From positions 3,105 to 67,104 of the IMG/VR virus record IMGVR_UViG_3300050343_000277: a stretch of 64,000 nucleotides of DNA. One strand, given 5' to 3'. This document shows positions 1 through 64,000 of this stretch, in pieces. A model generated the notes under the pieces. The model ran no database searches, was not told where the DNA came from, and saw only the letters and a program-made list of their open reading frames with translations. Both the position numbers and the translations under genes were made by a program. Position 1 is the first letter of the stretch; each line of letters starts with the position of its first letter. This DNA comes from a virus.

Positions 1-2
1 CT

Positions 3-368
3 GAACAAGGCGGCAATTTATCCAGTTGGGGGGATATCAAAGGAGCCATCCTTAATCAATTTAAATCTGGCAGTGCACCTGCTGCTGCTGCCCCTAAACC
101 AGAACCAATTCAACTATCTAAAACTGCTGCCAAAGCAATTGGTCGAGCACAGGCCTATCAAGACACACTAATGGTAAGAGATGGAGATTACACCATTGGT
201 GCCGACGAAACAGTCATTGATGACTTTAATAAGCAAACAAAAGAGAATACTAAAGAAGCTTTAAAACCATATTTTCAAAGAGATGTAGATCCTAAATATG
301 CACAATCATACGCAGATCGTTACAAACTTAAGCTAGGTGATGACTTTAAATTGACGAAACTTGTGTAA
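3..368 (+). CDS. 5'-truncated hypothetical protein, paralog of 817..1470
   Basis: Frame is open from position 3. Shares EPIQLS..AA.A..RAQAY.DT.M.RDGDY.IG.D.TVI.DFN.Q with the 817..1470 product. Confidence 0.75.
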   Translation, partial: EQGGNLSSWGDIKGAILNQFKSGSAPAAAAPKPEPIQLSKTAAKAIGRAQAYQDTLMVRDGDYTIGADETVIDDFNKQTKENTKEALKPYFQRDVDPKYAQSYADRYKLKLGDDFKLTKLV

Positions 369-402
369 TTAATAACTCAATTAAGTACCTAACGGGTAAA
401 TA

Positions 403-418
403 GCCGGCTAACGCCGGC
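403..418. repeat. GCCGGC-TAAC-GCCGGC motif, copy 1
   Basis: Exact copies at 7257-7272 and 24129-24144; variants at 7014-7029 (AAAT spacer) and 17372-17387 (one mismatch). Confidence 0.85.
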
Positions 419-450
419 AATCAACTGAGTGTTCAACTCAGGTAACAGCC

Positions 451-669
451 ATGGAACAAGAGATGATCCGTATCTCTCGACCACTTGTACTGCAGCTCAT
501 TGATCAGCTTGATCGTTCAGCAACATTCTGTGAAAAGGCTCGTACCTTTACTAAGGATGATATGTATGACACGCAAGCTGAACCTACAGAGTTTTATGCC
601 GGTTCAAGCGGCTATGCTCGTGCAACCATGCGTGACATCCTACAAACTCTAGAAAGTCACCTCAACTAA
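451..669 (+). CDS. hypothetical protein
   Basis: 72-aa ATG ORF followed by a terminator-like hairpin. Confidence 0.7.
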   Translation: MEQEMIRISRPLVLQLIDQLDRSATFCEKARTFTKDDMYDTQAEPTEFYAGSSGYARATMRDILQTLESHLN

Positions 670-674
670 CACAA

Positions 675-703
675 AAGGGCTAGTTTCTTTGCTAGCCTTT
701 ATT
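675..703 (+). terminator. intrinsic terminator-like hairpin
   Basis: aagggctag...ctagccttt stem with a T-rich tail. Confidence 0.55.
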
Positions 704-706
704 TAT

Positions 707-778
707 GGGACATTAGTGAAACGGTTATCACGACTGCCTGTCTCGCAGTTATTACCAGTTCGAATCTGGTATGTCTCG
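707..778 (+). tRNA. tRNA-Asp(GTC)
   Basis: Acceptor GGGACAT/ATGTCTC, discriminator G; anticodon arm ACTGC-CTGTCTC-GCAGT; T arm CCAG-TTCGAAT-CTGG; no encoded CCA. Confidence 0.88.
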
Positions 779-816
779 TTTACTAGAATAGAAACAATAT
801 ACATTAGTTAATTGCA

Positions 817-1470
817 ATGGCAAAATATTCTTCCGGTTCAATGTCAGCCGAAGATTTAATTAAACAATTTGGGCTGCAAACAGGCGGTGACGTAGGTCCC
901 GGCTTTAATGCAAAAGCAGGAGCTAGTGACGACGATCAGACTAAACAAAATAAACTTCTGGGTGACGGGTATTTAACTAACGAACAATACGAAGAACTAA
1001 AAGATAGTGATGAAATAAGACAAGCGTATAGTGATCTTCACGGGCAAGAAGCTGCTGCTAAGAAATTCAAAGACGGGTTCATTTCCATTAACACAATGGA
1101 TGCACTTTTTGATGACTTATCAGCGGAGAAAGCAGCTGAGAAAGCAGAGGAAACACCTGAAGTGCAAGAGCCTATACAGCTGTCTAGGCCTGCTGCGACT
1201 GCAAAAGCACGAGCACAGGCTTACAAGGACACCATGATGATAAGAGATGGTGATTACATTATTGGAAATGACCCAACTGTCATTGCAGACTTCAATGATC
1301 AGGTAATTAAAAATACTGAATATGAATTGCAACCAAAGATGCCTAATGAGCTACACGCAGCGAGAAAAGAAGCTGCACAAGAACGGGCAAACAATTACAA
1401 GCTGGCAGTAGCGGATCAGCTGAAATCAGATAGAGGCAGGCTTGAACTTCAAGAAATATTCAAATCTTGA
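817..1470 (+). CDS. hypothetical protein, paralog of 3..368
   Basis: 217-aa ORF preceded by TAGAAT at 784-789. Confidence 0.8.
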   Translation: MAKYSSGSMSAEDLIKQFGLQTGGDVGPGFNAKAGASDDDQTKQNKLLGDGYLTNEQYEELKDSDEIRQAYSDLHGQEAAAKKFKDGFISINTMDALFDDLSAEKAAEKAEETPEVQEPIQLSRPAATAKARAQAYKDTMMIRDGDYIIGNDPTVIADFNDQVIKNTEYELQPKMPNELHAARKEAAQERANNYKLAVADQLKSDRGRLELQEIFKS

Positions 1471-1486
1471 TCGAATCAAACTACAA

Positions 1487-1596
1487 AACCACGCTTACTA
1501 CACTACTATCTATAAACTGCAAATTAAATAGTCTATAGATAGGGTGTATGTATTAAAAAAGAGATATATAGAGAGACGAGTGTGGTTAACGTGGTA
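1487..1596. repeat. long-range inverted repeat element, copy A
   Basis: 1488-1521 matches the reverse complement of 32125-32158 at 33/34 nt, with further patchy similarity over ~110 bp. Confidence 0.85.
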
Positions 1597-1733
1597 TAAG
1601 CGCCAAGTCAAGCCCAAACGCCAGTAATACCAGTGGGTTTCAAAACCACACAAAGAACGTGGTATTAATAAGCTGTATATACATTTTTTTGCATTTACAG
1701 ATATCCGCACAAAATCATATGAGCATATATACT

Positions 1734-1928
1734 ATGCAAATATCGCAATTAACTGTGGCAGCTTCAGGCAAAATTCGCGTGACGGTCATGCTCGCCGCAG
1801 ACACTCATGTAAATCTCAAAGTATTATCTGCCCGATCAGGGGTAACTATGAACGATATCATGTCCAGTGCTATCCAAATGTATTTACAAAAAGATGTAGA
1901 TCCTTCTGCTGCAAGCCCTTTGAATTAG
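1734..1928 (+). CDS. ribbon-helix-helix (CopG/ParG-like) DNA-binding protein
   Basis: KIRVTVMLAADTHVNLKVLSARSGVTMNDIMSSAIQMYL fits the RHH pattern; start codon uncertain. Confidence 0.65.
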   Translation: MQISQLTVAASGKIRVTVMLAADTHVNLKVLSARSGVTMNDIMSSAIQMYLQKDVDPSAASPLN

Positions 1929-1963
1929 TCATATAAGGTAGCAGGTGAGAATCATTTCCACAT

Positions 1964-2302
1964 ATGAAAAAGGTTCAGGTCACGATGCCTGACAACGAAC
2001 ATGCTGCGTTGAAGGACTACTGCAGTGCCTTTGATGTCACCATGTCCGAAGTCATGTACGAAGCTGCAAAAATGTATATGCATAAACACAGTGATAAATG
2101 CGGTCACATCAATGGGATCTTTAAATTCAGAAAAATAAAAGCAGACAAGCGTATTGCTAAAGAGTGCTGGGGGCAAGACTGTCTTACCTGTACTCAACAA
2201 GTTGAATGCCGTGTAGGCGCTTATACAGGCACTTGGCAAAAGGATCAAAAATATGAAATATACAGCTGCTGCAATCTATCTTCAAACGAGGAAGTCAACT
2301 AA
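1964..2302 (+). CDS. RHH-domain protein with Cys-rich C-terminus
   Basis: KKVQVTMPDNEHAALKDYCSAFDVTMSEVM, then several Cys (possible Zn site). Confidence 0.6.
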   Translation: MKKVQVTMPDNEHAALKDYCSAFDVTMSEVMYEAAKMYMHKHSDKCGHINGIFKFRKIKADKRIAKECWGQDCLTCTQQVECRVGAYTGTWQKDQKYEIYSCCNLSSNEEVN

Positions 2303-2447
2303 GCGTTACACTACGCAAACCTATTTACGCATAAAGGTTTAATTGGTATTAACTATAGACCTATATCAGCCTACATACTCAAACACAATAAACTCAAAAA
2401 ATAAGCATCATTGATCACCATCTTGCACTTTTTGTACCAACATAATG

Positions 2448-2477
2448 AGAGCGGCCTAACGGCTGCTCTTTTTTTTT
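2448..2477 (+). terminator. intrinsic terminator, cTAACg loop
   Basis: agagcggcc-taac-ggctgctct followed by a long T run. Confidence 0.7.
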
Positions 2478-2516
2478 GTGCCCCATTCGGGGAACTGTTT
2501 ATATGGATTCAACCCC

Positions 2517-3476
2517 ATGGCTTCAAATTTCACATCTGGCTGGCTCGGCAATGCGGAGCATGCATGGCACGGCCTTGGCGTCGTTACCGAAGGCACACTT
2601 CCAGCGCGAGAGGCGTTTGAAACAGCAGACGCACTATTTACTGTCGAGAAGCGAGAGCTTTTCTACCCAACAGAACCTGGAGATGAAGGCAGAACTCTGC
2701 CCTTCTATCAACCATCCGGTTCATTTGGTGTCGTCCGTACAGACACCCAAGCCTTACTTGGGGTTGTCTCCAAGCAATACGAAATCGTCCAAAACGATTC
2801 GCTCCTTCGGATGGCAGAGTTCATCCGAGAAGAGGCTGACATGGACTGCGTCATCGTTCTATCTGATGGTGCCAAAGTCTGCTTTACCGCCACACTCCGT
2901 GGTGCGGAAGCGGACATCGTCCCTGGAGACACAATCAAAAGGAGAATCGTCGGCTACTTAGGCCATGACGGTAAGACTGGTTGTGGCGCAAAGTTCACCA
3001 ACATTCGTGTTGTCTGTCAAAACACATTGACTGCTGCACTCCGTGAAAGTGGTGCTTCTGCAAGCATTACCCATAAGGGAACTGCTAACGCTAACTTTGA
3101 TGCTCTTATCAACAGCATCGACGTAGCTAGGCAAGACTTCACCACTGAGTGCGACCTGATGCGTGAGTTCTCACGTCGCTCTATGGGCATGACTGCCTTT
3201 AATCAGTTTGTAGATGAGGTCTACAACATTGACGAAGGTCAAGTCTTCCGCAAGCGTGAAAAGTTAGAGCGTGCCTTTACCTCTGGTTATGGCAATGCTG
3301 ACTTTGCACCTTTCTCTGTCTGGTCTGGCATCAATGCCATCACACAGATAGAAACAAGCACTCGTGGCACTACTGCCGCTAAAGGTAACGCTCAATTCGC
3401 TCGTGGCACATTCGGTGCCGGTGCACAGATTAGTAAACGTGCATTTGCTGTAGCTCGTGATTTAGTCACTGCTTAG
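2517..3476 (+). CDS. DUF932/DUF945 (TIGR03299-like) phage/plasmid protein
   Basis: AWHGLG, LGVVSKQYEIVQN, HDG..G, TNIRVVCQNTL and WSGINAIT motifs; ATG 2517 preferred as start. Confidence 0.85.
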   Translation: MASNFTSGWLGNAEHAWHGLGVVTEGTLPAREAFETADALFTVEKRELFYPTEPGDEGRTLPFYQPSGSFGVVRTDTQALLGVVSKQYEIVQNDSLLRMAEFIREEADMDCVIVLSDGAKVCFTATLRGAEADIVPGDTIKRRIVGYLGHDGKTGCGAKFTNIRVVCQNTLTAALRESGASASITHKGTANANFDALINSIDVARQDFTTECDLMREFSRRSMGMTAFNQFVDEVYNIDEGQVFRKREKLERAFTSGYGNADFAPFSVWSGINAITQIETSTRGTTAAKGNAQFARGTFGAGAQISKRAFAVARDLVTA

Positions 3477-3561
3477 CAACATATAACGAACATATCCATT
3501 AATAATTTGTTAATGTTTATGTTCGTGCATGTAAGCACGTAAGTACATATATCAATTAACT

Positions 3562-3918
3562 ATGTTTAAAAAACTAACTGCTAGTTTGCTAGCTAGTGCC
3601 ACCTTTCTGGTTGCTTCCTTGCCCATCAGCGGCAAAGCAGCAAGTGGAAGTATGCATACTTCATATTATGCCCATTACTTCCACGGTCGAACTACAGCCA
3701 ACGGGGAAAGGTTTGATATGTGGTCACATACCGCAGCTCACAAAACCCTCCCATTTGGCACAAGACTTCGTGTCTGCTATCAAGGCTGCGTGGATGTCCG
3801 TATCAACGACAGAGGACCATTTATTAGTGGCAGGGACCTTGACCTTAGTTATGGTGCCGCCTCTTCTATTGGTCTTCTTGGACCAGGTGTAGCGTGGACT
3901 ACTGTTACTTATCTGTAG
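3562..3918 (+). CDS. rlpA: RlpA-like DPBB lytic transglycosylase with signal peptide
   Basis: SYY..FHGRTTANGERFDM...TAAHKTLPFGT...VRINDRGPF..GRDLDLSYGAA. Confidence 0.9.
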   Translation: MFKKLTASLLASATFLVASLPISGKAASGSMHTSYYAHYFHGRTTANGERFDMWSHTAAHKTLPFGTRLRVCYQGCVDVRINDRGPFISGRDLDLSYGAASSIGLLGPGVAWTTVTYL

Positions 3919-4000
3919 CTCACACTTATGTGAGTTCCGCGATAAATTATAAATAAGTCGGGGCATTCCGATACTCCGGCTATCTACGAAGGAGTTAATT

Positions 4001-4213
4001 ATGTCTAGAACTTACAGACGACAAACTGAGTCCAGCACTGGACTTAGGCATCCTCACACGATGAGCGAACGTCGCCAACTTAACGGATTGAAAACAGATG
4101 CTCGATTACATCAGGTTAATATTTCTCCTGTTAATCGTCTATCTCGTCATATTCCTACAGACTTCGACGATATGAAAATAGCGTCCTTCGCTGAAACTTT
4201 CTTTAACGACTAA
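4001..4213 (+). CDS. hypothetical basic protein
   Basis: 70-aa ORF with AAGGAG Shine-Dalgarno. Confidence 0.7.
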   Translation: MSRTYRRQTESSTGLRHPHTMSERRQLNGLKTDARLHQVNISPVNRLSRHIPTDFDDMKIASFAETFFND

Positions 4214-4316
4214 GTATAAATTACTATCACGATTTCAACACATTGACGTGTAGAATTGTAACGTAGGCCACCGTGCCGAGTTACTCGCCTTAATACACAA
4301 ACAATGTCTTATTTAA

Positions 4317-5405
4317 ATGTCAACATCTATTCTTTCACCCAAGGCTAATCCTATTAAGGAAGCCTGGGATGGCTTTACTGAGTGGGTCACAAGTACCAAC
4401 AACCGCCTCTACGTAGGTTGGTTCGGAGTACTGATGATCCCTACTCTTATTGCCGCTACAACATGCTTCATTATTGCTTTTATTGCTGCTCCTCCTGTTG
4501 ATATCGATGGCATACGTGAACCAGTTGCTGGATCGCTCCTCTACGGAAATAACATCATTTCAGGAGCAGTTGTCCCGTCTTCAAACGCAATCGGACTTCA
4601 CTTCTATCCAATCTGGGAAGCAGCCTCACTCGATGAGTGGCTGTACAACGGCGGACCTTTCCAGCTTGTTGTCTTCCACTTCCTTATCGGTATCTTCTCT
4701 TACATGGGACGCGAATGGGAACTTAGCTATCGATTAGGTATGCGCCCTTGGATCATGGTTGCTTACTCAGCTCCCGTGGCTGCAGCAACTGCAGTGTTCC
4801 TTGTTTATCCATTCGGTCAAGGTTCTTTCTCTGATGCAATGCCCCTCGGAATCAGCGGAACATTCAACTACATGTTGGTATTCCAAGCTGAGCACAATAT
4901 TCTCATGCACCCTTTCCACATGCTTGGGGTGGCTGGTGTCTTTGGCGGTAGTTTGTTTTCTGCTATGCACGGAAGCTTGGTTACAAGCTCACTCGTTCGC
5001 GAGACAACTGAAACAGAATCACAAAACTATGGCTATAAATTTGGGCAAGAAGAAGAGACGTATAACATTGTGGCTGCTCATGGCTACTTTGGTCGCCTTA
5101 TCTTTCAGTACGCTTCCTTTAATAACAGTCGTAGCTTGCACTTCTTTCTCGCTGCCTGGCCTGTGGTTGGTATCTGGTTTACTGCCTTGGGCGTAAGTAC
5201 TATGGCGTTTAATCTTAATGGCTTTAACTTCAACCAATCAATCCAGTCCTCCGATGGACACGTCGTTAACACCTGGGCAGACATCCTCAACCGAGCAGGT
5301 CTCGGAATGGAAGTCATGCACGAACGTAACGCTCACAACTTCCCGCTCGATCTTGCGTCAACTAGCTCCACACCTGTGGCCCTAGTTGCACCATCTATCG
5401 GCTAA
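4317..5405 (+). CDS. psbA: photosystem II D1 protein
   Basis: [15 protein letters not shown]...[13 protein letters not shown]; full length, no intron; Glu130 (MGREWELS). Confidence 0.99.
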
Positions 5406-5412
5406 TTGTTAT

Positions 5413-5436
5413 AGGCTCACTTATGTGGGCCTTTTT
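5413..5436 (+). terminator. psbA terminator
   Basis: aggctcac-ttat-gtgggcct-tttt; related hairpin at 3917-3936 after rlpA. Confidence 0.7.
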
Positions 5437-5451
5437 AATGCAATAAATTAA

Positions 5452-5676
5452 ATGATTAAGCTATCAACAGAACAGATGCGAGATGTAATCAATGCACTCA
5501 AGCATTACCAAAATCACAATATTAGCCTTAACAACCCTCGTTACAAAGAGTTTGACATTATTGTCGCTACTGTAGAAAATGCTATCTCTACATCAAAGGA
5601 TACTCCACAGTTCCAACGTTCTGCGTACTTAGAATGGGCTGAAGAGTCTCTATCTGAATGTATCCGTGGGGACTAA
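5452..5676 (+). CDS. hypothetical protein
   Basis: 74-aa ATG ORF. Confidence 0.65.
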   Translation: MIKLSTEQMRDVINALKHYQNHNISLNNPRYKEFDIIVATVENAISTSKDTPQFQRSAYLEWAEESLSECIRGD

Positions 5677-5714
5677 TTGTTAAACTAAATATAACCGTGT
5701 TTGTCTATTGACCA

Positions 5715-6020
5715 ATGTTAGAAGCATCTATTGTCGCTGCGATTGGCGTCATCACAGGAGTGGGAGCTCTAACGACTCGCGTACACAATCGAATCAACGA
5801 AAGTGACAAAAGGCTAGACGCAATAGAGCTACGCATTGTTGAGAAATACGTAACTAAAGCACACCTTACAGAAATTGACAGGCGTGTAGATAATCTTGAG
5901 CTTCGCCTTGCTGAACAATATGTAAGCAAAAAAGACTTAAACGAAATTATCGCTAAAGTTGAAGCTCACATGATTAGAATAGAAAGCAAGTTGGACAGAA
6001 TCTCACTGAGCCAACATTAA
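5715..6020 (+). CDS. N-terminal TM + coiled-coil protein
   Basis: Hydrophobic N-terminus; duplicated D.R.D..ELR..E.YV.K..L unit. Confidence 0.7.
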   Translation: MLEASIVAAIGVITGVGALTTRVHNRINESDKRLDAIELRIVEKYVTKAHLTEIDRRVDNLELRLAEQYVSKKDLNEIIAKVEAHMIRIESKLDRISLSQH

Positions 6021-6053
6021 TCAGTTACAATAATTAATAATTAAGAGAAACTA

Positions 6054-6245
6054 ATGACGACAGTAACAGAAGACGGCGGTCGCACAAATATCTACGCAAA
6101 AGAACCACAAATGCAAGTAATGGAGGTCTCCGTGACACACAACGAAAAGGCAGAAAAGCTCAACGGTCGTCTAGCAATGCTTGGCGTAATCGCAGCTATC
6201 GGTGCTTATGCACTTACAGGCGATCTTATCCCTGGAGTTTTTTAA
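6054..6245 (+). CDS. hli: high-light inducible protein
   Basis: AEKLNGRLAMLG chlorophyll-binding motif and TGDLIPGVF C-terminus. Confidence 0.95.
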   Translation: MTTVTEDGGRTNIYAKEPQMQVMEVSVTHNEKAEKLNGRLAMLGVIAAIGAYALTGDLIPGVF

Positions 6246-6342
6246 CTAAGCAGACGGGGGTTTTATTCAGCCCCCCATTATTTTTACTATTTATGGAGAT
6301 TAACCTTTGATACAATTTATAGATATAACCTTATAAATTGTT

Positions 6343-6966
6343 ATGTCTGATCTAACTAATATTGAAAAGCAAGGTGCTGCAGACCGATCGGCTATAGCTG
6401 CAGCTGGACGCCAATCGGCTTCTGTCAAAACCAGAACCAATAAAAAGGGTCAGCAGGTTACTGTACGTAAAAACAGTGACGGTTCTAAAACAAGCACTAG
6501 AAAAACTGATACAGGTGTAGTGTCTAGAACCAAGAAAGACGGCAAAGTAGTTGCTAAATCGAAAATCAAGGCTACTGATTCTGGATATAAGGCTGTAAAC
6601 AAATCTGGCGGAAAGAAGATTGTTCAAACTTCAAAGCGTACTGAAAAGGGCGGTAAAACTGTAACTAAAGCTACTAACGCTAAAGGAAAAACACGCAAAA
6701 CAGTTAGTTCAGCAAGGAGGACTGCTGATGGCTATAAAGCTGTAACTAAAACTACTAACGCTAAAGGAAAAACAAAGAAGCGTGTTGAAGCTGAGAAATT
6801 GAATAGTAAGGGTAAGCGTGTACACGTCAATAAAGTAACAAACGCTAAAGGAAAGACTACTACTACCCGTACAACACAAAACGCTAAAGGGGTTACTAGA
6901 ACTGCTACCATAAAACCCAATGGCAAAAAGACTGTTACTAGATCAAAACCTGCAACTAACAAATAA
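6343..6966 (+). CDS. Lys/Thr-rich highly basic repeat protein
   Basis: 207 aa with repeated (T/Q)NAKG(K/V)T units. Confidence 0.75.
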   Translation: MSDLTNIEKQGAADRSAIAAAGRQSASVKTRTNKKGQQVTVRKNSDGSKTSTRKTDTGVVSRTKKDGKVVAKSKIKATDSGYKAVNKSGGKKIVQTSKRTEKGGKTVTKATNAKGKTRKTVSSARRTADGYKAVTKTTNAKGKTKKRVEAEKLNSKGKRVHVNKVTNAKGKTTTTRTTQNAKGVTRTATIKPNGKKTVTRSKPATNK

Positions 6967-7079
6967 CCGAGCCCCTAATTTTAATATTTACTTCTGATAA
7001 ATAGCAGCCCATGGCCGGCAAATGCCGGCTATAGTTAAGAGTGTCCGAAAGGGCTAAAGCAAATTATATCTTGAGCTAA

Positions 7080-7250
7080 ATGGAAATCAATTCGGACGTG
7101 TTGAACGAACTCACTGAGGTGATTGAAGACACGATTGAGTATGCATGTGACCACCACCAGTTATCTGGTGAGATGGTCTGGAAGATCGTGGAGTGTCTAG
7201 CTGTAGCCAAACAAGCTGAGCTTGCTGGCGAGTTAACTCCAACTGTATAA
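7080..7250 (+). CDS. small acidic hypothetical protein (not in ORF track)
   Basis: MEINSDVLNELTEVIEDTIEYACDHHQLSGEMVWKIVECLAVAKQAELAGELTPTV, flanked by two GCCGGC motifs. Confidence 0.7.
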   Translation: MEINSDVLNELTEVIEDTIEYACDHHQLSGEMVWKIVECLAVAKQAELAGELTPTV

Positions 7251-7324
7251 ACCTTTGCCGGCTAACGCCGGCTATTTAAATTAATGCCCGTTATGGGCAG
7301 TCGTTCAACCTACCTAAAAATAAA

Positions 7325-7990
7325 ATGACTGTTATTTCAACTGCTAATCCTACTGCCGACACCACTGCACTTATCGCCGAACTTGGCGGACAAGCTTCAC
7401 AGTCTGTTGACTTTATGATTGGCGTTGGCTTGGTTAAGGACAGCGATGCTGTCTTCTTCCAATACCAAGGTGACGAGCAGAAGACTGCACTGATGGAACC
7501 ATCAGGCAAGCCTTGCACTCGTATTGGCCAAGTATTTCTTTCTGGCCTTACCATCATTGACAATGTCTACGAAGACGCTGGCTTCAAAGGCAGCAAGCTC
7601 AATGTTTTTCTTAGGACACAGAATGGTACGTCCTTGATGCTTACCTCTGGTCTTGCAACCATCTGGTCACAGTGCCTGATGACTTGCCTCATGGGTCTCT
7701 GTGCTAACGAGTCTCTTGACCACCTCATCACTATTGACACTTGGAAAGGTACTTCCAAAATGCGTCCCTGCTTTGCTGCAGTTCGTGACGGTGCTGTCAA
7801 AGTTACGCACGACGATACGTATGAAGCACTCGCTCAAGCACGTAGCGACAAAGACAAGCTCAAGACTGACGCAATCATGCGTGATGCCGTAGAGCTCATC
7901 AGTGCACAGCTTGAAGGTGGAGACGCTCCCCTAGAGCTACCTCAAGTCATTGATGTAACTGAGCAAACTAACGACACTACAGAGTTCTGA
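7325..7990 (+). CDS. hypothetical protein
   Basis: 221-aa ORF heading a tightly coupled + strand cluster. Confidence 0.8.
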   Translation: MTVISTANPTADTTALIAELGGQASQSVDFMIGVGLVKDSDAVFFQYQGDEQKTALMEPSGKPCTRIGQVFLSGLTIIDNVYEDAGFKGSKLNVFLRTQNGTSLMLTSGLATIWSQCLMTCLMGLCANESLDHLITIDTWKGTSKMRPCFAAVRDGAVKVTHDDTYEALAQARSDKDKLKTDAIMRDAVELISAQLEGGDAPLELPQVIDVTEQTNDTTEF

Positions 7991-9481
7991 TGCCTGTAAA
8001 TCCTGATTACGATCGGGAGTTTTCTTTCAATATTGATGAATATTTAGTAGAAAACTACCCTGCAATGAATATGGCTACACGCCGATCCGTTTGCTCAATG
8101 TCCTTCGATTGGTTCGACACAGAACATTTAGAAGACGTTGTAGACGAAGTGGTCAGCCATTATGCAAAAACCAAATTAAACATCTCTAAAAAAGAAATCG
8201 AAGAAGATGACAGCTGACACTGTCGGCAGGTTGCGGAATGTGCGCAGAAATTTAACTGCTGTACTCCTTAACTTGCCAATCAAACCCAGCGAAACAACTG
8301 TTGCAACCCTGCTTGTAATGCTTGATCATTTTGCTGAAAATCCTGATGAATACTACGAGCTACTAAATGTCAACAACAATTAAAGTCCCTGATTATGAAT
8401 TGCTCGACCTCGTATGCCTGTGCCACGCGGCATTGGCCCAAGACTCACCAGAGCTTCCTTCGTTCTATATCAACGAAATACTTGGGCGTCTTGACGCTTT
8501 TAAATATCCTGGAATGCGAGAAGAAGTCGAAGTCTATCTTGCTGAGAAAAAGTATTTGCCTCCGTTGAAACTTGTTCGTCCTAACGAAGCAAGCTCTAAC
8601 GCAGCAGCACAATCCATCATTACTGACAGCTTATGACACTCAACTCAGTACAAAAGAGAAACTTCCGTAAGTTTCTTATGGCATCACTTGACCAACATGT
8701 CCACAATGAAATCAATTACTACCTTGAAAATGTAGCTGAGTACCATTTTCGTGGATCTGATGTTGACAGCGGAGTTGTCCGTGAACAGCTACTCGACGAC
8801 GTTTCTTTACTAACAATTAGTTTTGAGAGCTAATGACAGAACAACTTACGCACCTGCAAAAAGAACTCTTACTTGAGTTTCTTAAGTCTCATCTACAGCA
8901 AGACATTCGGCGGAAGCTCATGATTGAACTACCAGATGCCTACAACCGTTGGATGGGGAGAACCATCGTTACTTCCCAAATCCACAAGTACGACGAGATC
9001 TTAATTACTACTGACTAATGACTGATGCTGAAACAACAGTCATCGTTGAAACACAACTAGATAACCTCGCTTCCATTCTCGATGGAGATTGGAGGCGTGT
9101 GTCAGTGCTGCATTCAAACGGTGAATCTGAAGACCAAATCATTATTACATTCAACAAATCTGCATCAAACTAATGAACCCATACATCACTGAGATGGAAG
9201 CAATCCCTGTTTCCGAACCATATGTCATGACTGTTTTCAACTCAACCACATTGGAAGAAACTGAGCATCTTGCTTATGAGGCAGAGATGCAATACAAGCG
9301 TAAAGAGCCAGCAATTAAAACTATCTTGTGTTCAAGACTTGATACAGTTAATGTTGGCGAACCTGTCATGCTCGTGTATCATCATGGTATGCGTTCCTAT
9401 ATGCATAACAGGAACGTAATTGTATCTAACTCTAGTAACTGCTTAGGCGGTTTCTATTACACAGATGGAACTAAAGCATGA
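7990..9481 (+). other. cluster of small coupled hypothetical ORFs (7990..8217, 8207..8383, 8367..8636, 8633..8833, 8833..9018, 9173..9481)
   Basis: Overlapping stop/start codons; typical early-gene array. Confidence 0.65.
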
Positions 9482-9828
9482 TGAAACAATACGAACTCTA
9501 TGTCTTTACTCAGCCTGGTTGTCCTCCCTGCGAGAAGCTCAAGGCTCACGTGAGCTGTCTTACAGAAGCTCAGCAAGCGTCATTGCACTATGTCCCTCTA
9601 CGTGCACCTAACGGCCAACGAACAGCACTTGCAGAAGAGCTTGAAGTAGAACTAACACCAACTTTAGTTGTTGCCTATGAAGGGCTGCAATGCCGAGTTG
9701 ACGCAGATGGTGATGAGGATTGTGACTATACAGAAGAAGCGGTAGAACGTTTCATTGGTGCCAATTCAATCATTGAGCACCTCGATTCAACTATTGATGC
9801 TTACACCTACGCTAATCCTCCTGAATGA
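9478..9828 (+). CDS. thioredoxin/glutaredoxin-fold protein
   Basis: FTQPGCPPC active site and TPTLV cis-Pro motif. Confidence 0.8.
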   Translation: MMKQYELYVFTQPGCPPCEKLKAHVSCLTEAQQASLHYVPLRAPNGQRTALAEELEVELTPTLVVAYEGLQCRVDADGDEDCDYTEEAVERFIGANSIIEHLDSTIDAYTYANPPE

Positions 9829-9970
9829 CACCTGACACGCAAGTTTATCAAGTAACAATGACACTTAAGCTTGAACGTAATCCTAGAAAATGGATTGCAG
9901 ATAGTATTAACGATTGTCTTGAAGATCACGAAGAGCTAATTGACTACCAAATCATTGAGATTGTATCTGA

Positions 9971-10156
9971 ATGACACCTGACGAACGTGACAAGCTTCAA
10001 GATGCCTATGTTCATGCAGTAATTGATGACATGGATATGGATTCTCTTATCCAATATGCTGCTGATTCACTGCATCATTATTTAGATAAGTTTGAATCTA
10101 ACACTGAACTTATTGCTACTGTCAAAGAACTTTATCCTGAACTCCTGAATAATTAA
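9971..10156 (+). CDS. hypothetical protein
   Basis: 61-aa acidic ORF in a run of small ORFs at 9825-10600. Confidence 0.65.
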   Translation: MTPDERDKLQDAYVHAVIDDMDMDSLIQYAADSLHHYLDKFESNTELIATVKELYPELLNN

Positions 10157-10591
10157 TGAAAAAGAAAGAACTACTACAACGAATTGAAGATCTTGAGAGT
10201 AGACTTAATACTCAAGAGAAGCTGACTGTGAAAATGTCAAAAATTGTAGCTCTTTGTGTTACAGACCGACGAAAGTATAACTAATGAAACACTTGTCGTT
10301 TAAAAAGAAATACGCAGTAACAATGATCGTTGAATGTAGACCTAGTCTTGTTGATCATTTATTAGATGAATTTAACTCTACTGCTCAATATGAGAATGCG
10401 CAAATTGAAACATATTCCTTTGAAGAACTAAATGAATCTGAATTTAAATCTGACGATTGAAGATTATACAATTATTATTAATGCTCTCCACTACTACAAA
10501 AAAGTAGAGAAACGCGGCAATTTTAAACAATATAATACTGAACGTGTCAATGAACTAAGAGATAAGTTAAGCGAACAATTTATGAAAGCAT

Positions 10592-10819
10592 ATGAGTAAG
10601 AAAGCTAATGTAATATCAGCTAAAGGCGTGATATTTAAAGAGAGTGGCAATGGTTATTTCAATGTTGAACTAGAAGATCCTGAGGGGCATCGATGCTTGT
10701 GTCGTGCTTCAGGTAAACTAATTACACGGAAGATTCAACTATTAGTTGGAGACCGTGTCACTGTTGAACTAAGTCCCTTTGATTTAACAAGGGGACGCAT
10801 AACACTAAGAGAAAAATAA
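10592..10819 (+). CDS. infA: translation initiation factor IF-1 homologue
   Basis: GVI....NGYFNVELE..GH..LC.ASGKL....IQLLVGDRVTVELSPFDLTRGRI. Confidence 0.9.
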   Translation: MSKKANVISAKGVIFKESGNGYFNVELEDPEGHRCLCRASGKLITRKIQLLVGDRVTVELSPFDLTRGRITLREK

Positions 10820-10820
10820 A

Positions 10821-11261
10821 ATGACATTACTAGAACAAGCACGGCAATTCCGTGAAGTATTCCAACAAGAATCACTAGACAATATCTCCCGATATGGCTT
10901 CATTAAAAAGAAGCTGTGGGACATGCAAGTGGCACTCATCACTGAAGAAGCAAAGGAGTTTTTGGATGCATCTGACGAAGTCTTTGCTGACCCAGAGAAT
11001 CAAGAAACAAGGCACGAGCTTCTTAAAGAGTTATCCGACCTTGTCTTTGTGTGTTATCAGTTTGCTGCTGCTTTTAATCTTGATCTAGATAAAGCAATGG
11101 ACCTCGTAATGGAGTCCAATCTTAGTAAACTAGATGAACAAGGAAAAGCTATCTTCAGAGCCGATGGCAAGGTATTGAAAGGACCTAACTATCAACCACC
11201 TGACTTAGCTGAATGTTTCCCACGACCCACAATTATTGATTACGATACCCATGGAAAATAG
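10821..11261 (+). CDS. MazG-like/DR2231-type all-alpha NTP pyrophosphatase
   Basis: EEAKE, KELSDL, SNLSK and DGKVLKGPNYQPPDL motifs. Confidence 0.85.
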   Translation: MTLLEQARQFREVFQQESLDNISRYGFIKKKLWDMQVALITEEAKEFLDASDEVFADPENQETRHELLKELSDLVFVCYQFAAAFNLDLDKAMDLVMESNLSKLDEQGKAIFRADGKVLKGPNYQPPDLAECFPRPTIIDYDTHGK

Positions 11262-12672
11262 TCTCATTGCACGGACTGGCCGTGTTCAGAACTGGATTGA
11301 TAACCCTACTAGCCGATTGCCTGTTTCATGCACTGTCTTCGTCGTAGAAGACAGCATGGAAGGCCCTAACGGCATTGAAGCAAGTTGGCGCTATGTCAGC
11401 CATGGCTTGCGTTTTGGTGCAGGTGTAGCTGTTCACCTAAGCAAGTTGAGACCTGCTGGTGAAGACAACGGTAAAGGCTTAGTAGCTTCTGGTCCTGTCT
11501 CCTTCGGTAAGATTTATTCATGCCTAAATGAGCAGCTGCGGCGCGGTGGCGTATACAAAAATGGTGCAGTGGTTCTCCACCTAGATTTGTGTCACGCAGA
11601 CATCTTGGAGTTTATTGACACTCCACGTCATGAAATTCCATGGGCCAAACGATGCATCAATCTCAACGAAAAAATGTGGGAAGATGCTAATGAAGAAGTA
11701 CGTAATGCAATCCTCAAGGGGATCTCACGTGGAGATATTTGGCTAGCTAAAATTCGGAATGACGGAAAAGGCCAGCGTATCTACGCGAATGTATGTCTTG
11801 AAGTCTTCCTTAAGAGCCGTGGTACCTGCTTGCTTGAGCACATAAACCTTGGCGGCTGTAGGCCTGAAGACATTGTCGGTGCATTCTCAACAGGAATGAC
11901 TGAACTGATTGAGCTTCATGCAAAAACTGGTGTTGAGAAAACAGGCGAGTATCTTTCTCAAGAAGATGACCGTCAAGTGGGCTTAGGCATGCTCGGTCTC
12001 GCAAACCTTCTTGCACTGGAAGAGGTTAGCTATTCTCAATTTGCTGAAGCATTGAACCATCATCTGTATGCAGATGCTGATTATTTAGTGACTCCTGAAG
12101 CCCTTAAGATTGTAAAAGCACTTCAGGAAGGAATTGACGCTGCAGCAGCTATTGCAAAGTCCGCCAACATGGACCGAGCATTTGCAATTGCACCGACAGC
12201 TTCTTGCTCATATCGCTATAAGGACCGAGCAGGCTATACAACTGCACCCGAAATCGCACCACCGATCGGGCGTCAGGTTGATAGGGACAGCTCCACATTT
12301 GGCGTAGAACATTACGACTACGGCAACGTTGAGACAGCAGACCAAGTTGGTTGGGATGTCTATAAAAAAGTTGTCGATGGCATTATGGAAATGCTAATGC
12401 GTACAAATCTATGTCACGGCTACAGTTACAACACATGGAGCGATGTAATTACTTACACCGATCACTTTGTGGACGAGTGGCTGTCATCACCGCAAACAAG
12501 TATGTATTACTCACTTCAAGTAATGCAAAATACTCAAGCCAAAGATGATGCCATGGTTGCTTTAGATGATCAGTTTGATTTTGACTTCTCTGACATTAAT
12601 GAGACAGACGAATCAACACCTAATTACGACGTGTTCAACGACCCCACTATGTGTGTGGGTTGTGCAGAGTAA
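11251..12672 (+). CDS. nrdA: ribonucleotide reductase alpha subunit (short cyanophage type, no ATP cone)
   Basis: PVSC, NVCLE, RQVGLGMLGLA, AIAPTASCS, SMYY and C-terminal CVGCAE motifs. Confidence 0.92.
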   Translation: MENSLIARTGRVQNWIDNPTSRLPVSCTVFVVEDSMEGPNGIEASWRYVSHGLRFGAGVAVHLSKLRPAGEDNGKGLVASGPVSFGKIYSCLNEQLRRGGVYKNGAVVLHLDLCHADILEFIDTPRHEIPWAKRCINLNEKMWEDANEEVRNAILKGISRGDIWLAKIRNDGKGQRIYANVCLEVFLKSRGTCLLEHINLGGCRPEDIVGAFSTGMTELIELHAKTGVEKTGEYLSQEDDRQVGLGMLGLANLLALEEVSYSQFAEALNHHLYADADYLVTPEALKIVKALQEGIDAAAAIAKSANMDRAFAIAPTASCSYRYKDRAGYTTAPEIAPPIGRQVDRDSSTFGVEHYDYGNVETADQVGWDVYKKVVDGIMEMLMRTNLCHGYSYNTWSDVITYTDHFVDEWLSSPQTSMYYSLQVMQNTQAKDDAMVALDDQFDFDFSDINETDESTPNYDVFNDPTMCVGCAE

Positions 12673-12690
12673 ACCTAACAACATATTGAA

Positions 12691-13434
12691 ATGACCAAAG
12701 CAGCTACTAAATACATTCACCTTCATCAGCGCAAGCGTACATGGACCCCAGTTCAAGTATCTGCTGGTCAGCTATTAGCTGGCGGTGAAGAAGCAGTACA
12801 ACGAGCACTGGCTTTGCGAAGCCTAGAAATCCCAGTTGGAGATTTCATTTCGCAAGCTATGAAAGGCGAGTTGCCACAAGGCACTGAAGCTGAAGGCTGT
12901 AGAGAGCTGCTGTTATCTAACGTAAAGGATGAGGAAAAGCATGACATTGCCCTTAATTTCGCGGCTGAAGCACATAAGATCCCCGCTCAATTTGAGAAGG
13001 AAGCTGCTCGCATTACTAAAGCGTGGCTCGAACTTGACAGGCACCCTGTTCTCAAAGCAGTCGTGCTCGAACGGTCTGTGTTCTTCGTGCTCCTGCCCAT
13101 ATTCCGATTCCTCGGAGATACAGGATTACGCACCACTTCTGCAGATATTAGCCGGGACGAAACAACGCACGTCGCGGCGAACACAATCGTCTGCCAAGAG
13201 CTCGGTCTTAAGACTGACAAAGAGCTCGATAAGCTTAGAAGAGCTACGATTGCTTGGACTCTTCAATCCCTCAAAGGGGAAGCTGATCACAAACATCTCT
13301 CGTCAAACTTCTGGATGGGATGTTCGGATAGTCTCTACACATCAGGGAAAGCTGTCGGACTAGCTGACACTAGAGCTAGCAGAATGCCGGCGTTCTTTGA
13401 AACTGCCAACCAAAATTTACCCCAGTATGCCTGA
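12691..13434 (+). CDS. nrdB: ribonucleotide reductase beta subunit (ferritin-like)
   Basis: Two ExxH motifs (DEEKH, DETTH); directly follows nrdA. Confidence 0.85.
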   Translation: MTKAATKYIHLHQRKRTWTPVQVSAGQLLAGGEEAVQRALALRSLEIPVGDFISQAMKGELPQGTEAEGCRELLLSNVKDEEKHDIALNFAAEAHKIPAQFEKEAARITKAWLELDRHPVLKAVVLERSVFFVLLPIFRFLGDTGLRTTSADISRDETTHVAANTIVCQELGLKTDKELDKLRRATIAWTLQSLKGEADHKHLSSNFWMGCSDSLYTSGKAVGLADTRASRMPAFFETANQNLPQYA

Positions 13435-14150
13435 TGTCAAAACGGTCACAAGCTAAATCTAAAGCACAAGCTTATCAAAGCTATGGCGAGGCTAAACCTT
13501 ACGACATTCGTGATCGAGAAACGAATGCTAGAGGACGGTTTGATCCACGTTTTGACTTTCGACTTGATGAACCTAATGAAAAAACTACTCCTAGTCTTGC
13601 CGCTACTTCTACTCCTCCCCTTAACAGTGAGGCATTCAAGCCTGGGAAAGTAGAGACGCCTTTGGCTAAACCAGAGGCATCAATACAAGCACTAGCTGTA
13701 ATGGATACTGAGCCTCCTGAATTTAATCCTCTTAATGCACTGTATTACGGAGATAGTATTGCTACTGGCTTAGGTCACGGGGGTGCCCGTGGTAGTAACG
13801 ACAGTGATGCTATGTGGGGCAGAGGAGCTGCTGACACTCTTGCACTACTTAATAGTCGTCCTGACGGTACGTTCAAAGGTAAAGACGTTGTTCTCTCCTC
13901 TGGCGTGCTTAATAGTGGAGGCGATTGGGATACTGTTAGAGCTCAAGTACGTCTGTTACAAAACAGAGGTGCAAATTCTATTCGCCTTGTAGGTGCTCCA
14001 TCTAATAGTGAGCGCTTCGGTGGATACAACGACCAACTCTCATCTATCTCAGATGAACTAGGCATTACCTTCCTTGGTGGTTACACACCAGGAAATGACG
14101 GCGTTCACTTTTATTACCCCAGCTCACCCGTATATCGACCACTAAGATAA
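13434..14150 (+). CDS. SGNH/GDSL hydrolase-like domain protein
   Basis: YYGDSIATG, SSGVLN and DGVH blocks. Confidence 0.65.
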   Translation: MSKRSQAKSKAQAYQSYGEAKPYDIRDRETNARGRFDPRFDFRLDEPNEKTTPSLAATSTPPLNSEAFKPGKVETPLAKPEASIQALAVMDTEPPEFNPLNALYYGDSIATGLGHGGARGSNDSDAMWGRGAADTLALLNSRPDGTFKGKDVVLSSGVLNSGGDWDTVRAQVRLLQNRGANSIRLVGAPSNSERFGGYNDQLSSISDELGITFLGGYTPGNDGVHFYYPSSPVYRPLR

Positions 14151-14446
14151 TGCTTCAATTTACAGCTAAAGAATTAAATAAAATCCAAGTACACGCACAA
14201 GAAATAAACCCAGATCTATTTGACGACAAAGGTTTGCCAACTGACATCCATGTTGTTATGTATGTATTAGGAGGCAAGACTCTATATGACGCTGTACGTG
14301 GCTACACTAAGGTTGACATATTTGATGCCTACCACGACAAACTTAAACCACAAAACGGTAGTGTATTAGATATACGATCTGGCTACGGCAATGTACGCCC
14401 AAATCTATACGGAAAAATTAAAACAGGAGAAACAAATGATGATTGA
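14150..14446 (+). CDS. hypothetical protein
   Basis: 98-aa coupled ORF. Confidence 0.7.
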   Translation: MLQFTAKELNKIQVHAQEINPDLFDDKGLPTDIHVVMYVLGGKTLYDAVRGYTKVDIFDAYHDKLKPQNGSVLDIRSGYGNVRPNLYGKIKTGETNDD

Positions 14447-14636
14447 TTATGGAAGCAAAGAACATTACGCAGAAATGTTCTCTGATATTATTGCTGATGC
14501 TTCTTATGACGCACCTGATTATGGCGATAATTTAGTTGATGCTTTTAAAATTGCATTAGCATCATGGAGAAAATACCATGCAGAGCAAGTGCTTGAATTA
14601 GATCGGCTAACCGAAAAGCTAAATGAACAAAGCTGA
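14436..14636 (+). CDS. hypothetical protein
   Basis: MMIDYGSKEHY...; start placed at the ATG overlapping the previous ORF end. Confidence 0.6.
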   Translation: MMIDYGSKEHYAEMFSDIIADASYDAPDYGDNLVDAFKIALASWRKYHAEQVLELDRLTEKLNEQS

Positions 14637-14741
14637 TTACAAACAAAAGTTATTGAGCTATGTAGATAAGCAGCTAGACAAGCTGACAGTAAAACAGATA
14701 CGAGTTCTACTGTCTAGCTATGCAAAAGATTAAAGTTATAA

Positions 14742-15272
14742 TTAATACTTGAAACTGCTTTTATAACCTCCGCCGCTGCTACCGCTGTCGGAGCCGAAAT
14801 CCATTTCAAAACGAGCTGCAGCTTTACTTCCTGGTGCGAAGTTAGGTCGGGTACTATAGTCTTGCTCTACAACTGGATTACCACCACCAGTTTTCTGTGA
14901 GCGACCCCAATCAGGGTGGAACATCGCATGCACATGAGGCATGCCTTGAATCGATTCGGGCTGGTTTTCATAGTTTTCCATATCTGTTGCATATGCATCA
15001 GCCCCAGTTCCTGTGCCAAAGTCACTCTTATAATATTTATACTTAGCTTCATTAGCTGCTTTAGCTGCATTAGCTGCAGCTTCTTTATCTGATTTTTGTT
15101 TACTATACATACCAGGAATCATGTTTCTAGCTTTAGAACTATCATTTCTAAAATCTTGTTGCTTATTCGCATTAAAATCATTATTCGAAAAAGCATCACC
15201 AGCTTTTCTGAAACTGGATTTGGGCTTAGAAAAATCTTGATTGGAATTATATTCGGTAAGTTGTAAACCCAT
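14742..15272 (-). CDS. hypothetical protein, paralog of 15306..15974
   Basis: Shared MGL.LT, FRKAG, YKYY.SDFGTG.GA.AYA.DM and HPDWG.SQKTGGGNP blocks. Confidence 0.8.
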   Translation of the reverse strand: MGLQLTEYNSNQDFSKPKSSFRKAGDAFSNNDFNANKQQDFRNDSSKARNMIPGMYSKQKSDKEAAANAAKAANEAKYKYYKSDFGTGTGADAYATDMENYENQPESIQGMPHVHAMFHPDWGRSQKTGGGNPVVEQDYSTRPNFAPGSKAAARFEMDFGSDSGSSGGGYKSSFKY

Positions 15273-15305
15273 TTTTCAAACGTTTTATTTTATATTTATT
15301 GTAAC

Positions 15306-15974
15306 TCAATATCTGGAACTCTTAGTGCCATCAGATTTTGTAAACGCACCCCCCTTAGTTCTCATGTAATACCTATCAGAAGGTTTACTGTGATCTATTT
15401 TTTGAATTGGATTGCCACCACCAGTTTTTTGCGAAGCACCCCAATCAGGATGCATCATTTGAGCAATTAAACCCATTTTACCAGCAATAAGTGAATCCCC
15501 ATTATTCGTATCTACCATCCCTTGGTAGTTCTTCATGTCTTCTGCATAAGCTGATGCTCCTTGTCCAGTACCAAAATCACTTACATAGTATTTATATTGA
15601 TCTTCGTCATAAGTCCCTAACTCTGGAGTGGAACTAGGCTTTTGTTCAGATGCAGGTACCACAGGCTTATACACTTTGCTTCCTGAAGCATCCTTCCAAC
15701 CTGTATCTACCTTTTGACCAAGATCAGTTGAATTAGCTTTACTGATCTTCTTATCATCATCTTGATACATATCTGCAATCATAGAATTGCTTTGACTGCT
15801 ATCTGGTGTAAAACTCTTAGGTTCACTATCTGGTGTAAAACTCTTAGGTTCACTATCTGGTGTAAAACTCTTAGGTTCAAAAACTTCACCAGCTTTTCTA
15901 AAAGTAGATTTAGGTTCAAAATTAGGATCAAAAAAGTCTTGATTTTGATAAGAAGAGGTTAAGGTTAATCCCAT
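15306..15974 (-). CDS. hypothetical protein, paralog of 14742..15272
   Basis: Same shared blocks; contains EPKSFTPDS x3. Confidence 0.8.
   Translation of the reverse strand: MGLTLTSSYQNQDFFDPNFEPKSTFRKAGEVFEPKSFTPDSEPKSFTPDSEPKSFTPDSSQSNSMIADMYQDDDKKISKANSTDLGQKVDTGWKDASGSKVYKPVVPASEQKPSSTPELGTYDEDQYKYYVSDFGTGQGASAYAEDMKNYQGMVDTNNGDSLIAGKMGLIAQMMHPDWGASQKTGGGNPIQKIDHSKPSDRYYMRTKGGAFTKSDGTKSSRY
15799..15879. repeat. perfect 27-bp tandem repeat x3
   Basis: ctatctggtgtaaaactcttaggttca at 15799, 15826 and 15853. Confidence 0.95.
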
Positions 15975-16020
15975 TTTTAAAATATTTTACTTTATATTTA
16001 TTGTACCTCACAAAATTACC

Positions 16021-16656
16021 ATGCACAGCGCAAAGCTAGTCTGGATCACACCAGAAGCGGAAAAACTAATTGGAAAAATTGCAAGAGTTTCTAATCCTGC
16101 AAATGAAGATAATCCGAACGTAATCGGACTACTTAAATATCTCATAAAACATAAGCACTGGAGCCCATTTGAAATGGCATCTATGTGTGTAGAAATAGAA
16201 ACGACACGAGCAATTGCTCCTCAAATATTGAGGCATCGGTCATTTTCATTTCAGGAATTTAGTCAACGATACGCAGTCTCTACAGAATTTGAATTACCGC
16301 ATCTCCGCAGACAAGATGTTGTGAATCGGCAGAATTCTATTGATGATATTCCGCAATCAGTCAACGAAAACTTTGGTTCCGATATTGCTCATCATATGAG
16401 CGAGGGATTAAAACTATATCAACGTATGCTGGATGCAGGTATTGCTAAAGAATGTGCTCGTGCAGTACTACCGTTGAACACTAAGACACGACTGTATATG
16501 TCAGGAACTATCCGTAGTTGGCTACATTACATTGACTTACGTAGTTGGCATGGCACTCAATGGGAGCATACACAAATTGCACTTAATGCAATGGAAATTC
16601 TTCGACAACAGATGCCAACAGTTACAGAAGCAATGTGGCCAACATCCCACAATTAA
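16021..16656 (+). CDS. thyX: flavin-dependent thymidylate synthase
   Basis: HWSPFE, QILRHRSFSFQEFSQRY and KECARAVLP motifs. Confidence 0.97.
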   Translation: MHSAKLVWITPEAEKLIGKIARVSNPANEDNPNVIGLLKYLIKHKHWSPFEMASMCVEIETTRAIAPQILRHRSFSFQEFSQRYAVSTEFELPHLRRQDVVNRQNSIDDIPQSVNENFGSDIAHHMSEGLKLYQRMLDAGIAKECARAVLPLNTKTRLYMSGTIRSWLHYIDLRSWHGTQWEHTQIALNAMEILRQQMPTVTEAMWPTSHN

Positions 16657-16704
16657 CTATTAAACTGCGTAAGATTAAGACTGATAATATCTATATCGGT
16701 CTAA

Positions 16705-17364
16705 ATGAACTTTATTGCAGCAACCGTTGAATTCAAATCCCCAATTAATGATCCGATCAACGCTTACGGGTTGGACTATAGGGGTGCTGACGCTGTGGTG
16801 CCCGCTGGCAGCAGTGGATCAGAAGTTAAACTCAGGCTCCTCTGCTACGACAGAGCAGGGGCAAAACTTACAACGTTTCAAGACTGGAAGCCAGGAACAC
16901 GAGCTTTGATTACTGGCAACATTGTTTTCAGTGATGACACTTCAAAGCCTTTGGATTTAATTGTCACTACTATTGAAACTAATATTCCACAAGAAATGTA
17001 TTGTAATCAAGTAGTACTTGGCAATGCATTCTTCGGTAGCGATGAAATTAAAGAACGTCGGAATGGTACGGTCGCAGTCAAGATTGGAACAACGCTAGAC
17101 AACTCTAGTGTGACAACTTGGCTGTATCTTGAAGCGCATGAGTCACGACTTAAAAAGCTTACTGATCGTGTGCGTAAAGGTCGCGCTATTTGTGTACAAG
17201 GCTATATTCGTGAATATCGTAAAGATGATTCCGATAGTCCATATCGCGCCATCGTTGCAACTGATTTCAGCACACGTCAAGAACAACCGCGAAAGTCAAC
17301 TAATCCGCAATCAAGCGGGTCAGCAGCAGGATACACCGAAGTAGATCCAACACCTGACTATTGA
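16705..17364 (+). CDS. ssb: single-stranded DNA-binding protein (tandem OB-fold type)
   Basis: Two OB-like halves (GTRALITGNI, GRAICVQGYI) and an acidic tail. Confidence 0.6.
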   Translation: MNFIAATVEFKSPINDPINAYGLDYRGADAVVPAGSSGSEVKLRLLCYDRAGAKLTTFQDWKPGTRALITGNIVFSDDTSKPLDLIVTTIETNIPQEMYCNQVVLGNAFFGSDEIKERRNGTVAVKIGTTLDNSSVTTWLYLEAHESRLKKLTDRVRKGRAICVQGYIREYRKDDSDSPYRAIVATDFSTRQEQPRKSTNPQSSGSAAGYTEVDPTPDY

Positions 17365-17498
17365 AACTACTGCCGGCTAACACCGGCTTTTTTAATAGAT
17401 GCAAATGAAGCGATTAGAGACGCTTAAACGCTTCATTTAATGAGCTCACATTTGGTAATTATATATCTTACATTTGAAGTGTCTACTAATAATAAATA

Positions 17499-18239
17499 AT
17501 GACACTTCAAGTCCTACCTCCAGAATTACTGGAAACAAAAGATAAAATTGAAACTAAAGAAGCACAACCATACTGGAAACCTAGCTCACTTAAAGATGGA
17601 GAATCTGAAGAATTTCGCTTGCTCGGATGTTACGAAACCGGACATGCAATCACTGGATGGCAGTACGCATCAGAAATCAAAGATCCTAAGACCGGTGACC
17701 TCCGTTTTAATGGCTACGTCGTTACTAGGAGTCACCCTGGTTCTCCTGCTGACATTGCCCGTGAAACCGACTGGTCCAAACCAGATCGACCAAAAATCGA
17801 CGGAAGTTATGTCAAACCCCGTCGTTTCCTTGCATGGGTTGCTACCTCAGCAACACGTGGAAGATTAGAAGTTTTATTTATTGAGCAGAAATCTATCCGT
17901 GATCAACTTACAGAAGTACTTCAAGAGATTGAAGACTACACTTGGACAGAAGAAGGTCTGGCAAACTTTTCGGTTAAAATCAGCCGTAAGGGAGCTGGGC
18001 TGGAAACTACATATTCAATCCTTCCGAAGGTACGTAAAGTACCGGAAAAAATTATTAAAGAATGGCAGACCTCACGAGATAGTATTTGGCTACCCAACTT
18101 CTTTGAAGGAAAGGATCCTTTTGACGGACGTTCGACTGACGAAAAAGGTCTCCCTGCTGGCGGACAAGATAAGCGAGGCGCTGTAGTTGCGCCAACTGTA
18201 TCTAGCCAAGCACCAGAACAAGATAATACTGAATTTTAA
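17499..18239 (+). CDS. putative ssDNA-binding/annealing replication protein
   Basis: YWKP..LKDGE...FRLLG, ISRKGAGLETTY; acidic C-terminus; upstream of the exonuclease and primase. Confidence 0.5.
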   Translation: MTLQVLPPELLETKDKIETKEAQPYWKPSSLKDGESEEFRLLGCYETGHAITGWQYASEIKDPKTGDLRFNGYVVTRSHPGSPADIARETDWSKPDRPKIDGSYVKPRRFLAWVATSATRGRLEVLFIEQKSIRDQLTEVLQEIEDYTWTEEGLANFSVKISRKGAGLETTYSILPKVRKVPEKIIKEWQTSRDSIWLPNFFEGKDPFDGRSTDEKGLPAGGQDKRGAVVAPTVSSQAPEQDNTEF

Positions 18240-18241
18240 TC

Positions 18242-18634
18242 ATGACACAATCAACTCAACCAGAATCATCTGCACTGCAGAATTTGCCTCCTGAAATGCA
18301 AGCTCGTCTAGCACAAATTATGGCTGGACAAGTACCTGGAAATAATGCACCTGCAGCTCCTACGCAACCTGCGCCCGTTCCTGCCCAACGACCAATCGCT
18401 AAAGCACCATCATTGATGGATCACATCATTGCACTTCGACAAGAAGTCAATGAACTGAAACAGCAGCTTGACGCTAATTCAAATGTTGTAGACGCAGTGG
18501 GTCAAGCAGTGGGGACTTTGTACCAAATGTTTCAACCGTCACCCGAAAGCCATGCTCAAGGGCCGGAATTTAGCCAAGGCACAACGTATAGCCAAAACTT
18601 CTCACAAAGCGTAGATCAAGAATCAGACTATTGA
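18242..18634 (+). CDS. Gln/Pro-rich coiled-coil hypothetical protein
   Basis: 130-aa ORF. Confidence 0.7.
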   Translation: MTQSTQPESSALQNLPPEMQARLAQIMAGQVPGNNAPAAPTQPAPVPAQRPIAKAPSLMDHIIALRQEVNELKQQLDANSNVVDAVGQAVGTLYQMFQPSPESHAQGPEFSQGTTYSQNFSQSVDQESDY

Positions 18635-19407
18635 TGACAAATACCACAGCTAATGATAAGCCTTATCGTATACAAACGTCGGCAGGACACCGCAAATATC
18701 TATGTTCGGGTCTCTACATGCCGTCAGTCACGACCGTCCTTTCAGGTACTGAAAGTGAAAAGTCGAAAGCAGGCTTGCGGCAGTGGCAAGACAAAAACCC
18801 AGGTGCACTAGAAGCTGCTGCAACACGCGGCACTGCTATTCACCTTGGGTGTGAAAACTATCTACGTGGGTTGGACCCAGGAGTTCCTGAAGAATATCAA
18901 CCATTTTGGAATGGGTTATCCCAATACTTAGATTGGTTTGATACAATTCATTGGTCGGAGCGTCCGCTTCGCCAAGATTGGTATGACTTGCGTAGTGATG
19001 ATAAAGAAGTTGCATATGTCTGGAGTACAGAGCATATGTATGCAGGATGCCCTGATCTCATTGGAGAGATTGGTGGTGTAAAAGTAATTGCTGACTTCAA
19101 AACCAGCAATGGCCCATACTCCGCCTTTTCACCTGACAGAGGTGATCGTGTCGGATATGGCGGATGGAGAAAGTTCCAAAAGTGTGCGCAGCAGATGGCT
19201 GCATACCGATACGCATTGAACGAGCGTGTCGGGTTTCTTTGTGATGTGGCACTAATTTTGGTAGCTACTGAAGAGACAACTCAAGCGATTTTCATTGATG
19301 GAGACCAGCTTGAACTCTATGAATCACGCTTTTTAAAAAGAGCAAAAATGTTCCACGAACTTTATCCAGAGGATGACAATAATGAAGCTGCGGATTGCAG
19401 TTCATAA
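18634..19407 (+). CDS. PD-(D/E)XK family exonuclease
   Basis: PSVTTVLS, RGTAIH, YAGCPD, DFKTS and Q.AAY motifs. Confidence 0.88.
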   Translation: MTNTTANDKPYRIQTSAGHRKYLCSGLYMPSVTTVLSGTESEKSKAGLRQWQDKNPGALEAAATRGTAIHLGCENYLRGLDPGVPEEYQPFWNGLSQYLDWFDTIHWSERPLRQDWYDLRSDDKEVAYVWSTEHMYAGCPDLIGEIGGVKVIADFKTSNGPYSAFSPDRGDRVGYGGWRKFQKCAQQMAAYRYALNERVGFLCDVALILVATEETTQAIFIDGDQLELYESRFLKRAKMFHELYPEDDNNEAADCSS

Positions 19408-21595
19408 AGACTGCCGCAACAAAGAAAAGCAACCAGCTCAAGGCTGGTTAAACATTGAAGAAAGTCTCACATGGCTACGAGGGTGGGTGGAAGCTGGCTA
19501 CGGCTGGTGCGCCACTCATTTTGTTGGCAGGCACAGACGTGTTGATAATGCATCAGGCAGCAACTTAGTTGTCGTAGACATCGATGGTGACACTACCCTC
19601 GATGCATTTTGGAATACAGATACTGCCCGTAACTGGTGTGTTGCTACCTATACCACTGCTAGCCATACTCCAGATGAGCACAGGTTCCGTGCTTTGTTTC
19701 CGCTTGAGCTAGAACTCAAGACCACATCACAGCATCGTGGTGCTTACTGGCTTGTAGTCAACCGCCTTTTTGCTGACCTTGGCATTGAGACAATTAAAGA
19801 TAACTGCGGACAGAAGCCTGAGCGGCTTTGGTACGGCAACACCAAGGCTGAATGGCTTATCAATGCAGATGCATTAGTCCCTGAGTTTCTACTAACTGAT
19901 ATTGATTACGATGATCCAACAGACTTTGTTGCTTCAGACGTAACTAATGCAGACATCAAGCGTTGTCAGTGGTTACTAAGAAACTTCTTAGTACCATCAG
20001 AAGATGGCGAGTATGAAACTCGCTATGTACCTGTTATGGCTGCATGTGCAGCTATTGGTCAACCTGTATTTGATGACTGGGTTGACTGGGTATTGCGTGG
20101 ACATCACGGCGAGAAACGTGAGAATATTCAACCATTTAAATGGCGTGGTCTCGGTAATCATAGTGGACCTGCTAAGTTATACTCACTAGCGAAAAAACAA
20201 AGCAGTAGTTGGTCATCACAATTACCGCCAGAGTTACGCTTTGGTGCTGTTGGATCGGCGGTAGGCTACATAGAATTTGATGCTCTACCAAACTTTGATG
20301 ATGTAATTAATAACCTGGAGGTGAAATTGGATCCTGAATTTGAGCCCATACCTGATGCTTCTCAAGCTAAAAGGACAAAAGGTAGACCCAAACGTTCAGG
20401 CAGTGATGCTGCTAAAGAGCGCGAAGACGATGTAAAAAAGGTCAAAGAAATTTTGACTAACCTTCGTAAGAACGAACTTACAGGGGCAATTGAATATGAC
20501 GACGCTAATGGTAAAACCATTGAGCTTGAGGGTAATGACCTTGACTTAATGACTACCAAGCTTGCTTGCGAGCACGGAGTCTTCATTCCTGAAGCTCGTA
20601 TAAAAGCTGCTATTCAATACGCAGCTGGTAAGAACAGGTACTGCCCTATTAGACGTTACTTGGATTCTTGCTCCGCTCACGCCATCCCACATAAAGATTG
20701 GGATCGTATTGGTGAAGTGTTCTTAGGCAACAAAAATCATCTAGCAACTCTTGCCATGCAGCGCATGATGATTGGTGCAGTAGCTCGTGCTTATAACCCT
20801 GGCTGCTCTATGTCCTGGCTTCCAATCTTAGTTGGTGCTCAAGGTGTAGGTAAGTCAATGTTTAGCCGTAGCCTTGTTCCTGAAAAGCTCTTTGCTGAAG
20901 TCTCTACCCCATTAGAGACATTAATGAAGGAGCAGTACAGGCTGCACGTTGCTTGGTTGCTAGAGCTACCTGAGATTGACCACTTCTTCCAATCACGCAA
21001 CATCGAGAACTTCAAGAACTTAATTACAACACGTTGTGATGAAGTAAGAAGACCATATGCTAGTCTTCCTGAGCGACTTCTTCGTCGCTTTGTTATGATT
21101 GGCACGACTAATCGTAACCAGTTTCTCGTTGATAGTACAGGCAATCGACGCTTTGTACCTCTTGAGATCGGCAGCGGCTTCTTAATTCCTTGGAAGCAGA
21201 TTAGTGAAGAGCGTGATTCCCTTTGGGCATCAGCTGTTCAAGCTTATCGTGAAGGCAATTCATATGAATTCAATAGCGGTGAGATCGCTCAGATCGCTGA
21301 GTACATTCAAGAGTTTGGTGATCCAGACCCATGGATGGAGAAGATTAGTCATTACGTCAGTCTGAAGGAAGAGGTTTCAGCTGCTGAGGTTCTTACCAAA
21401 GCACTTGACCTTGACCCAAGACAACAAGGACGACGTGAATCTCGTCGAGTAGCTGATGTTTTACAAACACTTGGCTGGAGACGATTAAACACTTCACGCA
21501 AAGATCCAGTTACTAATAAGGTCAAATCAGTTCGACTATGGATTCGTCCTACTGACGATCCATTGACTGACGACCATATTCTCAACGACTTTTAA
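19382..21595 (+). CDS. primase-helicase (AEP-like primase + PriCT + VirE-family P-loop)
   Basis: VVDID, TASH..RFR; Walker A GAQGVGKS; GTTNR..L.D.TGNRRF. Confidence 0.88.
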   Translation: MKLRIAVHKDCRNKEKQPAQGWLNIEESLTWLRGWVEAGYGWCATHFVGRHRRVDNASGSNLVVVDIDGDTTLDAFWNTDTARNWCVATYTTASHTPDEHRFRALFPLELELKTTSQHRGAYWLVVNRLFADLGIETIKDNCGQKPERLWYGNTKAEWLINADALVPEFLLTDIDYDDPTDFVASDVTNADIKRCQWLLRNFLVPSEDGEYETRYVPVMAACAAIGQPVFDDWVDWVLRGHHGEKRENIQPFKWRGLGNHSGPAKLYSLAKKQSSSWSSQLPPELRFGAVGSAVGYIEFDALPNFDDVINNLEVKLDPEFEPIPDASQAKRTKGRPKRSGSDAAKEREDDVKKVKEILTNLRKNELTGAIEYDDANGKTIELEGNDLDLMTTKLACEHGVFIPEARIKAAIQYAAGKNRYCPIRRYLDSCSAHAIPHKDWDRIGEVFLGNKNHLATLAMQRMMIGAVARAYNPGCSMSWLPILVGAQGVGKSMFSRSLVPEKLFAEVSTPLETLMKEQYRLHVAWLLELPEIDHFFQSRNIENFKNLITTRCDEVRRPYASLPERLLRRFVMIGTTNRNQFLVDSTGNRRFVPLEIGSGFLIPWKQISEERDSLWASAVQAYREGNSYEFNSGEIAQIAEYIQEFGDPDPWMEKISHYVSLKEEVSAAEVLTKALDLDPRQQGRRESRRVADVLQTLGWRRLNTSRKDPVTNKVKSVRLWIRPTDDPLTDDHILNDF

Positions 21596-21615
21596 ACACT
21601 ATATATTCTTTTAAA

Positions 21616-21852
21616 ATGAAATCATCTGATATCCAAATTGGGTTGCGGGTTCGCGTGTCTTCTAATGACATGACAGCGCTTGTAGTAGGCAAGCCTGAGT
21701 ATTACACCCCCAACGCTAAACTAGTTCGTATAAAGTATGAAAATAGCACACGTTATGAATACATGATCAATCATCAGCTGACAGCGTTGCCTGAAGAAGA
21801 TCAATACCCTGCATTGGGTGGTACGTTTGTTAATTCACCTTCGAAGATATAG
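21616..21852 (+). CDS. small SH3/KOW-like protein
   Basis: IQIGLRVRV...TALVVG beta pattern. Confidence 0.55.
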   Translation: MKSSDIQIGLRVRVSSNDMTALVVGKPEYYTPNAKLVRIKYENSTRYEYMINHQLTALPEEDQYPALGGTFVNSPSKI

Positions 21853-21853
21853 T

Positions 21854-22669
21854 ATGGCCGAAGCAAAGCCTAATAAACGTGTAGGAGGGCATGCATACGG
21901 TAGACGCCATATGCAGCTATCTAACACTGCAGAAGAAGGTGAACTATGTATCTATAGCGGTCATTCGCTTGGACGATTTAGTTCACATTCAATGCGTTAT
22001 GACAGTCATCAAGCCTGTGTACGTTGCGTAGCATCAGCAAGAGAAGGAATGCTTTCCTTTGACATTGATCGCCTTCTTAAAAAGTATAGAAGCAAAGCAC
22101 TTAAGTTCTGGTCACAAGTAGATATTGGACAGCCTGATGAGTGCTGGATGTGGAATGGAGTAGTTAACCCTAGAACTAAGCAACCCCAGTTTGCTTGGCG
22201 TAGACCTGGTATCTCTACTTCTACTCAACATCATCCACAGCGTGTAGCAATGTGGTTCACATGGGGAGACTTAGGGTTTACAGGTGTCAAAACAACATGT
22301 GGTGAAAAGTATTGCTGTAATCCATTTCATTTGATACCGCAACATGTTGGAGTGTTTGTAGACCAAGACAGCTACGTCGATTCATTTGAACTTGCTTGCC
22401 AGTTACATACGTTGCGGCAACAAGTTGCTGAGTATGTAATTGAAGAAGCAATTAAAGAAGAACAAAAGAAAGACGATACGGCAGAGATCGAAGCAAGAGC
22501 AGCGCTTTTACTAGATCCAAATACGCAGTATGTAGATAGGTTCGAAGCTGTAATGACCGACATTTTAGCTGGCAAACATATCTCACAAACTGAACCTTCT
22601 AACCCTGGATTGTTTCGTGCTCCAACTGATAACGAGGAGAACGATGAAAACCCCACAGAAGAATTTTAA
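21854..22669 (+). CDS. HNH-like Zn-binding protein with degenerate active site
   Basis: FWSQVD..ECWMWNG...QRVAM...TCGEKYCCNPFHL; catalytic His not evident. Confidence 0.65.
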   Translation: MAEAKPNKRVGGHAYGRRHMQLSNTAEEGELCIYSGHSLGRFSSHSMRYDSHQACVRCVASAREGMLSFDIDRLLKKYRSKALKFWSQVDIGQPDECWMWNGVVNPRTKQPQFAWRRPGISTSTQHHPQRVAMWFTWGDLGFTGVKTTCGEKYCCNPFHLIPQHVGVFVDQDSYVDSFELACQLHTLRQQVAEYVIEEAIKEEQKKDDTAEIEARAALLLDPNTQYVDRFEAVMTDILAGKHISQTEPSNPGLFRAPTDNEENDENPTEEF

Positions 22670-22701
22670 ATTACTTATCCTAAACAAAGAGTCATTCAAT
22701 T

Positions 22702-23124
22702 ATGTCTAGACGTACAGATTTACTTCAGCAACTTTTACAATCCGATAAATTCGGTGAAGAAAAAGATAACGAGCAAAAGTTTTTAGCCGCTACTGCTGAG
22801 CTTATTCTTACAGACTTAATTAACGTCGCAATGAATGGAGTTCAAGCCAAAGGCGCAGGCTCCTTAGTTATTAATCTAGTTAACGACTCCACAACATACA
22901 TGTCTGGGCATGATGTTGAATCTGATTTAGTCTCCGCTGAACGCGAAGAGGATTCAGAAATCGTGGAGTTTCTTCGTTCGCTGATTGAAGAAATTGATGA
23001 GAATGACTGGTCTAAAAACGTATTAATTACATTGATCAGTGATGCTGGAACAAGAACATTTAGTCTCGAAGCAGGAGGGGGCCAAGAAAGCCTCCGAGCG
23101 ATCACAGCAGAATTTAGCGGATAA
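22702..23124 (+). CDS. acidic hypothetical protein
   Basis: 140-aa ORF. Confidence 0.75.
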   Translation: MSRRTDLLQQLLQSDKFGEEKDNEQKFLAATAELILTDLINVAMNGVQAKGAGSLVINLVNDSTTYMSGHDVESDLVSAEREEDSEIVEFLRSLIEEIDENDWSKNVLITLISDAGTRTFSLEAGGGQESLRAITAEFSG

Positions 23125-23710
23125 GCTAAAAGCTTCTGGATTAAAACTGCCTCTATACCCAACACCTCAAATTATTGAGCGAGCACGATCAGTGATGGGA
23201 TCAATTGACTTTGATCCTACTTCTGATCCTGTACAGCAAGTGCTTGTAGACGCTACGTCAGTTCCATCTGTCGAAGCTAATCCATTGCAAGAACATTGGC
23301 ATGGCAACGTCTTTGTAGCTCCTAAAGGTGCTGTACGGACTACAAGGATATGGCTAAACAAAACCATTAATGAGTACCGCAATCATCACATTAATAGCTT
23401 TGTGTTCTTTACTAATGCATCTGAAATATTACGAGGCGCTCCTGCACTGCTTGACTATCCCTTCTGCATTCCATTTAAACGTGTCAAGCAGCTGCGAGCA
23501 ACGGCAAAAGGCTTTGAGCCTGTATGCCCGTCAACATGGAACTTGATTGTTTACGGACCTCCTGTCGATGTAACGATTACATCAGTGGATAAGGTTTCAC
23601 TTTTTTATAATACTTTCCGGGACATCGGAAGAGTAGTATTAAATGAGTTCACTGGTGATTCCTGGCAAAGAGATCTCGAATATTACGAAGAACGCAAAGG
23701 TAATGTCTGA
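23042..23710 (+). CDS. phage N6-adenine methyltransferase-like protein, NPPY motif absent
   Basis: YPTP.IIERARSVMGSIDFDPTS...WHGNVFVAPKG. Confidence 0.65.
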   Translation: MLEQEHLVSKQEGAKKASERSQQNLADKLKASGLKLPLYPTPQIIERARSVMGSIDFDPTSDPVQQVLVDATSVPSVEANPLQEHWHGNVFVAPKGAVRTTRIWLNKTINEYRNHHINSFVFFTNASEILRGAPALLDYPFCIPFKRVKQLRATAKGFEPVCPSTWNLIVYGPPVDVTITSVDKVSLFYNTFRDIGRVVLNEFTGDSWQRDLEYYEERKGNV

Positions 23711-24129
23711 TGGTTAAGCATCTTTCGACTGCGTCCTTTTTGACCTTACCTTCAGGGAACCAAGTGCATCCCTCTCGTTTAATTCATAGAGACGGGACAA
23801 TCATGTGGAAGCATGCTCTTATATCCCCATACAATGAACTATTTCTACCTGAAACTGAAGCGCATGAAGCTCATATCATCAAGACTGCAGCTCGACTTGA
23901 AGAGCTTAATTGCTGGGCATCACAAGGATTAGAACCTTGGGACTGCTTAATTCCTTTGATGTGGTACATCCCAGTGCATCAGCACCTTCCCTTTGCAGAA
24001 GGTTATGCATGCACGTTCAAACACGCCTCTATAGACACTAAAACTGTGTTAGAAAAAATCCGCCCACATATTCAAGAGTTCGAATCTCTCTCACATGCAG
24101 ACGGTGACCTTTACTTTCAACGATGTTAG
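23710..24129 (+). CDS. hypothetical protein, weak peptidase M15-like resemblance
   Basis: IIKTAARLEEL...MWYIP...GYACTF pattern without the Zn ligands. Confidence 0.45.
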   Translation: MVKHLSTASFLTLPSGNQVHPSRLIHRDGTIMWKHALISPYNELFLPETEAHEAHIIKTAARLEELNCWASQGLEPWDCLIPLMWYIPVHQHLPFAEGYACTFKHASIDTKTVLEKIRPHIQEFESLSHADGDLYFQRC

Positions 24130-24150
24130 CCGGCTAACGCCGGCCATTTG

Positions 24151-24504
24151 TTAGTCGAGTTTATCGATAAGACGATTTAGATACCAAACCGCTTTCTCAC
24201 AGTCTTGCTTAGGGTTGTCCTTAAGCCATACACGCAAAAGATACTTCAAAGCTTGGCCTTGTAGATATCCTTCTGCGTTGCTAGGTGCATCAGCAATGGC
24301 TTGCTCAATAATGTCAATGACTTCTTGACTGCCTCGTGTGTAATGCGCTGGACTATTGACCATATCTTGCTTGCCATACTTATCACGAACATCCAGCCAG
24401 GCCAAGGATTTTTTGTTTATTGATTCATATGGCATACGATTCATATTATATTCTTCGAATTCGTCATATTCTTTTTTGAACCTGTCGTAATTCATATGTC
24501 TCAT
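24151..24504 (-). CDS. DUF3310 family protein
   Basis: DMVNSPAHYT.G..EVID, G.ALKYL.R and D..KAVWYL.R motifs. Confidence 0.85.
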   Translation of the reverse strand: MRHMNYDRFKKEYDEFEEYNMNRMPYESINKKSLAWLDVRDKYGKQDMVNSPAHYTRGSQEVIDIIEQAIADAPSNAEGYLQGQALKYLLRVWLKDNPKQDCEKAVWYLNRLIDKLD

Positions 24505-24554
24505 TTATTAATTCACTTATCTAATATAGAAACAACCGACTCAATATGTGAGAT

Positions 24555-25142
24555 ATGCCTGCACCAAAGTCAGACCCAACATTTATCAAAAACAAGGATA
24601 AATACTTTATGGATCTTGCTAAGCAAGTATCTACAGGCAGTACACACCCAATTGCTCCTGGCGGATGTGTAATTATCCGTGATCGAGAGATTTGCGGTGA
24701 TGGCAGAAGTATCCTGGCTGACTGCAAAGTAGAGCTGGACTGCATTACATATGCTATTGCCACTGCCTGTAAACGTGGCACACCTATCACTGGTGCAGTT
24801 ATTTACTCCACACGATACCCATTCTCTGCGTCCGTCTTTCAGCTTTATCTGATGGGCATTCGCAAAATTATCGTCCTAGCTCACGAATGGGAGCCTTATT
24901 ACAAGGACGAATTTAGACGTGCAGCACGATTGGCACGAGAACTTTTTATATCCATTGAACCACTATTTGACGATGCAGACGAACGCTTTGAAAACAACAA
25001 TCAAGCTCCTAGATTCGATGACAGGGAACAACAATTCCAAGACAAAGATCTCTACACGCATAGCCCGACAGAATCAAGCAGTTTCGATGCTTCACAATAT
25101 GACGAACAAATCAATGAAAACAACAACAGCACTTCTATTTGA
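24555..25142 (+). CDS. dCMP/cytidine deaminase-fold protein, Zn motifs degenerate
   Basis: YFMDLA...ST....GCVII.D; HAE replaced by DCI; PCxxC replaced by PFSAS; GIRKII. Confidence 0.7.
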   Translation: MPAPKSDPTFIKNKDKYFMDLAKQVSTGSTHPIAPGGCVIIRDREICGDGRSILADCKVELDCITYAIATACKRGTPITGAVIYSTRYPFSASVFQLYLMGIRKIIVLAHEWEPYYKDEFRRAARLARELFISIEPLFDDADERFENNNQAPRFDDREQQFQDKDLYTHSPTESSSFDASQYDEQINENNNSTSI

Positions 25143-25641
25143 CCTTGAATCTACTGGCCTCTTGCGTCGTGGTTCTAAAATTCATTGCATTGTTGCACGT
25201 GACTTAAGTCAATCTGACAAGCCACTTGTATGGGATGCTCCGCGCTTAGATCTTGATGATGGCATTGAAAGCCTACGCCAAGCTGATGTACTTATTGGAC
25301 ACAATATAATTGGCTATGACATTCCTCTAATTAAAGAGACATACGACTTTGACTATCAAGGTCAAGTCATTGACACTCTTGTACTTAGCAGGTTGTTCTA
25401 TCCACATATTGCTGACCGTGATCACGAACGTCGGCCAATCGGTATGCCACAAAAGCTCTATGGCCGTCATAGCCTAGAAGCATGGGGCTATCGCCTTAAG
25501 TGTTTTAAAGGTGACTTCGGTAAGCACGAAGCTGCTTGGGATGTTTACACCCCAGAAATGCTTGATTACTGTATTCAAGATACAGAAGTAACTGTAAAAC
25601 TATATGAGCTCATGCTCCGCAGGATGAATGATTATGCCTAA
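25114..25641 (+). CDS. 3'-5' exonuclease domain of T7-like DNA polymerase A (stand-alone)
   Basis: FDLESTGL (Exo I), GHNIIGYD (Exo II), HSLEAWGYRL and YCIQD (Exo III); ATG 25114. Confidence 0.92.
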   Translation: MKTTTALLFDLESTGLLRRGSKIHCIVARDLSQSDKPLVWDAPRLDLDDGIESLRQADVLIGHNIIGYDIPLIKETYDFDYQGQVIDTLVLSRLFYPHIADRDHERRPIGMPQKLYGRHSLEAWGYRLKCFKGDFGKHEAAWDVYTPEMLDYCIQDTEVTVKLYELMLRRMNDYA

Positions 25642-25867
25642 GAAAACTGATCCATTAACTAAAAAAGAGATGCAAGTTGCTGCTAAAGAGTTTTATGAAC
25701 TCTTTTCAGTAGTACGTGCTGTTATGCCTGATGAAACAACAGTTGAAGATTCTCTCAAGATCATGGAGAATGTAGCGAAGCTTGCACAGAAGAAGCGAGC
25801 AGACGAACGCGAAAAAGAAGTGACTGAAAAATTTGGATTCAATAAGGAGAAACCTGACAATGCTTGA
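25634..25867 (+). CDS. small charged protein between the PolA halves
   Basis: 77 aa; overlaps both neighbours by 8 nt. Confidence 0.7.
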   Translation: MPKKTDPLTKKEMQVAAKEFYELFSVVRAVMPDETTVEDSLKIMENVAKLAQKKRADEREKEVTEKFGFNKEKPDNA

Positions 25868-27161
25868 TTGTGTACATCTTGAAATGCGTATGGCTGAGAT
25901 CATGTCTCAGCAAGAAGCATCAGGATTCCGTTTTGACGTACAAGCTGCAGAACGTGTACGTAATGAACTCTCTGCAGAGATGCAGGACCTAGAAGCAGCA
26001 ATTATCAAGCGCTTCCCTTATGTTCCTGGGAAAGTGTTTACGCCTAAGAGACAGAACAAAGCAAAGGGCTATGTAGCCGGTGCCCCTTTCACCAAGCTGC
26101 TTGACTTCAACCCCACTAGCAGACTGAACATTGCATGGGCGCTGCAGCAATTCCGTGGTGCTCGCTTCACACGTCTGACCGACAGCGGTAAGCCCAAGGT
26201 TGATGAAGCCTGCCTAGCTGAGATCCGTGACCTTGCACTGCAGCAAAAGAACGAACTGCTGCATGAAGAATGCGAGATGTTCATACGTCTGCTCACATTG
26301 CAGAAGTGGCTAGGGCAGCTCTCTGAAGGTGCTAACTCCTGGTTCAACACTATTGAGCAGGACAACTGCATCCATCACAGCTGCAGCCTCGCTACGCAGA
26401 CAGGGAGGAACGCACACCGTGGTCCCAACCTGGGCCAAGTTGTATCTGCACCGTGGGCGCGGCAGCTGTTTATTCCGCACCCTGGCCACGTCATGGTCGG
26501 AGCTGACTTAGAAGGACTGGAACTTCGGGCGTTAGGGCACTACCTATCTGTCTTTGATGAGGGGGCCTTTGCTGACGTTGTCCTTAACGGTGATATTCAT
26601 CAGCAGAACGCAGACCGTGTGGGTTGCACACGTAAGGAAGTCAAGACGCTCACCTATGCGTTTATCTACGGCGCAGGTGACGTGAAGATGGGGCACAGCC
26701 TCAGTCCTGAACTGTCTGACCCACAGAAGAAGCAGCTAGGTCAAGAGCTGCGACGCAAATTTCTTGACGCTATCCCTGGTTTGGAGCCCCTTATCGATGC
26801 TGTTAAACAAAAAGTCCGTGATACCGGTCGTCTTAGGGGCCTCGATGGCCGCCCTATTTTCTGTCGCGCAGAGCATGCGTCACTCAACTATTTACTCCAG
26901 TCATGTGGAGCCATACTCAGCAAGCGTTGGGTGGTAGTTGGGCAAGACTTGCTTAACCAAGCAGGGCTTACATACGACCGTGACTACACACGCTGTGCCT
27001 ATGTGCACGATGAAGTTCAACTCTCTGTTGTACCAACTGAAGCTGATCATGTAGCAGAAATACTTGTCAAAGCTGCTCCTATTGCTGGACAGTATTACAA
27101 GTTTCGTGTGCCTATTACTGCTGCTTCTGATACTGGATCAAGTTGGCAAGATACACATTAA
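25860..27161 (+). CDS. polA: DNA polymerase A, polymerase domain
   Basis: Motif A DLEGLELR, motif B KTLTYAFIYG, motif C VHDE; ATG 25860. Confidence 0.95.
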   Translation: MLDCVHLEMRMAEIMSQQEASGFRFDVQAAERVRNELSAEMQDLEAAIIKRFPYVPGKVFTPKRQNKAKGYVAGAPFTKLLDFNPTSRLNIAWALQQFRGARFTRLTDSGKPKVDEACLAEIRDLALQQKNELLHEECEMFIRLLTLQKWLGQLSEGANSWFNTIEQDNCIHHSCSLATQTGRNAHRGPNLGQVVSAPWARQLFIPHPGHVMVGADLEGLELRALGHYLSVFDEGAFADVVLNGDIHQQNADRVGCTRKEVKTLTYAFIYGAGDVKMGHSLSPELSDPQKKQLGQELRRKFLDAIPGLEPLIDAVKQKVRDTGRLRGLDGRPIFCRAEHASLNYLLQSCGAILSKRWVVVGQDLLNQAGLTYDRDYTRCAYVHDEVQLSVVPTEADHVAEILVKAAPIAGQYYKFRVPITAASDTGSSWQDTH

Positions 27162-27186
27162 ACTCTCTCTCTACTTCAAAATTAAA

Positions 27187-27435
27187 ATGAATGCTTTAAA
27201 AATCCTATTTGCTGTGTATGGTCTAGGTGTTTCAGCAGTCTCTGCTTATGGATTATTTGCATTAGATATGCCTGCACTAGAGCATGCTGTTTTGTCAGGA
27301 TCTGCGAGAGCTGAGCAGCGTCATAGAACAAACGTTGCTGCTGAAGGGACTTGGTTATTGCTAGGTAATTTAATTACTGTCTGTAGTATTGTGGCTGTGC
27401 CATTCCGCCACGATAGTAAGGATGGCCAGGCTTAA
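27187..27435 (+). CDS. small two-TM membrane protein
   Basis: Two hydrophobic segments from ATG 27187. Confidence 0.55.
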   Translation: MNALKILFAVYGLGVSAVSAYGLFALDMPALEHAVLSGSARAEQRHRTNVAAEGTWLLLGNLITVCSIVAVPFRHDSKDGQA

Positions 27436-28144
27436 GTTCTCCGATCTCTTGTTCAGTCCCCCTTGGGTATTTATTAGCCCATCCAACGTCATCTAGCCCT
27501 CTAAATGCCATATTTCCTACAGATTCACCTGCATTTATTAAATCTACTTTGCCAATATTTTCGATAAATTTGTTTCCATGCCAAGCCATGTCTCGTGTGT
27601 CATATGGTTCTCCCACAGTAACTTTATTATCTAATCCAGGCCTTCCAATGAATTGTCCTACGATACCTCCACCTTGAATGTTGCTTGGGAATCGTGTCTC
27701 TTGATAATTAGGTTCACCTAAGCCGTGGATTAGCATCCCATCTCTGACAGAAGCACCATCAATTTGCTCTTGAAGTCTTTGACTTGTTTCTGGACTTCTT
27801 AATGGTCTAAATGGCATTCCCAAAGGACCTGCTGCATATTTACCAGCTGTTACAAGTGCTTCATTTGTAGAATTAATTGTAGGAACTGGGATTAATCCTT
27901 TGTCTGGAACCTCATTTATATAAGAAGTTATTGGACTCTTTCGATCTGCTTCACTAAATCTATCTTTTCCACTTATAAAAGGCTGAGGACCGGCTTTACG
28001 TACACTTGTTGTTTGTATGGCTTTTTCTCCATAAGGAAGTTGACCACCAACAGCTCGATCTAAAGCATTATACGCATTATTTAGATTTTGATATACATTT
28101 GATCCCTGCCTATTCAAATCTAGAATTACTTTTATAATATCCAT
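27374..28144 (-). CDS. hypothetical protein
   Basis: 256-aa ORF. Confidence 0.75.
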   Translation of the reverse strand: MDIIKVILDLNRQGSNVYQNLNNAYNALDRAVGGQLPYGEKAIQTTSVRKAGPQPFISGKDRFSEADRKSPITSYINEVPDKGLIPVPTINSTNEALVTAGKYAAGPLGMPFRPLRSPETSQRLQEQIDGASVRDGMLIHGLGEPNYQETRFPSNIQGGGIVGQFIGRPGLDNKVTVGEPYDTRDMAWHGNKFIENIGKVDLINAGESVGNMAFRGLDDVGWANKYPRGTEQEIGELKPGHPYYRGGMAQPQYYRQ

Positions 28145-28193
28145 TTATCTTAATTTTGTACAGTAGTAATACTTCAATGATACAATTAAGTCT

Positions 28194-28379
28194 ATGGAAG
28201 AGACTGAAATTACATTTACAATGAATGAGCGTTCAGTACGAGCGCTTCATTCTGCTGTTGTCTTTACTTTAGATAAGTGGGCCGGACAAGGAGAACTTGA
28301 CCAAGAATGCTTGCTGGGTATTAAACCAGCACTACAAGGATGTGTATTTGAATTCGATTTCAATAGACCCACAAAGTAA
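28194..28379 (+). CDS. hypothetical protein
   Basis: 61-aa ORF after TACAAT. Confidence 0.65.
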   Translation: MEETEITFTMNERSVRALHSAVVFTLDKWAGQGELDQECLLGIKPALQGCVFEFDFNRPTK

Positions 28380-28381
28380 GA

Positions 28382-28636
28382 ATGACCAATAAATCACTGT
28401 ATATATACAGAGTAAAGGATCGCTGTATAACTCATGATGGGTATATTCAAATTGGAATCTTCAACCATTCAGTTGAGAAACATTTTGAACTATGCCCTGA
28501 AATAAACTGGCTAGAAACCTATTGGCTACCTGATGTTTTTGCTAATAGGTATAAACGAGCCTCGTTTCAAGCAACTGCTCGCAAAGCGGGTGGTAAAGAT
28601 GTAATTGAAGAAAGGCCTAGAGATTTCCCAGGCTAA
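28382..28636 (+). CDS. hypothetical protein
   Basis: 84-aa ORF. Confidence 0.65.
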   Translation: MTNKSLYIYRVKDRCITHDGYIQIGIFNHSVEKHFELCPEINWLETYWLPDVFANRYKRASFQATARKAGGKDVIEERPRDFPG

Positions 28637-28661
28637 TCGATCAATTGCTACACTAGTAATA

Positions 28662-28718
28662 CGTTCATCTCAACATATAGTTGAGACGCAAGTAAGCAAG
28701 TTAAGTGCTGAAGGAACG
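28662..28718 (+). ncRNA. glutamine riboswitch (glnA RNA motif, class I)
   Basis: CGTTC-A-TCTCAAC(loop)GTTGAGA-CGCAAGTA-AGCA(loop)TGCT-GAAG-GAACG three-way junction; -10-like TACACT at 28649-28654. Confidence 0.85.
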
Positions 28719-28746
28719 GGAAATTTCCCCTCATTAGGAGTTTCCA

Positions 28747-28929
28747 ATGTCTAACATTCAAGTCATGAGCATTGAATCTGCTCGCAAAAAAATGGCGCGT
28801 GCTCGTAAAGAGCTTGAGCTTGCCAAAATCAACGATACCGTTTATCGCGGTACTCGTTATTCAATCCACCACGAACCAGCAGAGACTCACGGCACCTTTG
28901 TATACCGTGGGCGTACATACACTAAGTAG
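28747..28929 (+). CDS. DUF4278-like small protein
   Basis: Two YRG motifs (VYRGTRY, VYRGRTY); AGGAG Shine-Dalgarno; terminator at 28937-28959. Confidence 0.75.
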   Translation: MSNIQVMSIESARKKMARARKELELAKINDTVYRGTRYSIHHEPAETHGTFVYRGRTYTK

Positions 28930-28992
28930 TGTTTAAGCCCCACATATTAGGGGCATTTTATTTATACTTATAAAGTCCAATGTACATTATGA

Positions 28993-29301
28993 ATGTCAAT
29001 CGAGTGGGCTGCTGGCCTATTCGAAGGTGAAGGCTATATAAGAAAATTTAGTCCGCTTAAGCACGACTATTCTGTTCATATAAAAATGACAGACTTAGAT
29101 ATCCTAGAACGTTTCGAAGAAATGTTTGGCGGAACAATTAAACGTCGTCCACTTACTGCTGCTCATCACAAGCCCATATGGGATTGGAGATTAGGCACTA
29201 AAGCTAAAGTTAAAAACTTTCTTCTTTTAATGCTTCCACATTTCGGATATCGCCGCACATATTTAGCTCAAAATTTACTTGATGCTATGGACGCCTGCTA
29301 A
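28993..29301 (+). CDS. single-motif LAGLIDADG endonuclease-like protein
   Basis: WAAGLFEGEG, MTDLDIL..F...FGG. Confidence 0.75.
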   Translation: MSIEWAAGLFEGEGYIRKFSPLKHDYSVHIKMTDLDILERFEEMFGGTIKRRPLTAAHHKPIWDWRLGTKAKVKNFLLLMLPHFGYRRTYLAQNLLDAMDAC

Positions 29302-29316
29302 CGCAGGCTTCTTTTT
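29293..29316 (+). terminator. intrinsic terminator, cTAACg loop
   Basis: gcctgc-taac-gcaggc-ttcttttt. Confidence 0.7.
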
Positions 29317-29357
29317 CACTTTTTTCATACAATAGAAGTAGTATTTATGTCAGTTAA

Positions 29358-30158
29358 ATGGATATACTTGGCAGTGTTAACCGGTTTGCCGGAGGCATTT
29401 ATGGGAAAGTCAGTGACGCTGTAAGGCAAGTCCTGCCGCAACCTCCTACGCCTATGGCTCAAAAAGCCGTACCTGTAAGCAACGTAAGTCGTCCTAATAT
29501 TCCACCAGATGTTGAAACACTACATGATGGATTTACAACATACAAGATGAATGATTTGTCTAATGGATCCATTACCCCAATGCCAAGGACATCTGCATCT
29601 GCATTGACTGGCAATTATATTGTTGAAACCGGTGATCCAACACTTAGCAAAACTGACGTTGTTGAAGTAGACGCAGGTGCAGGCCGAGGATTAGCTCAGT
29701 ACACCCACGCTCGACGCGGTCCTTATGATCAAGGACGTCTTGCTTACATCGAAAAAGGTGGTGACCCTAACGATATGGCAGGGTTTCAAATGCCACACGC
29801 AGCCCGTGAATATAACGGTGATTACGACCCTGCCTCAGGCGCAAGCCTTTCTGGCTTCACAGGAGCACTTAGTGGCGAGACAGATGGTATGAACCTGCCT
29901 CAAGCTACCACTCACTTCCGTAAAGACTTCTTCCGACCTAACGTTCCTCATAACGATCGAAGAATTGATGCAGCACAGCACGTTGATTCAATGATCCGGC
30001 AAAGAGATCAACGGTTGCAAGATCTATCTCAAAAAGCTGAGTTAAATAACGGAGGTCTGTATATCATTGGTGAACGTGGCAGAGATGGCCGTTATTGGGC
30101 CGGTGATGATTTTGGATGGCAATCACCTGCCAGCTATAAAAAGCTTATTGGTTATTAA
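29358..30158 (+). CDS. phage tail lysozyme (Phage_lysozyme2)-like domain protein
   Basis: ASALTGNYIVETG...GRGLAQYT..RR...F.RP......RR..A. Confidence 0.65.
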   Translation: MDILGSVNRFAGGIYGKVSDAVRQVLPQPPTPMAQKAVPVSNVSRPNIPPDVETLHDGFTTYKMNDLSNGSITPMPRTSASALTGNYIVETGDPTLSKTDVVEVDAGAGRGLAQYTHARRGPYDQGRLAYIEKGGDPNDMAGFQMPHAAREYNGDYDPASGASLSGFTGALSGETDGMNLPQATTHFRKDFFRPNVPHNDRRIDAAQHVDSMIRQRDQRLQDLSQKAELNNGGLYIIGERGRDGRYWAGDDFGWQSPASYKKLIGY

Positions 30159-30463
30159 TCGTAAATATCGTAGATGTTATCTTCCATATCAGGTCTTAGA
30201 TCCTTAGCTCGTTGCTTATCAGCACCAATCTGACGCTGCCTTTCTTGCTGAATGCCGAGACCTTGTGTCATGCCACCAGTGCCAGGTGTTTGAGTTGTTG
30301 TACGTTCTTGACGTTTACCTTCGTAATCCATTTGCCCTTTGTAAGCACGTAAATAACTCTGAGCTCTCTCTTCGCTGCTCTTACCGCCGCCAGTGCGCAA
30401 ATCACGCCTGTCTTTCATATTTAACCGACGTTGATCAATCGGCGCATTCCTAAAAGCAGACAC
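30155..30463 (-). CDS. hypothetical protein
   Basis: 102-aa GTG ORF. Confidence 0.65.
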   Translation of the reverse strand: MSAFRNAPIDQRRLNMKDRRDLRTGGGKSSEERAQSYLRAYKGQMDYEGKRQERTTTQTPGTGGMTQGLGIQQERQRQIGADKQRAKDLRPDMEDNIYDIYD

Positions 30464-30470
30464 TATGATT

Positions 30471-30644
30471 TCACGGCTTTTCTACCATTATAAGTGGTTC
30501 TTTAGGAGCAGGTTCTGCAAAGAAGCAAGTAATCCAGTCTGCATCCCTTTCCAATAATTCAGCAGACAAAGCCTCTTCAAGCATATTGATTGCAGCAATC
30601 TGATGTGGCTCTTTGTAATGCTTAAAGATCTGAGTTAAGTGCAT
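30471..30644 (-). CDS. 57-aa protein resembling the N-terminal domain of 37544..38254 (not in ORF track)
   Basis: MHLTQIFKHYKEPHQIAAINMLEEALSAELLERDADWITCFF... Confidence 0.6.
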   Translation of the reverse strand: MHLTQIFKHYKEPHQIAAINMLEEALSAELLERDADWITCFFAEPAPKEPLIMVEKP

Positions 30645-30871
30645 CAAACGCCAATAGCTGACTGAAGATCTTTAACTGCTTTTGCAACAGGTGCAACAAT
30701 CATCATTGTCTTCTTTGGTGCATCGGCTTCTGACTGCTCAATAACACTCGCCACATTTTCAATTTTATTCTCTAAAGCGGTGAGCTTAGCTTCCACTTCC
30801 TTAGATTTATAATCAGTAAACTTCATGCTCACAAGAAGTGCCAAAATGGGCCCAATGATTACGTATTCCAT
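30644..30871 (-). CDS. N-terminal TM + coiled-coil protein
   Basis: Hydrophobic N-terminus followed by heptads. Confidence 0.7.
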   Translation of the reverse strand: MEYVIIGPILALLVSMKFTDYKSKEVEAKLTALENKIENVASVIEQSEADAPKKTMMIVAPVAKAVKDLQSAIGV

Positions 30872-30905
30872 ATTTATATCTAAACTAAAATTAGTCTAAT
30901 ATAAA

Positions 30906-31232
30906 TCACATCATAGTGAGACCGTCATCATCGATATCGTCAATCTCCCAACCCTCATCCATAATGTCAGAAGGGAGCATATCGTCCTGCATTTTCAATA
31001 GTTCAATGAAAGTATCTTCAGAAATAATTTCAGGCATTCCTTGCTGAAGTTCTTGTACTTTAAATAAAATACCGTTACCCATTAGCAATTCCTGTACTCC
31101 ATTCTTTTGTTCCATACGAGACTTGAGCAACCGTACAGCGGTTTTCTCCAGCGCACCTCGGCTCATACGAGTTACTTCATATCGCGCTCGCTGTAAGGCA
31201 AACCTCTGTTCGATTGTCAATTCGTTCGTCAT
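30906..31232 (-). CDS. NblA-like phycobilisome degradation adaptor with acidic extension
   Basis: ELTIEQRFAL......V..MSR..L......L....M...N....LL pattern. Confidence 0.6.
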   Translation of the reverse strand: MTNELTIEQRFALQRARYEVTRMSRGALEKTAVRLLKSRMEQKNGVQELLMGNGILFKVQELQQGMPEIISEDTFIELLKMQDDMLPSDIMDEGWEIDDIDDDGLTMM

Positions 31233-31572
31233 AATCATCTAATTCAATACGCTTGTTAGCAATCCATTCTTCAATAAGCTCTTGTGCAACAGCATTATAA
31301 AAAGACTGTTGTTGGTACCAGGATAGCCATAATTCACTTCCTTTGGAGTGATTGCATTGTCTGCAACATGGCACTAAATTTGACCTTAAATTACTTCCAC
31401 CTTTGCAGCGTGGTTTCAAATGATCAAGAGTGTCAGCTCTTCTTATTCGGCAATAAGCACATAATCCTCCAAAACTGTAACGAATGTCTTCTCTAAACTG
31501 TCGCTTTGCGGAGCCTTTACTAAGGCACTGGAGATTGAACATAAGTTCCCCCCAATCTTCTGCGTATCCCAT
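31177..31572 (-). CDS. HNH endonuclease (McrA-like)
   Basis: CAYC...TLDHLKPRCKGGSNLRSNLVPCCRQCNHSKG. Confidence 0.9.
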   Translation of the reverse strand: MGYAEDWGELMFNLQCLSKGSAKRQFREDIRYSFGGLCAYCRIRRADTLDHLKPRCKGGSNLRSNLVPCCRQCNHSKGSELWLSWYQQQSFYNAVAQELIEEWIANKRIELDDYDERIDNRTEVCLTASAI

Positions 31573-31623
31573 TTAGTTGTTGTTAGCAACTTAAATTTAG
31601 TCTAACTAGGCAATGAATCTTTA

Positions 31624-32018
31624 TTAAAGAGTATTATTTTTAGGCTTGAAGGTGAGTCGCATCTCTCCACCTAATGGGGTTTCACCATTTATTTTTTCTG
31701 AAAATTCTACCGTTGGTTCTTCTTCAGGCTGCATGGCAAGCCACTCTTCTTCAGCAGCATCAAGCTTGTGAGGAAGAGTTGCGTAAAACTTACGTGCCTG
31801 TATTAAACGCCTTAAGCGTTCAGCATTACCTAGAGTGTCAAACGTAAATATCCACTGACCATCGTCAGGGATGTTTAGATCTTTTTTCCTGGCTTAAGTG
31901 ATTTCAATGTATGAAATACAAGCTGAATGATTGAATTGTCTTTCAGGGGACTTAGAGCAATGATTTCACTAGCTGCCGCCAAGATGATCCAAAATACTGC
32001 TGATTCAAGAATAGCCAT
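31624..32018 (-). CDS. holin-like membrane peptide (31875..32018, 47 aa) with predicted -1 frameshift extension to 31624 (~131 aa)
   Basis: MAILESAVFWIILAAASEIIALSPLKDNSIIQLVFHTLKSLKPGKKI*; A_AAA_AAG at 31887-31881 plus hairpin; -1 frame open for 85 more codons. Confidence 0.65.
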
Positions 32019-32047
32019 AACATGTTAGTAACTACTCCTATTCTATA

Positions 32048-32158
32048 AACCACGCAAACTGCACTTAACCACGCTCATCCCTATAAACTTATCCCCTTAT
32101 TCCCTCTCTATAGAGATTTATATATGCAGTTTATAGAGAGTAGTGTAGTAAGCGTGGT
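32048..32158. repeat. long-range inverted repeat element, copy B
   Basis: Reverse complement of copy A core (33/34 nt). Confidence 0.85.
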
Positions 32159-32228
32159 ATTGAATTATCTTGTTGCCAGCGACTCCAAAACAGCTATAGT
32201 CTTAGTGGGCAAATGATTGCATATATAA

Positions 32229-32453
32229 ATGACTAAAGGATTATTGCGACCAGCAGAGGTCTGTCAGCTACTTGCTGTTTCAAGTAAGACTCTGCAGCGG
32301 TGGCGTCACTCAGGTCGATTGATGAAAGGAGTGCATTACCAGCAGTTTGGTAGTCACACCATTAGGTACGACAAAACTTGGATGCTCGATTTTGCTGAGT
32401 CTGGTGGTCGAGGCAGTCACAAGCTGAAGATTGCCGAGTATCTCAGACACTAA
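32229..32453 (+). CDS. excisionase/AlpA-like HTH protein
   Basis: LLRPAEVCQLLAVSSKTLQRWRHSG...IRY; convergent with the integrase. Confidence 0.8.
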   Translation: MTKGLLRPAEVCQLLAVSSKTLQRWRHSGRLMKGVHYQQFGSHTIRYDKTWMLDFAESGGRGSHKLKIAEYLRH

Positions 32454-34026
32454 TTGAGCTAGCGAGCTGGGCCATCAACTGAGCCTTTTCAGCAACACTC
32501 ATGGAATTAATCATGGTGCTCAGGTCGGGCTTGCCTTCTACCTTATCCATAAGAGGAAAATTGACTACACCTAAGTACTTGCTTCTAGTAGTGCTTTCTG
32601 TATCGCCAATCCAAGTAGCTACCTGCTTGCAGCTGTACTGACCATGATGAACCATTAATGAGACATAGGTGTGCCGAAGGTTATAGGGCCTGCGGTAACG
32701 AACACCTGAATAAGCACATGCCTGCATAAAGTACCTTCTGAAGTTATGCCAATCAAACGGAAGCCTAAAGTCATCTTTTGCCTTTGGTCCCTGAAATACT
32801 AAGTTTTTACGCCAGTCTCTATTTGTCATGCATTCCAGAACTGGTGGTAATGCTGCCTTTATTGCTTTGGCGAACAGGTCTTCAAACTCAGGCACATAGG
32901 AATTCAGCAAAGGCTGATGCTCACATCCATTCTTGACGCATTTGAAACGCTGTTCAGGTTCAATATGTAATCTATTCCTTCTATCAACTCCAAACTCGAA
33001 AAATACAGGCTGACCATCTAGAACAAACTTCTGTGCAGCAGGTACATGAGTGCCAATTTGATGCCCTTTCCACAGCCCCATAACGTGGCTCCACCTCAAC
33101 GCCAGTACTTCGTTTGGGCGACTGCCTGTAGATAGCAACAACGCAAATAACGGGAAGTACGGCTTCAAGTGCTCATGACGTAAGAATGCTTTGGTTAGCG
33201 CTGTGCATTCTTCTTGTGTAAATGGCTGAGGGCGTGAGTTCTCGTCTTTCAAACGATTATCAGCAATTATCGAATCAACGCGCTTACGTTCATTGTTAAT
33301 AGGGTTGCCTCGGCCTTCGCTGTCAACAGCGCCCCAGTACTGCCCTCGCCTGACACCAGTTGACTTAGGAAACTTGGCACCTCTTGATAGAGCGGCTGAT
33401 AGAAGAGCGAATGCTCCTCTTAAGGTTGTATAAGCACGGCCTGCCTTTATCCATTCAAAGTGCATCTGGTCAGCGATGTCTTCATCTAGATCTTCTGCAT
33501 TGATATGGCCAAAGAATTCTCCATTCTTACTTTCCATTCTTAGCAACGTGTAAGCGTCTGCTCCATATTTATCTCTTTGATTATCAGATCCTGTCTCCTC
33601 TGACATATACCAACGCAAGCAATGTCCTAAAGTTCCGTGAGGATAATTGCGATTAATGTGCTTACGCTTCTCATGTCTAACGTTAAGTTCTCCCATCCAG
33701 TAGCCATTCTGCATTTCTTCCAAAACCCCTTGGAAGAGCAAAAACTTCTCTGGAAATTTTTGCAAGTATTTTAGTGCATCTTCTTTGCTTGTAATCTCTA
33801 TCGGGCATTGAAGATCAAGACTACGAGCAACTACTGGTCGTGCTCGTGAGTGATCTCTTGCTCGGAGACGGAAGCTTCTTGAGTTGCTTTCAATCTCTAA
33901 CGCCAAAGAGCGTGACTTGCCGTGACGGGTAGGTAGATCGACTTTATAAATTTGTCCTTTTGCAGGAGCCATAAGCTGAGACCACTTGGGAGCTATTTCC
34001 TCCACCGGATGTACTTGACGTGGCAT
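32443..34026 (-). CDS. int: tyrosine recombinase/integrase
   Basis: TGSRPNEVLALRW (R), VKNG (K), YNLRHTY, WIGD and SKYLG (Y). Confidence 0.92.
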   Translation of the reverse strand: MPRQVHPVEEIAPKWSQLMAPAKGQIYKVDLPTRHGKSRSLALEIESNSRSFRLRARDHSRARPVVARSLDLQCPIEITSKEDALKYLQKFPEKFLLFQGVLEEMQNGYWMGELNVRHEKRKHINRNYPHGTLGHCLRWYMSEETGSDNQRDKYGADAYTLLRMESKNGEFFGHINAEDLDEDIADQMHFEWIKAGRAYTTLRGAFALLSAALSRGAKFPKSTGVRRGQYWGAVDSEGRGNPINNERKRVDSIIADNRLKDENSRPQPFTQEECTALTKAFLRHEHLKPYFPLFALLLSTGSRPNEVLALRWSHVMGLWKGHQIGTHVPAAQKFVLDGQPVFFEFGVDRRNRLHIEPEQRFKCVKNGCEHQPLLNSYVPEFEDLFAKAIKAALPPVLECMTNRDWRKNLVFQGPKAKDDFRLPFDWHNFRRYFMQACAYSGVRYRRPYNLRHTYVSLMVHHGQYSCKQVATWIGDTESTTRSKYLGVVNFPLMDKVEGKPDLSTMINSMSVAEKAQLMAQLASSISV

Positions 34027-34214
34027 CTAATCAACTCTGAAAAGCAGAATTGAGGCCAAGTCAGTGGGTGAAGTTGGCGGTAGTTGTCTCAGTTTGACCT
34101 GATTTGCCCTACCACTTAACAGTTGAGATCCCAGTCTATGACTTGTTTTATGCAACTGTGTGCACAAAATGCCATTTACATGACAAGCTAGTCATAGCCT
34201 GCGATTCTGAACCG

Positions 34215-34248
34215 CTCTACCAGAACTCTACCAGTGCACCTCTACCAG
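34215..34248 (+). repeat. CTCTACCAG direct repeat x3 (candidate integrase arm sites)
   Basis: Copies at 34215, 34226 and 34240; inverted copy at 34330-34338. Confidence 0.6.
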
Positions 34249-34314
34249 TCAAGCAAAGAAGATTTAGAGGGGGCTGGGATGGTAGAATCACCCTGCGCTA
34301 AAGAAAGCGAGCAC

Positions 34315-34387
34315 GGGGCTTTAGCTCAGCTGGTAGAGCACTTGCATGGCATGCAAGGGGTCAGCGGTTCGAATCCGCTAAGCTCCA
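34315..34387 (+). tRNA. tRNA-Ala(GGC)
   Basis: Acceptor GGGGCTT/AAGCTCC with G3-U70; anticodon loop ATGGCAT; GGTTCGAATCC T arm. Confidence 0.95.
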
Positions 34388-34529
34388 TAAACACATAGTT
34401 AACTACAGTTAGCTAATATAATTAAGAAACTCGAAGAAGAACTACGTCAGAGTTTCGCATTGGGTTGTGGCGTTTTTTGTAGTTTCCAGCCACATAATTG
34501 ATAACTCTTCCATCTAGCTATTGGAGGGG

Positions 34530-34958
34530 TTACCCCTTAACAGCTTTTCGCTCTTCCCAGTACTGGCCGACTAGAAAAGGTTTTCCGTTGCGATATCCAA
34601 CTGTCTGACGAAGGCGATGATTGTCATCATCAAGCAGACGGATCTCTTCACGGAATTCCATACCGTCATATGCGCTATGTAATACGACCGTATCTTCGTC
34701 AAGCAGTGTCAGCTTGCTGTCGTTGGGCTCATCACTGAAGTAACCAATATCACGGTGTAGCACGTCACCGTCGATTGTAAGATTCATGTCGCCCGAACTA
34801 ACATCACCATTCCATGTGATATTAACTTTATCGTCATTCACGGTGATTGAGAATTCAGTGTTGTATGAATCATCTTTATGAGCAGGTAACGAGAGATATC
34901 TACGGTAAGACTTCCAATCTCCCTGACAGCGTGAAAACCAACTAGAAAAATTTGCCAC
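34530..34958 (-). CDS. CpcS/CpeS-family (S/U-type) phycobiliprotein lyase-like protein
   Basis: F.RCQGDWKSYRRY, LHRDIGY..DEP, FREEIRL...NHRLRQT and GQYWEER motifs. Confidence 0.72.
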   Translation of the reverse strand: MANFSSWFSRCQGDWKSYRRYLSLPAHKDDSYNTEFSITVNDDKVNITWNGDVSSGDMNLTIDGDVLHRDIGYFSDEPNDSKLTLLDEDTVVLHSAYDGMEFREEIRLLDDDNHRLRQTVGYRNGKPFLVGQYWEERKAVKG

Positions 34959-35024
34959 GTTATATTAACAACTAGCCTTATCATAGTTGTTTATTAACGC
35001 TTATTGTAAGTAAAAAACTTAGGA

Positions 35025-36110
35025 CTAATCGCTAGTAGGCAAAGCAGCGGTTGGAGGATTGAAGCCAGTTGTATACCGCTCAAAACTAGAGATTCTTACA
35101 TCGTCGATAAAATAATCATTCCGGAAAGCGTCTCCAAACGACATAGAACTAGAAGTTGTGCTAGAAATATTATTACCACTTACTGTTCCTTTTGCTGTCC
35201 CATCTATGTAAAATGTTATTACACCAGAAGTTGCATTCCTTGAAAATACAATGTGACGCCAAGTTTGTGTACTAAAGGAAAAATTCCCAAAAGATTGTGT
35301 GCCATCAGAATCGGTGAACCTAAAAGTTACTGTATTACTTCCATTTGTTGCCACATACTGAAAACGTGTACTGCCGTATTCAAATAAACTTACAGTATGC
35401 GTGTTGCTAGAACCACTGACATGAGTATCAAGATATAGCCAAAATTCTATAGTAAATGCACTAGTAAGAAAATTAGGTACGGAGCTATAAGAGAGTCTAC
35501 CTTGCTCTAATTTTGCCGAATGGGTGCCAAACTTTTTAGGGCTTCCAACACGGGATATGTAGTTGGCGTCAAATGCTGCATTGTAGCTATTATCTGATTG
35601 GTCCGCAAGGTTCGTATCGAATGTGAGTCGCAAAATGACCTGATCCCAGTCAGTATCAGGATCTCCTGCTGCTGGAGGTACGTCAACTAGATAAAGCTTT
35701 CGCCAATTACTTCCATCGTAAAAATATGGGCGGTTATCACTTGTTAATGCACAAAGATCGCCAAAGTTTAAATTAGTAGTTGGAAGTGCACTGAGAGAAG
35801 GCAGTCCTATTTTAGATGCTGTCAGCCTTCCAATACTAATATCATTGGTAGTAGTTGATCCTCTTCCGGTAACGTCATCAAGAGTGCTTGACTCTGGATC
35901 AGCAGTAATTGTGACATTGCCTGTCGTTGGATCTACAGAAATTCCATTACCTGCGGTTATGCTATTAACACCAGAACTACCGCCACCTGCAAAAGTAATA
36001 TCCAGTTCTAAAAATTGACTACCGACAGCATCTGTGAAGAACTTTTCAGTTCTATAGTTGTAATAAACTTCCGCATAACCTAAGGCTTTGTTTGCATTAT
36101 TAATCATCAA
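35025..36110 (-). CDS. LamG/concanavalin-like domain virion protein
   Basis: FTIEFW, WRHIVFSR, YIDG and FIDDVRIS..RYT..F.PP motifs. Confidence 0.8.
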   Translation of the reverse strand: MMINNANKALGYAEVYYNYRTEKFFTDAVGSQFLELDITFAGGGSSGVNSITAGNGISVDPTTGNVTITADPESSTLDDVTGRGSTTTNDISIGRLTASKIGLPSLSALPTTNLNFGDLCALTSDNRPYFYDGSNWRKLYLVDVPPAAGDPDTDWDQVILRLTFDTNLADQSDNSYNAAFDANYISRVGSPKKFGTHSAKLEQGRLSYSSVPNFLTSAFTIEFWLYLDTHVSGSSNTHTVSLFEYGSTRFQYVATNGSNTVTFRFTDSDGTQSFGNFSFSTQTWRHIVFSRNATSGVITFYIDGTAKGTVSGNNISSTTSSSMSFGDAFRNDYFIDDVRISSFERYTTGFNPPTAALPTSD

Positions 36111-36148
36111 TCATAAGCAGTTACATTACTATTATTTTAACTAAGCTT

Positions 36149-36562
36149 TTACTTAGCATTTCTAGCTGATTTGCCTGCAGATTTTGCAGCTTTCGTGTTG
36201 GGTGTCACTTTCTGCCCACTCTTAGATGCTGCTCGTTTTTTAGCATCTGTTGCGGCTTTCTGTTTCGGCGTTAATTTACTCCAAGCCTTTTTAGGAAGAT
36301 ATCGTTTAGTCGAACCATCAGACTGCTTGGCTTTGTCACCAGCACCATCTTTAGTTTGCCATTTCTCTTTGCCCCATTTCTTGAGCTTATTAGTTTTAGA
36401 AGTAGGTTTTTTACCTGCATAACTACCGCCACTATCTTTGTAGTATTTAGTTGCCAGTTGCATCGCACGAGCACTGTGCTTGCCACCCATCTTGGCTTTA
36501 GCTCTTGATTTAGCAGCTGCCCACTTTGCTGGATCTTTCTTTTTAGCAGTTCCGTCAGCCAT
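36149..36562 (-). CDS. Lys-rich basic protein
   Basis: HSARAMQLATKYYKDSGGSY, LKKWGKEKW, RYLPKKAW. Confidence 0.8.
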   Translation of the reverse strand: MADGTAKKKDPAKWAAAKSRAKAKMGGKHSARAMQLATKYYKDSGGSYAGKKPTSKTNKLKKWGKEKWQTKDGAGDKAKQSDGSTKRYLPKKAWSKLTPKQKAATDAKKRAASKSGQKVTPNTKAAKSAGKSARNAK

Positions 36563-36628
36563 TACTTTTTACCTTTACTGTGCTTACAGCCGCAATTGCC
36601 TTTAGGTTTTACGGGTTTCTTTGCTAGT

Positions 36629-36760
36629 TTAGACATACTTTTGACCTAGTAGTTGTGGGCCATGGCTTGTTCCACCACGGGGTTTTGCTGGATAAGTTTC
36701 AGGCTTAGATGCACAACCTTCACCTGTATTTACCATTGGTTTTAATGCTTGACCTGCCAT
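36629..36760 (-). CDS. small basic peptide; a second 24-aa peptide at 36562..36636
   Basis: Coupled ORFs filling the gap between two basic-protein genes. Confidence 0.5.
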   Translation of the reverse strand: MAGQALKPMVNTGEGCASKPETYPAKPRGGTSHGPQLLGQKYV

Positions 36761-36765
36761 ACGAA

Positions 36766-37065
36766 TTAGCATTTCCACCTCGCTCGTGCTGCTTTACCAC
36801 GCTCACCTGTCCAACCACGTGATCTAGCGCAGAATGATTTCTTACGTGCACCTGCTTTTGTTCCAGGCTTACCATTAGGTGCAGGTGCCTTGAGGTTTGA
36901 TCCTGTTTTTCGGTTGATCGCTTTTCGCCCTTTTTCAGTAAGGCCTGCACCTTGTTTAACTGAAAGTTTATGGCCGCCTTTAACGGTCATGCCTTTCATA
37001 GCGCCTTTCTTTTTGCTTTTAGCAGGAGCTTTGGCTTTAGATTTTGCCGCAGTTTGTCCAGCCAT
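36766..37065 (-). CDS. Lys/Arg-rich basic protein
   Basis: GAGLTEKGR...GSNLKAP...RKKSFCAR...RWKC; ATG 37065. Confidence 0.8.
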   Translation of the reverse strand: MAGQTAAKSKAKAPAKSKKKGAMKGMTVKGGHKLSVKQGAGLTEKGRKAINRKTGSNLKAPAPNGKPGTKAGARKKSFCARSRGWTGERGKAARARWKC

Positions 37066-37209
37066 ATTAATATTTTTAAACTCTATATTTATTGTAATGG
37101 GTCCGGTTTCCCTGCAATAATTGCAACTGCACGTTTGTAAAAGTAACAATCAGTTTTATTAGCTTTTTCAAGTGCTTCTTTAACTTTGACCCAATTGTCT
37201 CTCTCGTGT

Positions 37210-37485
37210 TTATCCATTGTCTGTAAGGGTAAGAAAATCCATCTCAGCATGCATTTGATCACTTAGAGCACACACTTGTGCACAAGCACCTAAAATTAAC
37301 CCACGCTGATTTGGGCTAAGTGGTGCTGTTTCTGCGTCTTCGGATAAGACATTAGAAATATCACCTAAGCACATAATAATTGCAGGTAATCCCCACTTTT
37401 CCACTAAGTTGTGAAGTACAGACAATAAGGGGCTTTCTCCACTTTCTACAGCTTTCCAGAAGGTAGTACGTTCTTCGGGTGTCAT
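37210..37485 (-). CDS. hypothetical protein
   Basis: 91-aa ORF. Confidence 0.7.
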   Translation of the reverse strand: MTPEERTTFWKAVESGESPLLSVLHNLVEKWGLPAIIMCLGDISNVLSEDAETAPLSPNQRGLILGACAQVCALSDQMHAEMDFLTLTDNG

Positions 37486-37543
37486 AATAAAGACTCATTT
37501 ATTATATTGTAGTGGTTAGAATGCTTAAGAATAGAAATATAAA

Positions 37544-47376: not shown

Positions 47377-47859
47377 TTAACGCCACATATTATTTAGCAT
47401 AATTCTGGTTCCTACCGCAGTGTCTGCTGGTCCAGGTACTGCCATAATAAATTCTGAACCTGAACGATCAAATAAATACCGCCTTACTTCAGGTCTACGA
47501 TAATTAGCAACGTATAATGTTTCAGCCAAACGATCTACTTCTCGTAGATAAATCTCTCTAAAAAACTCATCACCTTTAAGCGGATCTGATGTAGCAATAG
47601 TCCGTTGGACATCACCAGCAATCTGCTCTAAACGACTGTAATTAGGTGAACCACTGGAGTCCGCTGGGAAGTACTCACTGTTCTCCCATGCTGTATCGCA
47701 CCTACGAATATGGTTAACGATTTGGTTATACCAGTACTCATCTGGGATGAGAGCCATTGCTTCTTCAAGTCGTGCTCTATCACCAGCTGGAATTTGAGCA
47801 CCTGCATTGATCCCTAGGTGGAACCTTGCTTTTGATTTAAGTAGATCATCTAATTCCAT
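47377..47859 (-). CDS. putative head-completion/adaptor protein
   Basis: 160 aa, KARFHLG N-terminus; role inferred from position only. Confidence 0.45.
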   Translation of the reverse strand: MELDDLLKSKARFHLGINAGAQIPAGDRARLEEAMALIPDEYWYNQIVNHIRRCDTAWENSEYFPADSSGSPNYSRLEQIAGDVQRTIATSDPLKGDEFFREIYLREVDRLAETLYVANYRRPEVRRYLFDRSGSEFIMAVPGPADTAVGTRIMLNNMWR

Positions 47860-48263
47860 CAGCCGATTAACCCCTGTTGTGAATAAGCATCACGGAGAAC
47901 TGATTCCAGCCTTGCCTCGTCACCTGGCATCAAGCCACCCTGCGATTGAATCTTGGCTAGCAATGCTCCAGCAGGACCAGCTTCATTTGCCATTTGCTGT
48001 TGAGCAGCTGCACCAAGCCCTCCACCTAGAAGTGCTCCAACAATTCCACCAGCCATTCGCAAGCCAGGCTTAATTCTGCTGTTAGTTCCACGCAAATGTC
48101 CAACGCCTCTGCCAATTACATGTGGCAAAGTTCCAGTTAAGGCACCTAGGGCAGCGCCGCCACCAACGCCTAATGCAACCATATCGCTTAGACGTGGACC
48201 CTCTTCCGCTTCTTGTGCAGCTTGGGCCAAGAGTACTTGTTGAATACGTGGGTCCATTATCAT
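47859..48263 (-). CDS. glycine-zipper membrane-like protein
   Basis: Two GxxxG-rich hydrophobic segments. Confidence 0.65.
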   Translation of the reverse strand: MIMDPRIQQVLLAQAAQEAEEGPRLSDMVALGVGGGAALGALTGTLPHVIGRGVGHLRGTNSRIKPGLRMAGGIVGALLGGGLGAAAQQQMANEAGPAGALLAKIQSQGGLMPGDEARLESVLRDAYSQQGLIG

Positions 48264-48283
48264 TAAGCCTGTTTACTTATATT

Positions 48284-48715
48284 TTAACTAATAAAGATTA
48301 AGTCCTCATCAATTAGCTGTTCCCAATTAACACGAGGAATATTTTCCAACTGTTTAAGATTGGCAAAACGCTCACCACTCAATGACATGCGCAGCTCAAC
48401 AATGCGCTTGGCTGTTGCATAACCTACGCCTGGTAGACGTTTGGCAATCTGTTCTGCTGGTGCTGTATTCAAATTAAGTCGTGAATCTTCAATAGGCACA
48501 ACTGTTGTTGGAAGTTGCTCTTCCGGCTCTAATGCGATTTGGGGAGCTGCAACTTTTGCTAAACGACCTTTCTCACGGTCATAAGGTACAAGCTGTTCTA
48601 AATTTACGTAAGTAATTTGTCCTCCTGCATCCCGAACCATTGCAAATTCTTTATCATGCTTATTGATAAACTCGACAAGCTTTCCTGTTTTCTGATCCTG
48701 AAATAAGTTACTCAT
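48284..48715 (-). CDS. helix-hairpin-helix (ComEA-like) domain protein
   Basis: LNLNTAPAEQI..RLPGVGYATAKRIVELR. Confidence 0.8.
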   Translation of the reverse strand: MSNLFQDQKTGKLVEFINKHDKEFAMVRDAGGQITYVNLEQLVPYDREKGRLAKVAAPQIALEPEEQLPTTVVPIEDSRLNLNTAPAEQIAKRLPGVGYATAKRIVELRMSLSGERFANLKQLENIPRVNWEQLIDEDLIFIS

Positions 48716-48751
48716 TACTATACTTACTACACTCCAACATTATAGGCATAT

Positions 48752-48777
48752 AAAAAAGAGGCCCCGAAGGACCTCTT
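48752..48777 (-). terminator. terminator after the capsid genes
   Basis: aagaggtcc-ttcg-gggcctctt-tttt on the - strand (cUUCGg tetraloop). Confidence 0.8.
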
Positions 48778-48798
48778 GAAATTACTTGTTAAAAGTGA

Positions 48799-49431
48799 TC
48801 AAGTACCTTGACCAGCTTCAACAGCATAAGGGATGTTGACATCGTCGTAGCCAGGAGCAGCAGCAGGGACATAGAAGCAGACTTCAACAATAATTGCTGA
48901 AGGAGCATTACGACCTGCACCAGCGGTATCCTTCAATTCTGCAGTGAATGCAGCTGAAGTTGTGATTTCAACGTTGGTTGCAGCTGAAGTACTGATTGCA
49001 GTACCGTCAACAATGTTCTTAAGTGCAGAAGACACACCGTCTTCTGGGAAGAACTTATCAGAACCAGCAGTCAATGTTCCACTTGTAGGAGCATTTGAAC
49101 CGAGAGTTTTGACAACAATCGTGTCAGCAGCAGCATTCGCTTTCACGCCAGGAGCGGAAATAGCGGTGCGATAAACAACAGCGTTCTTAGGGATAACCAT
49201 AAGCTTATCCTTACGTGGCTTGTCATCCTGACGAAGGTCTGGAGACAGGATCTGAGGCTGGTAATCACCAGCATTCAGAACACCAGCAGCTGTAGTGACA
49301 CTATCAGTATCAGGGTTAAGTACAACAGCACCGACGAGACGGTAGAACTCAACACCGGGGAGGGCCACAACACCCTGATCGCGATATGCGTTCAGTTGTG
49401 CGACATAGTTACCTGGAAAAATTACAGTCAT
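48799..49431 (-). CDS. putative capsid decoration/minor capsid protein
   Basis: Directly follows the major capsid gene, with AGGAG Shine-Dalgarno and similar codon bias. Confidence 0.6.
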   Translation of the reverse strand: MTVIFPGNYVAQLNAYRDQGVVALPGVEFYRLVGAVVLNPDTDSVTTAAGVLNAGDYQPQILSPDLRQDDKPRKDKLMVIPKNAVVYRTAISAPGVKANAAADTIVVKTLGSNAPTSGTLTAGSDKFFPEDGVSSALKNIVDGTAISTSAATNVEITTSAAFTAELKDTAGAGRNAPSAIIVEVCFYVPAAAPGYDDVNIPYAVEAGQGT

Positions 49432-49447
49432 GATTAGTTAGCTCCTA

Positions 49448-50596
49448 TCAATATACGAAAGAGTAACCAACCGTGATGAAATCCTTATTCAGGGTTTCAA
49501 AACCGGCGAACAGACTCCAAATCATGATGATGAATCGTGAGAAGTCATCATTGTTATTTAGAAGAATCTGAGCGTTATTACCACCGATGCCGACACCGAC
49601 AGCTTGAGGGCCGAAGAAGATCAGCTGGCTAGCGCTGTAATCAGCGGCACTGCTGTTTTCGTCAGTAACCACAAGGTTGTATGTAGTTTCGGGCAGGTTG
49701 GTGGACTCAAACCAACGGACACCCTCAAAGAGGAAGCCTGTAGGCATTACGGGCTGACCAGCAACAAAGCCGGCTTGACCGTAAGCAGGACCCATTCCTT
49801 GGTAGAAATTTGCATTGGGTGCCTGGTTGGGCTGCATGGGGTTGATCATGCCTGTGCCGGGATAACGAGCAATCTCGCGGAAGTCGTTGTTTTGGCGCAG
49901 GTGCATCATTGCCGTGGGGTCCACGATGCAGCGGTAGTAACCGTCAGCGAAGGTAGGGACGTTGCGCTTACGCATGTCCTTAACAACTTCGAGAAGGTCA
50001 GTGGTGATATCAAACTTGGCTGACTCACCAGCGGCGTAAGTAACACCCAAGGTGCCACCTGAACCGCCTTTGGCTTTACCACCGGGAAGGTAGTAGCCAC
50101 CTTGCTCTTTAGATGCTTGACCAGTTGCTTCTGCTTTAAGCAGTTCGTTGGCAAACACGCGATCACGCCAACGGCGGTAATCATCCAAAAGGGTCAAGCT
50201 TCCAATCGACTGATGGAAGACGTTGAGGTTGCCTGTATCAAGCAGCAGACGCTGAGCAGTGATCAGGGTTTCGCGAGCAACCTTGAAGGTTGAAGGCTGT
50301 GCACTGTCGCGAGTATCGGCTGGGCCGGTGTACTCACGCAGAGTGACAAGCACCTTGTCCTTGACAATGTTGCGAGCTGAAGCGGTACCGAGGGTTTGAT
50401 CGGCTGTACGCTCACGGGACTCCTTAGTACCAGGCTTACCCCAGAAGCGGTAACGATCAAGCTGTACGGTCTGGCCGGGCTGCTTTGAGAAATCGTGTAC
50501 GACTACTGGCTCAACTGCCATCTCAATGATGTAGGCAGGATGAGGACGGTAAAGTTCTGCACCAAGAAGTTTGGGAAAGTCATTATCAATCCACAT
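49448..50596 (-). CDS. major capsid protein
   Basis: 382 aa, strong codon bias, GGAG Shine-Dalgarno; PGQTVQL.RY, Y.CIVDP....LR and FEGVRWFES HK97-fold-like patterns. Confidence 0.75.
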   Translation of the reverse strand: MWIDNDFPKLLGAELYRPHPAYIIEMAVEPVVVHDFSKQPGQTVQLDRYRFWGKPGTKESRERTADQTLGTASARNIVKDKVLVTLREYTGPADTRDSAQPSTFKVARETLITAQRLLLDTGNLNVFHQSIGSLTLLDDYRRWRDRVFANELLKAEATGQASKEQGGYYLPGGKAKGGSGGTLGVTYAAGESAKFDITTDLLEVVKDMRKRNVPTFADGYYRCIVDPTAMMHLRQNNDFREIARYPGTGMINPMQPNQAPNANFYQGMGPAYGQAGFVAGQPVMPTGFLFEGVRWFESTNLPETTYNLVVTDENSSAADYSASQLIFFGPQAVGVGIGGNNAQILLNNNDDFSRFIIMIWSLFAGFETLNKDFITVGYSFVY

Positions 50597-50702
50597 AGGA
50601 TCGTAACTCCAAACTAATAGTTATATAAGTGACTTCGACTTAGCCACATAGTTAGATATTAGTATTAATTGCTAGTATTTATAAAGTAGACCCCAAAATA
50701 TT

Positions 50703-51074
50703 GTGGTAATGGAATTTATAGATGACAGCGTATGGAAGCCAGTACATTCACTGCCAGGATTTGAATGTTGCATTGAGTACTACATAAATTGCCTTGGCGA
50801 AATCAAAAGCACAAAAGGAGTTGTAGAGCGTATCCTGAAGCAACGAGTAAACAAAAATGGATATCGCCAAGTAAATCTTACTCAACGGATTGGACGCAAA
50901 CAAACAATCACGGTTGCTGTGCACAAACTAGTTGCTCTAGCGTTTTTAGAATCACCTCCAACTCCTTTGGGCAAAACTAAGTCAAGCAGTAAGATTGCAC
51001 ATATAAACGGAGACAAACTAGATAACAAAATAGACAATCTTAAATGGACTAAAATAGAAGAAAGTAATACGTAA
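50703..51074 (+). CDS. NUMOD4-HNH homing endonuclease-like protein (C-terminus short)
   Basis: WKPV..PGFE..Y.I...G.IKS, VHKLVALAFL, HINGDKLDN...NLKW. Confidence 0.8.
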   Translation: MVMEFIDDSVWKPVHSLPGFECCIEYYINCLGEIKSTKGVVERILKQRVNKNGYRQVNLTQRIGRKQTITVAVHKLVALAFLESPPTPLGKTKSSSKIAHINGDKLDNKIDNLKWTKIEESNT

Positions 51075-51079
51075 ATCTG

Positions 51080-51811
51080 ATGGCTGATAGTCTTGTGCTG
51101 AAGGGTTTCAAAGAAGTTAAAAAGCATACTGGGAAAGAAATGCAACTTCAACTTCCGAAGCGTGGAAGTGAAACTAAGATGAAAAAATGGTGGGCAGTTA
51201 ATGCAGGACAAGTTCAGTACGTATCCTGTGCACTATTTAAAGTAACTGTCAATGGGAATTCAGTTCTACTAGCTGTTGATGCAAGCTCTCTTTCAACAGT
51301 ACGCATTGACCATGATGGTCGGTTTAACTTTAACTTCTACATCTGCAATGGTGTTTCCAGAGCTGCTTTATTTACAGAAGACAAGCAAATCATTGAGCAT
51401 TACCTGTTCCCTAGAATCAGTGGCGGGAAAATCATGACAGTGATTCCTCCTGGTGCTGCTGAGAGGCCTTTCAAAAAAGATATCGGAGAGGTTATCGTCA
51501 GTGGCCCATCGTCAGGAAAGGAAGGCGATACATGTACATTTAATGTTGAGACTACTGGAAACGCAACAGATATAGAAACTGAGACACTGAGTTACCAGTG
51601 GACATTGACCGGTGAAGGGACGTTCGTTGGCAAAACATCGCTTAAGTCTGTAAAGGTGAAGCTGGGAAAAGGTAACGTAGGCGTTACCTGTACAGCATCC
51701 TCTGCTGATCCTAATGTTTGCGATAGCCCTCAATCCGGCTTTCGGGTTGTATCAGTAGAGCCAGCACCTGAACCGGAACCAACTGAAGAGACAGAAGAAA
51801 CTTCAGATTAA
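51080..51811 (+). CDS. protein with C-terminal PKD/Ig-like domain
   Basis: VSGPSS..EG....F, LSYQWT, VTCTAS. Confidence 0.6.
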   Translation: MADSLVLKGFKEVKKHTGKEMQLQLPKRGSETKMKKWWAVNAGQVQYVSCALFKVTVNGNSVLLAVDASSLSTVRIDHDGRFNFNFYICNGVSRAALFTEDKQIIEHYLFPRISGGKIMTVIPPGAAERPFKKDIGEVIVSGPSSGKEGDTCTFNVETTGNATDIETETLSYQWTLTGEGTFVGKTSLKSVKVKLGKGNVGVTCTASSADPNVCDSPQSGFRVVSVEPAPEPEPTEETEETSD

Positions 51812-52497
51812 TAAGAGCCCGAATTGAGCTTTCTCATGACAAGACGTTTGTCAGTGATCGAATCGTAAGATCGAAGCTCAGTTCCAATAGTACATTCAGC
51901 ATCGAAACTTACTCTTTTTGTATTTCGTGCGTGGAAGCCAATATAAAAATGATCATTGGCTTGAACATACATCTTGTCATAAGGATGCTCTTCGCGATCA
52001 GCTGTATACAGGCAGATCTCTAAATCCTTATCGATGTAAGCATTGCCTGTTTTAAGATTATCTAACTGAACACTTAGAAAACCTCGGCCTCCAGGCAAGA
52101 ACGGAAGACGATCTTCAGCGCCAATAGCTTCCTCATAGGTATTAACCGTGGGAAAAGTGCCAAAATCAAATTCAGCACGAGTGTAGTTAGAGTCCAGATC
52201 TTGTCCCCCCTTGATATTGGCGCAAGAGAAGAACTCTTCCTCAAAGCACGATCGCACAATATCTCCAACAATAGTTAGCTGTACTTTGACAAAGTAATTC
52301 TCAGCTCCCATCAAGCCGACACTATCCTGATATTTAAACGTGTGCGGAATCACACTAATAGTCTGTGTATCAGGCTTAGTGATTGATGCACCTGCAGCAT
52401 AGTTCAGCTGCTTACTAGCTGCGTTACCTTTGCTGGAAGTGTAATCACTTGCACCGTAAACAATATAGTTATTATTTATTTCTTTAGTGACACTCAT
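51808..52497 (-). CDS. hypothetical protein
   Basis: 229-aa ORF. Confidence 0.75.
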   Translation of the reverse strand: MSVTKEINNNYIVYGASDYTSSKGNAASKQLNYAAGASITKPDTQTISVIPHTFKYQDSVGLMGAENYFVKVQLTIVGDIVRSCFEEEFFSCANIKGGQDLDSNYTRAEFDFGTFPTVNTYEEAIGAEDRLPFLPGGRGFLSVQLDNLKTGNAYIDKDLEICLYTADREEHPYDKMYVQANDHFYIGFHARNTKRVSFDAECTIGTELRSYDSITDKRLVMRKLNSGSY

Positions 52498-52526
52498 TGG
52501 CCATTAGTGCTATTTCTTCTATTGTA

Positions 52527-53468
52527 TTAAAGATACTCCACCAGACTATCAGGGCATTCGCGGATATAACGCAGCGCTTTATTCTCTAGAGTCCGTACAC
52601 GGTCTCTACTCATGTTAAGGACTTGACCGATAGCAGTCATGGACATTGGCTCAAGTACTTCCTCGCCAATCCCGTAACGCATTCTAATAACAGCTGATTG
52701 CATCTCAGGCAACTCATCAATGATGTCGCGGATATTTTCTTTAACAGCTTGTCGATCTAATAACATTTCGGGAAGCTGTGTCTCATCCTCAAGCAGGTCG
52801 ATCAAAGCAGTATCCCTGTTCTCTCCTATCTTTATCTCAAGTGACGTAGGTTGACGTGCCTTACACATTAGATCTTTGATTTCATCTACAGAAGAATCTA
52901 GATAATCAGCCAGTTGAAATACTGTAGGCATTTCCCCATTGATCTGACTTAGCTCACGTTGAGCTTTCTTAAGCTTGTTGAGGTTTTCTGTAACGTGAAT
53001 TGGTAGGCGTATTGCCCGCGATTTCTCCGCAATGGCCCGCGTGATGCCTTGACGGATCCACCAATAAGCATAGGTACTAAACTTATAGCCACGGCTAGGG
53101 TCAAACTTTTCAACACCACGTACTAAACCAATTGTTCCCTCTTGAATGATATCTAACAACTCCATATTGCGTTTAGTATATTTCTTGGCAACACTCACAA
53201 CCAAACGCAAGTTTGCTGTGACCATCTTGTCTTTAGCTTTAGTTCCTGCTCTTAACTGACGCTTCAAGTCAAGAGTAGAGATACCAAGAATCCCAGCCAA
53301 ATCATCTTGGCTCTTAACTTCCATTTCGTCTTCAATTTCTTTGATCTCCATTAACCGTTGGACCTGTCGTCCAAGAAGAATCTCTTCTTCATGCTCCAAG
53401 AGTGGAATTCTACCAATGTCTCTTAAATATGAACGAACAGAATCTCCTGAAAGCTTGATTGATGACAT
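52527..53468 (-). CDS. RpoD/SigA-family (group 2-like) sigma-70 factor
   Basis: DSVRSYLRDIGRIPLL, ANLRLVVSVAKKY, GYKFSTYAYWWIRQGITRAIA, SRDRVRTLENKAL. Confidence 0.96.
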   Translation of the reverse strand: MSSIKLSGDSVRSYLRDIGRIPLLEHEEEILLGRQVQRLMEIKEIEDEMEVKSQDDLAGILGISTLDLKRQLRAGTKAKDKMVTANLRLVVSVAKKYTKRNMELLDIIQEGTIGLVRGVEKFDPSRGYKFSTYAYWWIRQGITRAIAEKSRAIRLPIHVTENLNKLKKAQRELSQINGEMPTVFQLADYLDSSVDEIKDLMCKARQPTSLEIKIGENRDTALIDLLEDETQLPEMLLDRQAVKENIRDIIDELPEMQSAVIRMRYGIGEEVLEPMSMTAIGQVLNMSRDRVRTLENKALRYIRECPDSLVEYL

Positions 53469-53522
53469 ATAATACGCTTGCCTATGTATTAACTATAGCT
53501 GTAAATTCTAGCTAAGTCAACA

Positions 53523-53813
53523 TTAACCGCGAAGTCTTGCGAATCTAATTGATACCGAAGGCTCTTCTTCTCTTCCTTCTAGTGCTTCTACTGCCATTGC
53601 TTGAGCAGCGTGCTCATTAAAACCTTTTGACTTATAGTTATCTTCGTACTGTTGATACTTTGCTACGCTACTTTCAAAGTCTTCGCCATGTGTAAGCATC
53701 TCTGCTGCCATTTGATTGGCAGCCTGATCAGGCACACCATCACTCTTGAGGTGTTTCCAGATAGTTTGAAAAACCTCTGGATTATCACATGCACAATCGC
53801 CTGCTAAACGCAC
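53523..53813 (-). CDS. hypothetical protein with internal duplication
   Basis: KSDGV...AA..MA.E.L and KSKGF...AA..MA.E.L. Confidence 0.65.
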   Translation of the reverse strand: MRLAGDCACDNPEVFQTIWKHLKSDGVPDQAANQMAAEMLTHGEDFESSVAKYQQYEDNYKSKGFNEHAAQAMAVEALEGREEEPSVSIRFARLRG

Positions 53814-53872
53814 AATAATAATCCACTACATGTTCTCTAATTGTAGTAAATATTGAACAAAGAAAGGTTTGA

Positions 53873-54325
53873 TCAACCCATCGACTTAGCGTTCATGAGA
53901 CGAGTAATATTCACATCCTCAAGTCTTTTATTAAACAATTGTGGGTTAGCAAATTCTTTTGTTGCTGCACCTTTACTAGGCAGAGTCTCAATGATATTAG
54001 CCAACTTAGCATTTAAGCCCATCTGAGCTTTAAAGTCAGAATCAGATTGTCTTGTCATCTCCATGTCAACACCCTGAATAGCAGCCGCTGATCGCTGAGA
54101 TGCGGAAGAGATCGCATTCTGCTGAATATCAGTTTCTCTTTGCTGCCTAACAATATCTTCTTGGGGGTTACCAAATTTAGTGTAGCCACTACCATCATTT
54201 GCATTGAACATCCCAGTATTAACTGGGTTCATAGCACCGTTACCGTTGACAAAATTCGAATTTGTCAAAGCCTGTCTGGCATATGAAGATTCTTCGTTAG
54301 GTAGGCGGGAGATGTTGAAAGCCAT
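53873..54325 (-). CDS. hypothetical protein
   Basis: 150-aa ORF. Confidence 0.7.
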   Translation of the reverse strand: MAFNISRLPNEESSYARQALTNSNFVNGNGAMNPVNTGMFNANDGSGYTKFGNPQEDIVRQQRETDIQQNAISSASQRSAAAIQGVDMEMTRQSDSDFKAQMGLNAKLANIIETLPSKGAATKEFANPQLFNKRLEDVNITRLMNAKSMG

Positions 54326-54436
54326 TTTAAATTAACTCTATATAGTCCTATTGTAATAAGTAATGCTTTAACAAGAATTAGTTGTATTTAAACAAAAGAG
54401 GGTTCCCTTTAATAAGAAACCCTCATGCTTTATTGA

Positions 54437-55480
54437 TCAGTAGTCCTGAACAAGCATCTTGCTTTGGAACGCCTGAGCTGGAGCACCGGAGAGATACTGC
54501 CAAGCATTCTCTGGGTTGTTATCCATCAGTGAACTGAAGTCACCCCAGAAGGAATTGGTAGCGCTTTCCTGACGACCAGGTGTAGGCATATCCATTACTG
54601 GACGTTGGAAGTTCTGTGGTACACCACGCTCTTCCTGATGAGCGATCTCTTGAGCAAACTGCTCACGTGCAAGGTACTCATTGATCTGAGCTTGCTCGGA
54701 GGAAGAAGGTGTTGGATAAGGACCTTCAGGACCGAAGAAGCCAAGCACGTAGTCAGAGAGCACTTCTGGATTGGTGAGCATGATGTTCATTGCTGAACGC
54801 TCTTCGGATGCTGCATCGAGCATCAGATCCATGGTGCTGTTCCGGCCAACCTGCTCAATGAGTGCGTCTTCTACTGCACATGCATAGTTGTTCAGCAAGC
54901 CAGGGGCTTCAGCACCGAAATGCTCTAGAACCTCAAGACTGACATCAGAGATTTGGCTTAGGTAAGAATCACTTGCCTCGCTTGCTCCTTGACTTAGGTA
55001 CTGAGCCTGAGCCGCTGCCTGTTGCTGATACTGCTGCTGAGCCACCAAGTGCTGGATTTGATTGAGCTCCTGGGCCGAATAAGCCTGGGTTGAAGCTGGC
55101 TGAGCGTATGTCTGCTGAGCCTGCTGGTCCCATTGCTGGGGCTGTGAACCCCAAGTTGCCTGGGTACTGGCCTGAGTTGTCGGAGTCTGATATGCCGAGT
55201 ACGACGCCTGGGCCGGGGACGCTTGAGGCGTATTCAGGCTTGCGCTGAGTGCCTGGAACGCCTCCTGCCAAGGATTCGCTGCTGCTGCCGGGGCCGCCGA
55301 AGCCTGCGGGGCCGCCGTTGGCTGGTAACCCATTGGTGCCTGTGGAGCTGCCTGAGGGGCTGCCTGGTAGCTGGACGGGGCGCTCATCCCTGGTTGGGAG
55401 ACCAAGCTCGGAGCGCTTACGGTCGGCGTCGCTGAGCTTGCTTGTGCTCCGCTCGCCATCATTGGGCTTGTACTTTCCAC
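54437..55480 (-). CDS. Gln/Ala-rich putative scaffolding protein
   Basis: AAGGAG 10 nt before GTG 55480; terminator-like hairpin downstream; role inferred from position. Confidence 0.65.
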   Translation of the reverse strand: MESTSPMMASGAQASSATPTVSAPSLVSQPGMSAPSSYQAAPQAAPQAPMGYQPTAAPQASAAPAAAANPWQEAFQALSASLNTPQASPAQASYSAYQTPTTQASTQATWGSQPQQWDQQAQQTYAQPASTQAYSAQELNQIQHLVAQQQYQQQAAAQAQYLSQGASEASDSYLSQISDVSLEVLEHFGAEAPGLLNNYACAVEDALIEQVGRNSTMDLMLDAASEERSAMNIMLTNPEVLSDYVLGFFGPEGPYPTPSSSEQAQINEYLAREQFAQEIAHQEERGVPQNFQRPVMDMPTPGRQESATNSFWGDFSSLMDNNPENAWQYLSGAPAQAFQSKMLVQDY

Positions 55481-57227
55481 TGTAACTTAACTCCTTGCGT
55501 AAAAAATCGAGTGATCTATATAGGAACCCTGTGATATCAAGATTCGGATCAGCTGCTAAAGGCTGATTGGGTATTTGTGGATGAGGCAGTTGATATAACT
55601 GGCCAATCATCGAAACGAATGTATTGAAAGCCTGTTGTGATTGCTGGACCATCCTGAATGGAAATCCAGTTAGCATGGCAGCGCGTTCTTCATCAGTTTT
55701 GCTTGGGAAGAGATACTTAAGTGCTTCAATAGAATCGACACCTAATTCTTGAAGGTTTCGAACGACAATACTGTTGTTAAGAATGCCTTGTGAGTCTTCT
55801 TCGAAAATCTCTCCGGTCCAGCGCCAATTGACTTTGTCGCTGCCATCAGGGATTAAACCAATAACCCCGTTAGGTATATCACCTGACTCAATACTAGCAG
55901 ATAGCAATTTATCCTTTGATACAGTGTATTTTTGAAGATCAAGAGCATAAGTATTCTCAGCTTCTTGAAAAAGCTCTGGATCATCGTACTCTTCTTCTAA
56001 GGGCGGCTCTGGTTTTACAAGACCTTTGGCAACGGCAAATGATTCTTCAAAGAGATACTCTTCGTGCTGAATCATTAGTGCAAAGAGCTTACACAATCCA
56101 AATTCGAATAAGGCTTTAGCTTTTTTCTCGGCTGTAGCAGCACATCTTCCGTACAGTGATTTCATTTCATAGGCAGATGACGCCATATTGAAATCAAGGT
56201 CATCAACCCCACCAAGGGCTAAACGAATTTCAGACCTGTACTGCTTCACGTACATATTCTGATCACCACTCACTGCATCGGGAGTCATGTATGAGACACG
56301 ATCAGTTGGCTCTAAGTTTGCAATAACACGTGGAACTTTGATTTGACCATCTAATCCAGCACTAAATCCTGGTTGACTGGTTCGTGTGCTCGGACGATCC
56401 ATTGCGTAGAACCCAGCTTGAGAGCTAATGGTTGGACGCATTGAATTCTCATCACCACTTTCAAGAATGTCATGACGAGGACGGCTGGAAACAAGCGTTG
56501 GATTACCAAAGAACTTCATGTTCTTCCGTACATTTCGTACTAGCTCATCATGGAAGAGTATTTGATTAGCCATCCAATCAAACTCACCAGTACCTGTTGA
56601 AACACCTGTACAATCCAAGTGGTTAAAGACTTCTACAGCAGGAATAAAACCTAAGCTGTTGCTAAGAGTTTCAGTCTGACCTGGCTGCTGCATCGTAATG
56701 GTGCCAGCGTTCTCAAACTCAATTTTTTCATTTGAAATCGTTTGGTCAATTCGATCCTTATATACTTTCAGCTTGATGTACTTCTTCCTGCCACCCCGCT
56801 TCCCTTGAGTAGCGTAAGCATCCATCAAGTTGGGTTCTTTAACTGAGAAGCTATATATCAGCTCAACATGCTCAATCTCATTGACTTGATCCCTATAACA
56901 GCGATAGCTATCTTTTGGGAAATAAAGTAGCTGATATGTATCACCCGATGGTCTGAAGTAAAATAAACCCTGCCCGTCACATAGGAAATAATCAATAATA
57001 CTGTCTAGCTTCATTTCGAGCATATTGCTCTCATAAACTTTCTTGAGAAACTCTCTACGGCCACCGAACGAATCTTGATCACAGAAGAATTCAACACCGC
57101 GACGAAGAATAAATAATCGCATTTGAGCAAGATGCGATGACACAATCATTGTGTCTACTGGAAGATCGCCTCTTTTCTCCTTAGCTGCGTTAAGTATTTC
57201 CTGAAACTGAGCACTATTGTTCGACAT
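54969..57227 (-). CDS. putative portal protein with low-complexity C-terminal tail
   Basis: 752 aa between terminase and capsid genes; NSLGFIP.VE..N pattern. Confidence 0.65.
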   Translation of the reverse strand: MSNNSAQFQEILNAAKEKRGDLPVDTMIVSSHLAQMRLFILRRGVEFFCDQDSFGGRREFLKKVYESNMLEMKLDSIIDYFLCDGQGLFYFRPSGDTYQLLYFPKDSYRCYRDQVNEIEHVELIYSFSVKEPNLMDAYATQGKRGGRKKYIKLKVYKDRIDQTISNEKIEFENAGTITMQQPGQTETLSNSLGFIPAVEVFNHLDCTGVSTGTGEFDWMANQILFHDELVRNVRKNMKFFGNPTLVSSRPRHDILESGDENSMRPTISSQAGFYAMDRPSTRTSQPGFSAGLDGQIKVPRVIANLEPTDRVSYMTPDAVSGDQNMYVKQYRSEIRLALGGVDDLDFNMASSAYEMKSLYGRCAATAEKKAKALFEFGLCKLFALMIQHEEYLFEESFAVAKGLVKPEPPLEEEYDDPELFQEAENTYALDLQKYTVSKDKLLSASIESGDIPNGVIGLIPDGSDKVNWRWTGEIFEEDSQGILNNSIVVRNLQELGVDSIEALKYLFPSKTDEERAAMLTGFPFRMVQQSQQAFNTFVSMIGQLYQLPHPQIPNQPLAADPNLDITGFLYRSLDFLRKELSYSGKYKPNDGERSTSKLSDADRKRSELGLPTRDERPVQLPGSPSGSSTGTNGLPANGGPAGFGGPGSSSESLAGGVPGTQRKPEYASSVPGPGVVLGISDSDNSGQYPGNLGFTAPAMGPAGSADIRSASFNPGLFGPGAQSNPALGGSAAVSATGSGSGSVPKSRSKRGK

Positions 57228-57287
57228 TTTTTACTACTTTATATCCATATCAAGTCTAACGATACAAGCAATGAAATGAACAACTTC

Positions 57288-58868
57288 TTAGGAGTTCACC
57301 TTCTTAAAGGGATCACTAGGCGAAGAAGCCATCTGATAATCAGGAGCCTGGAACCCCCAAAGATCACCAAAGGCAAGATTATCTTGTTCTTTAGCTTTAT
57401 CTTCCCAGTAATTAATGTCGTATCCTATTGAGTTGTAAATACGCCGATCTACATCTTTCCCTGCAGCATTGTCGATTGCGTTCATTGTCAAACCAACGTC
57501 ATCGTAAGGATTAAACAAAGCATTATCTTTAGCAGCTCTGTTGTCATTCAACCCAATAAAGGCCATTGCATCTTGCATATTATTTAAGCCGCTGCCCCCG
57601 CCGCTACCGCTATCGCCTCCCTGGCTTGCAATATTGACGCTGTAGTCATTGCCAATATTACTATTATTATTTCCCATAATATCATTTGTAAAATCCTTAT
57701 GGCTACCAGTAGTCTGTGTAAGATCTGTAGCCACATTTACGTTATTGCTATTCGCGGTGATATTATCGCTGTTCTTCTTTCGGTTAATTTGCTTGACTTT
57801 AATATTTTTATAAGCTTGAGCATCAGCCTTTGCTTTCTTTTCGTTGTAATCTGCTACGTTTTTATTTCCATAATAGTAGTCCATCATGCCGTTCTTGTTA
57901 AGCCATCTAGCGGCGTGATAGTTAACCCCTGCTTTATCATCACCTTCACGCAATGAGCCCATGTGTTCCGCGATCTCTCGTTTGCTGTAACCTTGGCGTT
58001 TTAAATAATTAATGTCTTGAGCATTGAAATTTTTCCCTTGGTCATATGAACTAATACCCAAGTCTTTGTCATAACCTTTCGCATAAAGCGCATCATATTC
58101 CTTAAGGCGACCAGCTTCTTTTAATGCATTATATCCAAACTTTTGCATATTGGAGTAGCCTTTATTGTTGGCAGCATGCTTAAAAATTTCATCAATCATA
58201 TCAAGGTTGTTTTTCTTGATATACTTTTTATCACTTTGGTTAAAGTGTCTACCAGCAGTCCAACCATCCTTATGGATGTGTGCGGCATAATCGTGATTAC
58301 GAAGATTTTCATGAATATTGTTAGCCTTCAATCCACCAATGTGTGACTTAAGCACATCATCATTGACGCCTAATTTGGAGACATATTGCATGTCCTTTTT
58401 ACCAAATTTATTGATTTTCTTACCTTGATATGACCCAGCTGTATCATTGTAATAACCAGTCAGATCCTGCATACCGGCGAAGTCTGTATTATTCTGTGCG
58501 TATCCTTGTCTATAAGTTTTATTTTTTTCAGCCCATTTTGACTGACCCTTATGACGTTGGCTAGCTTTCTGCGTCCAAACGTTTTGGATCTCTGCTTGCT
58601 TATATTCTTTTGCTCGATTGGAATGAAGATTTTGCCTGTTTTGAGCTTCTTTTACACCATACTTGTCGTTTGTACCTAACCCAAATTCTTTGAGATTCTT
58701 CTGTTTAACATTAGAAGTAGCTTCATTAAACTTTTTGCTAAGTTTAGTCATATCAATCGGATTCTTTTTCGCCTTAGGCCCACCAGTATATTTACCCGTC
58801 TTTTCATCAAAGTAAGGAGTACCTCCGGTGTACATTTTATCATTGACTGAGGGTAGTTTTTTTGCCAT
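57288..58868 (-). CDS. Lys/Asn-rich hypothetical (possibly internal virion) protein
   Basis: 526 aa; shares NNSNIGNDYS with 58907..59509. Confidence 0.75.
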   Translation of the reverse strand: MAKKLPSVNDKMYTGGTPYFDEKTGKYTGGPKAKKNPIDMTKLSKKFNEATSNVKQKNLKEFGLGTNDKYGVKEAQNRQNLHSNRAKEYKQAEIQNVWTQKASQRHKGQSKWAEKNKTYRQGYAQNNTDFAGMQDLTGYYNDTAGSYQGKKINKFGKKDMQYVSKLGVNDDVLKSHIGGLKANNIHENLRNHDYAAHIHKDGWTAGRHFNQSDKKYIKKNNLDMIDEIFKHAANNKGYSNMQKFGYNALKEAGRLKEYDALYAKGYDKDLGISSYDQGKNFNAQDINYLKRQGYSKREIAEHMGSLREGDDKAGVNYHAARWLNKNGMMDYYYGNKNVADYNEKKAKADAQAYKNIKVKQINRKKNSDNITANSNNVNVATDLTQTTGSHKDFTNDIMGNNNSNIGNDYSVNIASQGGDSGSGGGSGLNNMQDAMAFIGLNDNRAAKDNALFNPYDDVGLTMNAIDNAAGKDVDRRIYNSIGYDINYWEDKAKEQDNLAFGDLWGFQAPDYQMASSPSDPFKKVNS

Positions 58869-58906
58869 GACGAACCTATAAACAGGAGGGTAAATTATTT
58901 AATTGA

Positions 58907-59509
58907 TCAAGCAACTCCAAAAGGAGCGTTAACTAGTTTTAGTTGACCTTCGTTGAAACTATAGTCATTACCGATATTACTGTTATTGTCTCCAACAATT
59001 GTATTATCAAAATTCTTGAAGCTACCAACATTTTGATCGACATTGACAGTGCTGATTAAATCACCATCAGAGTTTTGGGCATACATCTCTGCTAAATCTT
59101 TAGCAGCTTGACGCTTCTCTCTTCTATCGGCAAGAAAATCCTCATAGGAAAACTCATTGTTACCTCCACTTTCACTGCCGGGAGTATCACCGAAAATGTC
59201 TCCTGGGACATAAGGCTTGGATGTAATTGGTACTGGGCTGTAGTTGTTTCCACCACCACCACCGCCGCCGCTTCCAGCGGCAGCCTTTTCAGCAGCAGCG
59301 CCAGCTACAAGCTTTGCATGTACACTGCCACCGATACCTCCGCCACCTTGCTGACTAGGGTTAGCCTCATAAAAAGCTAATTGATCAGCATACGAATTAC
59401 CAGCGTTAACATTAGCAATAATGTCCATATCACCAAACATTGTTTTGGTGGCACTAGTAGCTGTACCATCGTCCCAAGGTTTTTGACCCTGATCGTAGAT
59501 AATTCCCAT
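58907..59509 (-). CDS. Gly-rich hypothetical protein, partial paralog of 57288..58868
   Basis: Shared Q..GS.K.F.N.I.G.NNSNIGNDYS.N block. Confidence 0.75.
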   Translation of the reverse strand: MGIIYDQGQKPWDDGTATSATKTMFGDMDIIANVNAGNSYADQLAFYEANPSQQGGGGIGGSVHAKLVAGAAAEKAAAGSGGGGGGGNNYSPVPITSKPYVPGDIFGDTPGSESGGNNEFSYEDFLADRREKRQAAKDLAEMYAQNSDGDLISTVNVDQNVGSFKNFDNTIVGDNNSNIGNDYSFNEGQLKLVNAPFGVA

Positions 59510-59579
59510 TTATATGGCTCCAGTTAATTTTTAACTTTTTAATAGTTTAACGAATATCGAATAAGTATAATCTGCGAAA

Positions 59580-61118
59580 CTATAGAGTATTAATTCCGTC
59601 ATTATATTCTAAATGTAATGCTCCTCTTCTTAACAAACCTCCCATAGTAAGCACCATCGAGTCCACTGCATCATCATGTGGTGAATGCCCAAAGTTGATA
59701 AGCTCATCCTCAAGGATGTTCCACTTACGCCACTTATTCCATACAACCTTACGGTGCTCATACAGACCAAGCACTCCTCGTAGTCTTGCTAACTTGTCAC
59801 CTTTAAACCCTTTAACTGGTGAGCAGCTCAGGTTATAGAGTGCTCGTTGATCAAACATCACTCGTTTGAAGTCGCCTTCAAATGATGACTGGTATGCCAC
59901 GGCTTCTGGCCATATCATGCAGGGTGACATCGTAGGGAAATATTGACCTTCATCATTCTCAAGCACTACATTCCAGTCAGCCAGCATTTCGCAAAGCGTA
60001 TCCATCTTTTCTAGGTTTCCCATACTCTTGACCCTACGCTGGTCAATCAGGTAAATCTTCCCATCTTTGATTCCACCTAACGTAAAGACTGTCCAGTCGT
60101 TCTTCTCGTTTAAACCAGCACTCAGGTCAATACCAACGCCTAAGCAGTCATAATCTTCCGGTACTTCACCATGCACAATTAGATCAGGTGAAATGCCTAC
60201 ATCACTTGATTGGACAGCCGTGTTTAGGTACTGATAAGCAAAGGCAACACGATTTTCTAGCTTTCGTTCATTCAGATATTTCATGGACCAGAACTCTGGC
60301 CAGTATGACCTCTGCCTACCTTCGCTGTCTGTTATGACCGCCTTTTGAACAATCTGCTTCCAATTATGTTTTGGTACAAATAGAGTGGCGTGGATATCGT
60401 CAAAGTGAAAACGTGTCCCCAAGCATACTGCTCGTGCACCTTGGAACATGGTAGGTGCGATGACGTTTGACCAAGTCTGTTCCATCTCACGACGAATGTC
60501 AGGGTTATTGATTGACGCTGCCGATTTAATAGGGTCGTCGATAAGAACCAACTGCGATCTTTTGGAAGTAATGGCCCCTTTGAGACCACCACACGCAATG
60601 GTAAATGCTTCTTCGCCTGCTGTATCAATTCCTGCAAACTCATAGTCTATTGACCAATATTCATCCGACCTTTTTATCTTAGATAATCTAACCATCGGAA
60701 AGATTTCACGGTACTTGTTACTTGTCAGGATTCCCTTAATTGTTGCTGATTTGGCTCTACTAATATCAACCATATAGGCGATATACAGAATACGCAGCAT
60801 CTTCTTGGCTGCAGTATGTCTACCAATCATCCATGCAGCAAAAAGGCCAAGTACTGTGCTCTTAGCTGAACCACGAGGTGCAAGTATTGAAGTATTAGGG
60901 CCACCAATGCCTAATAGACATTCACTATCCTCACCTGTACACAATTCAGCATGCCACTCAAGCATGTGCTTAGCTGGAGGTTTGCCCATCGCCACGCAGA
61001 AGTCTTGGAAATTATCTCTAGCTTTGAGTACTTCTGGTGATGGTGGTTTTACAGTAACTTTAGTAGCATTCATCAATGCCGTTCTTCTATACGCTAAAGC
61101 AATACTTGGAACTGCCAT
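59580..61118 (-). CDS. terL: terminase large subunit
   Basis: APRGSAKST (Walker A), LVLIDD (Walker B), GTRFH.DD, GIDLS and HDDAVD nuclease motifs. Confidence 0.93.
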   Translation of the reverse strand: MAVPSIALAYRRTALMNATKVTVKPPSPEVLKARDNFQDFCVAMGKPPAKHMLEWHAELCTGEDSECLLGIGGPNTSILAPRGSAKSTVLGLFAAWMIGRHTAAKKMLRILYIAYMVDISRAKSATIKGILTSNKYREIFPMVRLSKIKRSDEYWSIDYEFAGIDTAGEEAFTIACGGLKGAITSKRSQLVLIDDPIKSAASINNPDIRREMEQTWSNVIAPTMFQGARAVCLGTRFHFDDIHATLFVPKHNWKQIVQKAVITDSEGRQRSYWPEFWSMKYLNERKLENRVAFAYQYLNTAVQSSDVGISPDLIVHGEVPEDYDCLGVGIDLSAGLNEKNDWTVFTLGGIKDGKIYLIDQRRVKSMGNLEKMDTLCEMLADWNVVLENDEGQYFPTMSPCMIWPEAVAYQSSFEGDFKRVMFDQRALYNLSCSPVKGFKGDKLARLRGVLGLYEHRKVVWNKWRKWNILEDELINFGHSPHDDAVDSMVLTMGGLLRRGALHLEYNDGINTL

Positions 61119-61143
61119 ATATACATTTGATAGTATTTACAGT

Positions 61144-61431
61144 CTAGCGCCACCATCCACGCCGACGCTCTGCCTGATATTGCATTAGCCGGTCGATATA
61201 AGAAGCTTGTGCAGCAGCAATTCTATTTTGTCTCCTGGTAATTTCATACGCAATTCTCATGGCTTCTTGATACTGTCGCCTTTCCTCAATCCTTGGATCA
61301 ACCACGTAATACTGACTAAGATCAAGATTCTGCATACGCGGAAGTGGAGCCGTTAACCTGCCTCTCGAACGGAGAGCGGTAAGACTTTGATCAAGAACCT
61401 CAGGTAATTCGGGTAGGTCGGGAATCATCAT
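61144..61431 (-). CDS. hypothetical protein
   Basis: 95-aa coupled ORF. Confidence 0.6.
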   Translation of the reverse strand: MMIPDLPELPEVLDQSLTALRSRGRLTAPLPRMQNLDLSQYYVVDPRIEERRQYQEAMRIAYEITRRQNRIAAAQASYIDRLMQYQAERRRGWWR

Positions 61432-61967
61432 TAGTTACTCACCTCACTGTAAACTTTTGCCCATACAGCATTCATTGCATTATCAATGGGCTCTGCAAAC
61501 TGTGGGTCATCCTTAAAAATATTTGTAAGCTCACGCATTACACGATCAGCTCCGGCAAGGATTAGTCCACGCTTGTCAGTCGATCTATTGATACGTTCAC
61601 TTACTTCAATATGAGAACGAAGCTCTTTCTCAAGAGCAGCAAGCCTAGCTGCGCCATTATCGCCTTTGATCTCACCAGAGGTTACTGCCATGCGTAGATC
61701 TTGGATATCACTATGCAAGGCAGCAATCTCACTATTTAAGATTTCTCGACGGTTTAGCTTTTTATACTTCATCTTGACCCAACGAGATAGGTCATTAAAG
61801 GTTCCTGGATAACCAAGGATGCCGGAGTATACCCAAATTTCAATGATAGATGGAGTGTACTCAGCAAATTCTTTGAACTCTTCGCTTTCAGATGCCGGTA
61901 GAGTATCTAACCATTGATCAACAAAGGTTAGATATACTTTGGACGATTTCGTTGATGTAGTAGACAT
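61431..61967 (-). CDS. helical protein, candidate terminase small subunit
   Basis: 178 aa; role inferred from size and position only. Confidence 0.4.
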   Translation of the reverse strand: MSTTSTKSSKVYLTFVDQWLDTLPASESEEFKEFAEYTPSIIEIWVYSGILGYPGTFNDLSRWVKMKYKKLNRREILNSEIAALHSDIQDLRMAVTSGEIKGDNGAARLAALEKELRSHIEVSERINRSTDKRGLILAGADRVMRELTNIFKDDPQFAEPIDNAMNAVWAKVYSEVSN

Positions 61968-63277
61968 TAGAACATACCTGCCAAGCCACGTGCATAGGAG
62001 CTTTGACGCTTAGCAGTCTTGTTTTCTTCCTCAGTTGCTTGCTGCATATTCAAACGCTCCTGTTTGCCTGTAGTCCTGATAGATTTTCTATCTTGGTCAC
62101 CAGTAGTTCTTGCTAGTTTCCGATCTTGATTACCTTGAGTTCCTATTGTTAACCTGCCTTGCTTGCCTTGGACTTTAGCGATTGCTTGATCGGCAAAGCT
62201 TTGAGCCTTGATATTTTTACGAGACTCTGATCCAGTCTCCTGAATGTTCTTACGTTCTTGCTTACCAGTTGTTTTGACTGTTTTTCTTTCTTCTCCTCCA
62301 GAAGTTTTAATAGTTGATCGGTCTTCTTTACCTTGAGTGCCAATTGTTAAACGTTGCTGCTTACCACCTTCCTTTTGGCTAAGCCGTTCCTGATCGCCGG
62401 TAGCTGCAATATTAGCTATATCTACATTACCTTGTTTATAGATGTTTTTGCCTTCTTGTTTTCCAGTCTCCTCAATCGCCTTAATATTCTCGTCACCTTG
62501 CAATCCAATTTGCTTCTCCTGAGATGCCAACGCATCTGTTTGAGTTAACCGAGTTTGCTCACCGGAAGCCTCAATCTTAGTTACATCAATATCGCCCTGC
62601 TGTTTTAACTGAGCCATCTGCTGCTTACCAGCTTCGGTTTGAAGCCACTTGTCGATGCCACCTTGAGCTTCGATTTTGTCAACATCGACTCCACCTTGCT
62701 TAAGGATGGCAAGCCTTTGCTGATAACCAGCGGTTTTTGTATTAGCTCTATCTTGCTTACCTTGTAGACCAATCTTCTTTTCATCAGATTTAATAGCTCT
62801 TCCCTGCTGCCTTTCCTGAGACTTTAAAGCTTGACCTTGGGTAGCTCTATCTTGTCCCCCTTGTTGGATAATGCTTAGTCTATTTTGTTTACCTTCTTGT
62901 TTGGTTTGATTTTGTTGGATATTACCCGCCTGTGCTGAAGCAAGTGAATCTCGACGGAATTCTCTGTCTGCAAAATTATCTTGAAGTTTAAACTGCTGTG
63001 AATAGCTAGCTGCATTTTGAGCAGCACCAAGCTTCATTATATTTCTTTGATTTGCTAATTCTAGCTTTGCAGCATTTTTAGCTTGACTGGTTGCAATTGA
63101 TGCATTTGTATATGCCATAGACTTGGCAATTTGTGCGTTTGCAACAGTATTGACCATATCGGCCAGATTTGTATTTTTGATCGCCTGTCCAGCCGTATCG
63201 TCTTCATCAGGCTTCCAGTCATAAAACTGCTCTATCGCAGATCCTAAGTTAAACATTCCTGTATTTATCTTGCTCAT
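61967..63277 (-). CDS. 11-residue-repeat protein
   Basis: Long run of G.(Q/E).R..I.(T/Q). units. Confidence 0.8.
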   Translation of the reverse strand: MSKINTGMFNLGSAIEQFYDWKPDEDDTAGQAIKNTNLADMVNTVANAQIAKSMAYTNASIATSQAKNAAKLELANQRNIMKLGAAQNAASYSQQFKLQDNFADREFRRDSLASAQAGNIQQNQTKQEGKQNRLSIIQQGGQDRATQGQALKSQERQQGRAIKSDEKKIGLQGKQDRANTKTAGYQQRLAILKQGGVDVDKIEAQGGIDKWLQTEAGKQQMAQLKQQGDIDVTKIEASGEQTRLTQTDALASQEKQIGLQGDENIKAIEETGKQEGKNIYKQGNVDIANIAATGDQERLSQKEGGKQQRLTIGTQGKEDRSTIKTSGGEERKTVKTTGKQERKNIQETGSESRKNIKAQSFADQAIAKVQGKQGRLTIGTQGNQDRKLARTTGDQDRKSIRTTGKQERLNMQQATEEENKTAKRQSSYARGLAGMF

Positions 63278-63345
63278 GAGTAGCTGTAAACTATACCTCT
63301 TATTATTCTACAAAGTTAGAATATATCTATCTTCAAAAATGAAAA

Positions 63346-64000
63346 ATGGCAAATATCAATAATTACATTAATGCTGCTGCTGCATCACTTAATAGTGCCA
63401 ACGAAATAGAAAGGGCCTTAGCTGACAATAAAATCAAGTTCGCTGACATGGGTGCTGCACAAGTTACTGCAAGCGCTGCAGACGCTGTTGAAGCTATTAG
63501 ATCTAATGCTCAAGTAAAGAACGCTAAGACGAATGCTGCTGCACTTGAAGAAGGCGCAGAGATTGCTAAATCTCGTGATGAGTCTATTGAACAGTCAAGA
63601 GGTACTATACGCAAGGCTGGATTACTTGCTGCAGGTGCAAACTCACTGGCACTAGCTAACTACTATTCAAATAAAAAGGATCAGCCAAATGATATGTTGA
63701 CGTATATGAACGATCAAAGGAGTGCATTAAATACACGTATATTGGAAAATGAAGCAAACATCCTGAAAAGACAACAAGAATTGGCCGCATTTGGTAAAGT
63801 TAATAATTCCTCTAAATCAACAACAGATCAATCACAGCAGAATCAAACAATCTCACCAGTAGCGACTGGTGAAGCGCCGGCAGGTTCAGCAGATCGTGGC
63901 ACGGTATTTAATTATCTGACTGGTGATAAAGGTTTGTCGCGTAATCAAGCCTTAGGTCTAATGGCAAATATTGATCGTGAAAGCTCATTCCGTATAGCAC
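63346..64000 (+). CDS. 3'-truncated protein entering a phage tail lysozyme-like domain (not in ORF track)
   Basis: Open frame MANINNYINAAAASL... ending VFNYLTGDKGLSRNQALGLMANIDRESSFRIA. Confidence 0.7.
   Translation, partial: MANINNYINAAAASLNSANEIERALADNKIKFADMGAAQVTASAADAVEAIRSNAQVKNAKTNAAALEEGAEIAKSRDESIEQSRGTIRKAGLLAAGANSLALANYYSNKKDQPNDMLTYMNDQRSALNTRILENEANILKRQQELAAFGKVNNSSKSTTDQSQQNQTISPVATGEAPAGSADRGTVFNYLTGDKGLSRNQALGLMANIDRESSFRIA

Follow-up and report, generated by a model that had tools for sequence, protein, structure and literature searches.

Programmed frameshifts in tailed phages are textbook knowledge for the tail assembly chaperones and for some capsid genes. In the tail chaperone genes (lambda G/GT, P2 E/E+E'), which sit between the major tail and tape-measure genes, a -1 slip on a heptamer of the form X_XXY_YYZ near the end of a short ORF yields both a short and a C-terminally extended protein from a single start. 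The heptamer A_AAA_AAG is that of E. coli dnaX (tau/gamma) and of the IS911-type orfAB genes, where the slip depends on the stronger pairing of tRNA-Lys(UUU) with AAA than with AAG; on dnaX the slipped ribosomes soon terminate and release a shortened product, and the drivers are a Shine-Dalgarno-like element 5' of the site and a strong stem-loop. A different translational device, alternative initiation, gives the two forms of the lambda S105/S107 holin-antiholin, which differ by two N-terminal residues. To our knowledge few holins of marine cyanophages, and few of their regulators, have been recognized, as is the case for the lysis genes of these phages in general. According to a published account (PMC3091744), the tail chaperone frameshift has been conserved among widely differing tailed phages, in many cases with no downstream structure.

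The window, i.e. the whole stretch of 64,000 nucleotides of viral DNA analyzed here, carries on its minus strand a small cyanophage membrane-protein gene at whose 3' end a programmed -1 ribosomal frameshift very probably gives rise to two isoforms of 47 and 131 aa (Table 1). Such a frameshift yielding a short and a long isoform was the core claim of a preliminary description of this DNA, and it draws strong support from comparison among relatives, in that the heptamer is kept in 151/155 distinct loci, start codons are scarce in the -1 frame, and the site shows no indel. The predicted arrangement is like that of the tail chaperones in its single start and its slip near the end of the short ORF; unlike those genes, this one encodes a 47-aa membrane protein, lies in relatives by endolysin genes or after tail-fibre genes, and has no sequence relation to the chaperones. 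A reading as a tail chaperone pair of the G/GT kind was rejected on the basis of the neighbours, which are integrase/excisionase and HNH genes in the window and tail-fibre and lysozyme genes in relatives, not major tail and tape-measure genes. The heptamer and the tRNA-Lys(UUU) logic are identical to those of dnaX and the IS911-type orfAB; unlike in dnaX, the slip here would lengthen the protein, only 0-1 codons separate the heptamer from the 0-frame stop, and a stimulator general to the loci was not found. The variant heptamer of phage S-EIVl, G_GGA_AAG, is that of lambda itself. By analogy with S105/S107, one small membrane-protein gene of a lysis cassette may supply two isoforms at a fixed ratio through a translational device, although the predicted difference here is one of 85 C-terminal residues brought about by frameshifting, and the holin role is putative.

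Table 1. Coordinates of the features at and near the predicted frameshift site in the window.
Feature	Coordinates	Strand	Remarks
0-frame ORF, predicted short isoform, 47 aa	32018..31875	-	ATG 32018, TAA 31877-31875
TAA closing the -1 frame	31896..31894	-	two codons 5' of the heptamer
Putative slippery heptamer A_AAA_AAG, X_XXY_YYZ register of the 0 frame	31887..31881	-	one sense codon ahead of the stop
0-frame stop TAA	31875..31877	-	first bases shared with a -1-frame Leu codon (CTA)
Predicted -1 frame extension, 85 codons + stop	31624..31881	-	DLNIPDDGQW...KFYATLPHKLD...GETPLGGEMRLTFKPKNNTL
Hairpin ATCC-CTGAC / GATG / GTCAG-T-GGAT	31872..31850	-	8 nt 3' of the heptamer
36-aa ORF from ATG 31734, sole conventionally callable ORF in the gap	31624..31734	-	ORF list
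75-aa ORF, hydrophobic N-terminus and coiled-coil-like rest	30644..30871	-	weak holin phrog_1296 match, E 0.006
58-aa ORF like the N-terminal ~60 residues of S-CBS1 lysozyme gp24	30471..30647	-	39% identity over 54 residues, E 3e-8

Direct reading of the sequence agrees with the anatomy first described for the site. The short protein (MAILES...KPGKKI in the window translation, with KSLKPGKKI as its C-terminus) is encoded by an ORF with the 3' end GGA AAA AAG ATC TAA, and both the position and the 0-frame register of A_AAA_AAG are as claimed. The -1 frame is indeed shut by a TAA immediately 5' of the heptamer, so that the -1 ORF has no entry from upstream; it is then open on the minus strand from 31893 to 31624, with its terminal TAA at 31626..31624, and the 85 open codons said to follow the slip are present in the window sequence and read DLNIPDDGQWIFTF...KPKNNTL, for a predicted trans-frame product of 46 + 85 = 131 aa. 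The stated lack of an early ATG also holds, and extends to GTG and TTG, for in the ORF list none of the three precedes the ATG at codon 50 of the 85. The gap that had been called otherwise empty contains in that list only the 36-aa tail of the same -1 frame, which is the C-terminal part of the extension and no gene in its own right; the ESM Atlas entry for the extension starts only at the Met of this ORF.

The census of relatives comprised 169 loci: besides the window itself and 8 isolate-phage records, it took in the best 80 of 491 relatives from IMG/VR and the best 80 of 376 from metagenomes. Together they reduce to 155 distinct DNA versions, on which the conservation counts are based. Conservation in homologues had been named as a check on the proposal, and 151 of the 155 do retain an in-frame X_XXY_YYZ heptamer 0-1 codons ahead of the stop: A_AAA_AAG in 147, G_GGA_AAG in 3 and A_AAA_AAA in 1. 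The metagenome relatives were found through peptide patterns that cover the two halves of a fused protein, and this set is thereby biased towards loci that bear the extension; among the 77 distinct loci retrieved via the short protein only (the IMG/VR set, the 8 isolate-phage loci and the window) the heptamer is present in 74. The four loci without it (L005, L028, L040 and L138) lack the extension too, and encode the Lys pair differently. The arrangement is beyond chance, because it is kept in 151/155 distinct loci against about 0.07 expected per locus; NNA-AAA-AAG is predicted from local codon usage at a median of 0.068 per locus with a maximum of 0.11, and even among loci with a GC content of at least 0.55 the heptamer occurs in 19 of 20 against an expected 0.042. 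The codon that supplies X is GGA (84), GCA (28), CCA (12), TCA (9), GAA (5), ACA (3), CCG (3), AAA (2), CAA (2), GTA, CTA or AGA, i.e. 12 different codons, which encode 10 amino acids and all carry the third base that the heptamer requires. Selection on the nucleotides of the site thus exceeds the needs of the protein, since the amino acid is free and the third base is fixed.

Phages that bear the site differ in build, with siphovirus-like, T7-like and other genomes among them. It is found in S-CBS1, S-CBS3, KBS-S-2A, S-EIVl and the 67-kb phage studied here, as well as in three Autographiviridae (7B11-B, S-B28 and WH11-B). A 1.3 kb nucleotide search against isolate phages gave no match, the relatives being detectable at the protein level only, and a scan of genome contigs gave 8 loci, all on short MAG contigs, and thus neither a prophage of an isolate genome nor a host that could be relied on.

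The -1 frame behaves as coding sequence across the family, and both frames are under coding constraint. Where the locus is not truncated at the edge of its contig (144 loci), the -1 frame is open for 36-91 codons (median 83), against a median of 5 for the +1 frame. Conservation of the extension starts at the junction and is at the protein level, with changes concentrated at third codon positions (1409/838/3402 differences at positions 1/2/3 in 127 pairs), and a profile search with the extension retrieved 133 proteins at E <= 1e-3. Many of the matches of 100-130 aa (P0052, P0054, P0056, P0067, P0089 and P0102) were rejected as fusions, since in these the -1 frame is merely read upstream through the short gene. 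A start codon belonging to the -1 ORF itself in homologues had been singled out in advance as evidence against frameshifting; in 21 of the 144 loci ATG, GTG and TTG are wholly absent from this ORF (ATG is absent in 52), and in 89 the first start is no earlier than codon 20 and lies 3' of conserved residues.

These observations bear on the possibility of two separate genes, in which the downstream ORF would have its own start, or ribosomes would reinitiate past the stop on a non-canonical start codon. The downstream ORF is a gene of its own in the annotation of S-CBS1 (gp23), S-CBS3 (gp22) and S-EIVl, an in-frame TTG, GTG or ATG lies within 5 codons in 5/144 loci and at codons 5-19 in 29/144, and CTG or ATC codons are close to the stop in many loci; moreover, cyanobacterial genes often lack Shine-Dalgarno sequences, so that context alone is no ground to dismiss a start. 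Nevertheless such an arrangement is very improbable in view of the loci without an early start or any start at all and of the conservation found from the junction onwards, 5' of the annotated starts; in S-CBS1 and S-EIVl the conserved IPxDGxW residues precede the starts chosen by the annotators. It would also leave unexplained the heptamer, its fixed register, the fixed third base of the variable codon that supplies X, and the fact that precisely the loci with no extension have lost the heptamer. That a 131-aa gene was simply broken by a one-base error or a real mutation in a homopolymer, leaving an artefact or a decayed gene, has a probability so small as to be negligible: indel errors do typically fall in homopolymer runs, and in-frame fused entries do exist in the database, but the same break occurs at the same place in 151/155 distinct loci from isolates and many metagenomes, and coding constraint persists in both frames. 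An indel error had been raised at the outset as what might undo the proposal, and contigs from 4 runs of 4 studies match the window with no indel at the site.

Transcriptional slippage is also very improbable, for other reasons. RNA polymerase would here add one A within the A6 run, so that a fraction of the mRNA would directly encode the fused 131-aa protein. In principle a run of 6-7 A might permit some slippage of this kind. There are six A at the site, and seven or eight in some relatives (S-CBS1, L026), and four database proteins (P0006, P0012, P0025 and P0140) read as in-frame fusions with the expected junction, as an A7 template or transcript would give. These four were not accepted as strong support in the form of natural in-frame fusions, since no DNA version is fused (0/155, and 0/75 motif-bearing metagenome loci in an explicit test) and L091, which is 92% identical to P0012, is frameshifted. 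Some metagenome pipelines use gene callers that correct frameshifts, and the fused proteins may be products of such a caller. Efficient slippage by bacterial RNA polymerase needs runs of about 8-9 or more, and a long homopolymer independent of frame is not what is found; rather the run in the window is A6 and the register is fixed in 151/151. The conserved element is the frame-specific X_XXY_YYZ, with Z = G in 150/151, and not a long A-run, and 3 distinct loci, including that of the isolate S-EIVl, have G_GGA_AAG at the same place and in the same frame with only three consecutive A.

That the slippage is ribosomal and really takes place is what we infer from this comparison of sequences. In the programmed -1 frameshift proposed, the majority of ribosomes would read GGA AAA AAG ATC and then terminate to give the 47-aa protein, while some would slip back one base at A_AAA_AAG as the two tRNA-Lys re-pair from AAA-AAG to AAA-AAA. 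The slipped ribosomes would then read GAT CTA AAC..., adding 85 residues, and the resulting 131-aa isoform would consist of the same membrane part with a soluble tail. The efficiency of the slip would set the ratio of short to long product, and the nearby stop codon, together with the hairpin in the clade of the window, may assist slippage. The presence of tRNA-Lys(UUU) without Lys(CUU) is the condition that makes A_AAA_AAG slippery according to work on E. coli dnaX. Among the 34 tRNA genes of a Prochlorococcaceae MAG (a single incomplete MAG, linked to these phages only through a binned contig) the only lysine tRNA is tRNA-Lys(UUU), with no Lys(CUU).

The hairpin reported 3' of the heptamer is present in the window as described, but it is not general. 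The 55 nt past the heptamer fold at -13.3 kcal/mol in the window, with a z of about -1.6 against dinucleotide shuffles that is unremarkable alone, and the corresponding z has a median of -0.2 over 74 loci and is below -2 in only 7. In 39 distinct in-register sequences of the window's clade the paired share of cells is 79.2%, compared with 76.8 +/- 0.9 for shuffles; the covariation figure is 18/500, with one pair changing from A-U (16) to C-G (5) and the inner pairs broken in 17/39. The hairpin is thus a possible enhancer, limited to the window's clade and with modest covariation support. The sole universal neighbour of the heptamer is the 0-frame stop, which lies 0-1 codons 3' of it in 151/151 heptamer-bearing loci. 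Rfam search of positions 30000-35000 found a tRNA and a sub-threshold CyVA-1 match only, with none at the frameshift site, and a promoter and terminator scan of 31100-32500 gave sites no commoner than in shuffles.

The 47-aa protein comprises a hydrophobic helix, an amphipathic helix and a basic end, and falls in phrog_22542 by a full-length profile match (E 2.6e-23, with residues 1-45 aligned to positions 4-48 of the 49 in the profile); 11 positions are invariant among 52 sequences. An AF2 model of the full-length fused relative P0012 (pLDDT 66.3, pTM 0.30) places helices at residues 7-22 and 28-41 with moderate confidence, and in the model of the extension (pLDDT 68.8) a long helix precedes a flexible end with the conserved GETPLGGEMR motif; both fold models are of low confidence and were used for secondary structure only. 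On the basis of the modelled helices and the KSLKPGKKI end, the product would be a small protein that has one or more membrane helices and is charged at its C-terminus. A four-copy complex prediction of the short protein (score 0.02, mark 0.42) gave no verdict either way.

Neither half of the fused protein matches Pfam or NCBIfam, nor was a match found to the named holin, antiholin and spanin families; the PHROG matches, 22542 and 15106, are without functional name. A sequence-profile search of the PDB with the extension gave 0 matches at E <= 1, Foldseek of the weak extension model against the PDB also gave 0, and the ESM Atlas returned unnamed clusters only. The extension weakly matches phrog_3316, whose proteins in T4-like cyanomyoviruses (e.g. 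the 132-aa ACG-2014f Syn7803US40_211) share with it a C-terminal module consisting of a helix with ...D.AIEDY... and then EGETPLGGEMR. These proteins also have a hydrophobic N-terminal segment, and their overall build is that of the predicted 131-aa trans-frame product; unlike the latter, they are encoded by one uninterrupted ORF with no frameshift, and the sequence of their N-terminal segment bears no relation to that of the 47-aa protein.

In many relatives the gene neighbourhood includes lysis genes. Among 84 distinct genes directly downstream there are 25 peptidoglycan hydrolases (Phage_lysozyme 19, Glucosaminidase 6) and 20 HNH endonucleases, and in L040 the stop of the short ORF overlaps the ATG of the lysozyme. 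Of the description of the peptide as holin-like, what stands is a small membrane protein located directly upstream of peptidoglycan hydrolase genes in many relatives, but not a match to any named holin family. On the basis of this neighbourhood it is tentatively suggested, with rather more doubt than confidence, that the two isoforms might work together in lysing the host, as a protein of holin type with its regulator or tether. The frameshift gene of the window is itself not adjacent to an endolysin, its neighbours being integrase/excisionase and HNH genes, and HNH and NblA-like genes stand between it and other lysis-type ORFs. The latter include the lysozyme-like 58-aa ORF, 1.0 kb downstream, and an ORF with a Phage_lysozyme2 domain lies on the opposite strand. 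Proteins built like the 75-aa ORF of the window flank the frameshift gene in relatives, with no homology demonstrable between this ORF and the 78-81-aa neighbours.

A bolder and decidedly unlikely idea is that the frameshift acts as a lysis clock that senses the translational state of the host via the single tRNA-Lys(UUU) and its anticodon modification. If so, the sulfur, iron, light or nutrient status of the infected cyanobacterium would alter the isoform ratio and, by way of this ratio, the time at which lysis occurs, and the GETPLGGEMR-type module would mark a family of lysis regulators or tethers in marine cyanophages that has gone unrecognized.

Searches of the open literature, including PMC3091744, PMC5009743, PMC10885494, PMC6157547 and PMC9671017, turned up no frameshift described for this gene family or for any holin-type gene. 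The proposed programmed frameshift implies a correction of annotation, as the records of KBS-S-2A, 7B11-B, S-B28 and WH11-B have no annotation for the extension, and those of S-CBS1, S-CBS3 and S-EIVl let it begin at internal starts. The gene would also point to candidate lysis-control proteins of marine cyanophages, and recoding research would gain a natural series of sites in which the heptamer is in some cases exchanged and the hairpin may be present or absent. At least 151 distinct cyanophage sequences, obtained from isolates as well as from ocean metagenomes, preserve the arrangement.

We consider it highly probable, from comparative sequence data, that ribosomes shift into the -1 frame at an A_AAA_AAG heptamer near the end of a short ORF whose 3' end reads GGA AAA AAG ATC TAA, to yield a trans-frame product of 131 residues besides the short protein. 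The coordinates and sequences in the preliminary description, which had proposed a slippery heptamer, a hairpin and a hidden -1 ORF, were all correct on direct reading of the window, which spans positions 3105-67104 in a virus record 67,104 bases long (85% complete by CheckV). The mechanism is classical, and the gene family, genome place and biological use are new; full-text searches of openly readable papers, among them a large 2016 frameshifting review, yielded no account of frameshifting for this family or for any gene of holin type.

Features of the frameshift region and of the surrounding window
Feature	Position	Strand	Remark
Short ORF, 47 aa	32018..31875	minus	directly past integrase/excisionase corner
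TAA closing -1 frame	31896..31894	minus	upstream of heptamer
A_AAA_AAG heptamer	31887..31881	minus	X_XXY_YYZ register of short ORF frame
Hairpin	31872..31850	minus	8 nt past heptamer
-1 frame extension	open to 31624	minus	85 codons post-slip
First ATG/GTG/TTG of -1 frame	31734		codon 50
HNH endonuclease ORFs	21818-22669, 28993-29301, 31177-31572		dispersed near split polymerase
NblA-like ORF, 110 aa	30906-31238	minus	Pfam NblA (phycobilisome degradation protein), E 9.8e-7
Stand-alone 58-aa ORF	30471-30647	minus	like N-terminal ~60 residues of 373-aa S-CBS1 lysozyme gp24; 39% identity, E 3e-8
Integrase	32443..34026	minus
Excisionase-like HTH gene			beside integrase
tRNA-Ala(GGC)	34315-34387	+	~290 nt from integrase gene
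CyVA-1 RNA (Rfam)	34426-34456	+	sub-threshold, 22.1 bits vs gathering score 41.4; after tRNA-Ala
tRNA-Asp(GTC)	706-779
DNA polymerase I, exonuclease ORF	24919-25641	+	split gene, parts ~190 nt apart
DNA polymerase I, polymerase ORF	25833-27161	+
Phage DNA polymerase, helicase-primase, ribonucleotide reductase			encoded in window

Homologous loci were each anchored by tblastn in a script, 169 in all, giving 155 distinct DNA versions. For the IMG/VR set, patterns taken solely from the short protein identified 491 relatives, of which the best 80 were used; the metagenome set comprised the best 80 of 376 relatives, retrieved with patterns drawn from the two parts of a fused protein and so biased to extension carriers. 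The heptamer is kept in these homologues: among the best-hit loci it stands in frame, 0-1 codons ahead of the stop, in 151 of the 155 distinct versions, as A_AAA_AAG in 147 (one codon before the stop in 141, directly before it in 6), G_GGA_AAG in 3 and A_AAA_AAA in 1. Where retrieval used the short protein only (best 80 IMG/VR, 8 isolate-phage loci and the window) it is found in 74 of 77 distinct loci. X is contributed by one of the codons GGA, GCA, CCA, TCA, GAA, ACA, AAA, CAA, GTA, CTA or AGA, with CCG for the G-type heptamer, i.e. ten amino acids with a fixed third base. Per-locus codon usage predicts NNA-AAA-AAG at x-Lys-Lys with a median frequency of 0.068 (maximum 0.11), and at a GC content of at least 0.55 the heptamer is present in 19 of 20 loci vs an expected 0.042. 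Such an excess reflects selection acting on its nucleotides and not on the protein. The four heptamer-less loci (L005, L028, L040 and L138), whose Lys pair is AAG-AAA, AAG-AAG or AAA-AGA, likewise lack the extension; the -1 frame is open merely 22, 3 and 13 codons in three of them, and in L040 it continues directly into a lysozyme gene, the ATG of which overlaps the short-ORF stop.

Contig ends spare 144 of the heptamer loci; in these the -1 frame stays open over 36-91 codons (median 83), and the +1 frame over a median of 5. The extensions align as a single protein family with a KFYATLPxKLD core in which F, L and D are nearly invariant, and a profile built from them picks up 133 proteins at E <= 1e-3 in a database of 1.84 billion representatives. 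By codon position (1/2/3) in the -1 frame, differences number 1409/838/3402 over 127 pairs of 75-97% nucleotide identity. Two metagenome loci, L106 and L161, keep the heptamer with an interrupted extension frame (36 and 58 codons; the +1 frame of L161 is open for 87), and are assembly errors or decayed copies.

The same arrangement occurs in isolates. A tblastn search of isolate phages found both halves adjacent, in the identical -1 relation, in Cyanophage KBS-S-2A and Synechococcus phage S-CBS1, and the short protein also in S-CBS3, S-EIVl, a Mediterranean fosmid phage and three Autographiviridae (7B11-B, S-B28 and WH11-B). The short ORF ends GCA AAA AAG AGC TGA in KBS-S-2A, CAA AAA AAG GAC TGA in S-CBS1, GGA AAA AAG CTC TAG in S-CBS3, CCA AAA AAG TAA in the three podoviruses and CCG GGA AAG CGC TGA in S-EIVl, where the heptamer is G_GGA_AAG in unchanged place and register; behind each lies a conserved -1 ORF, 51-88 codons long. 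Heptamer and extension are both absent from the fosmid phage. The extension region is an unannotated gap in KBS-S-2A and the podoviruses, and the starts annotated for S-CBS1 gp23 and the S-EIVl protein fall downstream of the conserved IPxDGxW stretch.

Just one neighbour of the heptamer is universal: the 0-frame stop, which stands 0-1 codons past it in every case and whose bases double as a conserved Leu codon of the extension; stop codons beside slippery runs are known to promote slippage. The single sense codon between heptamer and stop nearly always ends in C or T, so that the -1 frame reads Leu (CTR/TTR) over the stop and extension residue 2 is dual-coded with it. The hairpin of the preliminary description is present in the window, but no general downstream structure emerged when the 55 nt past the heptamer were folded in 74 loci (median z -0.2; 7 loci below -2). 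Over 50 in-register sequences (39 distinct) its cells are paired in 79.2% vs 76.8 +/- 0.9 in shuffles (2/500 reach this value), with a covariation score of 0.106 vs 0.086 (18/500); one pair changes from A-U (16) to C-G (5), 17 of the 39 have two inner pairs disrupted, and the arms are codons of the conserved I-P-x-D-G-x-W. It may be an enhancer restricted to its own clade.

Other origins of the second frame fare less well. Independent initiation would need start codons of its own in homologues, and 21 of the 144 complete loci lack ATG, GTG and TTG throughout the -1 ORF, 52 lack ATG, and in 89 a possible start first appears at codon 20 or beyond. An indel error in the reads is contradicted by contigs spanning the site from four runs of four studies, two of these runs not being flagged as possible sources of the window DNA, with zero inserted or deleted letters and a synonymous change adjoining the heptamer as the sole difference; the stretch is found in DNA runs from 15 studies. 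In the same four runs, short contigs belonging to other phages match the window only at 31848..31895 (~45 nt, 2-4 differences) and diverge to either side, so the slip site plus the next 40 nt form an island of nucleotide conservation. Transcriptional slippage may make a minor contribution; however, the conserved register is frame-specific, Z is G in 150 of 151 loci and the three G_GGA_AAG loci carry just three consecutive A, features that favour ribosomal slippage. The slipperiness of A_AAA_AAG was reportedly explained in work on E. coli dnaX, and a Prochlorococcaceae MAG with a related contig, having one tRNA-Lys(UUU) and no tRNA-Lys(CUU) among 34 tRNA genes, supports that classical explanation weakly because its tRNA set is incomplete. 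Four database proteins (P0006, P0012, P0025 and P0140) read as in-frame fusions of both halves with the junction exactly as predicted; no in-frame fusion occurs in any of the 155 distinct DNA versions, and these entries are either real variants or gene-caller corrections.

Strong conservation marks the short protein: 11 positions, among them W10, S17, E18, N28, S29 and Q32, do not vary across 52 sequences. It matches phrog_22542, a family without known function. A full-length structure model of the relative P0012, used as returned (mean pLDDT 66.3), has helices at 7-22 and 28-41, a low-confidence linker over the junction, a long helix at 65-102 (pLDDT 81-92) and a disordered tail. The tail motif is GETPLGGEMR, or in other clades GxFGEDGWSIS, GDSRLLGGAMxIxAPW or LDDLHIRAPW. 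The same C-terminal module occurs in T4-like cyanomyoviruses (phrog_3316) in uninterrupted proteins of 100-190 aa, where it sits behind an unrelated hydrophobic N-terminal segment. In these and in many metagenome proteins of 100-190 aa, likewise single ORFs with a different hydrophobic N-terminus, it reads ...D.AIEDY..., then EGETPLGGEMR., often then APW, a motif that carries no functional annotation; examples are locus L003 1384-1782 (ACG-2014f) and proteins P0136, P0178 and P0179. A membrane segment plus this tail thus exists elsewhere as a single protein, which fits the predicted 131-aa product.

Given the gene neighbourhood in relatives and in the window, the frameshift gene likely belongs to a lysis cassette. 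Among the immediate downstream neighbours of the pair (84 distinct genes), Phage_lysozyme is found in 19, of which 18 also have Peptidase_M15_3; Glucosaminidase is found in 6, and 20 code for HNH endonucleases. In 44 of 103 loci the pair directly adjoins a 60-105-aa ORF whose N-terminus is hydrophobic. In T7-like cyanophages the pair lies after the tail-fibre region and before the small terminase gene, the position that holin gene 17.5 occupies in T7. Domain and profile searches matched the proteins to no named holin family; a protein of holin type, paired with a regulator or tether that frameshifting produces, would be a reasonable, if tentative, model. The overlap of short-ORF stop and lysozyme start (ATGA, 368-aa lysozyme) at ~1620-1632 of L040 suggests that membrane protein and endolysin are translationally coupled there. 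The minus-strand order in the window is frameshift gene, HNH, NblA-like ORF (its start overlapping the HNH gene end by 62 nt), a 75-aa ORF with a hydrophobic start and the 58-aa ORF, whose type of domain in relatives begins the endolysin next after the frameshift gene. The NblA-like and HNH genes occupy the interior of what relatives have as a compact lysis cassette.
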